Assembly (NCBI GenBank): GCA_013416795.1
Contig: RQSC01000974.1
Location: 42,854 to 106,853, forward strand
Source of the DNA: Prasinococcaceae sp. CCMP 1430
Taxonomy: Eukaryota > Plantae > Prasinodermophyta
Length of the DNA stretch: 64,000 nucleotides
Direction: 5' to 3'
Shown here: positions 1-64,000 of the stretch, piece by piece
How positions within the stretch are numbered: the stretch's first letter is position 1
How the letters are laid out: the number at the start of each line of letters is the position of its first letter
Notes under the pieces: generated by a model
Databases searched by the model: none
What the model saw: the letters and a program-made list of their open reading frames with translations, nothing else
What the model was told of the DNA's origin: nothing
Translations under genes and position numbers: made by a program

Positions 1-1820
1 CGCAGCCGGCGTCGCCGCGCACGTCCGCCCGCACGCCGGTCGCGCCCGCCGCGAGGGGGCGAGTCATACCTGCGACGACCGCTGCCGCGAGGAGGCGAGT
101 CGTAGCGCCGGTGTGGTGGCGACCGGCCGTAGTCGTCTCGGCGGTCGTATCGACCGCGGTCGCGCCGAGGCGATCGGCTGCGCTCGCGGCTCCGCTCGCG
201 GCTGCGCTCGCGGCTGCCCTCCCGGCTCTTGCTCCTGCTGCGGTCACGCGGGCTGCGGCTGCGATCGCGGGGTGAGCGGTTGCGGTCGCGAGGGCTGCGG
301 CTCCTGCTGCGACTCCTGCTGCGACTCCTGCTCCGGCTTCGGCTGCGGCTGCGGCTACGCCCCTGCTGACCCATGCCACCGTACGGCATAGGCGGCCCGC
401 CTGGCCCGCCGAAAGGTGGCCTGGCACCATACCCCATTCCAGGCATGCCATACGGAGGCATGCCGCCATAGCCAGGCGCTCCTCGACCGTACGGCATCAT
501 GCCGGGCGGGCCCATACCAGGCGGCCCACGGAAAGGCATCGGCGGCATGAAGCCCGGGCCAGGGCCGCCCATGTGACCTGGTGCAAAGCCCATGTTGGGC
601 GGATAGGTCATCGGTGGGCCGTTGGGGCCCCACATGTCTGGCCCTCCACGGCCCCTACCGCCTTGGCCGCCCTGCCCTCCACGGCCCCCGCCGGATGGCG
701 CGGGACCTGGTGGCAGAGGTGGCTGCCACCCTTCTGGCTTGCGATCGATACCGACAGGCGCACCAGGCTGCGACGCGTCCTTGGCAGGCGCAGCGGCTGC
801 CGCCGGTGCCGCAGCAGCCGCAGGCGCGGCAGCCGGCGCTGGCGCCGACGCTGGCACCGGCGGCGCGGGCGTGGGCGTGGGCGCGGGTGCAGCTGCGGGC
901 GCGGGTGCGGGTTCGGCCGCCTGAGTTGAAGCCCTCGCGCGCACAACATCCATCGCCGGCGCCGGCGCGCTCGCGCCGGGTCCGATCATCGCTCCCGGAC
1001 CAGCTGCGGCGGCCTTTTGCGCGTCCTCCATGACCTTCATGTAGTTCTCCATTGCCACAGACAGAGCGCCGGGCATGGCCGCCGTCGCTGAGGTGAGCAG
1101 GTCCGTCTCGTCGGGCGCCAGCACTGCGGTGGTGCCATCGGGCAGCACGAGGCCGCCATCGCCAGCGCGCAGCATCGTGCGCGGGATGCCCACGGGTGCC
1201 TTGTACTTCTTGACGTCGAAATCAGGATCGCCGTTCGTCGGGCAGTTCTGGATCCAGTGCCCGGGCTTGTTGCACCTGAAGCAGATGTAGCCAGGCGGGG
1301 GTGGCCCGCTCGGCCCGGCGAAGCCTCCGCGCCCGCCACCGCGCCCGCCTCCGGGCCCACCGCGCCCGCGGCCTCGTCCGGCAGACACCTCTGCGCCCCA
1401 CGTGTCGGCCGTCGTCGAGATCATCGCGCTCAGCTTGCGCGCCTCATCATCAGCGCCGGCCTCGCCGGCAAAGACGTCGGCACCGAACTCATCGGTTGGG
1501 CCTCCAGCGGCCGGGGTGGCCCGCGCCGCGGCGGCGGCGGGTGCCGCCTTCTTTTCCGCACCGCCAGCGACAATGCCCTGGCGGCGCACCTGGGGCACGC
1601 GGCGCACGATCACACTCGTGTTCTTAGGGATATTGCTGCCGCCCTCCTCGTACTCCTCGCCCGTCTCCGCGTCCTCGAGCACCAGGTCGTTGTCCGTGGT
1701 GTCTCCCAATGTGCTCAGGATTGACTTCTTCAGGTCGCCGGGCGAAATGAAGAAGCCGTCAAATTGCACAGTGTCGAACTCCTTGGCGGACTTGAACTTG
1801 AAGTACACCTTCGATGCCAT
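1..1820 (-). CDS. RBBP6: RBBP6/Mpe1-like protein (DWNN domain + CCHC zinc knuckle + Pro/Gly-rich + RS domain); 3' end runs off the window
   Basis: ATG at 1820 (gcagccATGG). Manual translation gives MASKVYFKFKSAKEFDTVQFDGFFISPGDLKKSI...IPKNTSVIVRRVP (DWNN), then PPPGYICFRCNKPGHWIQNCPTNGD (zinc knuckle), then RSRSRS/RSP repeats. The frame stays open to position 1, which is why the ORF track omits it. Confidence 0.9.
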   Translation of the reverse strand, partial: MASKVYFKFKSAKEFDTVQFDGFFISPGDLKKSILSTLGDTTDNDLVLEDAETGEEYEEGGSNIPKNTSVIVRRVPQVRRQGIVAGGAEKKAAPAAAAARATPAAGGPTDEFGADVFAGEAGADDEARKLSAMISTTADTWGAEVSAGRGRGRGGPGGGRGGGRGGFAGPSGPPPPGYICFRCNKPGHWIQNCPTNGDPDFDVKKYKAPVGIPRTMLRAGDGGLVLPDGTTAVLAPDETDLLTSATAAMPGALSVAMENYMKVMEDAQKAAAAGPGAMIGPGASAPAPAMDVVRARASTQAAEPAPAPAAAPAPTPTPAPPVPASAPAPAAAPAAAAAPAAAAAPAKDASQPGAPVGIDRKPEGWQPPLPPGPAPSGGGRGGQGGQGGRGRGGPDMWGPNGPPMTYPPNMGFAPGHMGGPGPGFMPPMPFRGPPGMGPPGMMPYGRGAPGYGGMPPYGMPGMGYGARPPFGGPGGPPMPYGGMGQQGRSRSRSRSRSRSRSRSRSRSRSPRDRNRSPRDRSRSPRDRSRSKSREGSRERSRERSRERSRSPRRDRGRYDRRDDYGRSPPHRRYDSPPRGSGRRRYDSPPRGGRDRRAGGRARRRRL

Positions 1821-2991
1821 GGCTGCGCACTTGCTTGCGCGCCCACGCGCGTTTGCTAAGCTGCTGCTCTACTCGTCTGGCGTGCCACTGCCGCTGCTGC
1901 TCGCCGCTGCCCCTCTTGCCGCCGCTGCCTACGCTGGGCACTCCTTACGGTGCGAATGGAAATAGATGCAAAAGCCCCACGTGCAAACGCCGCGCGGAGG
2001 ACACCAGTGATCGGGGAGACGTCGATGGGTCGCCAAGACAGTCGCGCCGCGCGCGCGCGGGCGGTGCACGTTCAGGGCTGGAATCTGTCGCAGCCGCTCG
2101 CGTGCGTCCTGCGGCGTGCACACGAATGCACGGCGGTCGTGGGCGTGTGAGCGCGCCCACGTACACGAGCGAGGTGGATCTTGCTCGCGGCGCCGAGGTG
2201 CTGATGTGGAGCGCCGCCGGGCGTGTAAACGTGAGAAGTGTCGAGGCCGGTGCGGTCGGCGCCGAGGCGCGCGGGTGCGGTGTGAGAAGCACGGTCCCCT
2301 GTCACTCTGGAGACTCTCCGCCCCCGTCCACCTCTCGCCCCGGCTCAGGTACGCTGAGCGCGCGGGCTGTTAGCTCTTTCGCTCTGCTTCGTCTGCGTTC
2401 CTTGCGCGGAAGCGATCTTACACGCGCGCATGCACCCGTGAGCTGAGATGAGAGCGCACACTCAAGAGCGCAGCGGGGGCGCTGCCCGGTCTCCAGACAC
2501 CGAGTTGCAACCTTGGTGCGGCTCGCCGGCCACCCTGACGAGTGCGCGCCGTCTCCTCTCCTTCACTCCCACCCCGCCCCACCCGTCCTCGTGTTCCCGC
2601 GCGCGCAACCCTAAAAAACGTGCGCGAGGCCCGCGCGACGGCGCGGCGCGGCGGCGGCGGCGGAGAGCCGCGCGTGCGGTGTGGCGGCGCGCGCGCGCGC
2701 GCGCGGAGCGCCCGCCCCGCCTCTCTCGCAACATCTGCCGCGGTCTCACCCGTATTTCGCGGCGGGCGTCCGTGCGATCGACGCGGCATTGAAATGCGCA
2801 ATCCCAATCTGCCGCGACGGGGGCGAGCGGTTTCGGCGGGCGCGGAAACGGAAAACGCGCGCCTGAAATTCCCCCCCCTCCGCCAGATCTACGTACATGC
2901 CTCCGCTGGTCCCCCAAAAAAAAGATCTGGAAAATCGCCATAAATCAAAATCAAAAAATGAGGCGCTCGCTCGCCGCGCGGCCGGGGGCTC

Positions 2992-4277
2992 TCACTTGGC
3001 CGCGCCGCCGTCCGCCGCGGGCGGCTCGGAGTTCTCCGCGAGCCTCGCCTCCAGCTTCTCGAACTCGCTCAGGCCCGTGCGCTCCGCGTCGTCGGGCGCC
3101 GCCTGCTCGACGCCCTTGACCCTGCGGCGTGCGCGCGCGGGCGAGCAGGCGGGCGCGCAGGCGAGTTCACCATCGAAAGCGCATCCGCATTGGCAGCACC
3201 ATGTCAGCTCGAGCCTGGAGGCAAGAAGCACGTGCGCCAGCGCGCTCGTGCGCACGCACTCCGGAATGTAGTGCATGAGCATGTTCTCCACGCCGGACTT
3301 GAGCGTCACCGACGAGCTTGGACAGCCCGAGCATGCCCCCTGCGCGCGCGCAAACGAGCGTGGGCGCGGCTGCGTCAGGACACGCATCGGCAAAAGAGAC
3401 GGCACAATGCGCCACGCGCGCGCGCAAGAACGCACGTACGCGCACAGCGCCCCCACGCGAGCGCATGCGCTCACCTGTAGCTTGAGATACACCACACCGC
3501 TCTCCTCATCCCACTTCTCGAAGATGATGTCGCCGCCGTCGTCCTGCACTGCAGGGCGGATGCGAGTGTCGAGCAGCTCTTTCACCATGGCCACAACCTC
3601 GTCGTCATCGTCCTGCGGCGACGCAGCCGAGAGCACGTGTGCGTGGGCTAGTAAGTTTGCTGGATCGCGTGCGCGCGCACGCGCTTGCTCACCTGCGCAC
3701 ACGCCTGCGCGCAGACCTACCTGTATGGCGCTCGGGTCTGCCTTGAGCTGGTCGCTGGAAAGCATGACGTCCTGCCCGCTGGCAAAAAAGTCCATGATGG
3801 CCGCGAAGACGTCCGGCTTGATCATGGACCACTCGTAGCCCTCCTTTTTTGTGACGGTGACAAAGTCGGAGCCGAAAAAGAGCGCCTGCACGCCGTCCAC
3901 AGCGAAGAGCGAACGCGCCAGCGGGGAGCGCGACGCCGACCTTAGCCGTGCACGTGCGCGCACGCGCGTGCATGCGTGCGGTGGGGTGCACGCGTGGAGC
4001 GGAGAGAGGAGGGAGCGAGCAAACCGGTTTGCAGTGTGAAGAGCTGTGTCAGCGGGTGCTGGCAGACGAGTGAGCAGGCGGGTGAGAGGCAATGCGCGTA
4101 CCTGACGTCTGGGAAGTCCTCGCTGCCACGACCCATCACGTCACGGCCCGGGACGAACATGAGACTTGCAGGGTTGGGTGTCGACTGCGTCTGGATGAAC
4201 ATGCCACGGGCGCCCGCCGGCGGTGCGCCCAGCCCCCTGCGCGTCGAAAGCGCCGCGAAGGCGCGTACAAGCCCCAT
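2992..4277 (-). CDS. NFU1: Mitochondrial NFU1-type Fe-S scaffold protein
   Basis: Exons about 4277-4102, 3940-3721, 3612-3475, 3339-3260, 3121-2992 splice in frame: [16 protein letters not shown]..., [61 protein letters not shown] (CxxC). Start codon uncertain. Confidence 0.93.
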
Positions 4278-4837
4278 CGTCGTCGCACATCCGTCCGCCG
4301 CAGCCGCCGCGCGCGCGAACGCACCAGCGGCCGCAGCAGCAGGCGCGCCTGCGCAGGCGCCCGCGCGCGACGCCGCATCGTGGCTGCGCAGGGGCGCTGC
4401 GAGCGGCGCGCTCGGTGCGCAGAGCAGGAGTGCGCGCGCGCGCACGTGCGAGGCGCGGCTGCGGCGGTGGTGGGGAGGCCGTGAGAGGGTTGGCGCGCGC
4501 GCTGTGGCGCCCCTGCACGCGCGCGCTGCTGGCGCGAGCCTGGACCCTCGATGGCCACGGGTCTGGATTTGATTGACCCGGTAGAACAGAGCGAACAGTA
4601 CTGTAATAATCACCCCAAGACCGGAATAGACCGGGTATCACTGTCGTCGTCCCGGGGGGCGCACTGCTGCGATTTTTTGAGTGGGTGACTGGGGAGGGAG
4701 GGAGGGGGGGGGGCGGCAGCGCCGCATATGGGCGTGGCTGGCGTGGTGGTTGGCGGCCGTCAGGGCGTGGCCGGAGGCGTCAGAGCGCGCGAGACGCGCG
4801 GGCGGCCCCGCGAGGGGTCGCGCAGCGCGAGTCTGGC

Positions 4838-7800
4838 ATGGCGCCGCCTGTGGCGATGTCGAGCGGCTCGAGCGCGCGCTTCTCGCGGCTCGGTAACGGC
4901 ATGACCGAGGTGGAGCTCGCTGACATGGAGGTCGGCGTCGCCCGCGGCAGCGGCGGCGGCGCTTCCGCTGCCTCTGGCGGCGCGGTGCTTCCGAGGCGCC
5001 GTAGCCCAGCTGGCACCCTCGCGCTCGGTGCGGCGCTGGCGATGGTGGCGATCGGCTTGCTCGCGTGGGTGCTCGGCGCCGGATCGCGCCCCTCAGCGGT
5101 CGATCTGCCCGCTTTCGAGTCATCTCCGCTTGATGTGCGCGAGTATGGCGCGATCGAGCTCGCCAACGGCCTACGTGTCGCGCTTGTCTCCGATCCGAGC
5201 GCGGCGCTCGCCGCAGGCGCCGTCGACGTGCACGTTGGCTCGCAGGCCGACCCGCGCAACACCAGCGGACTCGCACACTTCCTCGAGCACATGATGTTCC
5301 AAGGCTCGGAGCGCTTCCCCGGCAACGGCGCGTACATGGAGTGGCTGAGCGCGAGAGAGGGGTCTTCCAATGCATATACGGCCGGCGAGGACACTAACTA
5401 CTACTTCGAAGTCGAAGCGGCGTCGCTCGGCGGCGCCCTCTCGCGTCTGGGCTCGCAGTTCGAGGCGCCACTCCTGGCAGCCGAGGCCTCAGCGAAGGAG
5501 GTGAATGCCGTCAACAACGAGCACGTGAAGAACCTCAACTCGGACTCGTGGCGGCAGTGGATGCTCCTCAAGGCGCTGAGCGTGCCCGGCGGCGAGTGGC
5601 AGAACTTCGGCACCGGCGACGCATCGACACTCGCCGGCGCAGTAGCAGCCGTGGGCGCGGCGGATGGCGACGATGTGCTGCGGCGCTTCTTTGAGACACA
5701 CTATAGCGCTGAGCGCATGACCGCGTGCATCGCCGGGCCACAGCCGCTCGGTGAGCTGCGTGCACTCGCCGTAGAGCACTTGTCGGCCATCCCCGCGCGC
5801 CCGACGGGCGACAGCGCGAGCGATGCGCTACTTGACGCCAAGGCGGCGCGCGAGCGCGGACCCGACGTGTTCGGCCCCGCTCCGGAGGAAGACAGGAGCG
5901 GTGGCGGTGGGTTTTCCTTCGCGCCGTACGAGCTGCGGACAAGCTATCTGCCCGCGCCCAAGGTTGTATACACCAAAAGCATCTCAGACAGGAGCCTGGC
6001 GCTCGTCTGGGCGGTGCCCGGGCGCGCTGATTCGGACGCGGGCGCGCCCTTCGGCAAGCGCCACTATGACTACGACTCGCTCACCGTGCCGTTCCTGCAG
6101 AGCGTGCTCGACGCAACGCACGAAGGCTCCGCCAGCGCGGCGCTCCAGGCCGCCAACCTCGCGTATGGCGCGACATTCTCCGTCGACCAATACGACGATT
6201 GGGCGTTCTGCCAGCTCGAGGTGAGGCTCACGCCGCAGGGCGTCAGGAGACACACCGCGGTCGCGGCGACGGTGCTCGCGTACCTCGGCGCGTTTAACAA
6301 CGCCGCCGCTGAGGACCTCGCAGCCGCCTTCAGCACTTACCAGCGCGCCGCCGAGGCGCAGTGGAAGTACACCTACAACGTGAAGGAGCTCGGTACGCTC
6401 GTCTTCGACGCGAGCGAAGACATGCAGTTCGTCCCGCATCGACGCGTGCTGGGATCGCCGATGGGCGCTGAGTACAACGAGGACGTCGTGCGCGCGTACA
6501 TCTCAGCCATGAAGCCTGCAAAAGTGGTCATGTTGCTCGCCGCGCCAGACGCACTGCGTGCGGCCGCGGCCGACCTGGAGCTCAATGAGCCCATCTACGG
6601 CTCTGCGTTCTGGCAGCGCCCGCTAGCAGGGCTCCACGATGCTGAGCTGCTCCACGAGGCGTGGCAGGGGGGCAAGTATACGCTCCTAGGGAAGGAGCTG
6701 ACGATGACGCTGCCACCGCCCAACCCGTACGTCCCGAGCGACGCCGATGCATCCATCGTCGCCCCAAAGGGAAGTGATGGGACGCCCTCGCGGCTGCAGG
6801 AGTGCGCGGGGGCGGGGGCGCAGGTTGAGGCGTGCAGCAGCGATGCGGTCGTGTGGCTCGCGCCGAACGCCGCGCGTAGCACCTCGCAGCTCTTCGCGAA
6901 ATGCGTCGTGAACGCGCCGGGCCTCGCGTGGGAGGTCGCAGCGGACGGCGAACGCTTCGAGCAGGTTTCGCTGCGTCTCGACGCGGCTTTCAGCGACGTC
7001 TCCAAGGCAGTGGCGGGCCTCGCGAGCCAGGCGGGCGTTGGCGTGTCTTGGGGGCGCGCGGCCGACGGTGGTGTAGTCATCAGCGCATCGGGTGCCGCGC
7101 TCGCGGCGGAGCGCGCACTCTCTGACTACGTTGCCGCGCTGGTGTCGCACAAGCCAACGCCCGCCGACGCGCTGCGCGCGGCGCTCGGGCTGCTCTCGAG
7201 CGTCGAGACCACGCGCTCGCAGCCGCTTTTCAGGCAGTATGCGAGACTCACTGAGGAAGTGCTGCAGGAGAAGAAATGGTTGCTCGATCAGGTTGCCCTG
7301 TTCGCAACGTCGGTGAGGCACGCGGCCGAGGCGAATAACACCGAGGCGTTGTCGCATTTGCTTCCCGACATTTTCACTGGGACTCCGCAGGTGGACTGCT
7401 TCGCATATGGCAACGTCGACGAGGTGCTCGCTGCTCGCGTCAGTGCCTCGGTAGTGCAGGGCGTGTCCGCCGCAGACGATGGAGCGCAGCGCACGAAGCG
7501 GCCACAGCACCGCGGGCAGCGTGTGCTCCCCGTGGGCGACGCGTATGTGCGCCTTCCCCATCCCGCTGAGCAAATTGACGGCGCGCCACCCGACGGCAAT
7601 TCGCTGTACGTATCGTTGCACCAGTCCGACATGGCAGGGGCGCAAGGCTCACCAGAGCGCGCGATGGACAGGCTGGCGCACTCGTACCTTGTGTCGCAGG
7701 TGAGCAAGAGATTAGCTCAGCGGATACGTGCACGCATTGTGATCGCACACTGACGTTCTCTCCGCACCTCCCCATCCTATGGCCACACGCCCATAGCTCT

Positions 7801-8635
7801 ATCAAAGCGCCTTCAACGAGCTGCGCACCAAACAGCAACTCGGGTACGTCGTCTTCGTGCTCTATCGCGCGCTGGCCGTGGGCATGCACCGCATCTTCGT
7901 CATCGTTCAGAGCTCGGACTACGAGGCCAAGTATCTCGACTCACGTGTGCGCGAGTGGATCATGCAGAACGCGAGTGCTCTGGTGGCCGACTGCGACGAG
8001 GCGGGGGCTGAGGGCGGGCTCCTCGCACCTGGCTGGCGCGAGGCGCTCGTGTCAACGCTCTCAGAGCCGCCAGAGAGCCCTGCGGCCGAGTTCGACGAGG
8101 TGCGTTGGTGCCAGCGTGCGTGCACATGCGCATACTCACCACCAAAGGAGCTGCGCTGACGCACGCCGGACTGCCATTCATGCGCCGCGCGCCCGCGCGC
8201 GATCCCCAAATTCTTGCGCACACAGCTGTACACGCCGTTCTCGCTCGACGCCGAGTCGCCCTGGTTTGACCTGAAAGAGCAGCTGGTTGCGGCTGCGAGG
8301 GAGCTCACATGTGCGCACCTGCAGGACGCATTCGAGCGCACGCTGAGCACCGCGAATCCGAACGCCCGTCATCTTGCCACCCTGGTAGATCCGGCCGCCA
8401 GGGGAGATCAGGCGGGCCCCGCGACCAACAAGGTGCGCTCGAGCGAAGCGCGAGCGACGGGGTGTGCCCGTACCGCATGTCGTGGGCCCGCTCGCGCCTG
8501 CGCCGGCTTGCAAGGCCGACGTCTAACTGCGCCTCTATTGCGCCTCCGCAGGTGAAGGTATCGCCAAACGTTGGGCCTGAGGATGAGGTCAACGTCGGCG
8601 ATTGGGTAGATGGCCTCGAGCTCAAGAGGCTGTAG
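4838..8635 (+). CDS. M16A (insulysin/pitrilysin-like) zinc metallopeptidase with N-terminal transmembrane anchor
   Basis: HFLEH inverted zinc motif (5276-5290), GSSNAYT, EVNAVNNEH, and FNELRTKQQLGYVVF in exon 2. Exons 4838-7699, 7797-8099, 8226-8432, 8552-8635. Hydrophobic LALGAALAMVAIGLLAWVLGA near the N-terminus. Confidence 0.88.
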
Positions 8636-9182
8636 ACACACGCGCGCACTGTGCGTGTGCCCCAGGCGGTCCGATGACCGCCGGCCTGCGCTCCCTGCAT
8701 GGTTCCATGGACGCCACGCACACCCACACATAATTCGATACATCCCCGAGCCCCCTTTGCAATCGCAATCTCACTCAGTGCCACGTGCCGCCACGGCGCC
8801 CAGGCCCACCCCGCGTGCGCGCGCCCACCCCGCGCGCGCTGCGAGGCGCGCGTTCCCGTTCCCCGTCTTGCGGCGGCGTTCCCCCGCCGGCGCGCGCGGG
8901 TGGCGGGCTCCGCTTTCGATTTGATTGGGCCGCTGCGCGGCTGCGGCGGAGGCGCGCTGGCACTCTCGATTTGATGTACATTATTGAAGGGGCACGATCC
9001 AAGGGGCACAACGGAGGATTTCGCGGTGCTTCCTCGTCCGCCGTAGCGGCGGGGGAACCGCGCGGCGCCTGGCGCGCGCGCGGCGGCAGCGGCGCCAGGC
9101 CACGCGATGCGCGCGCCCCGTGCGCGCGCCACACGCCGCACGCGGCCCGCACGCGGCCCGTACTCGGCCCACCTAGTCTGAC

Positions 9183-11465
9183 ATGGCCTCGGTACACAAG
9201 ATGGGTGAGCAGAGCCATGCAGGCCGCGGGAGCGTCGGGTGGACGCACCTTCGGACGGCCTTGCTCGCCACGCTGGCGTTTGCGCGCGCGCCGCGTGCGG
9301 CCGACGCGCACGGCATGATGGTGCTCCCGCGAACACGCAACGTCGTCGCAGCACAGGACGGCAAGTGGTGGGTGCCGCCAGGGGCGCCATCGACGCCACG
9401 CCCGGAATCCTGCCCGCACTGTCTCAACCGCGGTGGCAGCGTCGGCGCCTGTGGCGTCGTCGAGGTCAGTCGCGGCGCGGCGCGTGCAGCGTCTCCCCCT
9501 CGAAGCCGCACGCATCAGGCTGACAGCGCCTCTTTACACACATACACCGCCACCACCACCACCACCACACACTCACACGCACACTCACACGCACACTCAC
9601 CTTCGGCATCCCGCTCGCGCGGGGCACGCGTGCAGGACCGCAACTACAATGTCCCTAAGGACTCTGCTGGCGCAGTGATGCGTCCGCTGCCGATTGAAGG
9701 GGAATACGTGGAGGGCGGGCTCGTGACCGTGCGGTTCACCCTCACTGCGCACCACCGTGGTCACGTAGAGCTGAAGCTTTGCCCAGACTCTGGCGACGCC
9801 ATCTACAACGCACAGCAGGAGTGCTTTGAGGTGTGTCAGCGCACGCGCGCGTGCAAACGGATCGGGTACACTTTCGCTCGGCATGAATCCATGCGTGTGC
9901 GCGTGTGCACGTGCGTGCCCGCCAACGCACTCAGCGGCCGTGTGAGCGGGCGCCTGCACGCGCCTGAGAGATGCAAGAACAAAGTGGGGGGCGAGCCAGT
10001 GCGCCGCTGACGCATCCCTCCGCCACTTCTCACGCTCGCGCGAATTCATCAGGGGCACCACCTGGAATTCGTCCGTGACAACAAGTATGGTGCTCCGCGC
10101 GACGACAACTACCCAGTGCGCGGTTACGCCGCCCCCAATGATGGCTCCGCCCTCGACGCCAGCGCGCCAAACATGAACCTTGACGCGCCCGATGACGCTC
10201 GCAATCTTCGCGTTGGTATGGATTTCGAGATGGTCTACAAGCTGCCGGAGGTGTGTGCATGCGCTTGCGAGTGATGAAGCGCGTGTGCTCAGATGTCAAA
10301 GGAGGCGCGCGACGCTCTGTGTGTGCCGGCTGCGTGTGCTCGAGCAAGCGGGTGCTCGAGCTCGCAGCAATTGTCATCACGCGTGCGTCACCGCATGATT
10401 GCACGTGGACTGACGCTACTCCCACCCCACCCCACCCCACTCCCCCTGGGGATGGCACACTTCCATCCCTTCATGGACCGCTCCGATTGCGCGGGCCCGC
10501 CGTCCGTGACTCGACGCTCGCGCACGAACACCTAGGGTGTGAGCTGCGACCACTGCCTTCTGCAGTGGCACTACATCTCGGGCAACAGCTGCGAGGTAGA
10601 GGGCTACGACCAGGCAGGTCTACCAGCAGGCTGGCGCAACGCGCAGATTCCCGAGTGCGGGATCCTTCCCCCCGACGGCGAGGGCGCCCCAGAGCAATTC
10701 TGGAATTGCGCTGACGTGCGCATCTTGCCGAATGATGGCGGCGGTGGCGGAGACCCTCCTGCTGAGGATGACGAGGGGGGTGACGCACCCGCCGAGGAGG
10801 ACGCTGATGAAATCGACAATGGTGGAGGTGAAGCCGAGCAGCCAGGCGAGACGGAGCGGCCATCTGACGAGCCTGATGATGGCATCGATGACATGGAAGA
10901 CGGGGATGAGCAGGAGGAGCTCCCTGCAAACGGCGATGCTGGTGATGGCAACGATGGGGGCGACGAGGACAGCAGTGGCGGTGGAGACGGCGGCGACGAC
11001 CTCTGCCAACGCTCCGAGCACCACCTCGTGGCTGTGCCTGGCTCATGCGATGCCTTCATGCATTGCGTGAGTGGGCGTGTGGTGGGCGAGCCTACCTCAT
11101 GCCCGCCCGGGACCCTTTTCAACGAGCGCATGCAGTACTGCGATTGGGCTGACAACGTCAGGTACGTGCGCACATCGCACGAGCGGAACGAGAGGCAGGT
11201 CCGCTCGAAGCACGTATGCATGCGTGTGCCTGAATAAGCGCGAGAGCATGTAGGAGGCGCGCAAGTGGCCGTGCTGACGTCCCCGCGCGCGAGCAGCTGC
11301 GAGGCCGGCGGCGGCAGCGACAACGCGAACGCAAAGGGCAAGAAGAAGGCCAAGAAGGCCAAGAAGGCCAACAAGAAGGCAAAGAAGAAGGCCAAGAAGG
11401 CGAAGAGGAAGGGAAAGAAGAGCAAGAAGTCCAAGGTCGCGAGGCGTCTCCTCTGGGAGGTGTAG
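9183..11465 (+). CDS. Secreted lytic polysaccharide monooxygenase (AA15/AA10-like) + acidic linker + CBM14 chitin-binding domain + Lys-rich tail
   Basis: Exons 9183(or 9201)-9464, 9636-9830, 10053-10250, 10536-11161, 11297-11465 splice in frame. Signal peptide ends ADA|HG (His1 codon 9309). Motifs LTAHHRGHVELKLC, CLLQWHYISGNSC, EQFWNCADV. The six-Cys CBM14 is completed only across the last intron (YCDWADNV-S-C). Confidence 0.85.
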
Positions 11466-11504
11466 GGCACGGGCGGTTTGGCCACGCGTGCGCGTGCGCG
11501 CTAC

Positions 11505-11509
11505 TGTAA
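11505..11509 (+). promoter_or_regulatory. Putative green-algal TGTAA polyadenylation signal (also 47418-47422 +, 18707-18711 -, 15815-15819 -)
   Basis: TGTAA lies about 40-230 nt downstream of the stop codons of the LPMO, MA3, CFAP45 and VPS9 genes, on the correct strand in each case. Confidence 0.5.
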
Positions 11510-12219
11510 CATTGACGCGCAAACAATTTTCAACACTGCGTGTAGAGTGTTCGAGGAAGAACTTCCAGGTGGACTGATGATGAGGCAGACTCACATGATG
11601 ACTGTCACGACACACGTCATGTCCATGACGGACATCGACAGCCCTTGGAGACGGACCCTACCCTAAATTGCTTTGGAGCGAACCCGCCCATCGGCCAGCC
11701 AGGCGCCTCCTTACGCGCGGCGGGGTTCCATGGTTCCGCATCTCCTGGCGAGTGGAAGCGAAGCCCGGAATCCGTCCATCTCGGGCGGAGAGATTCGGTC
11801 GGTCGGCCGCCATCATCGAGCTGGATCCGTTTCACGTGGGTCTGCATGAACGCACGCAGCGACGACCGTTCCACGCCGGAGCGGACCACGCCCCTCCTCC
11901 CGAACGTCCATCAGGGATGGGAGCCGCGCCGCGGGGGCGACGCACGGCACAGACTGAGACCAGCTAGGAGCAAGCCGACCGACCCACGGACTCGGTCGGG
12001 CGGGCGGGCGGGCGGGCGCACCCCCTCGACTCGATCGATCGACGGCGGCCGTGCCGCGGGGCTTCCTCCGACCGATCGACGAGTGGCAAGCAAGGCTTCG
12101 GATCCACGGCGGGAGCAGCGCGCGGCGGCAGCCGGCGCTGCCCGCGGTGGTCATTTCGATGGGGGAGTGCAAAGTTTCCCAGCCGACCGACTGCGCGCGC
12201 TGCCCTCGCCGGGCGCAGT

Positions 12220-12232
12220 CAGACAGGCAGGC

Positions 12233-12287
<55 letters not shown>

Positions 12288-12293
12288 GAGAGA

Positions 12294-12348
<55 letters not shown>

Positions 12349-12349
12349 A

Positions 12350-12404
<55 letters not shown>

Positions 12405-12413
12405 GAGACAGAC

Positions 12414-12473
<60 letters not shown>

Positions 12474-12493
12474 GGACAGACAGACAGACAGAC
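12220..12493 (+). repeat. (GACA)n tetranucleotide microsatellite, about 270 bp, with a few variant units
   Basis: Directly visible tandem gaca/gaga units. Confidence 0.97.
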
Positions 12494-13699
12494 ACGACTG
12501 CAACAACGGAAAAATTTCTCCCGCCGCGTCTCGCTCGTCTTCCTCATCCACCCTGCCTCTGCCTGTCCCTGCCTGGCTGGCAACAACAGGTTTGGCCGGC
12601 CGGGCGGACGGGCGGGCCGGCCGGCCGGGGAATGTTTTTTTGTTGTTGTCTGAGTCAGACGCAACAATCGCGGCGATTGTTGCCTTTGATTGACACTGAT
12701 GCATGAGGCACCCACCGACCGCTCGCGGCGATGGTAGAACGGACAACGACCGGACCGACCGGCCAACATCCGACCGACCGTGGCAGGCTGGGGATGATTC
12801 GCGGCCCCGAATCGAGTCGGTGTCTCGCGCGCCGGCCGGGGGCGCGCGCCGACGAAGGGGGAGGAAGATCCGAAATGGGGGGGGTAAGGGGCGGTGCGAG
12901 CGAACGGGATCGCGCGCGGCACCGAAAACCCGGAAGAATTCGGGTACGGGTCGAGTCGGGTTCATTGGATCGCGCGAATCCTGGGAACCCTAACCTCAAA
13001 GCCCCTCCCCTGCGCTGGAAATGACGATGAAGCCCCTTCGACCGAGGGCTGTTGAGGCCCCTGCGGCGGCGCGTTCGGCGCGCCGCGCGTCCGCGCGCGC
13101 GAAATTCGTGCCGCGGTTTCGCGCGCCGAGTGCGAAAGCGTGTGCGAACGCGCCCCGTCATCGGCCTCTTTTCGCGAGCGAAAGCGCGCGCCCGCGCGAA
13201 CGCGCGGGGCGAAAGCGCCCCGGGAGCGGCCGGGGAACGCGCGCGGGCGAGCGGCCGCGCGCGCGCCGAAAAGGCCATACTTCGTGCGCACGTTCATCTG
13301 CATCTCCACCGAGCTCCCTCCCCGCCTGCGCCCGCGCCGTTCATGCTGCGGCGTCGCGCGCCCGCCGAAAGCGGCGGTCAAACGCGCGCGCGCGCGCCTT
13401 TCGCCGGCCGCGCCCGCGGTTCGCGAAGCGGCGTTTTTTTTTGCGGTCGTCCTCCGCGGCGGTTCGCGCCCTCGAAATTCGCCCCGACGACGCACTTTTC
13501 GACATTCAACGGATACTTTCCGTCCCGCGCACGAAGTCAAAAAACGCGGAGGCGCGGGGCGAGAGCGCAGCCCAACGGCGGTTTTCCGCGTTTCCCGACG
13601 CTCGTCGGCGCGGCTTTTTTTTTTCCCGCCGCGCCCGCGCGCACGCGCGGCGTTCGCGCGCGTTCTGACGAGCGAAACGGAATATCGCAACCAAAAGGC

Positions 13700-13855
13700 G
13701 CGCGTGCGTCCGCGCGCGCGTGTGCGTGTGCGTGTGTGTGCGTGTGTGCGTGTGTGCTGTGTGTGTGTGCACATTCAGTAGTGTGTGTGTGTGCGTTGTG
13801 CACGCGCGTGTGTGTGTGTGTGTATAAGAAGCTTCTTATGCGCGTGTGTGTGTGG
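13700..13855 (+). repeat. (GT)n/(GTGC)n-rich simple repeat
   Basis: Interrupted gtgtgt/gcgtgt runs upstream of the surface-protein gene. Confidence 0.85.
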
Positions 13856-14010
13856 TACTGTGACAACAACAACAGCTCCCTTTCGCGCGCGCGCGCGCGC
13901 GCTCGGGGAACGCGCGCGTGCGTTTTGACCTCTGCCGTTCCCCCGCTGCTCCCGTTCCGCTTTGGGCGCGGCGGCCGCCGCGGCCGGCGGGGCGCGCTCG
14001 AAGAAGGACC

Positions 14011-14148
14011 NNNNNNNNNNNNNNNNNNNNNNNNNNNNNNNNNNNNNNNNNNNNNNNNNNNNNNNNNNNNNNNNNNNNNNNNNNNNNNNNNNNNNNNNNN
14101 NNNNNNNNNNNNNNNNNNNNNNNNNNNNNNNNNNNNNNNNNNNNNNNN
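14011..14148. other. Assembly gap (N run); other gaps at 25758-25945, 44763-45134, 49853-50008, 63410-63643; single N at 26907 and 44071
   Basis: N characters in the sequence. Confidence 1.
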
Positions 14149-15615
14149 GGCGTCGCCGCGGCGGGCCTCGCCGCGGCCGCGCCCGCAGCCGCGCACACCG
14201 CTACGAGCGATCATGTGCACGGACCGGTTGACTTTACTTCGAGCAGCTGCGGCTACGGCTACGGCTACGGCTACGGCTACGGTTACGGCTACGGCTACGG
14301 CGCGGCCCACAACGCGTACGGCTACGGCTACAGCTACCAGGATGACTTCCTCTTCGGCCACTTCCCCTGCATCCCGCCGTCCGCGCCTCCGCCTGCGGCT
14401 GCGAATGCGCCTCCGCCTGCGCCCCCGACTGCGTCCCCGCCTCCGGCCCCGACTGCGTCCCCTCCGGTGCCTGTCGCTGTCACCACCCCGCCGGCGGCTC
14501 TCTCCCCGCCCCCCGAGGAAACGACGCCGCCCCCGATGGCCGGTACGCCGCCGCCCGCGCCTGCCCCCATGCCCGCTCCCGTCCCGTACAGCGACCTGGA
14601 GGACGATGACGGCTACGGTGACAAGCCGAAGGACGGCTACGGCGGCGGCTACGGTGAGAAGCCTGTGCAGCCGAGCGACGACGACGATGATGATGACGAA
14701 GACGTGTGCTTGTGCGGTTTCGGTGGCGAAGACGCCGACAAAAAGTACGGCCTGTTCAAAAAGACAGGCGAACCTTGCGAGTGCGAAGAGGAAGAGGTCG
14801 ATACTCCCGTGGTGCTCAAGGTGGTGTCGGCGACTACGACGCTCACTGTCTCCAGCTTCGGCGACGTCGACATCACAGCGCTCAAGGCCGACCTGCTTGC
14901 GTCCATCTCTGAGTCGGCTGGCGGCGCCAGAATGACGGCGGTGGTCGTGCTGACGGTGACCTCCGCGTACTCGTTCCCTGACGGCCTCGAGTGCGCCGTG
15001 ATCAAGGCTTCCTACGCTACCGCCACGGGCCTCGCCTTGGACGACATCTCGGTCGATTGCGAGGCGAGGAGGAGGAGCCGCCACCTGCTTGCACAGGAGA
15101 TCACGTTTGTGGCGACTTTCTCGGAGGACGCGGGCGCTGATGCCGACGCGCTCGCGGCCTTGGACCCCATCGCCGGCATGGCCGCTGAGCTTGGCATCGA
15201 CGTGGCCGAAATTGCGCAGACCATGGCGCCTGTCTCCGCGATGCAGATCACGTGGACGGCGGAGATCACCGACGCCACCGCTGCCGGTAATGCGGATCTT
15301 GCGGGCACTATTGACGCCGCGGTTGGCGAAGTCGCGACGGACGCGGGTGTCGTGGCGACCACCAGCGAAATTACCGACGTCACACCGACGGACCCCGTAG
15401 ACACGCCCGCCGAGGAAGCGGAGGAGGAGGATGGCGGGTCGGACCTGCCCATTGCACCGACGGACCCCGTAGACACGCCCACCGAGGAAGGGGAAGAGGA
15501 GGCGGAGGAGGATGGCGGGTCGGACCTGCCCATTGCAGCTATCGCAGGTGGTGCCGCCGGTGGTGTCGTCGTTCTCGCAGTGGGCGCCTTCATCGGCTAC
15601 AAGTACAAGAAGTGA
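14149..15615 (+). CDS. Type I membrane cell-surface glycoprotein: (GY)8 repeat, Pro-rich (HRGP-like) stalk, acidic/Cys region, RHLL motif, C-terminal TM; start codon probably in the gap
   Basis: Open frame after the gap: GVAAAGLAAAAPAAA (end of a signal peptide), GYx8, PPSAPPP..., ARRRSRHLLAQ, IAAIAGGAAGGVVVLAVGAFIGYKYKK*. Strong GC3 codon bias. Confidence 0.8.
   Translation, partial: GVAAAGLAAAAPAAAHTATSDHVHGPVDFTSSSCGYGYGYGYGYGYGYGYGAAHNAYGYGYSYQDDFLFGHFPCIPPSAPPPAAANAPPPAPPTASPPPAPTASPPVPVAVTTPPAALSPPPEETTPPPMAGTPPPAPAPMPAPVPYSDLEDDDGYGDKPKDGYGGGYGEKPVQPSDDDDDDDEDVCLCGFGGEDADKKYGLFKKTGEPCECEEEEVDTPVVLKVVSATTTLTVSSFGDVDITALKADLLASISESAGGARMTAVVVLTVTSAYSFPDGLECAVIKASYATATGLALDDISVDCEARRRSRHLLAQEITFVATFSEDAGADADALAALDPIAGMAAELGIDVAEIAQTMAPVSAMQITWTAEITDATAAGNADLAGTIDAAVGEVATDAGVVATTSEITDVTPTDPVDTPAEEAEEEDGGSDLPIAPTDPVDTPTEEGEEEAEEDGGSDLPIAAIAGGAAGGVVVLAVGAFIGYKYKK
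15385..15537 (+). repeat. Intragenic tandem duplication (72 + 81 bp; PTDPVDTP-E-rich-DGGSDLPIA)
   Basis: Two near-identical units ccgacggaccccgtagacacgccc...ggatggcgggtcggacctgcccattgca. Confidence 0.9.
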
Positions 15616-16049
15616 GCGAGCGGCTGCGGAATGGTGCATGAGCGAATGACCGCGGTGTGGGCAGCAGCCAGACATGAAATGGTAGCGCAGGCGGAGAACC
15701 TCCGAGCGCGCGCATCCTGCACGCACACACACTTGCGTGGCAGTGCATGTGCACCGTGCTTCGCCGCCACAGATCACGCACGTCGTTCCTGCACCTAGTA
15801 AAGCCAAACATATGTTACATGTGCCACTCCGCAAAGCTCTCAGCAGCACGCTCATGCATGAGCTCGCCGGCATTTCAGAGGGCGGAGCAGATAGAGGCGC
15901 TCGCACGCGACACGAGGCAGCGGTTGGCGAGCAGGTGCACTGCGTTGCCTGCCTTACAGGTGTGCAACGGCGAGTGCCTTGGCGTGTGGTGCGCGAAGGA
16001 ATGGGGTGCACGCGCCGGCATGGGCTCGACGTAGCGGATGTCGATTAAA

Positions 16050-18023
16050 TCAAAGCAGTGACGGTGGTTGTGGCGAGGCCGTCGGCTGGTGAGCTGGCGC
16101 CGCCCCCAGCGTCGGTGACACCGAATCGAGCGCCCCCGCGTCAATGAGCGGAGTCAACGCAGGCACGGACGATGGCGCGATCTCCTTCGCGGCACCGCCG
16201 CCGTCGATTCCGTCGAGTGGACGTGCAGCGTGTTGGGTCACAGGTGTATTCTCCACTGCCTCCGTCAGCGATGCTGCCGGCGCATCCACTTCTATGGGCA
16301 GGGCAGGCGTCGCGGAGGAGGAGACATCGAGTGGCACCCTGTCATCGAACAGTGACATCTCGGCGGTCACAGCAGCCACAGGAGCGCCACCCTTCAGCGC
16401 CACTGCAGGAGACGCTCCCTCGACCGCCGTTGCGGCCATAGGAGCTACCGCTCGCGGAGCTGCTGCCAGGAACGGGTTCGGTACGTCTGGCGCGGGTGCT
16501 GCGGCTGCACCTTGCGAGGTCGCAGGCACGCGCGCGTCTTGCTGCGGCCCTGAATGTCCCGTTGGCGTACCGCTCGCCGCACCGGCCATGACACACGTGA
16601 CACCTCTGGCGAGGGACTCATATCGCAGCACGAGCTCCTTGTACTCGGCTAGCAGCGTGCTCACCTCCCCAATTTTCAGCTTGTGCGGTGGTGTGAACAG
16701 GAATTTGTGACGCGCCAGCTCCCCTACCGATGCCGCTTGAACCACCTCCTCGCGCCCAATCATCTCGAGTTCCTCCACGGTGAGCTGTGGTACGCTCGGC
16801 GGGGCTACCTCATGATCGTGGAGGGGTTCCCGCTGCTGCTGCTGCTGCAGCTCCTCCTCCTCCTCCTCCCCTTCCTTTCCCTGCTGCTGCTGTTGATGCT
16901 GCTGGTGCTTCTGCGATGGTGGCATATGGAGTAAGTGATCCTGCGAAGCAAGCTGCATCTGCGAGTGGGGCTGTTGCCGCGGAAGCGGCGTCGCTGCACC
17001 TGCAGCCGCAGCTGTTGCCAGCGGGCTCAGCATCGCTGTCATTGGCGAAGAGCCCTCAGTTGCTGCAATTGTGCCTGCCCTGCCCTCTGCAGTCGCCCCG
17101 TGGCTGGGAAGCTCCACGATGGGGGACAAATCGCCGTCGAGGACCGTCCCCTGGGACGCCGCTGCCGCTCTCATCTCCTTCTCAAATTCCTCCGCGCTGA
17201 TGGACAGGCTGTCTGAATTTGCTCTGTCGATGAAGGCATGCGCTGACATCAGATTGGTGAAGAAGTACGCCGCCTCCGACACCAGCCTACTCTCCTTTCG
17301 AAAGCGCTCGATGTACTTCAGGTTGGCGTAGAGCTGGGGCACGCCGGCCTTCAGCACCACGAAAATCAGCACAGGGAGGAAGTCATCCGCGCCGGGCGGC
17401 TCCCCCTCGCTCTCGGCAGCGCTCACGTTGAGAAGGTTTGTGACCACCTTGCAGCAATTCAGCATGCAAACGAGCTTGTCTCTTGGCGCCTTGAACGTGT
17501 TTATTTTCTGAAGCTCGGCTCGCGCCAGAGTCCAGCTCCGCTCGTTCCTGTACCGCGCCGGCACATCCAGGTGCTCCGGTCTCACGAACGCAGCCAGCAA
17601 AGAGCGCCGCGCGTCCGAGCGCGCGTCGGCGAGGCGCTCCTCGGGGCAGAGCGCGAAGGCGCGCGCGTGCAGCTTGGTCATGAGGTACTTCTCAAGACCC
17701 TCGCCGGCGCCATCAAGCGCGGCGTCTGATGCGCCGGCCCACAGCGGGTGCGACCGGAACGCGGCCTCAGTCGACTCGAGAAAGGACTGCACCTTGACGG
17801 CATCCATGTGCGCGTCACTTGCATCTGCCGGTGCTGTGTCGCCGCTTGGAAATGCCGCGATGAATGCCTTGATGCTGCGAACAAGCTCCGAGGCGCTAGG
17901 CTGGCGCATCTTCTCCAGAAAATCGGAGAAAGTGATAGGCGCCGTCGAAGACGCGAGTTGGTCGACGCCCCCACCAGCGGTGGCGGCAGCGCCCGCCCCG
18001 CCATCGGTTGGTGCCGATGCCAT
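16050..18023 (-). CDS. VPS9A: VPS9-domain Rab5 guanine nucleotide exchange factor (VPS9a-like), single exon
   Basis: ELQKINTFKAPRDKLVCMLNCCKVV, PPGADDFLPVLIFVV, SEAAYFFTNL; poly-Q/E low-complexity C-terminal half. Confidence 0.93.
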   Translation of the reverse strand: MASAPTDGGAGAAATAGGGVDQLASSTAPITFSDFLEKMRQPSASELVRSIKAFIAAFPSGDTAPADASDAHMDAVKVQSFLESTEAAFRSHPLWAGASDAALDGAGEGLEKYLMTKLHARAFALCPEERLADARSDARRSLLAAFVRPEHLDVPARYRNERSWTLARAELQKINTFKAPRDKLVCMLNCCKVVTNLLNVSAAESEGEPPGADDFLPVLIFVVLKAGVPQLYANLKYIERFRKESRLVSEAAYFFTNLMSAHAFIDRANSDSLSISAEEFEKEMRAAAASQGTVLDGDLSPIVELPSHGATAEGRAGTIAATEGSSPMTAMLSPLATAAAAGAATPLPRQQPHSQMQLASQDHLLHMPPSQKHQQHQQQQQGKEGEEEEEELQQQQQREPLHDHEVAPPSVPQLTVEELEMIGREEVVQAASVGELARHKFLFTPPHKLKIGEVSTLLAEYKELVLRYESLARGVTCVMAGAASGTPTGHSGPQQDARVPATSQGAAAAPAPDVPNPFLAAAPRAVAPMAATAVEGASPAVALKGGAPVAAVTAEMSLFDDRVPLDVSSSATPALPIEVDAPAASLTEAVENTPVTQHAARPLDGIDGGGAAKEIAPSSVPALTPLIDAGALDSVSPTLGAAPAHQPTASPQPPSLL

Positions 18024-18787
18024 CCTATCGATTTGCGCTTACAGGCCCCACGCTGCTGCACCAACTACGCGGGCGGCGCCCGCCGGCAGGGGCAACGCGC
18101 AGGGGCGCCGCAGGCGGGGGGCGCGAGAGGGAGCGGCGGGGGAGAGAAAGTCCGCGCGCGGCTGCAGGCGGGAGCCGGCGCGCACCGCGGGGGGCGGCGG
18201 GCAGGTAGGCCGCGCTGGAGGAGACTGTCGAGTGGTCGCCCGCGGGTCTCCCCGCCCTGCGCTGCGCGAGCGCCACTCGGCGCACGCCGGGCGTCCGGGG
18301 GGCAGACGGGGGCGCGCCGTGTGGCACCGCCCCCGGCGGGCCCCTGGCGCGGCGCGCGAGCTTCCAACGCGGTGCAGCTCATTTGACGTAGTAAAAAAAA
18401 AACGGGTTCGCCCTCCGTCGAACCCGAACCCCCCTCGAGCACGTTCGATGGAAAGAGCAGCAACTGCCGCATTTTCGCGGATGCGGCACGGGCGAAAGAC
18501 GCCTCCGGAAAGTTGGCGGTGGTGCGGCTGCTCTCCTCTTCCTGCTCCTGCGGCGCACCCGTGCGCGCGCGCGCGGGCAAGGGGGGCGAGGAGGGGGCAG
18601 GCGCGCGCGCATCATCTGTGGGCGGGTGGGTGGACGGGGCCGGGGCGCGCGCGCGGGCGCGCTCGGTGTGCGCGTGCGCGGGGGCCTCTGCGGTGGTGTA
18701 CGGCTGTTACAGATTTGGCTGTGTGGGGATGTGCTGTGGGTTGGGCGCGCCTGTGGCCTTGGGCGCAAGAGGGGCACGCCTGCGCTC

Positions 18788-20323
18788 CTAGACGACGCGC
18801 TTGCGCGCCAGCTCGGCGCGGTACTTGACGGGCACGCCCTGCGCTTCGAGCTCCTTCAGCTTGCGTTCCTTGATGCCCTCGAGCACCTCGATCTCCTCGG
18901 CGTACTTCTCGCGCAGCAGCTCGCCCTCCCTGAGGAAGTCCTGGCGCTCCTTGAGCTTCTTCTCCTCGTTTGCCTTGATCTGCATGAGCACCTCGTCGCG
19001 CTGCTGGCGCCGCAGCGAGGCCGCAGTCTCAGCAGCGGACTTCTCTGCAGCCTCCTCAGCGCGCTGTGACGAGATGATGCGATAGTAGTCCGCGCGCTCC
19101 TGCTCGGCGATCTCCGCAAGCTGAGCCATCTTCATGGCGCGCTGGTCCTCGCGCGCGCGCGCGAGGTCTGCATTCATGTTCGCTACCCGCTCCGCCGACT
19201 CCCGCTCGCGCCTGCGCCAGTCGCGCTCGTACGCCTCGTGTGCCCTCTGCGCGCGCAGCTCATCCAGCTCCGCCTGCTTGTCGCTCATCTTCTCCTGTTT
19301 GGAGCGCATGCGTGCCAGCTCGAGCTCCTTCTCCTTAGCGATGTGGGCCTGCCTCTCCGCCTCCTCAGCCTCCTTGGCCTCCTTCATCTTGATGTACAGG
19401 GCAATGCGCTCGTCCTCCTCCTTCTCCTCCTCCAGGATGGCCTTCTTGCGTTCGATCTGCGCAAAGTTCGACTTCTGCACCTCGGCGAGCAGGCGCCGCC
19501 CCTGCTCACGCTTCTCCTCCATCTGGCGCTCCTCCTCCACGCGCATCCGCTCGATCTCTGCGAGGACGGCCTTGCGCTCCAACTCGCGTTTGTCCTCCTC
19601 CAATTGCCGTGCGCGCTCGCGCTCCTCGATCTGCCGCTGTAGCATCGCGGCGCCCTTCTTCCGGTCCTCGACGCGCTTGGCCTCCCGCTGTTCGTAAATC
19701 TCGAGCGTCTTGAGGCGCTCGATCTCCATCATGAGGTCCAACCGTCTGGTCTCGTCGGCCTCGTCTCCGCGTATGCACTGCTTCTCCTCGATCTGGTTGT
19801 CGCGGATGGTCACGCACTTGGCGTAGAGCATCATCTGGTTCATCTTTTTCACCTGATCGAGGTTCTCGTTGAGCATCCACTGGGCGCGGTCGCGGGTCTC
19901 AGCGTCAGTGGTTTGCTTGAGGAGCTCGGTCTCAGTGAGCCTCTTGGCGGCCTTCCCCTCCTCCTCCTTGAGGAGCATCATCTTCTTGCGCTCCATCGCC
20001 TGCTTGTTGAGCGCCTCGCGCTCGGCGAGAGCCGCTCTCCTGTCCCTTGCATCATCCTCGGCAGTGCGAATCTTGGAGCGCGCACGGATGGCGTCGAGCG
20101 TCGACGAGGTCAGCGTCGCAGAGTTTGCCGTCACCAACGGCGCCTTGAGGCGCGCCACTTTGCTGCCTTTCTTGGCCGTGACGGCCGCCTCGCCGCCTGC
20201 ACCGTTCGCGCCAGGGCGACGGGTCGACCCAAAGAGCGTCTCGTCGACCTCGGAGGTGTCGGCCACCTTCCTGTACACTTTGCGAGAGCCACGCGTGCTC
20301 GTGCTTGAGGCAACGGAGCCCGG
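18788..20323 (-). CDS. CFAP45: Cilia- and flagella-associated protein 45 (FAP45/CCDC19); first exon unresolved upstream
   Basis: VDETLFG, VKKMNQMMLYAKCVTIRDNQIEEK, RRLDLMMEIER and GVPVKYRAEL closely match Chlamydomonas FAP45 as I recall it. Candidate acceptor cgcag| at 20324. Confidence 0.9.
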   Translation of the reverse strand, partial: PGSVASSTSTRGSRKVYRKVADTSEVDETLFGSTRRPGANGAGGEAAVTAKKGSKVARLKAPLVTANSATLTSSTLDAIRARSKIRTAEDDARDRRAALAEREALNKQAMERKKMMLLKEEEGKAAKRLTETELLKQTTDAETRDRAQWMLNENLDQVKKMNQMMLYAKCVTIRDNQIEEKQCIRGDEADETRRLDLMMEIERLKTLEIYEQREAKRVEDRKKGAAMLQRQIEERERARQLEEDKRELERKAVLAEIERMRVEEERQMEEKREQGRRLLAEVQKSNFAQIERKKAILEEEKEEDERIALYIKMKEAKEAEEAERQAHIAKEKELELARMRSKQEKMSDKQAELDELRAQRAHEAYERDWRRRERESAERVANMNADLARAREDQRAMKMAQLAEIAEQERADYYRIISSQRAEEAAEKSAAETAASLRRQQRDEVLMQIKANEEKKLKERQDFLREGELLREKYAEEIEVLEGIKERKLKELEAQGVPVKYRAELARKRVV

Positions 20324-21646
20324 CTGCGCGCGAGAGCGGAGGCGCAGATGGCGAGCGCGACGCGTGCACGAGGCGTACGGCGAGTCAGCGTGGGGAGCCC
20401 ACCTAGTGCTCGGAGGAGCACGGGCACCGAGCGTTATCCAGTGCCGCAAAGAAGCGCGCGGGGAGCTCCGCGAGCATGCGTGCTGCCGGACGCCAAGCAC
20501 GCGGCCGCATCCGCGGCAGCCGGCTGGTGCAGCAGCGCACACGCGCCGCGAAGCCGCCAAACAGCCACGCGCTGGGCGCACGCACGGACGCGTGGCAGGC
20601 CTAGGCAATTCGCCGCGCCGTGTGGCGCGGCACTCGATGCTCGCAGCGCTGCCGCTGCGCGCTGCGCGCAGCCCATCGAATGCCCTCGAGCGCACGCGCG
20701 AAAACGCCGTGGGGGGGGGAGCAAGGGCGGACAGAACCGGCGCCAGGCAGGCATCCGCCACCCGCCCGCCCCCGCCCCGACACCCTGCGGCGTCACCCCG
20801 CGGGATTATGAGCGCGCTCGACCCCGCCGCCGGCGCCGAGCGCGCGCGCGCGCGCGCAGCCCTGCCCCGCTCGCACGCCGCGCGTGCCCCCGCACACCGC
20901 GCGCGCGGTGTGGCGCGCGCCGCGCCGGTTCGGGGAACTCGCCGCCCCGGCGCGAATTTCGGGTGCGGACCTTCCGAAAAGTGTAATCATTTTCATTTAC
21001 AAAAGTGCATAACGCCCGATTTGCGTGAGTGTTAATCGTGAACTCCGTCTGAGCTAGTAGTTGGATCTGCAGGCAGTCAACAGGGGCGCCCCGTCGAGGG
21101 CGGGCCGCCGGCCGACCCTGATCTGCGTGAAGAAATACCGGGTCTTCTTCGCCGCAGACCCGATTCAAGAGGTGCAAACGCGCGCACAGACCGGGACCTT
21201 CGCCCGGGCTGGACGCGGGCCAGTGCAGGAGGTGGTGCGCAGTGCCGCGCGTTTATGGAAAAAGCGAGGCAAAAAAACGGCGGCGAGGAAAAAAATCAAT
21301 GCGCGTACGCAATGTGGCGTCGCAAAAAAAAAAGAAAAGACGGAGAAAGTCGCAGGTCGCGTAAAAACACGCGGACGCGTGTCGGCGCGCTCAACGGCTT
21401 CGAAGAGGCGGAGGGCGCGGCGCTCGTGGGCTGGGCGATCCTGAGAGGCCCGGCGCCACCGGCCCTCGCCGCGCGCGCCCAGGCCTCGCGCACGACGCGG
21501 GCGAGCGCCTCCATCCCCCCCTTTTTTTTTTCAACGGCGCGGCAGCGAGATTTGGGGTTCGCACCCGCGGGGGGGAGCAGGGGGCCGCGCCACACAGCGC
21601 GCGCGCCGCGGACAGCCCCCCGGCGCGCGGGGCGGGCACGCCCGCG

Positions 21647-22890
21647 ATGGCGACCGCCGTGCTGCGCACGCTCGGGGGAATTTTCAAGGAGTCCGGGCAG
21701 GCCCTCGAGCGCCTCGGCAGCGCGATGCAGGGCAAGTACGCCTTCCAGGAGCAGCGTACGTGCGCGAGCGCCGCCATCGGGTGCAAGCGGGCGCGCCTGC
21801 GCCGCTCCATGGCCACGGACGCCGGGGTGGAAAAGGAAGGAGGGGGGGGGGAGTGCTGCGCGTGGGGCTGGGGTGAAGGTTGCGCTGGTGGGGATAGCGG
21901 GCTGCGGCGACCGCTGCTGCCGCGCGACAAGCACGTGCGCCCCGCCGCCGCCGCTCGCCGCGGGCCACGCGCGAAGGAAGTTTTCGCTTACCCTAAAAAC
22001 TCATGCGAGTCTGCACGCGCTTGGGCCGGAGGTGGATGGGACAGCGCGCGCGCGCGCGCGTTGCTGCCGGGATCGCCTGGAGCGGTGACCTGCGTACTCG
22101 CGAATAGGGCTTTGGAGCTGACAGGCGCCGCACACGCGTTCGCGTGCACCGCGTGGTGCCCCGCGTGCTTCCCGCGCGCGCGCTTGCGACACCGTCGCCC
22201 ATGCGCGTGCACGACTTAGTTTCTCGCCATCGCACGCTGATGAGCCTCGGCGACAAGATCCCCGCGGTCCACCCGTCTTCGTTTGTGGCGCCCTCTGCGG
22301 CGGTGGTGGGCGATGTGAAGGTGGGCGAGGGGTCCTCCATTTGGTACGGCGCGGTCCTTCGCGCAGACGTGAACTCCATCACCATCGGGAAGAACAGCAA
22401 CATTCAGGACGGCACCATCATCCACGTGGCGAAGAACAACGCCAAGGCGTCCCTGCTGCCGGCCATCATCGGAAATAACGTCACAGTCGGGCACAAGGCG
22501 GTGCTGCACGCGTGCACCATCGAGGACAGCGCGCTGGTCGGGATGGGCGCGACGGTGCTTGACGGTGCCGTCGTGCGGTCGGGCTCGATGGTTGCAGCTG
22601 GGGCGCTGGTGACCTCGGGCACTGAGGTGAAGTCCGGGCAGCTGTGGGGAGGCGCGCCAGCGAAGATGATGAGGGAACTTACCGCGAAGGAGAAGGCGTT
22701 CCTCGACACCAGCGCTGAGGCGTACACTGCGCTGGCCGCTGGGCACAAGGTGGAGGCCGACAAGAGCTTCGAGACGCTGCTGGAGGAGGCCGACGAGCGG
22801 GAATATCTCACCACCCGCGACGAGCAGTACGATATCAGCCTGGGCGTCGTGAACACCAGCTCGAAGAAGGAGCACCCTGACCTGGTGTAG
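21647..22890 (+). CDS. gammaCA: Mitochondrial complex I gamma carbonic anhydrase subunit
   Basis: Exons 21647-21755 and 22220-22890 give YAFQEQ-L-SRHRTLM. Hexapeptide repeats; three His in IIHVAK and VGHKAVLHAC. Confidence 0.95.
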
Positions 22891-23364
22891 GCGACCTAAT
22901 GATGCGTGCTCAGCGGGCGCCGCGCTAGGTCGGGTGAGGAAGAGCGCTGCGCAGAAGCGCACGCTGCGACCCACGCCTGGCACTGCACATTTCGCGTGCC
23001 GGCGGCAGCAGCGCGCGTTGCTGGCGCGCGCCCGCGCCGCAGCGGCGCAGCCTCCCAACCCGTCCGTAAGAGCATCGCTCCCTTTTTGTGTACACGCGCG
23101 ACTGGAGAGCGCACGCTCGCGCGGGCCGCCGCACAGCTGGCGAGGCCGCTGCTCCCGCAGCGGGCGCGACGAAAAAAAAGGCTGGAAAAAAAAGTACAAT
23201 CCACGTGCAGTACGTACCTGGCAATATGCCCATCAGTGGTCTGGCGAGGGCGAGCGCGAAAAAAAAGGGGCGCGCAGCCCTCGCGCCACACAGCGCGCGC
23301 GCCCTGCGCGCTGCACGCAGGGCGCGGCACGGCGCGCGCGACCGGAAGGCGGCGCGCGTGGGCG

Positions 23365-23865
23365 ATGGCGGAGCAGTCAGAAACCCTGAAGGCGCTCCAG
23401 GCGCACCGCGCGGGCGACGCGGAGGCGACGCGCGGCGCGTGCCGTAAGTGCGGGCAGGTCGGCCACCTGTCTTTCCAGTGCCGCAACTTCATCAAGCTCG
23501 AGGCGACCGACGGCGCAGCGCCGGCGCCCGCGCCCGCGCCTGTCGACTCGCTGTCGTCTCTCTCGGACGGAAAAGATGGGGACACCGACAGCGATGCGGG
23601 GGGTGGGGCGCGGGGCGAGCGCGGGAGGGACCGCGCGGAGCGCTCCCCGCGGCGCGAGGACAGCGAGGAGCGCCGGCGACGACGTCGCGCGAGAAAGGAG
23701 CGCAGACGCGAGCGCGAGCACCGGGAGGAGCGCAGGCGCCAGCGCAGGAAAGACGAGAAGCGGCGCAGAGAGAGGGATCGGCGGGAGCGCCGCGACCGTT
23801 CGCGCAGCCCGCGTGCGGACAGGGGCCGCCGTCGAAGCAGGAGTCGCGAGCGCGATGCTCGCTGA
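23365..23865 (+). CDS. Zinc-knuckle Arg-rich splicing-associated protein (SREK1IP1/CXIP4-like)
   Basis: RGACRKCGQVGHLSFQCRNF followed by an acidic/Ser patch and an R/E/RS-rich tail. Confidence 0.8.
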   Translation: MAEQSETLKALQAHRAGDAEATRGACRKCGQVGHLSFQCRNFIKLEATDGAAPAPAPAPVDSLSSLSDGKDGDTDSDAGGGARGERGRDRAERSPRREDSEERRRRRRARKERRREREHREERRRQRRKDEKRRRERDRRERRDRSRSPRADRGRRRSRSRERDAR

Positions 23866-24138
23866 GAAAGAGCGTGCTCGTGCTCCTAGCCGCTGCGCAC
23901 GCGAGGTGAAGCGGATCTGCCTGCGTGGCTGGCCCTTCGGACCGCGCCAGCCGCAGCGTGTCCTGATAGGCGGCTGTGGCGCGAGAACGAGAGGCACTGA
24001 CAAAAGATAATAGTAACTGGGCACCTATGGCCATATAGCACAATTCACACCGTGGTGGAGCGACGCGCAACTGGGGAGGGCGCTCGTGTGTACTAAGCCG
24101 TGTTTGGTCAGCGGCTCGCGCAGCCACAGCCAGTCAGA

Positions 24139-25128
24139 TCAGCCCTGCGGGCCGACGCCGAGCTGGCCAACGTCCAGCAAAGAACCGGCGTCCATCTGCC
24201 GGTCGAGCGCGAGAAGATTCTCTGTGGATGGCGACGCATCAAGGCCCTGCAGAAGTAGCGTCGTGTCCTCGCCGTTCGCATCGATGTGGTTGCTCAGATC
24301 GGCGCTCAGGTCGCTCAGACTGAAGGCGCGCGGCATGTTTCCGATGTCGCTGTTCACACGCTGCATGTCGACAGGCGGGTCGAATGTTCCGGGGCTGCCA
24401 ATGCCCAGGAAGTCGCCGAAGCCGCCTCCCATCTGTGGCGAGTGCATGCCCGCGCCGCCCGCGTTGAAGGACCCCGCGGGCGGGCCCATGCTTCCGCCCT
24501 GCATCATCGCGTCGGACCCCCACCCCTGCTGCTGCTGCTGCTGTTGCATGCCCATGCCTCCCATGCCACCCTGCCAACCGCCGTTGTAAGGCATGCCGCC
24601 ACCCTGGCTCATGTGGCCATTGCCGCCGTTCATGCCGCTGCCCTGCGCCTGCCCCCAGCCACCGCCAGGGCTGCCCACCATGCCGCCGCCACCGCCGCCG
24701 CCCTCGGGGCCCATCTGATTGTACATGCCTGACTGCTGCATCCCACCCATCATCCCGCCGCCCATGGGCCCGGGCCCCATCCGCATTTGCGACGAGCGGC
24801 TGCCGCCCCAGCCCCAGCCGAGCTTCTGCATGAGCTGACCCTGCTGCTCAAGCAGGTGGTTGAAGAGGATGATCTGATCCTTCACGCGCAGGCGCGTGTG
24901 GTAGGCCTTGAAGAACTCGGGGTTTTGCTCCTCGAGCTTCTGCCACACGAGTTTAGTGAAGCCGGGCTCGACCTTGGCCTGGAACTGCAAGGTGTGGATG
25001 ACCTCCGGCTGGTTCATGTACAGCTGCAGGCACCGCTCGACGAGGTTCTGCACCAGCTGAATGTCCTCACACGAAATCTTGCGCGCATCTGCGCCGCTGC
25101 TGGCCGTCGTTTTCTTGCTACCCCCACT
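24139..25128 (-). CDS. Plant-type A_thal_3526 (TIGR01589-like) family protein; first exon unresolved (candidate ATG 25323)
   Basis: IQLVQNLVERCLQLYMNQPEVIHTL...VEPGFTKLVWQKLEEQNPEFFKAY; Gly/Met/Gln-rich middle; PRAFSLSDL C-terminal motif. Confidence 0.85.
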   Translation of the reverse strand, partial: SGGSKKTTASSGADARKISCEDIQLVQNLVERCLQLYMNQPEVIHTLQFQAKVEPGFTKLVWQKLEEQNPEFFKAYHTRLRVKDQIILFNHLLEQQGQLMQKLGWGWGGSRSSQMRMGPGPMGGGMMGGMQQSGMYNQMGPEGGGGGGGMVGSPGGGWGQAQGSGMNGGNGHMSQGGGMPYNGGWQGGMGGMGMQQQQQQQGWGSDAMMQGGSMGPPAGSFNAGGAGMHSPQMGGGFGDFLGIGSPGTFDPPVDMQRVNSDIGNMPRAFSLSDLSADLSNHIDANGEDTTLLLQGLDASPSTENLLALDRQMDAGSLLDVGQLGVGPQG

Positions 25129-26242
25129 CTGTCGGACGAGGACGGCAGACGAGGTCAACGCGGGGTGGGAAGAGCGCGCGGCGCAGGCGGTGCGGTGCGA
25201 GGAAGGGTGGGGGCACGCAGCGCACGCGCCGCGGAGCGCGAGTCAGCACCAGCCTGCGGCCCACCGTCGGTTTCAGCCCATACGATCGTGCCGGAGCGGC
25301 CTAGTTTCAGCCTCACCGGCCATCAGCGCGCGCCGGGCACCCGCTGCCGCCGCCTGTCGCGGCGCGGGCCACCCGCCACGCATGCCCTCGTGCTGCGCCG
25401 GCTCGCCTCCACCTGTGCGTTCGTGGCACTTCAAAAAAAAAAAAAGGCGTTCGCGCACGCGCACGCGACGCCCGCGCGAGCCAGAGCCGCGGCGCGAGCA
25501 GGTGCTGCGCGGCGCGGGACCGAGGGGGTGGTGGGCCACGCGATCGCCTCAACCCGACTCGCCTCACCAGCCTCCGGCGCGCGCGCCTCAGCGCGCGGTT
25601 GGGTGCCTCCGAGCGCCGCGCGCGCGCGCTGGCGTTCCCCTTTTTTTTTTTGCCTTTTTTTTTGCGCGCGAGAAACAGCCGCGCTGGAGCAGGCGCGCGC
25701 AGAAAGCCTCTGAAAACCCTCGCCGGCGGCACGGCGCGGCGCGGCGGCGCCCGCGCGNNNNNNNNNNNNNNNNNNNNNNNNNNNNNNNNNNNNNNNNNNN
25801 NNNNNNNNNNNNNNNNNNNNNNNNNNNNNNNNNNNNNNNNNNNNNNNNNNNNNNNNNNNNNNNNNNNNNNNNNNNNNNNNNNNNNNNNNNNNNNNNNNNN
25901 NNNNNNNNNNNNNNNNNNNNNNNNNNNNNNNNNNNNNNNNNNNNNCGCGCGCCCGCGCGGGATCCGGGTCCCGCGCGCGCGCGCGCCATTGAGGTTTTCC
26001 GCAATCAGGGTCCACAATTCGGGCGCGCCGCGCATGCGGAGTGATGCGCGATCCACCGATCCGCCCGCCGCGCCGCGCCCGGATCGTCGCCGCGCCCCGC
26101 GCATGCGCAGGTCTTTGCGGCGCAGGCCCGCGCGCGCGGATTTTGATTTAGATTTTTGCGCGGAGATCGGCCGGATCTGCGCACGCGTGTCAGAGTCAGA
26201 TCCAGGCACATGCGCTGTGCTGGACTGTACAGCGAGGTCTCC

Positions 26243-26356
26243 AAAAAAAAAAATCGTCGACCTCGCCAGGCGAATTCGCGCCCGCCTAAAAGTAGTCCCG
26301 GCGCGCGCCGCTCGGCCAGGGCGCGCGCAGATTTACCCCGGCTACTCATCGAGACT
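26243..26356 (+). repeat. Dispersed intergenic repeat, copy A
   Basis: Shares an identical 26-nt block (26301-26326 = 39451-39476) and 17-nt block (26340-26356 = 39488-39504) with copy B, with similar sequence between and upstream. Confidence 0.85.
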
Positions 26357-26909
26357 CTTCGCACCGACGCCGGGACAGTATCTGCCCCTCAGTTAGGGTT
26401 GACGGGAAATTTTCATCAAAAAGCGCGCGTTCATATAAAAAAGGGTTTCGGTTTTGCCCCACCGCACCGTACCCCAAAAGGCAAAAACGAAGGAGGAACG
26501 CTCTTCATCGACGGAAAGGAGCGCGCCAAAAAAAAAAAAAAAAGGGCCGGCGTCGGCTGGCTGAAATGCGCGCCCCCGACCTGCACCCGCGTATTTCACA
26601 TTGGGAGCGCCGACGAATCACCTTCCGCACATTGCAAACGTGATCAATTAGACGAAGTAAAAGTGCAGAGCGCGCTTCGAAATTGGGGGTCATTGCGATG
26701 AAGAAAGTGGCCGTTGGGGCGAAGGTTCCCGTTGTTGCGAAGGGTGGGGAGCGAGGAGCGCGGCGTTCGAACGGGCGCGCGCGCGGGGGCGCGCGGGTGT
26801 GCGGGCGGGCGCGCGCGGGGGCGGCCAACGGGGGGCGGCGGCTGCCACACGCCGAGCGGAGGCGGCGCGCATTTCCCTCCCCTTCCCCTCCCCCATCCCC
26901 CCCCCCNAG

Positions 26910-29900
26910 GTGTTCGCCGCGTGCTATGCGATCGTCGGTCGCTTCGATGAGCTCGAGCCGCACTCCAAGGCGCGCGTGCTCGACGCGCTCTCGTCGAACC
27001 TCGCCGTCCTCAACGCGGGCGCGGCGACCACGCTCGCCTCGAGCACGTCGCACATGGACGAGGACGTCGCGGCGCACCGCTGCGCGCTCAAGTGCTACGT
27101 CTTCCTCCTCCACCACCTCGCCGCCGAGCAGTGGGCGACCGTCGGCGCGGCCGCCGCCGCCGCCGCGGCCGTCGCCGCGCCGAGGGGCGCCAAGAAGGCC
27201 AAGAAGAAGGCCGCCACCGGCGAGTGGGAGTGGGAGGCGCAGTGCGACAAGGTGCTGCGCCCGCTCGCGGGCGCGGTGGACCTCAATTTCGACCGCATGT
27301 TCGCGGCGGGGCAGATCGAGGACGCCTTCGTGATGCTCTTCACCAAGACGGCCGTCGCAGCGCTTGAGCAGCCCGCGGTGGCGCGCCTCGCGGCGTGCCG
27401 CGCCGCCTCGCAGCACGTGCTCGCCAGCGCCGCGGTGCGCCTGGGACAGCGCGACGGCGTCGTCAACGCGCTCATGCAGACGCTGCACCGCCACGAGCAC
27501 ATGCCCCCCATCGTCGCAGGCATCTGCGCGCACGGCGCCGCGGCGCTGGGAGACACGGGGCTCGCCCTCGAGGCGCTGCAGGAGGTGAGCACCACCCCGC
27601 AGACCGACTTCGTCCGCGACGCCGCCGCGGCCAAGCACGTCGGCCTCTTCCTCACCGAGCTCGCAGACACCATGCCCAAGCTCGTGGGCACCAACCTCGC
27701 GCTGCTGCTTCCGCACTTCGGCTGCGAGGCGTACGGGCTCCGCTCCGGCCTCGTGCAGATGGTGGGCCAGCTCGTGATCCACATCCAGGTCATCTTCGGC
27801 GACGGCGCGTCGGCCAAGCAGGAGGAGGTGCGCGTCAAGTCCAAGCAGGCGCTCCTCGACCTCCTGATCGACCGCGCGCGCGACTCCAACGCCTTCGCGC
27901 GCGCGCAGTGCCTCCGCACCTGGGCGATGCTCTGCGAGGCGGAGGCGCTCCCCATCGGCCACTGGCAGCTTGTCACCGAGATGGCGATCGGCCGGGTGAG
28001 CGACAAGGCGTCGGTGGTGCGCCGCGCCGCCATGCAGCTGGTCGGCACGCTCCTCACCTACAACCCGTTCGGGCCTTCGCTCCCAGTCGAGAGCCTGGAG
28101 GGCTCGCTCCAGTCGTACGCGGAGCGCCTCGAAGCCGAGGAGGCCAAGATCGCCGAGACCACGCCGGACGAGGACGACGCCGACGAGGCCGTGCGTGGCC
28201 TGCACGAGGCCATCGAGGAGGCCAAGTCCAGCGACGACGAGGAAGAGGCGCAGGTGGGTGGCAAAGGCGCCGACCAGCTGGCGGCGATGCGCGCGCTCGT
28301 GGCGTCGCTCCGCACCGCCGTGAGCTTCGCCACCTCGCTGCGCGACGCGCTGCCGGCGGTGGTGGGCATTCTGCGCACCGGCACCACCCTCGACCAGGTC
28401 GAGGCCGTCAGCACGCTCATCCTCATGCAACAGTTCACCGTCGATGGCTCTGACGTCTCGGTGAAGGAAGCACTTCCGCTCATCTTCTCGCGCGAGCCCT
28501 CGGTGCGAGACGCGGTCATGGACGCAGCGACCACGCTCTACGTGCCGCAGGGCCTGGACTCGCAGGCCGCCGTGCTTCTGTCGAAGTTCGTTGCGACCGC
28601 CACCCTCGGTGAGCTCGCCTCGATGGAAGAGATCCTGGCGCAGATGATCCGCACCGAGCGCTTCCCCGAGAGGATCGCGTCCTCGCTCTGGGACATGGTG
28701 CGGTCCACGCAGCTCTCTGCCTCTGAGCGATCCGCCGCCCTTGGCGTCATCGGCATGATCGCGGGCGAGATGCCCGAGACTGTGAACATCGACCTGGTCG
28801 TCGAGGTTGCACTCGGGCCCCTCGCGCGGAAGGACGCCCTTCTGGCGCGCCGCGGCGCGCTGGTGCTCGAGCGCGCTGCCGCCGGCGACGCCGCGAGCGG
28901 CCTTGCCGCCGACCACGCCGCCTTCGGCGCTCTCTCCGCCATCATAGCCGGGGAGCCCGCCGCGCACCTGAGCGATGCGGCGTGGTACCCGGCCTGTGAG
29001 CAGTCCCTCGCGGCCGTGTACGCGCTCCACCAGTCGCCCGAAACGCTCATCGCTGGCCTGATCACGACCATGGCCGCGGACGTCTTCGGTGAGGACGGTG
29101 CGTCGCTGGCGTCGGTGTCGACGCGCGCGCTCGCGCGCTTCCTTTTCGTGCTCGCCCACGGCGGCCTCCGCCATCTGGTGTTCGTGGAGGACACCGCCAA
29201 GGTGGTCCGGCGCGAGATGCTGGCGCGGGAAAAGGCCGAGGAGGAGCTGGCCGAGAAAGAGGGGCGTAAGCTGCCGTCCAAAGCAGAGACCGGCGCGCCT
29301 ACGGTCGACGCCATCATCGACCAAGTTCGCGAGGGCATCGACTCCGAAATGATGGCGGCCACGCCTGGCCAGGTCAACCTCATGGGCATGTTCGCGCCGT
29401 TGGTGGTGCATGTGGTGACCACGCCCGCGCTCATGGCGGCGGATCCATCGCTGCGCTCCTCAGCCATGCTCTGCCTGGCCAAGATGATGGCCATCGACGG
29501 CGACTTCTGCGAGGCGCACATGGCCACCTTGTGCAACACCATGCAGAACTCTAAGGAGGAGAGCGTGCGTTCCAACTGCATCGTGGCCATCGGTGACCTT
29601 GCGATGCGCTTCCCGAACGTGCTCGAGCCGTGGACCTCGCGGGTGTACGCGTGCCTGCGCGACCCCACGCTCGCGGTGCGCAAGAACGCCCTGCTGGTCC
29701 TCACGCACCTCATCCTCAACGACATGATGAAGGTCAAGGGCCTCATCTCCGACATGGCTGAGCGCCTGGAGGACGAGTCGCCGCGCGTGGTTGGCCTCGC
29801 GCGCCTCTTCTTCTCCGAGCTCGCCGCCAAGTCGAACTCGCCCGTGTACAACCTCATGCCGGACATGATCAGCCGCCTGAGTACCAACGATCAGCTGAGC

Positions 29901-30530
29901 GACGATGCCTTCCGCCGCATCATGAAGTTCCTGGTTGCGTTCCTAGACAAGGACCGCCACGCCGAGGGGCTCAGCGATAAGCTCTGCTCGCGTTTCGCCA
30001 ATGCGCGCGAGCCGCGCGTGTGGCGCAACCTGGCCTACGTGCTCAGCCAGCTCGCCCTCACCGAGAAGGCTGTCAAGCGCATGGCCGACCAGTTCAAGAA
30101 CTACGCCGAGGCGCTGCTCGACCCGGAGGTGGCCGAGCTTTTCAAGGCGGCGCTCGGCAGGGCGCGCCGCTTCGCTTCGAGCGACAAGAAGAGCGCCGTC
30201 GAGGAGCTCGAGGAGCGGATCGCCAGCCACATCGCACAGGACGCTGGCGTTGACCTTGAGCAGGAGCAGGAGGGCGGTGAGCAAGCCGAGGCCGCCGCAG
30301 ACGCTGCGGACGCGGGCGCCGAGGCCGATGAGGGTGAGGCGAAGGAGGTGGAAATGGACAAAGAGGTTGAGGGCGCAGAGGAGAGCGCTGAGGACGAGCC
30401 ACCCAAGGCCGCAAAAGCGAGGAGTCGCGCGAGCAGCAAGGCGAAGACGGGACCCAAGGAGGAGAGGGCGGCGGCTGCGCCCAAGCGACGCACGAGTAGA
30501 CGGGCGCTGGCGGAGAACCAGGCGGCGTGA
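26910..30530 (+). CDS. NCAPD2: Condensin I subunit CAP-D2 (Cnd1); N-terminal exon not located
   Basis: HEAT-repeat protein with LDALSSNLAVL, DKASVVRRAAMQL, VRSNCIVAIGDLAMRFPNVLEPWT, NALLVLTHLILNDMMKVKG, YNLMPDMISRLS. Acceptor ..nag| at 26909. Confidence 0.93.
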   Translation: MFAACYAIVGRFDELEPHSKARVLDALSSNLAVLNAGAATTLASSTSHMDEDVAAHRCALKCYVFLLHHLAAEQWATVGAAAAAAAAVAAPRGAKKAKKKAATGEWEWEAQCDKVLRPLAGAVDLNFDRMFAAGQIEDAFVMLFTKTAVAALEQPAVARLAACRAASQHVLASAAVRLGQRDGVVNALMQTLHRHEHMPPIVAGICAHGAAALGDTGLALEALQEVSTTPQTDFVRDAAAAKHVGLFLTELADTMPKLVGTNLALLLPHFGCEAYGLRSGLVQMVGQLVIHIQVIFGDGASAKQEEVRVKSKQALLDLLIDRARDSNAFARAQCLRTWAMLCEAEALPIGHWQLVTEMAIGRVSDKASVVRRAAMQLVGTLLTYNPFGPSLPVESLEGSLQSYAERLEAEEAKIAETTPDEDDADEAVRGLHEAIEEAKSSDDEEEAQVGGKGADQLAAMRALVASLRTAVSFATSLRDALPAVVGILRTGTTLDQVEAVSTLILMQQFTVDGSDVSVKEALPLIFSREPSVRDAVMDAATTLYVPQGLDSQAAVLLSKFVATATLGELASMEEILAQMIRTERFPERIASSLWDMVRSTQLSASERSAALGVIGMIAGEMPETVNIDLVVEVALGPLARKDALLARRGALVLERAAAGDAASGLAADHAAFGALSAIIAGEPAAHLSDAAWYPACEQSLAAVYALHQSPETLIAGLITTMAADVFGEDGASLASVSTRALARFLFVLAHGGLRHLVFVEDTAKVVRREMLAREKAEEELAEKEGRKLPSKAETGAPTVDAIIDQVREGIDSEMMAATPGQVNLMGMFAPLVVHVVTTPALMAADPSLRSSAMLCLAKMMAIDGDFCEAHMATLCNTMQNSKEESVRSNCIVAIGDLAMRFPNVLEPWTSRVYACLRDPTLAVRKNALLVLTHLILNDMMKVKGLISDMAERLEDESPRVVGLARLFFSELAAKSNSPVYNLMPDMISRLSTNDQLSDDAFRRIMKFLVAFLDKDRHAEGLSDKLCSRFANAREPRVWRNLAYVLSQLALTEKAVKRMADQFKNYAEALLDPEVAELFKAALGRARRFASSDKKSAVEELEERIASHIAQDAGVDLEQEQEGGEQAEAAADAADAGAEADEGEAKEVEMDKEVEGAEESAEDEPPKAAKARSRASSKAKTGPKEERAAAAPKRRTSRRALAENQAA

Positions 30531-30741
30531 GCGTGTGCGCCCGTGCGCGCCGCCCGACGTAGCTAGGTCCACGTCCGGAGATGGGGACGCCCGCTTGGTA
30601 AGGCACAGCAGCACAAACGCGTGCGTGCGTGCTTCTTATGTGTGCACATGCACTGGCCCACGCGCGTTATCGGCGATCTTCCCCGATCCGGCGGCGGCGA
30701 TTTTCTCCAGCCCGGCGCTGTGCGCCACTGAAAGTGAGGCG

Positions 30742-32001
30742 TCAGCAAACGCCATCCCTGGGTAGCCACGTCGGCCAAGGCGGCAGCGCGAGCGGAAGAG
30801 GCGCATCTTCGGATCGTTCGAGGTTGTGCGCTCTCCCTGCGTGCCACAAAGTTCGCCCGCCGCCGTGGCCACCACCGCACGGTCGGACGCGACCTCCTGG
30901 AAGCGAGCGGAGAACTTTGCTCACCATCGCCGCCTCCGCCTCCTTGCCGGGAAGCTCATGGAAGCGCACTTCCACTGCCGTGCCGCCTTGTGTTGGCAGG
31001 TGGTCGGCCATGCGACGGGCTATCGCTGCCAGCGCTTGCGCCGGGTCGCCCCTGCGCACAACAAGCCCGCCTCCACGCGCTCTCAAGTCCGCGCGCAGCG
31101 CTTCTACACCCTCGACCTCAATGTCACCTCCGTCCTCCACAACCAACACGCTCACCAACGCACAGACACGCGGACGGCCACGGTCGCTGCCTAGGTCAGC
31201 GTACAGAGCGTTGTCTTCGCATGAGCCAAGCGGACTTCGATGCCACGCGAGCACTGCTCTCGACGGCAGCGGTGACTGCGGGAGTGTCATTGTGGCCTCT
31301 GATTCGTGTGTTGCGGCCGCCGCCTCGGCCCCTTCGCTCGCCAGCGAGCGGAAGACAAGAGACGCACGCGGCGCAGTCGTGCGCGGCGCCTCTGCCGCCA
31401 ACACAGCGTGCCTCCACACATCCGCCGCCGTGCCGTCGACGACCAGCGCGGATCTGGGCTCCAACACAAGCTCCTTGTACGCGCCCCCGTCGGATTCGTC
31501 TCTCACGCCTCCCTGGCCGTCGGCCACAAGCGCCTCGCCAAAGGCCACACGCGCCGCCGCGGGCCCCAGGCTAACGACCGCGAACGGCCTGGCGAAGGCG
31601 CGCGAGTCGATGTGCGGCGGAAGCCAGTTGCTGCCTTCGTACATGTTAACGGAGCACGCCGTCGGGTGGGAGGGAAGGAGGCCTCTGGCGTGCAGCGCCT
31701 CCGCAATGTCCGCCATCGCCGGCGGCAAGGAAGGCATGCCGCGCGCCTCCACGCGGTTGGCGTGCACGCGCGCACCGTAGCACAGCTGCTCGCGCCCCTG
31801 CCCCCTCCGTGCCATCGCCGGCGGCGGCGGCGCGTAGCACCCCGACGGAAGGCCGCCCGCACGGCCCGCACACAGGGCGGCGCTCGCCTCGGCACTCGCA
31901 CGCTCGCATAGCGCGGCGCTAAGGAACTCCTCCACCAGCAGCAGCCCCTCTGGGCCGGGCTGGCGGAAGGGCTGGCCGCCGGCGACGACGCCCACGCCCA
32001 T
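30742..32001 (-). CDS. AlkB-family 2OG-Fe(II) dioxygenase fused to a C-terminal photolyase/cryptochrome N-terminal-like domain
   Basis: ATG 32001 (ggccATGG). VNMYEGSNWLPPHID...WRHAV...RASLVFR gives the HxD..H..R core. It is followed by VLAWHRSPL...DNAL...GVEALRADLRARGGGLVVRRGDP...RTLWH. Confidence 0.75.
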   Translation of the reverse strand: MGVGVVAGGQPFRQPGPEGLLLVEEFLSAALCERASAEASAALCAGRAGGLPSGCYAPPPPAMARRGQGREQLCYGARVHANRVEARGMPSLPPAMADIAEALHARGLLPSHPTACSVNMYEGSNWLPPHIDSRAFARPFAVVSLGPAAARVAFGEALVADGQGGVRDESDGGAYKELVLEPRSALVVDGTAADVWRHAVLAAEAPRTTAPRASLVFRSLASEGAEAAAATHESEATMTLPQSPLPSRAVLAWHRSPLGSCEDNALYADLGSDRGRPRVCALVSVLVVEDGGDIEVEGVEALRADLRARGGGLVVRRGDPAQALAAIARRMADHLPTQGGTAVEVRFHELPGKEAEAAMVSKVLRSLPGGRVRPCGGGHGGGRTLWHAGRAHNLERSEDAPLPLALPPWPTWLPRDGVC

Positions 32002-32174
32002 GGCCGCGCGCGCGAGGTGCCCGTCGCCCTCCCGCCAGCAAGGCCCTCGAACCTGCCGCCGCGCACGCGCTTGACCAACCCCTCCTCGGTGAGCTCCAGA
32101 GGTCGCAGCGCACGCCGCCGCCCGCCGCAACGCCGCCGCGCGCGCGCGCGCGCGCGAACCCTGATAAACCATCA

Positions 32175-32220
32175 CCCTAATAATGACCCAACCATAACCC
32201 TAAACCCTAACCCTAACCCC
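32175..32220 (+). repeat. Degenerate interstitial telomere-like tract (CCCTAA/CCCTAAA)
   Basis: ccctaa...ccataa ccctaaa ccctaa ccctaa cccc; a related tract lies at 51065-51090. Confidence 0.7.
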
Positions 32221-32617
32221 CAATTTTTTGGCCATGTTTTGGCTCGACACCGGCGTACATCCCAGAAATACTCGGGCCGGCGCCGGGGGGGGGGGGTGAG
32301 CCCGAGTCAGCAGCGCAATGCCGGGGTACAACGCGCGCGCGTGGCGACCTACGGGGGTGCGAGTCTCAGCCCCGGTTGGTACACTGTACCTCCCGGGTGT
32401 GTCGTGGCCGACCGTATTTAAACCGAACGAGTCCCAAGTAAAATTCCATTCCATTTCCACCCCCCAACGCGGGCGCGATTTGTTCGGCGGCGGCGGCGCG
32501 GGAGAGGGAGCAGCGGGCGCGAGCTGCTCCGTGTTGCCGGCACAGGGGGCCCGGCGCCACTGCAGCGGCGCGGCGCGGCAGTTGCGCGACGGCGGCGGCG
32601 GTGCGCGCACCGCCGGC

Positions 32618-33856
32618 ATGGCGCTCACCGCTGCCGCGCTCGCCGCGGGCGCGCGCCGCGCCTTCGGCGGTATGGTGGGCACGCCTCGAGCGCACGTCGC
32701 CGTTGTGCCCGTGGAGGGCGTCATTCAGCCAGGCAGCCGGACGGGCGCATCGCCCAACGCCGACTCGCTGCGGGCGCCACTCGAGCGCGCGTTCTCCACC
32801 AGCGGCGTGAGGGCGGTGTGCTTGATGATAAACTCTCCCGGGGGGTCGCCGGTGCAGGCGAGCCGCCTCTTCCACGAGCTGCGCACGCTGTCTACCTGGC
32901 ACGGCGTGCCTACCTTCGCCTTCGTGCAAGATCTGTGTGCAAGCGGCGCCTATTACGTCGCGTGCGCTTGCGATTCCATCTACGTGGGTACGCCGTCGCT
33001 GCCCCTCAACAACCACCTCAAGCGCAGTCCGATGAGCGCACGGCACTAGTCAGCTGCCGCACGCGCTAACTCTCGCGGCGCGCGCTAACATTCTCTGTCC
33101 CTCACTGACGAGCGACCCTCAGACAGGAGCAGTTTGGTTGGCTCTGTTGGCGTCATCGCCACGCCAGGCTTTGGCTTTGGCTTCGACAAGGTGCTCGAAA
33201 GGCTGGGCGTCGAGAGGCGGCGATACGTGGCGGGCGAGCGCAAGGCCGAGCTCATGGACCCCTTCTCGCCAGCGGAGCCTGAGGCAGTACAGAGGTTGCT
33301 CGAACTGCAGCGCGAGCTGCACGACGTCTTCAAGGACGTCGTGCGCGAGCGACGGGGCCGCGCGCTCGCCGCAGCTGAGACACCTGAGGAGGTGTGGGCT
33401 GACGGTGAGGTCTTCGCCGGGGATCACGCCGTGCGAATCGGCTTGGCAGACGATGTCGGAGGGATGCACGCGACGATGCGCAGTTTTTTTGGTGACGGCA
33501 TTGAGTTTCGCACGTACGAGCGGCGCCCGCCGCGGTTGTCAGACTTCATCGGCGCGTCAGCTGCTGGCGTCAGCAGAGACTTGGAGGACGCACCGGCGCC
33601 AGCACTACCGGCGGGACCGCACCTGTGGGGAGGGGCGCAGCAGGCCGTGGCGCGCGCCTTGGCAGCGGACCACGCGCGCGATGTTTTCTCAGGCGCATCA
33701 GCTGTGACGCTGTGCCTGCCTGTGTCTGCATGCGTGTCGCCTCTGGCACAGCTCGCACATGCTGCGTGCCAGGATGGCATATTAGCGCACTGGGGAGGTG
33801 CGTGGGACTCGCAGTGGGAAGTGTTCGCATCGTCATGGCAAGACACGTACGAGTGA
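32618..33856 (+). CDS. sppA: S49 family signal peptide peptidase (SppA/SohB-like, single domain), probably organelle-targeted
   Basis: Exons 32618-32987 and 33123-33856. INSPGGSPVQAS, DLCASGAYYVAC, D-RSSLVGSVGVI, GERKAELMDPF, VGLADDVG-type motif. C-terminal end less certain. Confidence 0.85.
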
Positions 33857-34117
33857 TGTTTGCCGGCAGTCCCGCCTCCGAGCATCCCGGAGCCTCGAAG
33901 CTTTGCATTAGGCAGTGAATGTATAGTCGCGACGCTTGCACGAGGTGCGGTGCACAGTGCAACGGCGCACGCGAAGCTTCTTCTACAGTAGACTAGTAAG
34001 CGTGGAGCAAGCGAGGTTGCAAAATGCCGTGACACGCCCCACCGCGCAGCCGCAGAAGCAAACCAGGTGGGACTTTGTGCTTTAAACTAGTATTATTAGG
34101 GGTGCCGCCGTCGCTGC

Positions 34118-35359
34118 TCAGCTCTTCCAGTAGCCCGTGGACGATAGCGCTGCCCGCAGGCCGAATGCTCCGACCGCCGCGAGCACCTGGGCCACGATCA
34201 GCCGTATACACAGAGCGTTCTCGCCGCAGCTCCCACCCCAGCGCAACGCGAGGTTGACGAGGTTGCAGTTCATGTGCGCGCTGCCCGTGGGCGACCACAG
34301 CTTTGAGTTCACGTCGGTAGGCCGAAGCACGCCCGTCTTCACGTCGAAGCTCGGCAGCCGGTGCCTCGGACAGGGGAATCCGGGGAGCTTCATGAGCTGC
34401 GGCAACGAGTACAGGAAATTGACCACCTGTGGTGCGAAGAACACGAGGAGGGTCTCGCTGAAGTGGCCCAGTACGCCCGCGACGGCAAAAGTCATGCCCG
34501 CGAAGTAAGTGTACGTATCGCCGACGAACACTGTGCTGGGGTACCAGTTGAACAGCAGCAGCGCGGCGGTCGCGGCATAGAAAGGCCCCATCAAGAACAC
34601 GCTCAAGAGGTGCGCCTCATAGCGCGCGCCGTCGACTGCCGGGTCGAGCCACGCCAGGTGCGACAGGTTGAGCACGAGCACCGCTGCCGACATCACGAGG
34701 CTCTGGCCTGCCTCGAGGCCGTTGACGCCCGCGTGGATGTTGATGCTGTTCGTGCAGAAGACGGCCAGCGCTGCTATGTACACCAGATACAACGGCCCCA
34801 ACTCAAGCAGCTCAGGCAGCGCTCCGCCCGCCTGCGCGCCGCCCAGGCCCACCCAGCGCATGGCCGCGCCCGCCGCGGGCCGCAGCACGTGGGGGATGAC
34901 GACCGCGGTGTGTCCCTTGTACGCGCCCAGCAGCGGCATCGCGCCGACGAACGGCAGCGCGAGCTTGTACCTCCAGGGGATGTCCAGCATGTCGTCCACG
35001 AAGCCCAGCAGCAGCATGAAGCACACGCACAGCAGCGCGGCGTTGTACTCGACCTGCCACGAGGCGTCCCCCACGCCATCGAGGCCCTCGGGCAGCGCCT
35101 GTTGCAGCGCGATCGTCGCGGCGAGCCACACCATGCCGCACACCAGCCCGAGCGATTCGGGCACGGGAACGGCGCCTCCGGGCGTACCGCGCTTGTTTAT
35201 GTCCTTGCCGCAGTTGCCCTTGCGCTGCATGTACTCCATACACACCGGGATGCCGCGCCAGGTGGCGTAGAGCGCGAACGCCGACGCCGCCGCGCACATA
35301 GCGAGCGCGCGGCGCGTCGCCGCGTCGCCCACCGCCGCGGCACACGCGGCGAATCGCAT
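34118..35359 (-). CDS. DPAGT1: UDP-GlcNAc:dolichyl-phosphate GlcNAc-1-phosphate transferase (GPT/ALG7), single exon
   Basis: GKDINKRG, VPESLG, LLGFVDDMLDIPWRYKL, FCTNSINIHAGVNGLEAGQ, FVGDTYTYFAGM, CPRHRLP. Confidence 0.96.
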   Translation of the reverse strand: MRFAACAAAVGDAATRRALAMCAAASAFALYATWRGIPVCMEYMQRKGNCGKDINKRGTPGGAVPVPESLGLVCGMVWLAATIALQQALPEGLDGVGDASWQVEYNAALLCVCFMLLLGFVDDMLDIPWRYKLALPFVGAMPLLGAYKGHTAVVIPHVLRPAAGAAMRWVGLGGAQAGGALPELLELGPLYLVYIAALAVFCTNSINIHAGVNGLEAGQSLVMSAAVLVLNLSHLAWLDPAVDGARYEAHLLSVFLMGPFYAATAALLLFNWYPSTVFVGDTYTYFAGMTFAVAGVLGHFSETLLVFFAPQVVNFLYSLPQLMKLPGFPCPRHRLPSFDVKTGVLRPTDVNSKLWSPTGSAHMNCNLVNLALRWGGSCGENALCIRLIVAQVLAAVGAFGLRAALSSTGYWKS

Positions 35360-36746
35360 CGCCTGGGCAGCCGCCGCGCCCGCGCGCCCGCGCAGGTGTG
35401 CGGCGGCGCGCCCGCACGCCTGTGAGGGGGACGTCGACGCGCCAAGGTGTGTTCGAATCAGCGGCCGCGCTTTCGGAAAGGCGCGCGCTCCGCAAAGCGA
35501 GCTTTTGCCGAGGAGCGCGGCGCCATCAAACGGGGACGCAACGACGCCCACACCGCTCCGAGAAATCCGCCCCCCCCCCGGCGGGGGCCGGCCGCGGCCG
35601 CAGGCGTGGGTTGGTTGGGGTTGGGTTGCTTTTTTTTTTTTTCCGCCCCGCTGCTTTGTTGAGTGCGTTTGAAGGCGAGGAAGCCACCGCACCCCCCTGC
35701 GAAGATTTTTTGTTGGCACTTGCATGGCATTGCCCCCAACAACCAATTGGGAATCGGCGGAATGCCCCACACCCAACCGAACGAAATTCCGCTCCGCGCC
35801 GGCCGATGCGCGCGCGTGCGTGCGCGCGTGCCCTTTGCGGCTTCAGAGGGAGATCTTTTTTTTTTTTCCTTCGCGCGCGCGCGCTGAGGTGGCCCCGCGC
35901 TGCCCCGTGGGAGCAGGGGGGACGGAGCAGGGCATCGGTGCCACTGGGAGCGCGCGCGCGCAAACGGGCGTGGGGTGGAGGGAGAGCCCGTGAACACCCG
36001 CAGGCGCGCGCGGCACCGCCGAGGGCGCGCGCGCCACCGCTGCTCCCCTCGAGCGCCCGCAGGCGGCAGCGAGGGGATCGCGCGCCCCGCCGGGGGCGCC
36101 CCGGACCCCAACCCCCGCCCGCGTCGCCCGCGTTCGAAACGGCCTCCGAGGCGATGCGCGAGCAGACCCTCTCACACGTTTCACCGCAAACATCGGTGCG
36201 CGACACCCCCGATCCGCACCGGGCCCCGATCGCGGCGCCGCGCGAGCCGGCGGAGGACGCAAAAAAAAAAAACGCTCCTCCGTGCGTTTCGACGTGGAAT
36301 TCGGGGGGCGGTTTTCCTTTTCCGTCGGAAAACCCGCGGGGTCGGAAAAAAAACGCGCGGCGCCGTTCCCCGGGGCGACGGGCGCGCGCGTTCGGAACCG
36401 CGCTTTGATCTGGTTTTCGTGACGGCAATCCGTCGAATGCGATCCTTTTCAGCTTGAAATGTGCGGATGCGCAGCGCGGCGGTTTTGCGTTTTCCCGTGT
36501 GTTTCCGCGGGTTTCGCGGCGAGCGGAGCGGGATTTCCCGATTCCGTCGATTTGGCGGCGGCTGCGTGGGCGGTGCGCAGGCGCCGGCCGGCTGCAGCGG
36601 GCGGCAGGTGGTGGGGTGGGTTGGGTGTGGTGTGTGTGTGTGGGGGGTGGCGTGCGTTTAAGGCGCCGAGCCACTCGCGCGTCGGCGACCCGCGGCCCCC
36701 GCCGCGCCCTTGCACCCCCGCGGCGCCCCACTTCCCGTCCCGAGCC

Positions 36747-38232
36747 ATGGCGGCGGCCGCGCGGGGAGCGCGGCCGCCCGCTGCGGCGCGCTGCACTCGG
36801 CGCCCGCGCAGGCGGCCGTGTCGGGCGCGTACGTCGAGCGCACCAACATCCGACTGGGGCTGCCGTCCAAGGGGCGCATGTCGGAGGACACCATGGAGCT
36901 GCTCGCCAACTGCCAGCTCAAGGTCAAGAAGCCCAACCCGCGCCAGTACGTCGCCAACATGAACAACCTGCCGCAGGTGCGTGAGCGCCGCCGCCACCGC
37001 CAGCGCCGGCCAGCGCGAGGGAGAAGCGGGGAGAGAGTGCGGGAGGGGACGAGAATGGCTGTACGCGAACGAGCGCGTGCGCGCGGCTGCGGACGCCGCG
37101 ACGCACGGTGTGCCGAGCTCAGCTGGCACGGCGCGGCACGGCACGGCCTTGCATTGCGCTGCGCGACGCTGACGCTGACGCTGACACGCGCTCGGCGGCC
37201 ACGCGGTCCGCGCGTCGCGCTCTGCAGGTCGAGGTGTGGTTCCAGCGCGCGACCGACGTGGTGCGCAAGATGGTAGCGCGCGACATTGACATCGGCATCG
37301 TCGGCTACGACATGCTCGAGGAGATCGCCGGCGAGCAGATGGACGATCTGGTCGTCGTTCACGACGCGCTGGAGTTCGGAGGGTGCCACCTCGCCCTGGC
37401 GGTGCCCGTGAGCGGGCAGTTCGCTGAGGTGCGCGCGCGCGCGCGCCGCTGCGCGCGTCACGCCGGTGCTGCGAGGTGCCCCTCAACCGCGCTCGCGCGG
37501 CCAACACGCTGACGCCGCCGCCGCCGCGCCCGCCTCTTGCTGCCGGTCGCGCCCCTGCAGGTGAACTCCGTGGCGGACCTGGCGGCGATGGGCTGGTCGG
37601 AGGAGCGCCCGCTGCGCGTGATCACGGGGTACACGGGGCTGGCGAAGCGCTTCTTCACTGCCGAGAACGGCTTCCCGCACGTGGTGGTCTCCACGGCCGA
37701 CGGCGCCCTGGAGGCCGCTCCGGCTATGGGCACCGCCGACATGATCCTCGACCTGGTGTCCACCGGCGTGACGCTGCGCGAGAACAACCTCAAGCAGATC
37801 GAGGGCGGCACGCTCATGGAGAGCCAGGGCTGCCTCGTGGCCAACCGCAAGGCCATCACCGAGAGGCCCGAGGTGCTCCAGGTCGCCAAGGAGATGCTCG
37901 AGAGGCTCGAGGCGCACCTCGCCGCCAAGTCGCAGTATGAGGTCACCGCGAACATTCGCGCCGCGTCCAAGGCCGAGTGCGCCCAGGCAATCTTCAACAA
38001 AACGCAGCACGGCGGGCTCCAGGGGCCCACTATTAACGACGTTTACACACGCGGGGGGGAGAAGTACGTCGCTGCCACCGTCATGGTGCCGGCCACGGAG
38101 CTGTACGACTCTATCCGCGAGCTTCGCTCCATCGGCGGCAGCGGCATCATCGTGAAGCCTGTGACGTACATCTTCGACGAGGAGCCGCTGCGCTGGCGCA
38201 AGCTGCTCGAGGAGCTCGGCATCGATGAGTAG
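36747..38232 (+). CDS. hisG: Plastid ATP phosphoribosyltransferase (long-form HisG); 5' end frame ambiguous
   Basis: IRLGLPSKGRM...PNPRQYVA | VEVWFQRATDVVRK...LEFGGCHLALAVP | ...ADGALEAAPAMGTADMILDLVSTGVTLRENNLK...GLQGPTI...VTYIFDEE. Exons ..36976, 37228-37428, 37561-38232. Confidence 0.93.
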
Positions 38233-38493
38233 GCGGGGAGGCGTGCTCCAGGGATGGTCGCATCGACGTAATTCACACTACGCGAACCAATGGCGCGAAG
38301 GCTGGGCATGCGCTGCTCGCGAGCGCTGCTGCGAGCGCGTGGGGGCACTCGGTGTCACGCACGGCGCGCCGCCGCAAGTCGAATACGAACCACCCGACCG
38401 AGGTCCGGTCGGCGCAGCGCACTCTGGGCGCGCGCGCGGCGAGGGTGTCCTCGGCGTCGCGGCAGTGTGGGACAGCGCGGTGGCTCTTACTGG

Positions 38494-38762
38494 CTAGGCA
38501 GCTGCCTCCTTAGGCGCCGGGGGGTACGGATAGAGGGGCTCGTTCTTGAAGTGCTCGTTGTACCTGCGCGCGGCGATCGAGTGGGTGTCAGCTCAGCACG
38601 CGTGAAGGTGCGCAGGCCTACGTGCGCGCACGGGCGACCTTGGCTTCGCGCGCGCGCGGCGTGCCGCCGCCTCCCGCCTAGCTCTCTCTGGCGCACGTAC
38701 ACGATCCATGGCGCGAGCCCGCACACGAGCGCGCCCTCCGCCGGCTGGGGCACCGGCGGCAT
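38494..38762 (-). CDS. Small spliced ORF (at least 43 aa) with one hydrophobic segment, unknown function
   Basis: Exons 38762-38701 and 38563-38494; intron has a GTACGT donor, CTGAC branch site and CGCAG acceptor. Product MPPVPQPAEGALVCGLAPWIVYNEHFKNEPLYPYPPAPKEAAA*. High GC3. Confidence 0.55.
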
Positions 38763-39396
38763 GGCGCGGACGTTGAGCTCTGCGGGCGTGGCGCCCGCGG
38801 CGGCCGACCAGGAGCCTTCATGAAGAACATGCCGCCACCACACCCAGCGCGCGCTGGCGCGCCGTCGCCCGCGCAGGTCAAAACGCACCCGCGCGGCCCC
38901 CACGCGCGGCGCTTAACGCGCAGGTCAAAACGCACCCGAATCTCTCCCCGGCGCCCCAACGGCCACCAACGTTCGGCCGCGGGGCGCGCCTGCGTTTTGA
39001 TGGCGTTTTTTGAAACCGCTTTTTTTTTGGCTTCGGGGGAGCTGACGCCAGTGGCCATCCATCCTTTCCTGGGTTAGGGGAAAAACGATTTTTTGAAAAA
39101 AAGAGGCGTCGAGGACGCGCGATACCGGAGTTTTGATGGGGTGTTGGGCGCGAGCCTCGTCTTGTTTCGCCCGAATTTTCGCGCCTTTTTTTTTTTTGAA
39201 ACGCCCCGGGCGGTGCGCTGCGCGCGCCCCCATCAAACCGCATGCGACGCAGACATCCAAAGAATTGAATTCAAACGCGTGCGGCAACGAAAGGACCCTG
39301 AATTAAAACCCTTAAAAGCGGAGCACACACCGAAACCTGCGGACGTACAGCCGTGGACTACGACTGTCTGGACAGACTGACAGAGGACACACACAC

Positions 39397-39632
39397 AAAA
39401 AAATCGTACGCCTCGCCAGGCGGATGTACGCCCGGACAAAAATCGTTCCAGCGCGCGCCGCTCGGCCAGGGCGCGCAGGTGTACCCGGGCTACTCATCGA
39501 GACTTTGCGCGAGCCCGCCAGCCAGCCAGTTATTACAGTATTATCCCGGCACCGCGCTGCTGCCTCGGGCACACCAGGTTTGAGTTCATTATTTATCCCG
39601 GCACCGCGCTGCTGCCTCGGGCACACCAGGTT
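39397..39632 (+). repeat. Dispersed intergenic repeat copy B (39397-39504) plus two identical 40-bp direct repeats (39541-39580, 39593-39632)
   Basis: ttatcccggcaccgcgctgctgcctcgggcacaccaggtt occurs twice with a 12-nt spacer. A diverged inverted copy lies at 32295-32328. Confidence 0.88.
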
Positions 39633-40032
39633 CGAATGCCTTTGCGCACGCGCCCGATTGGATGCTCGAGCTGTCGCGCGCGCGAGGATTCGGATTCGAC
39701 TGCGCCGAAAAGCCCGTAAAACTGGAATTTCTGGCACGAAAAGCTCGCAGACTGGAATTTTTTCGATTCGGAATTGCGGCCGGTGCGCTGCGCGCGCGCG
39801 CGCGCGAGTTTTGCGCGCGAACAGCCGCCGCGGAGGAAGGGCATCCATCCCATCCCCCCGCGGCGGTGTTGGCGAGGGAGGGGTGGGGCGGCACAGGCAC
39901 AGCGCGCCCGCGCGGCGTCTCCCCCCCCAAGGGAGTGGGTGGGGCGTGGGAGGGGAGAGGGGGGTGGCTGACTGACGACGCGCCACGCGGGCCGCGGCGC
40001 GCGGCGCGCGGCCACGCGGCGCGCGCCGGTGC

Positions 40033-41413
40033 ATGCGCGCGGCAGCCCCGGGTGACGGCGACGAGTCGGCCGACGCCCTCGCGGGCACGGGCCAGTCCGC
40101 GGGAACGCCTGCGCCTCTACCGGGCGACTGGGCCGCGCTCCACGGCGTCACCATGGCGGTCGGAGGCTTGAACACGGTCCTCGCTGTCGCCGCGTGGTAT
40201 GCCTCCAACATCGGCGTGCTCCTGCTCAACAAGATGCTTCTGAGCTACCACGGTTTCAAGTTCCCGGTGACGCTCACTGCAATCCACATGATCGCGTGCA
40301 GCGTCATGAGCTACATTGCAATCGACCTCTTCAAAGTGGTGCCCCCCGCCAAGGCGCGGTCGCGGCAGCAGCTCTCCAAAATCGTCGTGCTCGGCTCGTT
40401 CTTCTGCCTGGCCGTTGTGCTGGGCAACGTTTCCCTCAAGTTCATCCCCGTAAGCTTCAACCAGGCCATCGGCGCCACCACGCCATTCTTCACAGCCGTC
40501 ATGGCATTCGTCTTGCAGCGGCGGCGAGAGGGCTGGGTGACGTACCTGACACTGGTGCCAGTCGTGCTCGGCGTCATGATTGCCACGCAGGCCGAGCCGT
40601 CGTTCAACATGGTGAGGACAGCTGCAAACCGCGTGCGCTGCCGACCCCGCCCGTCTTGGCCACGGCCCGATTCAGCGAGCGCGAGCCCTTGTCTCAGCGC
40701 TGCTGCGCCGCGCCTGCCCGCGACGGGCCCTGACGGCATCTCGCGCCGCGCTTCACACTCGCGCTCGTGCTTGCCTCCTCCGAACAGATCGGCTTTGTCG
40801 CGGCGGTGATGGCGACCGCGGCGCGTGCCCTGAAGTCCGTCCTGCAGGGTGCGCTGCTTTCGAACGATTCCGAGAAGATCGACTCGCAGAATTTGCTGCG
40901 CTACATGGCGCCAACTGCGGCGTGCCTGCTCGTGCCGGTCGCCCTGATTGTGGAGGGCAAGCAGTTCATGGAGCTCGTGACAAACGACATGTCTGTTGGC
41001 CTCGGGCTGCTGCTACTGCTGAACGCGAGCGTTGCGTATGTACGTGGCGCCAGCGGTGTCAGGGCAGGCGCCCGCTCGTACGTACACTTTGACTGAATGC
41101 GCCGTGCCTGATGCGTGCGTGGTGCTGACAGGAGCCGGACGCGCCACAACAGTTTGTCAACCTCACCAACTTCCTCGTCACGAAGTTCACGAGCCCGCTG
41201 ACGCTGCAGGTGCTCGGCAACGCCAAAGGAGCGGTCGCGGTCGTTGTCAGCGTGGCGGTTTTCGGCAACCCGGTCACCGTGGCAGGCATTGTAGGGTACG
41301 GCATAACCATCCTTGGGGTGGTCGCGTACAGCGAGCAGAGGAGAAAGAGCGCGCTGCCGGCCTCTGCGATTCAAAGCTCACCGCAGTCAGGAAAGCTGAG
41401 CTCCGTGGTGTGA
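40033..41413 (+). CDS. Nucleotide-sugar / sugar-phosphate translocator family (TPT/EamA) transporter
   Basis: [77 protein letters not shown]. Exons 40033(or 40153)-40611, 40788-41039, 41153-41413. Confidence 0.93.
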
Positions 41414-41645
41414 TCGAGCCATCGGCAAGCCGACGCTTCCGTGCAGATACGTCACGCCCGTCGTCGTTGGATGCGACGACCAAACCCTTATCAATCAACA
41501 GCGAGCAGCGCGCCGATGCCGCGCCCGCTGCTGCAGATGAGCCTCCCCCGCGCCGCCCCGCGAGCTTAATATGGTGCGCATAGTCGCCGAATTATATTAC
41601 TCTGGTCGGTCGCCCGGCGCAGCCGCGCGCGCGCGTCCGGCCCTG

Positions 41646-43064
41646 TCACCGCTTCCCGAAGCCTTTCGACGTCGCGGCACGAGGCGGGCGCTTCTCGCCG
41701 TCGCCGGCTGGCGCGGCCTTCTGCGAATCCCTAAGGTTGAGGTATTGCGTGTGCCTCTCCTGCCCCAGCTCGTCTGTCAAAACGGAGATGGCCGCGAGCA
41801 GCACGCGCTTCTTCCCAAGCCGGAAGCGCGCGGCGTTCATCTGCGCGGCGCTCATCTCGCGCGTGCCTGCGGCGGCCGCCTTCAGCTCCTCGAGATCCTC
41901 CTCGAGCGGTGTCGCGAAGCTTTGCAAGGTGAGCACGAGCTGCGACACGACGAGAAGGGTGGCGTTGGTCTCGCCGCGGCCCTCGAGCGCCAGCTGACCG
42001 TGCGCGCCCTGCAGGTCCGCCTCCCGCTCCGCCGCGAGAACGCGCGCCGCCGCCACGAGGCGAGCGTCGACCTCCTTGCCCGGCGCAGCGCGGACCAGGA
42101 GCCTGCGGTCATCTGTGAGGCCGAGCTTTTCAAGGGCCTTGAGCTGCCACGGGTGCGGCGAGCCGTCCGCCTTGAGGTTGGGCTCGGGCACCTGCGCGAC
42201 CTGTGCGGCCGCGCTGAACATGCGCGGGTCGAAGGCCAGCTCCACCGCGTCGTGCGGATTGGCGTCCGCCACGAAGTGGTAGTCCAAGAGCAAAAAGTCG
42301 TTGGGAAGCTCGCCGTAGCAAAGCGAGAGCGGCTCGCCCTCGGCGACGGCGCGCTTCGTGACGACGGAGAGCGCGCCCGCCGCGCCGCTCTTCGCGTCCC
42401 CAGAGATGGCGCAGTTCGGGTCGAAGGAGTGGTTGCACATGTCGATGAGCGGCAGGCATGCGCCAGGCTGCGACGGGCCACCCGCGCGGAACGCGCGGCT
42501 GCTCGTCGCCGCAAGCGCCCAGCCGAGGCCGTTCACATCGACGCTGACGCCGCCGAACGGATCCGCACCGGCGCCCTCGCCGCCGAGGACGTCGAGCTCA
42601 CCCTTCGTGAAGTCCAGCAAGAACTTGCACCGCTTGGCGACCTGCGCAGCGAGGGGCGGGTACTGCAGCGCCTTGAGGTCTTCGGCGCCCCAGAAAATCG
42701 GGCAGCCGGGGTAGGACGCGGGGAGTGTCGCAATGTACGGCGCCCAACGGGAGGCATCGCCCTTGGCGCGCTCGGCGAGCAGGGCGAGGGCGAGTCGCAC
42801 CGACCAGAGCTCCTCGGGCACCTTGGCGATCATCGCCAACAGCGCGGGGTCGGATCCGGGACCGTACGTGAGGGCGAGCGAGCGCGGCAGAGTGATGAGC
42901 GTCTCGCCCGCGGCAACAGGCCGAGCGGCGGCGAGACCCCAGCCCGCAGCGCCCTCCGAGCGCATCGTCACATTGCCCTCGCACACGCCGCCGCCGTCGG
43001 TCACCAGGCGCATGAGAGCACGCGCCGGGTCTTCCGCGGGCGCCGCGCCGCCGGCGCCGCCAGC
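41646..43064 (-). CDS. SET-domain (Rubisco LSMT/SETD3-like) methyltransferase; 5' end interrupted by a foreign-looking segment, probable ATG at 43530
   Basis: GWGLAAARPV, RWAPYIATLP, SSRAF, LPLIDMCNHSFDPN, LCYGELPNDFLLLDYHF. Confidence 0.88.
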   Translation of the reverse strand, partial: AGGAGGAAPAEDPARALMRLVTDGGGVCEGNVTMRSEGAAGWGLAAARPVAAGETLITLPRSLALTYGPGSDPALLAMIAKVPEELWSVRLALALLAERAKGDASRWAPYIATLPASYPGCPIFWGAEDLKALQYPPLAAQVAKRCKFLLDFTKGELDVLGGEGAGADPFGGVSVDVNGLGWALAATSSRAFRAGGPSQPGACLPLIDMCNHSFDPNCAISGDAKSGAAGALSVVTKRAVAEGEPLSLCYGELPNDFLLLDYHFVADANPHDAVELAFDPRMFSAAAQVAQVPEPNLKADGSPHPWQLKALEKLGLTDDRRLLVRAAPGKEVDARLVAAARVLAAEREADLQGAHGQLALEGRGETNATLLVVSQLVLTLQSFATPLEEDLEELKAAAAGTREMSAAQMNAARFRLGKKRVLLAAISVLTDELGQERHTQYLNLRDSQKAAPAGDGEKRPPRAATSKGFGKR

Positions 43065-43456
43065 GCGATCCGCGTCTGGGCTACGCCCCGCCAGGCAAGC
43101 GCGTCGCCATTGCCGGGGGCGATCGCCAGCGCCTTGCCGGCGGCGGTGGCGCATTCGGTGCCGTTGCCGCTGCGGCATTCGGCTTCGGCAAGCAGCAGCT
43201 GCGCGTCGAGGTTCGCCGGATAGCGGGCGGCGTCGCGGCGCAGGCTACGCAACCAGTCGTCGCGGTGCGCGATCGCGTCCTGTCGCGCCTTGTCCAGCTT
43301 CGGGTCCGTGGAAGCGGGCGGCAGCTCGACCCGCGAGCCGAGCTCGAGCCGTCCTTTCACAAAGGCGGCCTCGCCTTCGGTCAGCCGCCGCACGATCGGC
43401 TCGCCGGCGCGATCGGCAGGGTAGGACATCTGCTCGAATGGCAGCTTGACGCCCCC
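43052..43456 (-). other. Fragment of a bacterial-type TPR-containing protein gene embedded in host sequence (HGT relic or assembly chimera)
   Basis: Open frame GGVKLPFEQMSYPADRAGEPIVRRLTEGEAAF...RRDAARYPANLDAQLLLAEAECRSGNGTECATAAGKALAIAPGNGDALAWRGVAQ. It has a TPR-like helix pair and lacks its own C-terminus. Confidence 0.6.
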
Positions 43457-45134
43457 CTCGCACCGCCGCCGCGAGCGGCTGCGACACGGACGCCGGCCGT
43501 CTCGCCGCCGCGCCGACCGGATCGCGCCATCAAAAAACGTCTTTCAGAGTGCAATACTCTCCCGTGGGTACATATATCGCGTGCGTGCCTGTCTTCGGAC
43601 GAGCACCCCGTGACTGACCCCGTGCACGCAGCACACATTCACGTCGACATTCACACGTGGGCGCTGGCAGTCCGGCGCGCGCTCGCCGCCGCAGCGGGTC
43701 GCGCTCCCCCACCCCCACCACCACCACCACACACACGTAGTACACACACCTTCGCCCCCCCTCCCCTCCCCTCCCCGGGTCTCCTGCGCCGGCGCGCGGC
43801 ACGCCGCACGCCTCCGCCGCCGTGGTTCACCGACGCGGGCGCGCCGGCCTGGTTCTGCCGCGTGCACAGTGTGGCACACGGCGCCCGCCGCCACCTCACC
43901 TCCTCCCCCGTCGCCTCCGTGCGTGTGCTGCTGCTACGTCCAGGAGCTGAAGCTCGCCACCCAAACCCTACGTGCAACATCTGGACCCTGAACCCTAAAC
44001 CGAACCGGTACCCGCCGGTAACCGCGCGCGCGTGCGCGCGCGCGCTGTGCGCCGCCCCGCGCGCGCGCCGNCACCGGCGCTACCGCTGCGCGGTTGAAAG
44101 CATGCGTCGCGCGTCACAGCGTCCTGGCTGCGCCTCTCGCGATCACCCCCGGCGGGTGTGGTGATCGAGGCCGCGGGGAGGCGGGAAGGGAGGGGCGCCA
44201 ACGGCCGCGCGACGTCGGCGGGAGGGGAGGGGAAGGGGCGGAGGCGGGGGCCCACGCGTGCGCCGCACGCACGCGCGCCGCGAGCGCCCGCTCACCCGCA
44301 GCAGCGCCCCCTTCCGACCCCCCCAAAGGTCCCCACGCCACACCCGAACCCCACACCGCTCGAGGTCACGTTCAAAATGACATCCTTTCTCGCATTTAAC
44401 AGACCCTACTCGCACAGAAACCCTTATTGCGTCCGCGCGCGCGTGGCGCCCGCGGCGCGGATCTTCATCGGCGGGCGCGCGGGCGTGTTAGGGTTTTGGA
44501 GCCTATTAGGGTCCACAGAGGCGGCGAGCGGCGCGTCAGATCGCATGCGTTTTGGTTTTTTGGGGTTGGGGTTGGGGGCGCGCGCGGGGCGCCCTCGGCG
44601 CCACGCGTGCGCGCGCCGCGCGCGCGCGTTACCGCCCGCGCCGTTTTTCCGGCGTGGCGCGGTCGCGAAATGCGCGGCCGCGAAACGCGCGGCGCGGGTG
44701 CGCTCCGATGGGGGCGGGCGCGCGGCGATTTCGCGGAGCGCGCGCGGCGAAATGGGGGCGCGNNNNNNNNNNNNNNNNNNNNNNNNNNNNNNNNNNNNNN
44801 NNNNNNNNNNNNNNNNNNNNNNNNNNNNNNNNNNNNNNNNNNNNNNNNNNNNNNNNNNNNNNNNNNNNNNNNNNNNNNNNNNNNNNNNNNNNNNNNNNNN
44901 NNNNNNNNNNNNNNNNNNNNNNNNNNNNNNNNNNNNNNNNNNNNNNNNNNNNNNNNNNNNNNNNNNNNNNNNNNNNNNNNNNNNNNNNNNNNNNNNNNNN
45001 NNNNNNNNNNNNNNNNNNNNNNNNNNNNNNNNNNNNNNNNNNNNNNNNNNNNNNNNNNNNNNNNNNNNNNNNNNNNNNNNNNNNNNNNNNNNNNNNNNNN
45101 NNNNNNNNNNNNNNNNNNNNNNNNNNNNNNNNNN

Positions 45135-47351
45135 CCCGCCGCGCGGAGATTGGCGCCTGCGCTCGACTTTCCCGCGCCCGCGCTGACCGCTGCCGCCCGC
45201 GCGATCGCGCGCGCGCTTCCGCGTCCGTCCGCGTCCCCTGCGCGCCCCGCAACAGCCGCGCCCAACGTTGGCCGCCGCGGCCACTGGAATGCGTACTACG
45301 ACCAGGCGTCCGCGACGTACGCGCTCGACAAGAACGACCCCAATTACGACTCGGAGGATGACGCGCCGATGCCATCGACGCCTGTGGCGCGCGGGCGCTC
45401 GGCGTCGCTGCGTGGCGAGGAGCGCCTCGCGGAGTACAAGCGCGGCGCGGCGGACATCGTCACCGAATACTTCAGCAGCGGCGACGCCACCGAGGCCATC
45501 CGGGCATTCAAGGAACTGCGCATGCCCGCGCTGGCGCACAACTTCGTGAAGCGCGCCATCAGCATGAGCCTGGACAAGGCCGCGCGTGAGCGCGAGCTGA
45601 TTGCCGTGCTGCTCTGCGCTCTCTGCGGCGAGGGTCTGTACACCGAATCGGTCGAGCGCGGCTTCATGATGCTCATGGAGTCCATCGAAGACCTCGAGCT
45701 CGACGTGCCCGCCGCCAAGACCGAGCTCAGCGTCTTCGTTGCGCGCGCCGTCGCTGACGACATCTTGCCCATGGACTTTCTCTCGAAGAGCCGGGTGATG
45801 AGCAAGCCCGAGGCGGAGCGGACGCCCGTGGAGGACGTGCTCGCGCAGGCGCACGGCCGCTTGCGTAGGGAGGGCTCGCTCGCGAGCGAGCTCTCCTCGG
45901 TCGCCGAGGTCTACGCGTACTGGGGTGGCGGCGAGAGCGAGATCGCGCGCGCCAAGCGCGTGATCGCCGAGGCGCTCGCCGAGTACATCGACACGTCGGA
46001 CGTCGCCGAAATCTCGATGCGCCTGCAGGGGCTGCGCATGCCGCACTTCATGCATGAGGCGGTCAAGTCTGCCCTCACGCTCGCCATCGAGAAGGACGCG
46101 CGCATCCGCGACCTGATGCTCGAGCTGCTCGAGCGGCTGCAAGAGTCGGGGCACATCAGCACCTCGCAGATGGCCAAGGGCTTCGCGCGCATGCAGGAGC
46201 GGACGCCGGACCTTGAGCTCGACGTGCCGGGCGCGGGGAAGCAGTTCGAGGCGCTCGTGCGCGCCGCGCGCGAGGCCGAGATCCTGCCTTCGAAGCGTCG
46301 CGCCGAGCGCGGGACCGACGGCCCCGTTCTGCCCGCCAGCGTGGTTGCCTTCAAGGCACGCTCCGTTGACATCGCGCGAGAGTACTTCTCGGCGTGTGAC
46401 ACGCTAGAGGCCGTGCGGTGCCTGCGCGAGGCAGTTGCCGACGCTGGCGCTGCCGAGGACCTCGTCAAGCTTTTTGTCAAGCGTCTGGTCGTGCTGGCCC
46501 TCGATCGCGGCAACCGCGAGCGCGAGCTGTCGGCGCTACTGCTGTCGGCGCTGTACGATGCCGGAGTGGACGCCCCGCAGCTTCGCGACGGCTACAGCCT
46601 GCTGGTCGATGCCGTGGAGGACCTTTCGCTCGACGTCCCGGACGCCGTGCAGCAGCTCGCTCTCTTCCTCGCGCGCGCGTGCGTCGATGACGTCGTGCCG
46701 CCCGCATACGTGGCGTCGCTGGCGACGGAGCAAGACGGCGCCGCAGCTGAGGTCGGTCTTGCAGCCGCTGGCATGCTGCGCGCGCGCCACGGAGCCGAGC
46801 GTGTGCTACAGGCGTGGGGCGGCGCGGGCGCTGCACACGCGAGCGCGGCGCACGCCGTGAGCCGCATCGACGAGTGCCTTGCCGAGTACGCCTCGACGGC
46901 CGACGTGGCCGAAGCTTCCAAGTGCCTGCGCGAGTCGCAGCCTCCATTCTTCATGCACGAGGTTGTCAAGCGCGCGCTCACGCTGGCCATCGAGCGGCGC
47001 GATGCCAAGGTGGCGACGATGGTCATCGATTTGCTCGCTGCGCTCTCAGAGAGCGGGCTGGTGACCGTCAACCAGATGGCCAAGGGCTTCATGCGCGTCC
47101 ACGAGCGCGTGCCTGACCTGGAGCTCGACGTGCCCGATGCGAAGGAGGCTTTCATCGCGCTGGTTGGCGTGGCTACTGACCGCGGGATGGTCCCACGCTC
47201 GCTTTCCGCCCAGCTCGATCCCCGGGGGGGCACGGCGGAGGAAGCTTCCGCCGGAGAGTCCGCCGACGCCGCCGACGCTCGTGCCGCCGCGGAGCGCGCC
47301 AGCTCGCCACCCGCCTCTCCGCCCTCGACAAAGGGATGCGTTGCGAGCTAG
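45135..47351 (+). CDS. Four-MA3-domain translation regulator (plant MRF/ECIP1, PDCD4-like); start in the gap
   Basis: LDKNDPNYDS motif, then four repeats starting EYFSSGD / EYIDTSD / EYFSACD / EYASTAD, with DLELDVP and FMHEVVKRAL motifs. Confidence 0.92.
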   Translation, partial: PAARRLAPALDFPAPALTAAARAIARALPRPSASPARPATAAPNVGRRGHWNAYYDQASATYALDKNDPNYDSEDDAPMPSTPVARGRSASLRGEERLAEYKRGAADIVTEYFSSGDATEAIRAFKELRMPALAHNFVKRAISMSLDKAARERELIAVLLCALCGEGLYTESVERGFMMLMESIEDLELDVPAAKTELSVFVARAVADDILPMDFLSKSRVMSKPEAERTPVEDVLAQAHGRLRREGSLASELSSVAEVYAYWGGGESEIARAKRVIAEALAEYIDTSDVAEISMRLQGLRMPHFMHEAVKSALTLAIEKDARIRDLMLELLERLQESGHISTSQMAKGFARMQERTPDLELDVPGAGKQFEALVRAAREAEILPSKRRAERGTDGPVLPASVVAFKARSVDIAREYFSACDTLEAVRCLREAVADAGAAEDLVKLFVKRLVVLALDRGNRERELSALLLSALYDAGVDAPQLRDGYSLLVDAVEDLSLDVPDAVQQLALFLARACVDDVVPPAYVASLATEQDGAAAEVGLAAAGMLRARHGAERVLQAWGGAGAAHASAAHAVSRIDECLAEYASTADVAEASKCLRESQPPFFMHEVVKRALTLAIERRDAKVATMVIDLLAALSESGLVTVNQMAKGFMRVHERVPDLELDVPDAKEAFIALVGVATDRGMVPRSLSAQLDPRGGTAEEASAGESADAADARAAAERASSPPASPPSTKGCVAS

Positions 47352-47908
47352 GCCAGCGCCCGAATCCGGGCGCGGAGCCAGCCGGCGAGCGAGCAGGCGC
47401 TTGGGCCCCCGCCGCAATGTAAAAAGCAAAGAGCAGCTGGTGATGCCGGCGCAACAACAACGTGGCCGACGCCTGGCGCGCGCCACCCGCCGCCGCGCGC
47501 ACGGGCAGGCGCGCAGGTCGCCCCCCCCATCACCCGCCGCCGCACTGAGAGCGCGCCACCGAGCCACCGCGTCCGACGTGGAGACCGCACAGCTCGTCCT
47601 CGTACACGCACTAGAACTCGGCGATCTCGATCAGGATCAGCTCGATGTGTCGAGGTCGACATCGCTCGGTCGATCCCCTGCACGCCGCGCCGCCCGGCAC
47701 AGGGGCGCGCAGCGCAGCGGAGGCGTGTTGCGGGGCGCTGTCGCGGTGCTCGAGAGCGCGAGCCAGGACGCAGCCAGGGAGCAGAGCGGCATGGCGGGTG
47801 TGGGGGTTGGGGTGGGAGGTGTGGCGGCGGCGACGGCCGGGTGCGCGCGAGGCGGCGCGCGGCGCAGCGGGCCTGGCTGGCGGGCGAAACGCCGAGGCCT
47901 CTCTAGTT

Positions 47909-49548
47909 TTACATGCGGATCTCGTAATCGCCCGCGACGGTGATATAGCGCACCCAAGGCAGCGCCGAGTAGCCTGTTCCGGTGGCGACGACGAGAGCAG
48001 GGGCGGCAATGGGCATGTACCAGCGCACGCGCGTCCGACGTCAGCGCGAGCGCCATGGACGGACGCATCGTGCAATCTGAGCACAGGCGGCGCTTCGGGC
48101 GGGCGCGCGACGAATGCCTGGGGACGCACCTTCCTTGGCGACGATCTTGAGGTAGCGCACCTGGATGCCAGACACCGTGAAGTACGGGATCTCAAACTTG
48201 ACGCGAATGGGCGGCTTCTTCTCGGCCTCGTCGTCGGCCTGCACGCTGGGCAGCGAAAACTTGGCGCGCAGCACGTACTCCTTGCCACCGGGCATCGACT
48301 TGATCTTCCAGAGCAGCGCCTCCTGCTCGGGCGCGTACGTCGCTTCGCCGACAGACGTGCGCACAGCGGGGGAGGTGGCGTCGGGGTGCACGGGCAGCTT
48401 GATCTCGACCGCGTTGGCGCTCGAGCGCTCCTTGAACTGGCTCTTGGCCTTGACGAGGTACTCGATGCGCGAGCGGCCGTGCCGCTCGACACGGCACTCG
48501 ACCCAGATGAGCGGGCGCTGCGTTCGCGAAGGAAGCGCAATGCGTCAGCCTCGAGTGGGCGCAGCGACGCGCTGTGCGCGCACGCGTGCGGGCGCGCGGA
48601 TCGCACGCGCGGCGCACGCACCACTTGCGTGTTGAGGCGGTACGTCATCACGTCGAAGGCGCCGTCGGGCGGGATGAACGCGATCGTGCGGTCCTTCTCG
48701 AAACGCGCTAGGCGCACGCATTGGTGAAACTTCATGTCCTCCAGATCCACCGCCTTGCCCCTCCCCCCAGCGCGCCCCTGCGACTCCATGAGCACCTTGT
48801 CGTTGAGGCCCAGCTTGCACTCGGGCATGCCGCTCAGGAAGGCGCGCATCTTGAGCGCTCCGCACACCTCAGATCGCACGACCGACCCGTTGGAGTTCAC
48901 TAGGAGGTTGACACTCTCCACCACGTCAAGGAAGACCTCATTCTTCTTGTACGTGATCCCCTCCTGCCGCCACGACACCGCGTTGGTCACCGCCATCGGG
49001 GCCTTGACGTCCGACTTCTCCGCCGCGTGCGCGTCCGTCTTGATAAACTCCGCCAGGATCTTGGCCTCGCAATACTGCGGGTATCCAAAGTCCATCACCT
49101 CATCCAGCAGCTCGTACACAATCACAAAGTTGTCCCGCAGCACCTCCTCGTCGAGTTCGTTGAAATAGGAGACGAAGACGTCGCAGAGGCGGTGCAGGAA
49201 GAGGAGGATGGCCGCCGCGTTCACGTTGGTGTTGGCGCACGCCATGACGTACAGGTTGTTGTGCTGAATGTAGGTGTACGTCACGCCATCGTCGTACATC
49301 ACCGGCCGGAGCTCCGATTCCGAGTCGGCCTCGTTCAGCTTCTGGATGAAGGTGTCCGCGCACTTCAGGGGGATGTCACCTCGATAGTCCCGACAGATCA
49401 GCACACGGCCCTTCGTGTCCAGGAAGAAGAGGGCAGAGATTGCGCCGCAGCCCGACGTCTCGGGCACGGGCGGAGCCACTACGCGCGACTCCCCCGCAGC
49501 TGGCGCTGCTGGCGCCGCGGGGAAGCCCATGCCCAGTAGGTCGTCCAT
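47909..49548 (-). CDS. AP1M: AP-1 adaptor complex mu subunit
   Basis: Exons 49548-48622, 48517-48130, 47973-47909. RDYRGDI, LRDNFVIVYELLDEVMDFGYPQ, NAVSWRQEGITYKKNEVFLDVVE, FHQCVRLARFE, FEIPYFTVSGIQVRYLKI, YSALPWVRYIT. Confidence 0.96.
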
Positions 49549-49599
49549 GCCGAGCAAAACTCTGTGCCTAGGCTATCACACGGGCAGCCGCGCAGGCGC

Positions 49600-49821
49600 T
49601 CACTTGTTCGCGGCGTCCGTCGCGGCAGCACCTGCAGGATGCTTCGCGGCGACGCTCGCGAGGCTCTTCAGCACCTGGTTGGTCGCGGTGGGGACCACTC
49701 CGATGCGCGTCAGATCAACGAGCACGCCAAAGACCTCGTCGCTCAGGTCCACCCCGCTCAACTTCGTGAGGGCGGCAAGCTCGGCCTTGCCTGCGATCGA
49801 AGGTGCCAGCGGGCGTGCCAT
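49600..49821 (-). CDS. MZT2: MOZART2/MZT2-like microprotein (73 aa), gamma-tubulin ring complex accessory
   Basis: ELAALTKLSGVDLSDEVFGVLVDLTRIGVVPTATNQVLKSL aligns by eye to human MZT2 ELYELAQAAGGAIDPDVFKILVDLLKLNVAPLAVFQMLKSM, recalled from memory. Confidence 0.72.
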   Translation of the reverse strand: MARPLAPSIAGKAELAALTKLSGVDLSDEVFGVLVDLTRIGVVPTATNQVLKSLASVAAKHPAGAAATDAANK

Positions 49822-51288
49822 GTTGGGGAGGGGAAACGGGGGGGGGGGGGGGNNNNNNNNNNNNNNNNNNNNNNNNNNNNNNNNNNNNNNNNNNNNNNNN
49901 NNNNNNNNNNNNNNNNNNNNNNNNNNNNNNNNNNNNNNNNNNNNNNNNNNNNNNNNNNNNNNNNNNNNNNNNNNNNNNNNNNNNNNNNNNNNNNNNNNNN
50001 NNNNNNNNCGCGCTGTGGCGGGAGGCTGCCGCCCCCGCGTGCCGCGCGGGTGTTGGCCGCGTGCGTGCGACGACGCACGCCGCGCGCGCTCGAAAAACGA
50101 AGCACACAAAACACGGAACGAATTCGGAAGGACACACGACCCACGCCCGCGAAAAATGATATCAAATGTAAATCTATACACATTCGGCGCTAGCGGATTT
50201 GATGCGCATCGAACCGCCGATTCGTACGGATTGAATTTGGGCGCGCGGCGTGCGCGGCAAGGCGAGTGCATTCTGATGGGAACCGCGGCCGGGGACGCAT
50301 GGTGCGGAACTCCGGGTTTGGAGTGGCCGTGGGCAGGACATGGGCCATGCCGCCCACGTGTGCCTGCCAGGCACGCGCTGGACTGCCACCCACGTGGGCC
50401 ACGGCGGCGCGTCCGCGGTGCACACATGGGACGCCGCTCCCGCTAACCCGCCGCATAGCACGAGCATGTCGCCCGAGCGCACGCCGAAGCGCATGTACGC
50501 CATATCGATGAACTTATAGCGGAGCGCAAGCATGGCGCCGATGCGGCGGAGGCAGCGCCAGACACGCGGTTGGACGCGTACGGCCGGCCATGCGAGACCC
50601 GCGGCTGCCTGCCAATGCCGATGATGACCCGCCTCTGGTTTACACGCCGGTGCTGTTCGACTCCAAGATGGTGGCGTCGCTGCTCTTCGCCGACATGGAC
50701 ACACGGGAGGCCTTTCCGGCTTGCCCAGAGTGCCCCGGCACGTGCGGCAGGCCGCCGTTGCCCTCGCGTGCTCGTCCCCACGCGCATCGCCACGCATCGC
50801 CACCGGGCCCTCGAGGTCGTGGCGCTTCAAGCCCGCGCCCTGCACCCAGTCACAACGTGGCTCATCACGCAAGCCCCACCCCATGTGTCGTCCACCGCGA
50901 GGAGCCGTGGCGCGCCGCGAGGAGCCTTTTTCAATCCACGGAGATCAGCCGCACATCTCTGTTTTTCTGCATATCACTATGAATATGACCCAATAATTTC
51001 CCGCATTAGAATCATCCGAACGGGAGATTCTGTGTTCTTTCCTGGTACAGTACCCTGCACATGACATAACCCCAAATACTAACCCTAACCGCGGCCTTAT
51101 CCGGGCGGCGCACGTCGCGTCGCCGCGCGGCGGCGGCGCCACAGCGGGCGGCCTGGGCGGCGACCCGTCCAGTCCAGCCACCGCCAGTCCAGCCGTGGAG
51201 AGGGCGCGAAGGGCGGCGCGCCGGCCGGCCGGCTGGCGGCGACCAGCGAGCACCTGAGGGCCGTCGAAGGGCGCGGAGGACGACAGCC

Positions 51289-52222
51289 ATGGCGCCGTGC
51301 ATGACGCGGCGCCCCGGGAGTATCGTTGCGCACCGGTGTGCGACGCCGGTCGCTGCGGCTGCAGGGCGGCGCAGGCGGTTGCCTCCGCTCGCGCGCGCAC
51401 CCGCGCCACGCCGCCGTGCGCGCCGGGCGGCAGCGTGGGGCGACCCGCGCGGCTTTCCTGGCCATGGACCGCGCGGGAGCGTCTGCCGGGGCGCAGCAGA
51501 CGCCGGGTCTGGCGAGGCTGCAGCGGCGGTGGCGAGCGAGGAGCACGCAGCGCGGCCGGAATCTACCCGCTCGCAACAAGCAGCGGCGCAGCCGCCGCCT
51601 CGCACCTTGCCCAAGGGATACACACTACGGGGCGCGCGCCGCACCGACGTCTCGGCGCTCTGCAGCCTCGTGATGCTCGAGAGTGCCGAGGCGCGCAACG
51701 GCTGGGGACGAGAGGCTCTCGAAGCGGAGTTTGACAATCCCGTGTGTCGCATCGTCGTGGCCGAGTCGGCCATGGGCATCATCGACGGCTTTGTCGTCGC
51801 GTGGTTGGTTGCGGGCGAGGTGCAGATCTTGAACCTCGCGGTGCGTCCGTCGAAGCAGCGCATGGGCATCGGCTCGGAGCTCGTGCGTCAAATGGTGTCC
51901 CTCCGCGAGAACGGACTGCCGGCTATCCTCGAAGTTGCAGAGGACAACGTCGCCGCGGTCGCGCTCTACGAGCGGTGCGGCTTCGTTCGAGCGGGAGACA
52001 TCAAGGTGCGCGTGCCAGTGCGCGCACGCGCGTGCGCACACTCGCGTTGTTCGCTACGGCCGCTGACTGGCGCTGTGCCCGCCCCCCACAACCCCCACTA
52101 AACCCGCCCTCTGATGCACGCGCGGTGTCGCCCGCCGCTCCACGCACGCGCCGCACCACCTGTGGCTGCGTCAGGGGTACTACCGAGACGGATCAGACGC
52201 GCTCATCATGCGCATCGATTGA
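51289..52222 (+). CDS. rimI: RimI-like GNAT N-acetyltransferase with transit-peptide-like N-terminus
   Basis: EVQILNLAVRPSKQRMGIGSEL, ILEVAEDNVAAVALYERCGF. Exon 2 (52175-52222) gives GYYRDGSDALIMRID*. Exon 1 ends at 52005. Confidence 0.85.
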
Positions 52223-52250
52223 TTAATTGTGCTAGCTACCTCTAGAGCTA

Positions 52251-55104
52251 CTAGTCTTCGTGGCCGCGCCGCGTCAGTAGACCGCCCGCACCCTTCTTCG
52301 CACACGTTGCGCACGCCAGTGCGAGCACCACCAATGCTAGCACGCCGGTGGTACTCGTGCTGACCTCGCGCGCATACACGAGCTTGTGTCGCGCGATGGC
52401 CTCGTCAACCTTGCGCAGGCTCTCCTCGAGCGCGGCGCCGCCCTTGGTGCGGTTGTGAACCCACGCCAGCCGCACCAGCTCGCCCTTCGCAGCGAGCGCG
52501 ACGGCACCCACGTGTGCTCGATACTCCGCTGGCGTCGCGATGGACGCGCCCTCTGGGCGCACGACGTCGTCTAGGACGGAAATCATGCTCGAGAGGAGCT
52601 GCTCCTCCTTGGCATGGTACTTGCTAGCCATTAGCAGCAAGTGGTGGGCCATCGGCGCCTTGGACATCGCAGCGATATCAGCGCGCACTGCCTCGACAGT
52701 GTCGGCGACCCATACCAGGAGGCGCTGCTGCTCGCTTTGTTCTAGGAAGCTGGCATTGCGAATGCCCTCTGCCACCCTCAGCTCGCAGCTGACGAGGGTC
52801 TCCTTGGCCTCGAGAGCGGCCACTTCCCCCGCCTCCCAAGGGTCGCCCTTGTCATCGCGCGAGTCGGTCGATGCGTAGGCGGCGCGCGTGGTCGCGCAGA
52901 CGCGCACGACGTTCGAGGACAGCACCCTGATGTCCTCGAAGACGGATTCCAGTACGTCGATCGTCTTCGACGCCCGGTAGTGGGACGACCTGGCAGCCTT
53001 GTCACCGCGTTCATCCAGACCGGCCCATCCCCTGACTGTGTGGACAGCATTCTCGATCCTTGCTCGCGCTCGCTTGACATCCGGTATCGCCTGCCGCGCG
53101 GAAAAGACCTCGCCGTTCTTGTTGTTGCAGCCCTCCGTGGCGAGCGGCATCAGGGCATTCATGAACGCCTCCAGCATCTCAGCGCGCACCTCAGTCCCGG
53201 TGTCGTCGATGGTGTGCTCAGCGTTCCAATGGAAGTTGTCCGCCACAATTGAAGCAACTGTCGCCTTGCTCTCGGCCATGAGCGCAGCCATGCGCCCCTC
53301 GAGCGCGCCAGCATCGCACTCAATCTGAGCGGCGCACACGGCGCGTAGCTGCGCCACGTGGGCATCGAATGCCACACGCGATGCGTTTGCGAAGCTGTCC
53401 ACACCGTATCGGATGCCTGGCGCGCAGCACTCGCCCGCTCGCTGCCTGGAGTCCATATTGCGCACCGCCGCGAGCGCGTCTTCGAGCTCCGTTGCGAAGC
53501 CCTGCACGATCGGCTCGGTGAGCAGGCTCACGTCCTCATCGAGGAAGGCGGCCAGGTCGCCTGCCGCGCGTGCCGTTTGGGCTTGCAAGGCGTCCTCGAG
53601 GCGCGATCGTTTCGCCGCGAAGGCGGCCTCTGCGCCGTAGCAGGATCCCAAGAGGTCCCAGCGCTCCGAGGTCGCTTTTGCGGCGGCGCCCAGCGCAGCC
53701 CTCACAGTCTCGGCGCCAGCATCTGCGTCGGAGAGTGAGTGCGCCACCTGCCTGAAGGCAGCCAGCTCGATGCTGTACATGTCGGCCACGCGCATCATCG
53801 ACACAGCTTGAAGCTCGCCCTCGCCGGGTCCACTGCTCGACGTGCCGCTGTGCATGATTGCCGCGTCCAATGCGCACGCGGCCCTTGCGGCAACCGCATT
53901 GTCGAGCGTCGCCTGGTCGAGGGTGGCCTGCACAACGTCCGTCGCGACGGTGAGTGCCGCGCGCCGCACGCTCGCCGCGTCGGCCGAAGCGCGAACGATG
54001 CTGCGCACCGTGAGAGGCGGAGCGCTTGTCTCGCTCTCGCCAGGCGCGTCGAGCGCTTCGCCGCGCGACGAGGAACGAAGCACGTCAAACGCTCGGCGGT
54101 ACAGCTGCGCGCTCGGCCACGACCCGTCGGCCATTTCCTGCTCGCTCAGCTCCGCAAGCACCCACAAATGTGCGCTCCCACTCCTGCGCAAGCGCCGGCC
54201 GGGCAGGGCATCGCGGGCTGCTGTGACGACACGGCGGACAGCAGCCATGTCCGGGTCGGCACTCGGGCGTATGCGCAGCACGATGGCATCGCACAACACT
54301 GCAGCTGCGCGCAGTGCGGCATTCGCAGCACCCCCCTCTCCCCACACCGACGCGCGCACGACGCCCAGGGTGCGGCTTTGCGGCAGTGGGTGCATGTGCG
54401 ACATGAGCTGCGCCTCATATCCATTGCCCGCGCCAAAGCCCGCGCCTGCGCTCCTGACTGCCACGAGGGCGGGATCCACACCAGCGAACGGGGGCGCGAG
54501 GAGCTGGCGCTGCGGCCCTGCGTCGGAGACGGGTCGGTGGGTCTGGCTGGCGAGCTCGGCAACAGCATCGCCTAGCGCGGTGGCGAAAGCGTCCACCATC
54601 CCGCTCGAATGCTCAGCGCCATCGTCCACGATGCCTACGAGCACCGCCGGCTGCTGCGCACCATGGAAGGCTTGAAGCGCTTCGGGTGACAGGCGTGCAC
54701 GGCCTTGCAGCGTACGCGGGCGAACACGCGTGGGCGGGACGCACGGGGGCGAACAGGGGCGATTCACGAGACGTCAGTCATTTGAGCGATCATGTCGCTC
54801 TCCGCTCGCGGCTCGAACGCGCGAGTGCTGCTCGGCGCAGACAGTGCGGCGCACCTGAGGTACTGTTGATGGCTAGCAGCGGCACAGAGGGCGGCGTTCC
54901 GGCGCCTGTGCTCGATGGGGAGCGCTCCGCTTGTCCAGCTCCTGCCCTGAGCGTTTCGCCCGCCGAACGCACCGGCAGGAGCGCCGCCACGCAGGCGGCC
55001 GCGATGGCCATGAGCGCAGGCGCGAGCAGGCGCGTGGCCCCCACGGAGCGGCGCGCAGCGCGCAGCTGCTGCGCGCAGCTGCGCGCTGGCGCCAGCTCGC
55101 CCAT
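52251..55104 (-). CDS. GBP/atlastin-like degenerate GTPase-fold protein with N-terminal signal/anchor, long helical region and C-terminal TM
   Basis: Exon 1 55104(or 55011)-54855 and exon 2 54703-52251 splice to PLLAINSTSGRARLSPEALQAFHGAQQPAVLVGIV, resembling GBP1 PVCLIENTNGRLMANPEALKILSAITQPMVVVAIV as recalled. C-terminal GVLALVVLALACATCAKK. Confidence 0.6.
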
Positions 55105-55865
55105 GCCTGAGCGCAGCGGCCACTTCCCCCCTGCTCCGCCTCCCGCCCTCGATGCGCCCGCGCGTCCGCGTCGACGCCCGCTTCCACCTGTGCGTCGGAC
55201 GCGTACGCTGTTGTCCCGCCCCGCCTCCCCGGCGCGCCGGTCTCGCCAGCTCAGCGCTCGTCCGCGGCGGTCGAGCCCCCCATGCGTCGCCCCGCGCGCC
55301 CGCCCGCCGCCCCCGCCCGGGCGAGGCCACCAGGCGCGACCCATGTTGCGGCTGCTGTGCCCCTTGTTGGCCACCGACTTGACGCGCTCCAGGTACACGC
55401 CCGCACCCCCCGACGCCGAACTGACCGGCGGGCGCGCCATCCCCGCGAGCGGCCGCCCGTGCCCCGGCAGTGGGGGCAGGTCGCCGCCCTGCGGTGCGGC
55501 GAGGCGAGCAACGGCCCCCCCTCGCCGCCCGCTCTTGCCGCGCCCGTCAAAAAGCGCGCACTCGCTCGAAAAAAAACACGCGCGCGCGCTGGCGCCACTC
55601 GGCCGCGGCGGCGGAGCAGCGGGCGCCGGGGGGAAGCGAGCGGCGAGCGGCGAGCGGACGCGATGGAGGGGTGTGTGCGGCGTGTGTGTGTGTATGGCGG
55701 TGGTGGTGGTGGGGGGGAGGGACGATGCGTCAGCTGCAGCGCCCAGAGCAGGCATGCGCGGAGGTGGAGCGCTGGCGCTAGCGCCGCGCGCTTCGCCCTG
55801 CACCATGCTGCCCCGCGCGGCCGCGCTCGGCGCCCCCCCCCTCGCGGGGAACTTTTTTTTTTTAA

Positions 55866-58800
55866 ATGCGCGCGAGGCTCCCGGCCGGTCACGCTTTTGA
55901 TCCGCTTTGTGCGTTGGGGATGGCACACCGCATCAGGTCAAACGAAGGTGTGGTTGGCACTCTGCGGATTCGTTTTCGCCGCGTCGGTTCCCCGAGCGCG
56001 CTCTTGCCGCGCGCGGGGCCCGAATTTGAAAACGGCGCGCGCAAGAGCAGGGCGCGCGCGTGTGGCGCTCGCGCCACACGGCGGCGCCCGGGCGGCGGCG
56101 CGCGCCCGGAGGCGATCGCGGCCGCTCGCCGCCAGCGCGAGGCCTCGCTGCGGCAGCAGCAGAGTGCGGAGGGGGAGGGGGCCTACCCCCGCGCCAGACC
56201 TGGCGGCGGGGGCGACGGTGCCAGTCCGCTCGCGGTCGCGCCCCACGCCGTGTCCGCCGAGACAGTGGCGGAGCCCGCGCCCCGCGCCGCGCCTGAAGCG
56301 CCGCCGGCGCCGGTGCGGCAGCCGCGCACGTCCACATACTACGATGCGCCGGAAAACTTCAGCCCGTCGCACTCGCCGGATGCCGTGCCCGAGCCATCCC
56401 TCGAACCTGCTGCGGCCGCGCCTCCTGCGCGGCCTTCCGAGCGAAAGGCTCCGTCGCAGTTCGCCGCCGACATCACGCGTCACGACCGCGAGCCGTCCGC
56501 CCGCTCCGCCCTCGCTGCGGCGCAGCGTGTCGACGCCGCGCGCCGCGCAGCTGCGCTGCGCGAGCGGCATTCGGCCGCTGAGCGGGCCTCGCAGCCCAGA
56601 GAGCAGACGGACGTCACCCGTGAGCAGGCGCTCGAGGTGCTCCGCATCGTGCAGGACGATCGCACGGCTATGGGACCCGCGGAACCCGAGCCCGCCGAGC
56701 GACTGCGTGCTACGCCGAGGCTGGCGCTGGTGGAGATAGCGCGCCGCCGCGACGACGAGATGCGCGCGGAGGCTGAGCGCATGAAGCGCCGCGCGGCAGC
56801 GCAGGAGGTCGCCGCCAAGGCTGCCACGGCGCGCTTGCGCGCCGCCGCCAAGGCCAATTCCGCGGCGCAGGAGGCTGCGGCGAAGGCGCTTGAAGCTGCC
56901 GCAGTCGACCAACAGCGAGTTGAGGAGACGCACGCAGCCTCGGCGCCCACGACGCCGGGGGTGCCTGCCGCGCTCGCCGTGCCGGCGATCGTCAAGGCGA
57001 AGCGCACCGCCTCGGGTGCGAGCCCGCAGGCGCGCACCGCCAGCTCGCCGGCCGTGCCTGGACTGCTGCGAGCGAAGAAGGCCATCATGCGCGTCTTTGC
57101 CGCCGATCGCGCCGGGGGCGGAGGGGGCACAGGCGAATCGACGGGGGCCTCGAAGGAGGACGCGAAAGAGCCTGCAACGGTGGCGCCGCCTGAGCGCAAT
57201 CCTGCCCTGCGCAAAGCGCGTGAGCTCGGCCTCACTCGCGAGGAGGCGGAGCATGCGGTGAAGGTTGAGGCAAGCAAAGCCAAGCCATGGCGTGCTCACA
57301 TGCGCAAGACCTCGACCCCTTCTGCGGCGACGACGCACTCAGAGGCCGAGGGCCCAGCCACGCACGAGGAGGGAAAGGACCCGGCCAGACAGGCCGACAT
57401 CAAGGCATTTATGGTCCGCAAGCGTAGGGAGGTGCGCCGCCGCGAGGAGGAGGAACGGCGTGCCAAAGAGGAGGCAGGGAAGCGGCGGCAGGATGCCGTG
57501 CGTGCCGCCGCGGAGCGTGAGCGCGCGGAGGCCGCGGAATTTCAGGCGCGCGCAGCCCGCGCCGATGCCATCGGCGACGTTTCAAGCGACAGCCTCCGCC
57601 ATGACGCTGTCGACGGTGGGGTCGGGGGTCGCGAGTTGAGCCGTGCGGCACGATGGGCGGACAGACGCACGGAGGGGCGCCGACCAAGGCCCGCGGGGCG
57701 AGGGCCCAGCGACTACGAGGACGAGGTCGAGGACGATGGCGCGCGTAGGAAGTTGCGGCCGCGCACGGCTCCCGGGCGCGTGCGCAGGCACACCCCGGCG
57801 ACTGCACGCGCTTCCGTTCGTCGCGCAGGCAGCGGGACAGCAGCTCGCCGGCGACCCACGAGTGCGCGCACACGCGCGGGCGGCGAAGCGGCGTTCACGG
57901 CTTCGAGGCGGGCGCAGCAGGCCGCCTTGCGGGCGGCCTCTCACCACGCGGATGTCATGGCCGGGTTGTCCGCCCCGCGAGCAGACCTCGCCCCCTCCGG
58001 AGGCGATAGCGCTGCCATCGCCGAGGCGCCTGCCACTGCAACCGCAGCCGCGCAGCGGGCGTCGGAACAGGACGCGGCGCTTCGCGACGTGGCTGGGCGG
58101 CTGAGCGCGAAGCTCAATCAGATTAGCCACTCCGTCGAGCAGGCCGTCGAGCAGGCCGTCCTGCGTTTGTCTGCAGGAAGCGAGTCTGACAGTGGGGGTG
58201 CCAAGCAAACGTCCGTGGAACCTCCGGCGCGCGCGCCTGACGAAGTCGAACTCGCGGCTGCAGCGGCGGCCGCGAGGTATCGGGTAGCGAGCGAACACCC
58301 CCTCTCGCCTGTGTCCGGCTCCGCCGCAGTCGCCGCGGCGCCCGGATGTGGCGACAATGAGATGGCCATGATGGACGCCGAGTTCGCGCACACCTACAAG
58401 GCAGCTTTCGACGAGGCGGAGCAGCTCATGCAGCTCATGCGCGAGAGCGAAAGCGATGGCGACGAGACCAGCGACAGCGCGCGCCACGAGGCCACGGGTT
58501 GGTCTCTGGCTGGCCCGGACGACGTGGGCCAGCTCATGCGCACCTACGACGAAACGGAGAGCCCCTCTGCGAGCAATCTGACTCGCGACTACGTGGGCAA
58601 CAATCCAGCGCCGTCGCCCGTCGACAGCGTGAAAAACGAGAAGTTGCGCGCGCACGCCGAGGCCGTTGAGCGGGCCTTGCGCAACGACGAACAAGCCGAG
58701 GCGCTCGCGGCTGCCGAGCGCTCTCGTGGACCACGCGTGGTAGCACCTGCGATGGTAGAGCTCGACGCCTCAGCAGCGCCCGAGCTGCCGCACCAGTCCG

Positions 58801-61800
58801 TGTCGCCGCTACGCAGGAGCCTCGTGGACGACGGCGCCGATGGCCGAAACTCAGACGCTGATGCGACTGCCTCGTACGGATCACTTGGCCCCACCGCGGC
58901 GGGCGCGGCGCCCCCGTCTCTCTCAGAGTCAAGCTCAGGCCTGACGAGCGCGCTCGCCAGAGCGCTCGACGAAATGGCGCTCCAAGACGTGCCCGTTCCA
59001 CAGCGAGGGGACTATCTTTCGCCCATCAACGTGTACACTCGAAAGGTGCTTTTGAAAGAGCAGCAGCCTCAGCAGCAGCAGCGGCAAGATGTTCAAGAGC
59101 AGGAGGAGCCATCGCAGGCGCCGATCGCGCCGAGCCAGCACGTGACAGACGCCATCGAGCAGGAAGCCAAGCGGCAGCGCGAGGAGCGGGCCGCGGCTGA
59201 CGCGGCTCGCCTGGAGGCGGCTCTGCAGGCCGCCGAGCGCGCGGCCGAGGTGGCGCAGGCGGCGCAGCGCGCGGCAGAGGAGGCAGCAGGCGTAGCCAAG
59301 GATGGCTCATCCGAGGCCATCGCCGCGGCTGCTGCGTCGCTCAACGCGCTGAGGGCCGCAGGCGAGGGCGGCACCGAAGGCAGCAAGCCATCCGAAGCAC
59401 CCGCGCGGACGACCGACGAGCCCGTGCGCGCAGCGCCATCGCCGGCAATGTCAGCCGCTGCGGCGGCGCGCGCCGCCGCATCGTCGCCGCCAAACAAGCG
59501 CCTGACTCCCGCCGAGCTCAGCATGCGCCTCGCGGCAGAAGTGACGCACCTCGAGGAGGTCAATGACGCAGTTGACGAGATGGCGGCGCTCGAGATGCAG
59601 CGAGCCATGTCGGCGGCGCAGGGCGAGGCCGCAGGGCTCGCGCGAGCGCTTCAGGCGCAGCGGCGCGTGGCCGAGGAGGCCACGGACGCGCGCGAGACTT
59701 CGCGCGAGCGCGACGAGCACGCCAAGTCCACCACCGCCACCCTGATCTCTGAGGCTGCCAAAGCCATGCGCGAGGAGGCGAGCGGGCACATGCGAGGCAT
59801 GGCCGAGGCATTCTCAGGCGCGCTGGACAAGCATTCCGAAGCAGCGACCGAGGCAGCGGCGACGGCAGCCGCGCTGGCCGCTGAACGCGCCGCGCAGGCC
59901 GTTGCGGCAGCCGTGCAGGCCGCGCCCCCGCCGCAGCTCGCCGTCGTCGCCCCTGCGAATGCAACCCAGCACGCCCCAGCTCGGCCAGGGGCCGCAGCTC
60001 CGTTCGCACCGGAGGTGGCGAGCGCCGGGGCGAGGGTACCTCCAGCGACCATCTCCGCGCCGACGGGATCGCCGGATGCGCTCTCGCCCACAGCGCGTCA
60101 ACGGCGCTCGCCAGTGCCGCGCACGACGTTTTCGCCGGAGCTCGCATCAGCTTCAGCGTCGGCGGGCCCGACGCCACAGCAATCAGCCTCGAAGGCACCC
60201 TCGCTGATGGTGACGGCGCGCTCCGACGCAGGGTACAGCGAAGACTTCGAGTCCACCGTCGCTGACGGCGCGAGTAGCGCCGCGGCCGAGGTATCCGACG
60301 ATGCTCTGTCAGAGCCCACGCAACGGACCGCCTCGATCCTCGAGTCGTTCGACTCGCCCTCTACGAGCGACGGTAGCGGGAGTGCTCGCGCGGCCCCAGC
60401 CCCAGCCTTGGCTGTCGGCGGCGCTGGAGGATCGCCACTTCCTAGCCCTGCAGCGGCCCCGGACGAGACCTTTGGCACGCCTGGGGCGTCGCCTCCCACC
60501 AGCGATGGGAGCGTTCTGAGCACTGATCCGCTCGGACAAGCCGAGGCGCGACTGGCCGCGGAGGAGGCCGACCTCGCGTCGCTCGAGAGAGCCATTGAGA
60601 GCGCCACCGAGCTCAAGCTGCGCGAGATCTGGCGCGACAAAGGGCTCAGCGAGGCAGCAGCCAGGGACCCTGCACGCGCCCGAAGCAGGCGTGAGCGGAT
60701 GGTTCTGTCGAAGCGCGATGCCGACGTGGCAGATGTCGAGCGGCAGCGAGCGGCGGCGCGCGCGGAGGTGGCGAGGCAGCGACTGTACTTCGAGCAGGCG
60801 CGCGTTGCACGCGGTTCGCCTCCTCGAAAGCAAAGGCGCACGGGCGCGCGCACCGAAGCCGGCGCGGTCGCCGATGCAGCGATGGAGGATTCCACGGGCG
60901 CCAGCGTCATCACCGAAGACATGCCGAGCACCGCCGGCGGCTCGAGCGCCAGCTCACCCATCCCGAGCGAGATTCTCGGCGGAGGCAGCGACGGCGAGAG
61001 CGGCGCTGTGAGTGACGTCTCAGGGAGCTCCGCCGAACAGCAGCGTCGCGTGGACGACTTGCAGGGCATGGTCAATGCGCGCAAGCGCGAGGCGTCCAAG
61101 CTCGCGCTCGCCGTCAAGGAGCGCTCGCTCGCCGCAGAACTCGAGGCGGTCGATGCGGTGGTCAAAGCCAACAGAGCAGCGCTTGAGACACCCGTCGTCG
61201 TCCCACCGATGGAGGAGGCGTTTCCCTCCGATGCGAGCGGCGCGGGCACGGCAGGCGGCGCGTCAGCCGAGGGGCGCGACGCTCCATCCACCTCGGAGGG
61301 CACGAGTGGCGCAGCCGTCGCCGAGCCGGCGCCGGCGCTGCCGGTGCACACAGCTGGCACCGCCACTGAGCCCGCCCCCGACTCGCCCTCGGTGAGGACC
61401 GACTCGTCCATCCTCGACGATACCTTTCCTTCGGAGGACACCGACATCTCGCTCGACGAGAGCAGCGGGGTAGCCCCCCCGGTTGCTCCCGAAGCGGCTG
61501 CGGCTGAGGGGACGACAGCCGCCGAGGCGGCCGCTATCGACGCGGAGCCTGCGTCGCCCACGTCGGAAGCGGCAGCGACCAGCGAATCCATTGAAGAGGA
61601 GTCTGCGGCGTCATTCGTGTCGGATACAAGCAGTGCGGGGTCGGAGGATGCAGTCGAGGCCACGAGCACCGCTGCTGCTGCCCCGCTTTCGACGACCCTC
61701 GGTGCGCCGTCGGCGCCCGCGGAGCTGCCCGAGCGACCGAGCACTTCGCGGGGGCGCGCGGCGGGCGAGGACGGCGGCGAGACAGACGGTAGCGACGAGC

Positions 61801-62516
61801 TGATCGAAGTCGAAAGCGGAGAGAGCGACTCCGATGATGGCTTCGAGGAGTACACCACAGACGACCTGGAGCTCGACGAGGATGAGGTCGATGCTGAGAT
61901 AGGTGCGGCCGTCGTCGCCGCGGGCGGCGAGGAGCTCGATACGCCTGTGCCAGCGGTGTCCGAGCCGCCGCCGCCGCAGCTGCGCATCGACGCGGCGTAC
62001 GCCGCCGATTTCGTGGCCGCGGCGCTGGCGGACTCAAATCCTGAGGAGCGCATGCGCGACGGAGGGCCCGAAGCCGTGCCAATCTCGGCCGAGTGGCTCG
62101 AGCGCCGCGCGGCGGCACGAGCGCGCGCCGAAGGCGCCGAGGGCGCGGGTGGCCACGCCCCCGAGCAGGCTGTGTGGGACCGGGCACTGCTGGATGCCGT
62201 CAACGAGGCGCTCATGGAGCTTGGCCCCTACCGTCCACGCGGCGTCTCGGTGTCGGGCGTCGCGCTTCAAGGGGAGCACCTCAGCAAGGCGGTGCAGGCC
62301 AAGGTGGCCTCGTGGCTGTCCCTGCCGGCGAAGGCGAGCGTGGACGCCGTGCTTGCGGCCGATGCGCTCGCGGACGAGGCCACGTGGCTCATGCTCGAGG
62401 AGGAGCAGTACGAGCTCAAGCTCGAGCTCGCGGATGCCATATTCGAGGACCTCGTGGAGGACGCGGTCGGCGCGCTCGACAGGGCGGAGACCGTGCGCAA
62501 CCGCGTGGTCCTGTGA
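55866..62516 (+). CDS. CEP350: CEP350/CAP350-like large centriolar coiled-coil protein with C-terminal DUF4378-type domain (true start uncertain)
   Basis: 2216-aa ORF. LTPAELSMRLAAEVTHLEEVNDAVDEMAALEMQRAMSAAQGE and C-terminal RALLDAVNEAL...WLMLEEEQYELKLELADAIFEDLVEDAV resemble conserved CEP350 blocks. Confidence 0.7.
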   Translation: MRARLPAGHAFDPLCALGMAHRIRSNEGVVGTLRIRFRRVGSPSALLPRAGPEFENGARKSRARACGARATRRRPGGGARPEAIAAARRQREASLRQQQSAEGEGAYPRARPGGGGDGASPLAVAPHAVSAETVAEPAPRAAPEAPPAPVRQPRTSTYYDAPENFSPSHSPDAVPEPSLEPAAAAPPARPSERKAPSQFAADITRHDREPSARSALAAAQRVDAARRAAALRERHSAAERASQPREQTDVTREQALEVLRIVQDDRTAMGPAEPEPAERLRATPRLALVEIARRRDDEMRAEAERMKRRAAAQEVAAKAATARLRAAAKANSAAQEAAAKALEAAAVDQQRVEETHAASAPTTPGVPAALAVPAIVKAKRTASGASPQARTASSPAVPGLLRAKKAIMRVFAADRAGGGGGTGESTGASKEDAKEPATVAPPERNPALRKARELGLTREEAEHAVKVEASKAKPWRAHMRKTSTPSAATTHSEAEGPATHEEGKDPARQADIKAFMVRKRREVRRREEEERRAKEEAGKRRQDAVRAAAERERAEAAEFQARAARADAIGDVSSDSLRHDAVDGGVGGRELSRAARWADRRTEGRRPRPAGRGPSDYEDEVEDDGARRKLRPRTAPGRVRRHTPATARASVRRAGSGTAARRRPTSARTRAGGEAAFTASRRAQQAALRAASHHADVMAGLSAPRADLAPSGGDSAAIAEAPATATAAAQRASEQDAALRDVAGRLSAKLNQISHSVEQAVEQAVLRLSAGSESDSGGAKQTSVEPPARAPDEVELAAAAAAARYRVASEHPLSPVSGSAAVAAAPGCGDNEMAMMDAEFAHTYKAAFDEAEQLMQLMRESESDGDETSDSARHEATGWSLAGPDDVGQLMRTYDETESPSASNLTRDYVGNNPAPSPVDSVKNEKLRAHAEAVERALRNDEQAEALAAAERSRGPRVVAPAMVELDASAAPELPHQSVSPLRRSLVDDGADGRNSDADATASYGSLGPTAAGAAPPSLSESSSGLTSALARALDEMALQDVPVPQRGDYLSPINVYTRKVLLKEQQPQQQQRQDVQEQEEPSQAPIAPSQHVTDAIEQEAKRQREERAAADAARLEAALQAAERAAEVAQAAQRAAEEAAGVAKDGSSEAIAAAAASLNALRAAGEGGTEGSKPSEAPARTTDEPVRAAPSPAMSAAAAARAAASSPPNKRLTPAELSMRLAAEVTHLEEVNDAVDEMAALEMQRAMSAAQGEAAGLARALQAQRRVAEEATDARETSRERDEHAKSTTATLISEAAKAMREEASGHMRGMAEAFSGALDKHSEAATEAAATAAALAAERAAQAVAAAVQAAPPPQLAVVAPANATQHAPARPGAAAPFAPEVASAGARVPPATISAPTGSPDALSPTARQRRSPVPRTTFSPELASASASAGPTPQQSASKAPSLMVTARSDAGYSEDFESTVADGASSAAAEVSDDALSEPTQRTASILESFDSPSTSDGSGSARAAPAPALAVGGAGGSPLPSPAAAPDETFGTPGASPPTSDGSVLSTDPLGQAEARLAAEEADLASLERAIESATELKLREIWRDKGLSEAAARDPARARSRRERMVLSKRDADVADVERQRAAARAEVARQRLYFEQARVARGSPPRKQRRTGARTEAGAVADAAMEDSTGASVITEDMPSTAGGSSASSPIPSEILGGGSDGESGAVSDVSGSSAEQQRRVDDLQGMVNARKREASKLALAVKERSLAAELEAVDAVVKANRAALETPVVVPPMEEAFPSDASGAGTAGGASAEGRDAPSTSEGTSGAAVAEPAPALPVHTAGTATEPAPDSPSVRTDSSILDDTFPSEDTDISLDESSGVAPPVAPEAAAAEGTTAAEAAAIDAEPASPTSEAAATSESIEEESAASFVSDTSSAGSEDAVEATSTAAAAPLSTTLGAPSAPAELPERPSTSRGRAAGEDGGETDGSDELIEVESGESDSDDGFEEYTTDDLELDEDEVDAEIGAAVVAAGGEELDTPVPAVSEPPPPQLRIDAAYAADFVAAALADSNPEERMRDGGPEAVPISAEWLERRAAARARAEGAEGAGGHAPEQAVWDRALLDAVNEALMELGPYRPRGVSVSGVALQGEHLSKAVQAKVASWLSLPAKASVDAVLAADALADEATWLMLEEEQYELKLELADAIFEDLVEDAVGALDRAETVRNRVVL

Positions 62517-62677
62517 GCTCGCGCCGCGTCGCAATTCGAACATAATACTAGGCATTGAGAGCTTACGCAGCCCCGAGCAACACCAGCGCGCGCTTTCAGA
62601 GGCGGTGGCCTGCCTGCGCGCCAGGGTACCTCTCTCTCTCTCCACCCACCCCCGGCGCCGCAGCGGGCAGCCGTCCC

Positions 62678-63409
62678 TTAGCGCTGCAGCTTGCTGACGA
62701 GCTGGCTGGCGCCGAACGCCGCCGAGCCACCCGCGATGAGGAGCGCGGCCAGCACGTACTGGCCCACCACGAGCGCCTGCGAGTCGTTCGGGATGAGGTA
62801 CACCTCGGCCGGCGCGGCGGCGAGCAGCGCAAAGGCGGGCAGAAGCAGCTTGGTGGGCAGGTCGCGGTCCTCCGCCGCGCTCAGCACCCCCAGCTTCTCG
62901 GCGGTGCTGAGCAGGCCGAGCTCCTCGATCTTGGTCAGGGACAGGCCGTTCTTCTCAAGCAGACTGAGCAGGCCAAGCTTCTCGGCCTTGCTCAACAGGC
63001 GCATGCGCTGGACGTTCTTGAGCAGCTGGGGCTTGCTCACGATGTCGTTCTCGGTCCTGCGAGGAGCGCGCGCGGGAGCGCGGGCGGCGGTGGCGCGCCG
63101 GCGTCGGTGGGGTCAGCGGCGCCGGGGCATCGGGCCGCGCGGCCTCGCCTTCGACGCTTCCACGTTCGGCAGGGCGCGCCCTCGCAGCGCGCGCGCGCTG
63201 CGCAGCTCTGCGGCACGCACTTGCGGATGTCCGAGACTTCGGCGAGGAAGCGGCGGCGGTTGCGGACGTTGGTGCCGATCTTCTCCGCCACGTCGACCAT
63301 GGCACCGCCGGGCACGAACACGCGCTCCTGGCCGATCTTTTTCGTCGCCATGGCCGCCACGCGCGCACGGCGCGTGGGCGCACCCGCGCGCGCGCCCGCC
63401 GCGCGGAGC
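62678..63409 (-). CDS. DUF1118 family plastid membrane protein; transit peptide extends into the gap
   Basis: Exons ..63221 and 63056-62678. RLLSKAEKLGLLSLLEKNGLSLTKIEELGLLSTAEKLGVLS followed by two hydrophobic helices; RARVAA-MATKK transit-peptide-like junction. Confidence 0.85.
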
Positions 63410-63915
63410 NNNNNNNNNNNNNNNNNNNNNNNNNNNNNNNNNNNNNNNNNNNNNNNNNNNNNNNNNNNNNNNNNNNNNNNNNNNNNNNNNNNNNNNNNNN
63501 NNNNNNNNNNNNNNNNNNNNNNNNNNNNNNNNNNNNNNNNNNNNNNNNNNNNNNNNNNNNNNNNNNNNNNNNNNNNNNNNNNNNNNNNNNNNNNNNNNNN
63601 NNNNNNNNNNNNNNNNNNNNNNNNNNNNNNNNNNNNNNNNNNNGCGCGATCCGGCGCGGACCGCCGGCGGCACGCGACGCCGCGACGACGCGCGCGAACC
63701 CAAACCCCTCCGAAGCGTCGCTGCGTTCGTTCGAACGTAAGAGCAAAGGCGTCATGAAACCCTACCCAAAATATGGATGGGACCGACACAGGTTGCGGCG
63801 AGCGGGCGCGCGCGCGCGCTTGCCGGGAGCGCGGCTGCGCGGGCCGAGAGGCGTGTGGTGTGTGTGTGTGGGGGGGAGGGGGCGGCGCGCGCGCGCGTCC
63901 CCCCCCCCCGTTTCC

Positions 63916-63973
63916 GGGTCGTTCTGTGGGATGCGACGCGCGGGAGCGCGCGTCGCATCCCACAGAACGACCC
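63916..63973. repeat. Perfect inverted repeat: 27-bp stem, 4-nt loop
   Basis: gggtcgttctgtgggatgcgacgcgcg-ggag-cgcgcgtcgcatcccacagaacgaccc; arms are exact reverse complements. Confidence 0.95.
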
Positions 63974-64000
63974 CCCGCGTACACGCGCGCGGGGGCGCGC

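What the first reader, a model, noticed from the sequence alone, without database searches (positions are those of the whole stretch)
9183..11465. Secreted AA15-type LPMO with CBM14, acidic linker and poly-Lys tail in a green alga
Seen: five exons splice into signal peptide | His1 catalytic domain (TAHH second-His motif with the adjacent Ala; E-Q-F at the position of the axial aromatic) | D/E/G linker | six-Cys CBM14 | tail KGKKKAKKAKKANKKAKKKAKKAKRKGKKSKKSKVARRLLWEV. Known: AA15 copper LPMOs oxidise chitin/cellulose and are best known from arthropods, oomycetes and some algae; CBM14 binds chitin. Inference: a wall-remodelling or defence enzyme acting on a chitin-like polymer, tethered by a polycationic tail. 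This bipolar (acidic linker plus basic tail) architecture is not one I recognise.
Basis: partly seen in the sequence, partly recalled or inferred. Interest (0 to 1): 0.75.

Follow-up and report, generated by a model that had tools for sequence, protein, structure and literature searches.

The report
Algal chitin-cutting enzyme with charged tail
This is a real, expressed five-exon gene of a GC-rich marine green picoalga that encodes a secreted copper enzyme of the AA15 type joined to a chitin-binding module; the enzyme type is already known from algae, but the strongly acidic spacer followed by a poly-lysine tail is conserved in related picoalgae and has not been described.

Summary
The five exons are 9183-9464, 9636-9830, 10053-10250, 10536-11161 and 11297-11465, giving 489 codons. 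All four GT..AG junctions appear in marine metatranscriptome contigs. An orthologue that lacks these four introns reads straight through all four.

The catalytic domain is an AA15-type LPMO:
- Pfam LPMO_10 scores above its cut-off, with His43 at profile position 1.
- A profile of 36 relatives hits only the Thermobia AA15 structure strongly (2.7e-20; AA10 at E about 0.5-1).
- A 52%-identical relative folds as an LPMO, and its best match is AA15.

The second brace His lies in TAHH, and the axial residue is Phe, as in chitin-active AA15s. CBM14 is clear (6e-12); its sixth Cys is supplied by exon 5.

AA15 in Chlorophyta and AA15-CBM14 fusions were already reported in 2018. What is new is a 90-residue spacer (net -37) followed by a 38-residue basic run (net +25). 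This layout is conserved in composition in an orthologue (P0194) and in a GC-0.50 relative (P0085). Basic C-terminal tails also recur elsewhere in the family.

An electrostatic tether is my preferred reading, but it is an inference. The substrate and the cellular location are untested. The scan also noted this stretch in another window.

The parts
9098..9182 (+). 5' untranslated region, minimum extent; an in-frame stop (TAG 9174-9176) lies just upstream of the first ATG
   Evidence: RNA contigs begin at 9098 (X1) and 9160 (X4); sequence
9183..9308 (+). Signal-peptide-like leader of 42 codons, ending A-D-A (small residues at -3 and -1)
   Evidence: In 44 relatives the leader before the aligned His has G/A/S at -1 in 43 and V/A/T/G/S/I at -3 in 43. 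The window's maximum 9-residue hydropathy is 2.3, against a family median of 2.67
9309..9464 (+). Start of the mature LPMO domain in exon 1. His43 (CAC 9309-9311) is His1 of the histidine brace, followed by the HGMMVLPRTRN and CPHCLNRGG motifs
   Evidence: The Pfam LPMO_10 alignment starts at residue 43 = profile position 1. hhalign to family profile columns 10-76, E 4.5e-27
9465..9635 (+). Intron 1 (171 nt, GT..AG). It is in frame and free of stops, and contains CAC/CACACT microsatellites
   Evidence: Joint 9462>9634 (cut +2) in runs X4 and X9. The orthologue reads IVEDRNY contiguously. Tandem repeats
9636..9830 (+). Exon 2: LPMO core with TAHHRGH. The second brace His is CAC 9753-9755, with Ala at -2
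   Evidence: hhalign columns 78-139, E 6.9e-21. Aligned to the A-P-H of TdAA15A (5msz)
9831..10052 (+). Intron 2 (222 nt, GT..AG)
   Evidence: Joint in all four runs; absent from orthologue P0194
10053..10250 (+). Exon 3: LPMO loop and strand region (LEFVRDNKYGAPRDDNYPVRGY ... FEMVYKLPE)
   Evidence: hhalign columns 141-193, E 2.2e-13
10251..10535 (+). Intron 3 (285 nt, GT..AG)
   Evidence: Joint in all four runs; absent from P0194
10536..10730 (+). Exon 4, first part: C-terminal strands of the LPMO, with LLQWHY and PEQFWNCAD. The axial Phe is TTC 10698-10700, with Glu at -2
   Evidence: hhalign columns 194-264, E 4e-25. Phe aligns with the axial Tyr of TdAA15A
10731..11000 (+). Polyanionic D/E/G linker: 90 residues, net charge -37, no Lys
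   Evidence: Acidic linkers sit at the same place in P0194 (net -15) and P0085 (net -24)
11004..11161 (+). CBM14 (peritrophin-A) chitin-binding module, Cys 1-5
   Evidence: Pfam PF01607, 6.2e-12, 45.9 bits against a cut-off of 22.1. PDB sequence hits to a chitin-binding beak protein and to chitinase CBM14
11162..11296 (+). Intron 4 (135 nt, GT..AG), splitting a Ser codon
   Evidence: Joint 11158>11294 (cut +3) in X1 and X4. P0194 reads NLVNCDAG contiguously. One unspliced contig was also seen (X4 record 14)
11297..11333 (+). Start of exon 5: the sixth Cys of CBM14 (TGC 11298-11300) and a short G/S/N spacer
   Evidence: The Cys is conserved in P0194 and P0085
11334..11447 (+). Polybasic run of 38 residues (22 K, 3 R, no D/E; net +25), encoded by an imperfect (AAGAAGGCC)n repeat
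   Evidence: Equivalent K runs occur in P0194 (net +18) and P0085 (net +13). It is the only such run in the 64-kb window
11448..11465 (+). C-terminal LLWEV and stop. With the preceding RR it forms RRLL, which is also present in the orthologue (RRLLMGGDE)

Best explanation
The gene encodes a secreted, copper-dependent lytic polysaccharide monooxygenase (LPMO) of the AA15 type.

Mechanism, with the status of each step:
- Shown by sequence: signal-peptidase cleavage after A-D-A would expose His43 as residue 1. Its amino group and imidazole, together with the second His of TAHH, form the histidine brace for Cu. Phe of E-Q-F sits at the axial position and Ala at the apical side.
- Inferred from family knowledge: with a reductant and O2 or H2O2, the enzyme oxidatively nicks crystalline chitin chains.
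- Shown: the CBM14 module is present. Inferred: it holds the enzyme on chitin.
- Inferred only: the 90-residue polyanionic spacer keeps the two modules apart and extended. The C-terminal poly-Lys run binds a polyanionic surface, most likely the alga's own anionic surface coat or exopolymer. The enzyme would then stay at the cell instead of diffusing into seawater, and could bridge cell and chitin.

Confidence by layer: LPMO of AA15 type about 0.9; chitin as substrate about 0.7; tail as electrostatic tether about 0.4.
For: Gene model:
- RNA contigs carry all four junctions.
- The orthologue reads contiguously across all four junctions.

LPMO identity:
- Pfam LPMO_10 scores 26.2 bits against a cut-off of 23 on the contiguous ORF 9183-10007, starting at His43 = profile position 1.
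- The exhaustive HMMER search found 236 relatives at E<=1e-3.
- 48 of 50 relatives are LPMO_10.
- Exons 1-4 cover the family profile without a gap.

AA15 rather than AA10:
- The family profile hits 5msz (TdAA15A) at 8e-19 and 2.7e-20, from His1 to the C-terminal strand. AA10 chains score only E 0.5-1.
- An AlphaFold model of a 52%-identical member (pLDDT 90.9) has 5msz as its best Foldseek hit (5e-9), and the other matches at E<=0.001 are all LPMOs.

Chitin:
- CBM14 at 6.2e-12.
- The partner modules across the family are all chitin modules.
- Axial Phe is typical of chitin-active AA15s (PMC9156745, PMC8393829).

Tail under selection:
- P0194 keeps acidic linker, CBM14, acidic patch, poly-K and RRLL, although the repeat sequence is different.
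- P0085 keeps acidic linker, CBM14, acidic stretch and a K-run.
- P0060, P0030 (Thalassiosira punctigera), P0036 and P0032 end in basic tails.
Against: - No activity, copper-binding or localisation data exist for this protein or for any algal AA15.
- The window's own catalytic domain was neither folded nor scanned as one piece. Single exons give only weak hits (E 0.013-0.12).
- The leader is long (42 residues) with a short hydrophobic core, and no signal-peptide predictor was run.
- Seawater ionic strength weakens electrostatic binding.
- The polyanionic partner of the tail is unknown.
- No chitin synthase or chitinase has been noted in this genome by the scan, so the source of substrate is open.
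- The acidic spacer could instead neutralise the tail within the same molecule.
- None of the 50 metagenome and metatranscriptome relatives carries such a tail.
Confidence: 0.6

Rival explanations
1. The C-terminus is a sorting or processing signal rather than a tether. The dibasic RR followed by a short hydrophobic/acidic end (LLWEV) would act as a kexin-type cleavage site, or as a C-terminal vacuolar or lysosomal sorting determinant. The LPMO would then work inside an endomembrane compartment, or be released after trimming.
For: - RRLL is conserved between the window and orthologue P0194.
- An RR-x-L-(R)-G-like motif lies in the last 30 residues of 8 of 68 long family members. It occurs in 0.4% of internal windows, and about 1 of 68 is expected from shuffled tails.
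- From my own knowledge: plant class I chitinases carry short C-terminal vacuolar propeptides.
Against: - The regex was defined after seeing examples, so the enrichment is inflated.
- The motif is short.
- This reading does not explain a conserved run of 20-25 Lys or the acidic spacer.
- No hydrophobic anchor or known sorting consensus is matched.
Confidence: 0.15
2. It is a defence weapon against chitin-walled parasites (chytrids and other fungi-like organisms) or chitinous grazers. CBM14 would target the foreign wall, the LPMO would weaken it, and the polycation would bind or disturb anionic walls and membranes.
For: - The family's partner modules are all chitin modules.
- The scan has noted no chitin synthase in this genome (weak evidence).
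- Several LPMO-like paralogues are noted in the same genome, as expected for an expanded extracellular arsenal.
- AA15s act as chitin-specific virulence factors in an oomycete (PMC8393829), which shows AA15s being used against another organism's chitin.
Against: - No expression data link it to infection.
- The transcripts were recovered from ordinary marine metatranscriptomes of several studies.
- Polycation toxicity is pure conjecture.
Confidence: 0.1
3. The enzyme remodels a chitin-like polymer made by the alga itself, for example in a resting or zygote wall or at division. The charged regions would organise it in that matrix.
For:
- Insect AA15s remodel endogenous chitin (PMC9156745).
- Relatives occur in diatoms (P0030, Thalassiosira punctigera). 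From my own knowledge, Thalassiosira makes chitin fibres and K-rich clusters target diatom proteins to silica.
Against: - No chitin synthase note exists for this genome.
- Micromonas and Ostreococcus, the naked Mamiellales genera, are wall-less (PMC3491373), although this organism's identity is not established.
Confidence: 0.1
4. The acidic linker and poly-Lys tail are neutral low-complexity DNA produced by repeat slippage and have no function. The protein works as a plain AA15-CBM14.
For: - The tail is encoded by an imperfect (AAGAAGGCC)n tandem repeat.
- Natural populations may carry an in-frame AAG insertion at 11351.
- Published LPMO tails are mostly weakly charged and variable (PMC8615602).
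Against: - The same order of charge blocks is kept in P0194 and P0085, with different repeat units and codons.
- The linker has no Lys at all and the tail core has no acidic residue.
- It is the only poly-K run in 64 kb.
Confidence: 0.05

Closest known systems
CAZy family AA15 LPMOs (founding member Thermobia domestica TdAA15A, PDB 5msz; Sabbadin et al. 2018, PMC5823890)
   Same: - N-terminal His, the A-x-H second His, and the E-x-[Y/F]-x-N-C-A-D C-terminal strand.
- It is the best and only strong solved-structure match by profile (2.7e-20) and by fold.
- The 2018 paper already lists Chlorophyta among AA15 holders and mentions CBM14 fusions.
   Different: - About 23% identity.
- The algal clade is about 40 residues longer, with extra loops (the CPHCLNRGG and YGAP-D-NYP-RGY regions) and extra Cys.
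- The axial residue is Phe rather than Tyr.
- A clade-specific His cluster HH-x-G-H surrounds the second brace His.
- TdAA15A is a bare catalytic domain.
Chitin-active AA15s with axial Phe: insect LPMO15-1 (PMC9156745) and Aphanomyces astaci AaAA15A (PMC8393829)
   Same: Axial Phe; a chitin context; secreted; the insect group I enzymes carry a C-terminal Cys-rich chitin-binding-type region.
   Different: The insect Cys repeats are stated not to be CBM14. No polyelectrolyte linker or tail is described. The biology differs: cuticle turnover and host invasion.
Disordered C-terminal regions of LPMOs (Tamburrini et al. 2021, PMC8615602)
   Same: A low-complexity, probably disordered extension after the catalytic module. 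AA15 extensions often alternate ordered and disordered segments.
   Different: The survey describes these regions as weak, neutral polyampholytes: fraction of charged residues below 0.25 in 75% of sequences, mean net charge 0, and enrichment in S/T/P/A. Here there are two strong polyelectrolyte blocks of opposite sign (charged fraction 0.43 with net -37; charged fraction 0.66 with net +25) on either side of a CBM14.
Vibrio cholerae GbpA (AA10 colonisation factor, PDB 2xwx). This is an analogy of working principle only; domain roles are from my own knowledge.
   Same: An LPMO plus a chitin-binding module in one secreted protein, in which another part binds the producer's own cell surface, so the protein bridges cell and chitin. 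2xwx appears among the fold hits (rank 21).
   Different: It belongs to a different LPMO family (AA10). Its cell-binding part is made of folded domains, not a poly-Lys run. It is bacterial. Cell-surface binding of the algal tail is untested.
Lysine clusters that target diatom silaffin-type proteins to the cell covering (from my own knowledge; not checked in a paper here)
   Same: Short K-rich blocks in secreted proteins that bind an anionic extracellular material. A diatom member of this LPMO family (P0030, Thalassiosira punctigera) ends in a K/R/P-rich tail.
   Different: The present organism is a green alga without silica. Its tail is a continuous K/A run of about 38 residues.

Membership tests
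CAZy AA15 / Pfam LPMO_10 (PF03067) | Histidine as the first residue of the mature protein (His1 of the copper histidine brace), directly after a signal peptide | tested here: met
   The Pfam alignment starts at His43 = profile position 1. The leader ends A-D-A. In 44 relatives, 43 have G/A/S at -1. Cleavage itself was not predicted with a dedicated tool and has not been measured.
CAZy AA15 / Pfam LPMO_10 (PF03067) | Second brace histidine in an A-x-H context on the central sheet | tested here: met
   In TAHH, the second His is invariant in 36 relatives (H101 in A2) and aligns with the A-P-H of TdAA15A.
CAZy AA15 / Pfam LPMO_10 (PF03067) | Axial aromatic residue (Tyr or Phe) in the last strand, in the motif E-x-[YF]-x-N-C-A | tested here: met
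   PEQFWNCAD aligns with EEYRNCAD of 5msz. The residue is Phe, as in insect and oomycete chitin-active AA15s (PMC9156745, PMC8393829).
CAZy AA15 / Pfam LPMO_10 (PF03067) | Sequence similarity above the family threshold, and closer to AA15 than to other LPMO families | tested here: met
   LPMO_10 scores 26.2 bits against a cut-off of 23 on ORF 9183-10007. The profile of relatives hits 5msz at 2.7e-20, with AA10 at E 0.5-1 and AA13 at 0.003. Single exons alone are sub-threshold. dbCAN was not available, and the joined protein was not scanned.
CAZy AA15 / Pfam LPMO_10 (PF03067) | LPMO immunoglobulin-like beta-sandwich fold with a flat copper face | tested here: inconclusive
   Met for a 52%-identical relative (P0012:24-264; pLDDT 90.9; best Foldseek hit 5msz at 5e-9). 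Brace geometry was not measured.
CAZy AA15 / Pfam LPMO_10 (PF03067) | Copper binding and oxidative cleavage of chitin or cellulose | not testable with these tools
   This needs a recombinant enzyme assay.
CBM14 (Pfam PF01607, peritrophin-A) | Profile score above the curated cut-off | tested here: met
   45.9 bits against 22.1, E 6.2e-12, profile positions 1-49 of 53.
CBM14 (Pfam PF01607, peritrophin-A) | Six conserved cysteines (three disulfides) | tested here: met
   Five Cys are in exon 4. The sixth (TGC 11298-11300) appears only in the spliced frame. The same C-x-W-x(3-4)-V-x-C ending is seen in P0194 and P0085.
CBM14 (Pfam PF01607, peritrophin-A) | Binding to chitin | not testable with these tools
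   This needs a pull-down on chitin beads.
GbpA-like bridging adhesin (functional class, not a sequence family) | A part of the protein binds the producer's own cell surface | not testable with these tools
   The only basis is an inference from the conserved polybasic run.

The most novel reading that the evidence does not exclude
Wall-less or scale-bearing marine green picoalgae may display a chitin-oxidising LPMO on their own surface through a conserved 'polyanion spacer, CBM14, polycation' cassette. The poly-Lys end would stick to the anionic cell coat, while the CBM14 and LPMO reach out to chitin. Tiny phototrophs would then have a way to attach to and mine chitin particles (for nitrogen or carbon) or to attack chitin-walled parasites. 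This would be a eukaryotic, disorder-based counterpart of bacterial GbpA. The recurrent C-terminal RR-x-L motif might be a shared export or processing signal for such surface proteins across algal lineages.
Probability: 0.25. Interest if true: 0.65.

Novelty: new variant of a known kind. Interest (0 to 1): 0.42.

Why it matters
LPMOs of family AA15 are known from arthropods, oomycetes and algae, but no algal member has been characterised, and the role of chitin-active enzymes in phototrophic picoplankton is unknown. This gene is transcribed in the sea: spliced contigs were recovered in all four metatranscriptome runs laid, from four separate studies. It belongs to a family of more than 200 detectable relatives in marine protists, almost always paired with chitin modules. 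If the conserved charged cassette holds the enzyme at the cell surface, that would point to particle attachment or chitin use by picoeukaryotic algae. It would also offer a simple, transferable polyelectrolyte tether for enzyme display. If not, the gene is one more AA15-CBM14 enzyme with a decorative tail.

Tried and rejected
- Single-exon searches against Pfam and PDB gave only weak LPMO hits (E 0.013-0.12). Exon 3 alone found nothing in PDB. The question was resolved with the contiguous stop-free ORF 9183-10007 and with family profiles.
- The scan of viral contigs with the family alignment found no relative, so there is no sign of a giant-virus copy in IMG/VR.
- The metagenome scan with exon 4 returned 50 loci. 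All match only the LPMO C-terminal strand (at most 52% identity), and none has a poly-K tail, so it yielded no orthologue. The word-index protein search then found the orthologue P0194.
- Synteny: the neighbours of the orthologous and related loci (L054: Casc1_N; L052: PEPcase, TFIID-31kDa, PAE, DUF2358) have no counterpart in the window. The window's neighbours are an M16 peptidase and a VPS9 protein. I therefore reject a conserved 'three-gene surface module'.
- AA10 membership was considered and rejected: AA10 chains reach only E 0.5-1 against the profile.
- L051/P0002, the nearest 50%-cluster representative, is a paralogue-type gene with a P/T linker and a different Cys-rich C-terminal domain. 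It is not the same architecture.
- Organism identity was not established, because names are masked. It is a GC-rich (0.62-0.74) marine green picoalga, judged from the runs that hold the sequence.
- Literature searches found no paper linking AA15 with Micromonas, Ostreococcus or Bathycoccus and none on Lys-rich LPMO tails.
Full report
**1. Observation**

Reading 8900-11800 and translating the proposed exons gives five exons on the + strand:

| Exon | Coordinates | Note |
|---|---|---|
| 1 | 9183-9464 | starts at the first ATG after an in-frame stop |
| 2 | 9636-9830 | |
| 3 | 10053-10250 | |
| 4 | 10536-11161 | ends with two bases of a split Ser codon |
| 5 | 11297-11465 | stop TAG at 11463-11465 |

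- The coding sequence is 1470 nt, or 489 codons plus stop. The introns are GT..AG and 171, 222, 285 and 135 nt long.
- The stretch is held by marine metatranscriptomes of several studies, at about half of its sampled words, as expected for exons only.
- Laying contigs of four such runs gave joints at all four predicted introns, with GT..AG ends. X4 record 13 runs through exons 1-4, and X1 record 3 runs through exons 3-5.
- A few unspliced contigs also exist, covering introns 1, 2 and 4. They may be pre-mRNA or DNA.
- An orthologous locus from an ENA marine metagenome (L054, GC 0.71) reads contiguously across all four junctions (IVEDRNY, ECFDANRLEFVRD, FKLPEGINCDHC, NLVNCDAG). It has introns at two other places instead.

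The gene model is therefore confirmed twice over, by RNA and by comparison.

**2. The catalytic domain**

Exon by exon, the hits are weak:
- Pfam gives LPMO_10 on exon 2 (E 0.013, profile 85-118) and on exon 4 (E 0.025, profile 158-183).
- PDB gives TdAA15A as the best hit for exon 2 (E 0.12).

Intron 1 is in frame and free of stops, so 9183-10007 is a contiguous ORF that can be given by reference. It scores 26.2 bits on LPMO_10 (cut-off 23), with His43 aligned to profile position 1.

The exhaustive HMMER search with that ORF found 236 proteins at E<=1e-3, of which 76 are at E<=1e-10. Of 50 relatives, 48 are LPMO_10 members. Their partner modules are CBM18 (8), CBM14 (5), GH18 (4) and CBM5/12 (1), all chitin-related.

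The window's exons 1-4 align to the family profile at columns 10-76, 78-139, 141-193 and 194-264, with E-values of 4.5e-27, 6.9e-21, 2.2e-13 and 4e-25. The spliced product is therefore a complete domain with nothing missing.

**3. AA15 or AA10?**

- Family profiles hit only Thermobia AA15 (5msz) strongly: 8.1e-19 and 2.7e-20, aligned from His1 to the last strand.
- AA13 scores 0.003, and AA10 chains score E 0.5-1.
- An AlphaFold model of P0012:24-264 (52% identical to the window in the matched stretches; pLDDT 90.9, pTM 0.91) finds 5msz first by Foldseek (5e-9), followed by AA13 and many AA10 structures.
- Key residues: His43; Ala-His-His, with the second His aligned to His91 of TdAA15A; and Glu-Gln-Phe aligned to Glu-Glu-Tyr184.
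- Axial Phe is what insect LPMO15-1 and Aphanomyces AaAA15A carry (PMC9156745, PMC8393829).
- The clade also has nearly invariant extra histidines, in the pattern HH-x-G-H.

**4. Secretion**

- The 42-residue leader ends A-D-A before His43.
- In 44 relatives, the residue at -1 is G/A/S in 43 and the residue at -3 is a small or aliphatic residue in 43. Leader hydropathy is comparable to the window's.
- The orthologue has ...GAATGAEA|HGMMTEPRTRN.
- No dedicated signal-peptide predictor was available.

**5. CBM14, linker and tail**

- CBM14 is unambiguous: PF01607, 6.2e-12, with PDB sequence hits to chitin-binding proteins.
- Its sixth Cys lies in exon 5 and exists only in the spliced frame.
- The linker is 90 residues with 23 D, 15 E, 23 G and no Lys (net -37).
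- The tail core is 38 residues with 22 K, 3 R and no acidic residue (net +25). It is followed by LLWEV.
- The tail is encoded by an imperfect (AAGAAGGCC)n repeat. It is the only poly-K run in any frame of the 64-kb window.

**6. Is the charged architecture conserved?**

| Protein | Source | Layout |
|---|---|---|
| P0194 | orthologue; 46% identity over the exon 4 region, about 75% in the catalytic part and about 62% in CBM14 | LPMO, acidic E/P linker (net -15), CBM14, acidic patch (net -7), K7-D-K10-D-KK ... AGRRLLMGGDE (net +18) |
| P0085 | 528 aa, intronless, on GC-0.50 eukaryotic contigs from TARA metagenomes | LPMO, acidic N/Q/D/E linker (net -24), CBM14, acidic stretch (net -11), KNRGKKNKKNKKGKKNKKNK, second CBM14 |

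- Elsewhere in the family, P0060, P0030 (Thalassiosira punctigera by its MMETSP/EukProt name), P0036 and P0032 end in K/R-rich tails. P0032 and P0150 also have an acidic block before the basic end.
- None of 50 other metagenome and metatranscriptome relatives has such a tail.
- The survey of LPMO C-terminal regions describes them as weak, neutral polyampholytes, with a charged fraction below 0.25 in 75% of sequences (PMC8615602). These blocks are outliers by that standard.

**7. Mechanism**

What the sequence shows is a complete AA15-type active site behind a cleavable leader, a genuine CBM14, and conserved opposite-charge blocks.

What I infer:
- Copper-dependent oxidative cleavage of chitin.
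- The polyanionic spacer acts as an extended, self-repelling stalk.
- The poly-Lys end binds a polyanionic surface.

For scale-bearing relatives, such a surface is plausible: scales of a related chlorophyte (Scherffelia) are acidic polysaccharides (discussed in PMC3491373). Micromonas and Ostreococcus are naked, and the coat chemistry of this organism is unknown.

The rival readings are a C-terminal sorting or processing signal, defence, self-remodelling, and neutral low complexity. They are listed with their odds in the Rival explanations section.

**8. Context**

- The upstream gene is an M16 peptidase (4685-7753, +). Downstream are an unassigned acidic ORF and a VPS9-domain gene (16050-18023, -).
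- The related loci L054 and L052 have unrelated neighbours, so there is no conserved gene cluster.
- Earlier notes of this scan report further LPMO-like genes in the same genome, including an AA15 with a CBM2-like tail. I did not test those.
- The scan also noted this same stretch in another window.

**9. Novelty**

AA15 in Chlorophyta, and AA15 fused to CBM14, were reported in 2018 (PMC5823890), so the enzyme itself is a new member of a known family. The conserved bipolar polyelectrolyte cassette has not been described in the papers I could search. I rate it a new variant of a known kind, of moderate interest.

Noticed in passing
window 11442-11462; P0194, P0010, P0023, P0028, P0043, P0134, P0136; L043, L046 and L047 C-termini: A short RR-x-L-(R)-G-like motif recurs within the last 30 residues of family members from different lineages: RRLLWEV here, then RRLLMGGDE, RRHLRGG, RRNLRG, RRGLLRGG and RRGLRRLLDN. 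It occurs in 8 of 68 long proteins, against 0.4% of internal windows and about 1 of 68 for shuffled tails. The pattern was defined after seeing examples. It could be a processing or sorting signal.
   Followed up: partly
L021, L023, L025, L030, L034, L037, L042, L044, L045 (C-termini): Another subclade of these LPMO relatives, seen in marine metatranscriptome contigs, ends in ...DEL, ...EEL or ...VEL. These look like ER-retention signals, which is odd for an enzyme expected to act outside the cell.
   Followed up: no
window introns at 9465-9635, 9831-10052, 10251-10535 and 11162-11296, compared with L054 3182-4981: Intron positions differ completely between the window and its orthologue. All four window introns are absent from L054, which instead has one intron after VVAAQ and one inside the exon 2 equivalent. 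This indicates rapid intron gain or loss in these GC-rich picoalgae.
   Followed up: partly
window 9465-9635 (intron 1); P0001 cluster: Intron 1 is in frame and free of stops, so prokaryote-style gene callers have deposited a false 275-residue protein (exon 1 + intron + exon 2 + part of intron 2). The cluster has 28 members of 74-277 residues; the near-full-length ones are 269-277. That length variation probably lies in the CAC/CACACT microsatellites of the intron.
   Followed up: partly
window 9750-9767 (TAHHRGH); alignment A2 positions 100, 101, 104: In the algal and protist clade, two further histidines flank the second brace His in the pattern HH-x-G-H and are more than 90% conserved. TdAA15A lacks them. 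They could be second-sphere residues or an extra metal site.
   Followed up: no
window 11351: Contigs in three of the four runs carry an in-frame AAG (Lys) insertion in the poly-K repeat. Many unrelated K/A-rich transcripts also pile up on 11325-11421, so the insertion may not belong to this gene.
   Followed up: no
window 12216-12494: There is a long (CAGA)n microsatellite of about 69 copies in the intergenic region downstream of the gene. It creates a spurious TDRQ-repeat ORF.
   Followed up: no
window 4685-7753 (+) and 16050-18023 (-): The neighbouring genes are an M16 (insulinase-type) peptidase with all three M16 domains and a VPS9-domain protein. They are not conserved next to the related LPMO loci L054 and L052.
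   Followed up: partly
L051 1142-1779: A paralogue-type LPMO in another GC-rich (0.65) marine contig carries a P/T-rich linker and a different Cys-rich C-terminal domain (VCGETDPKQNGGQC...), which I did not identify.
   Followed up: no
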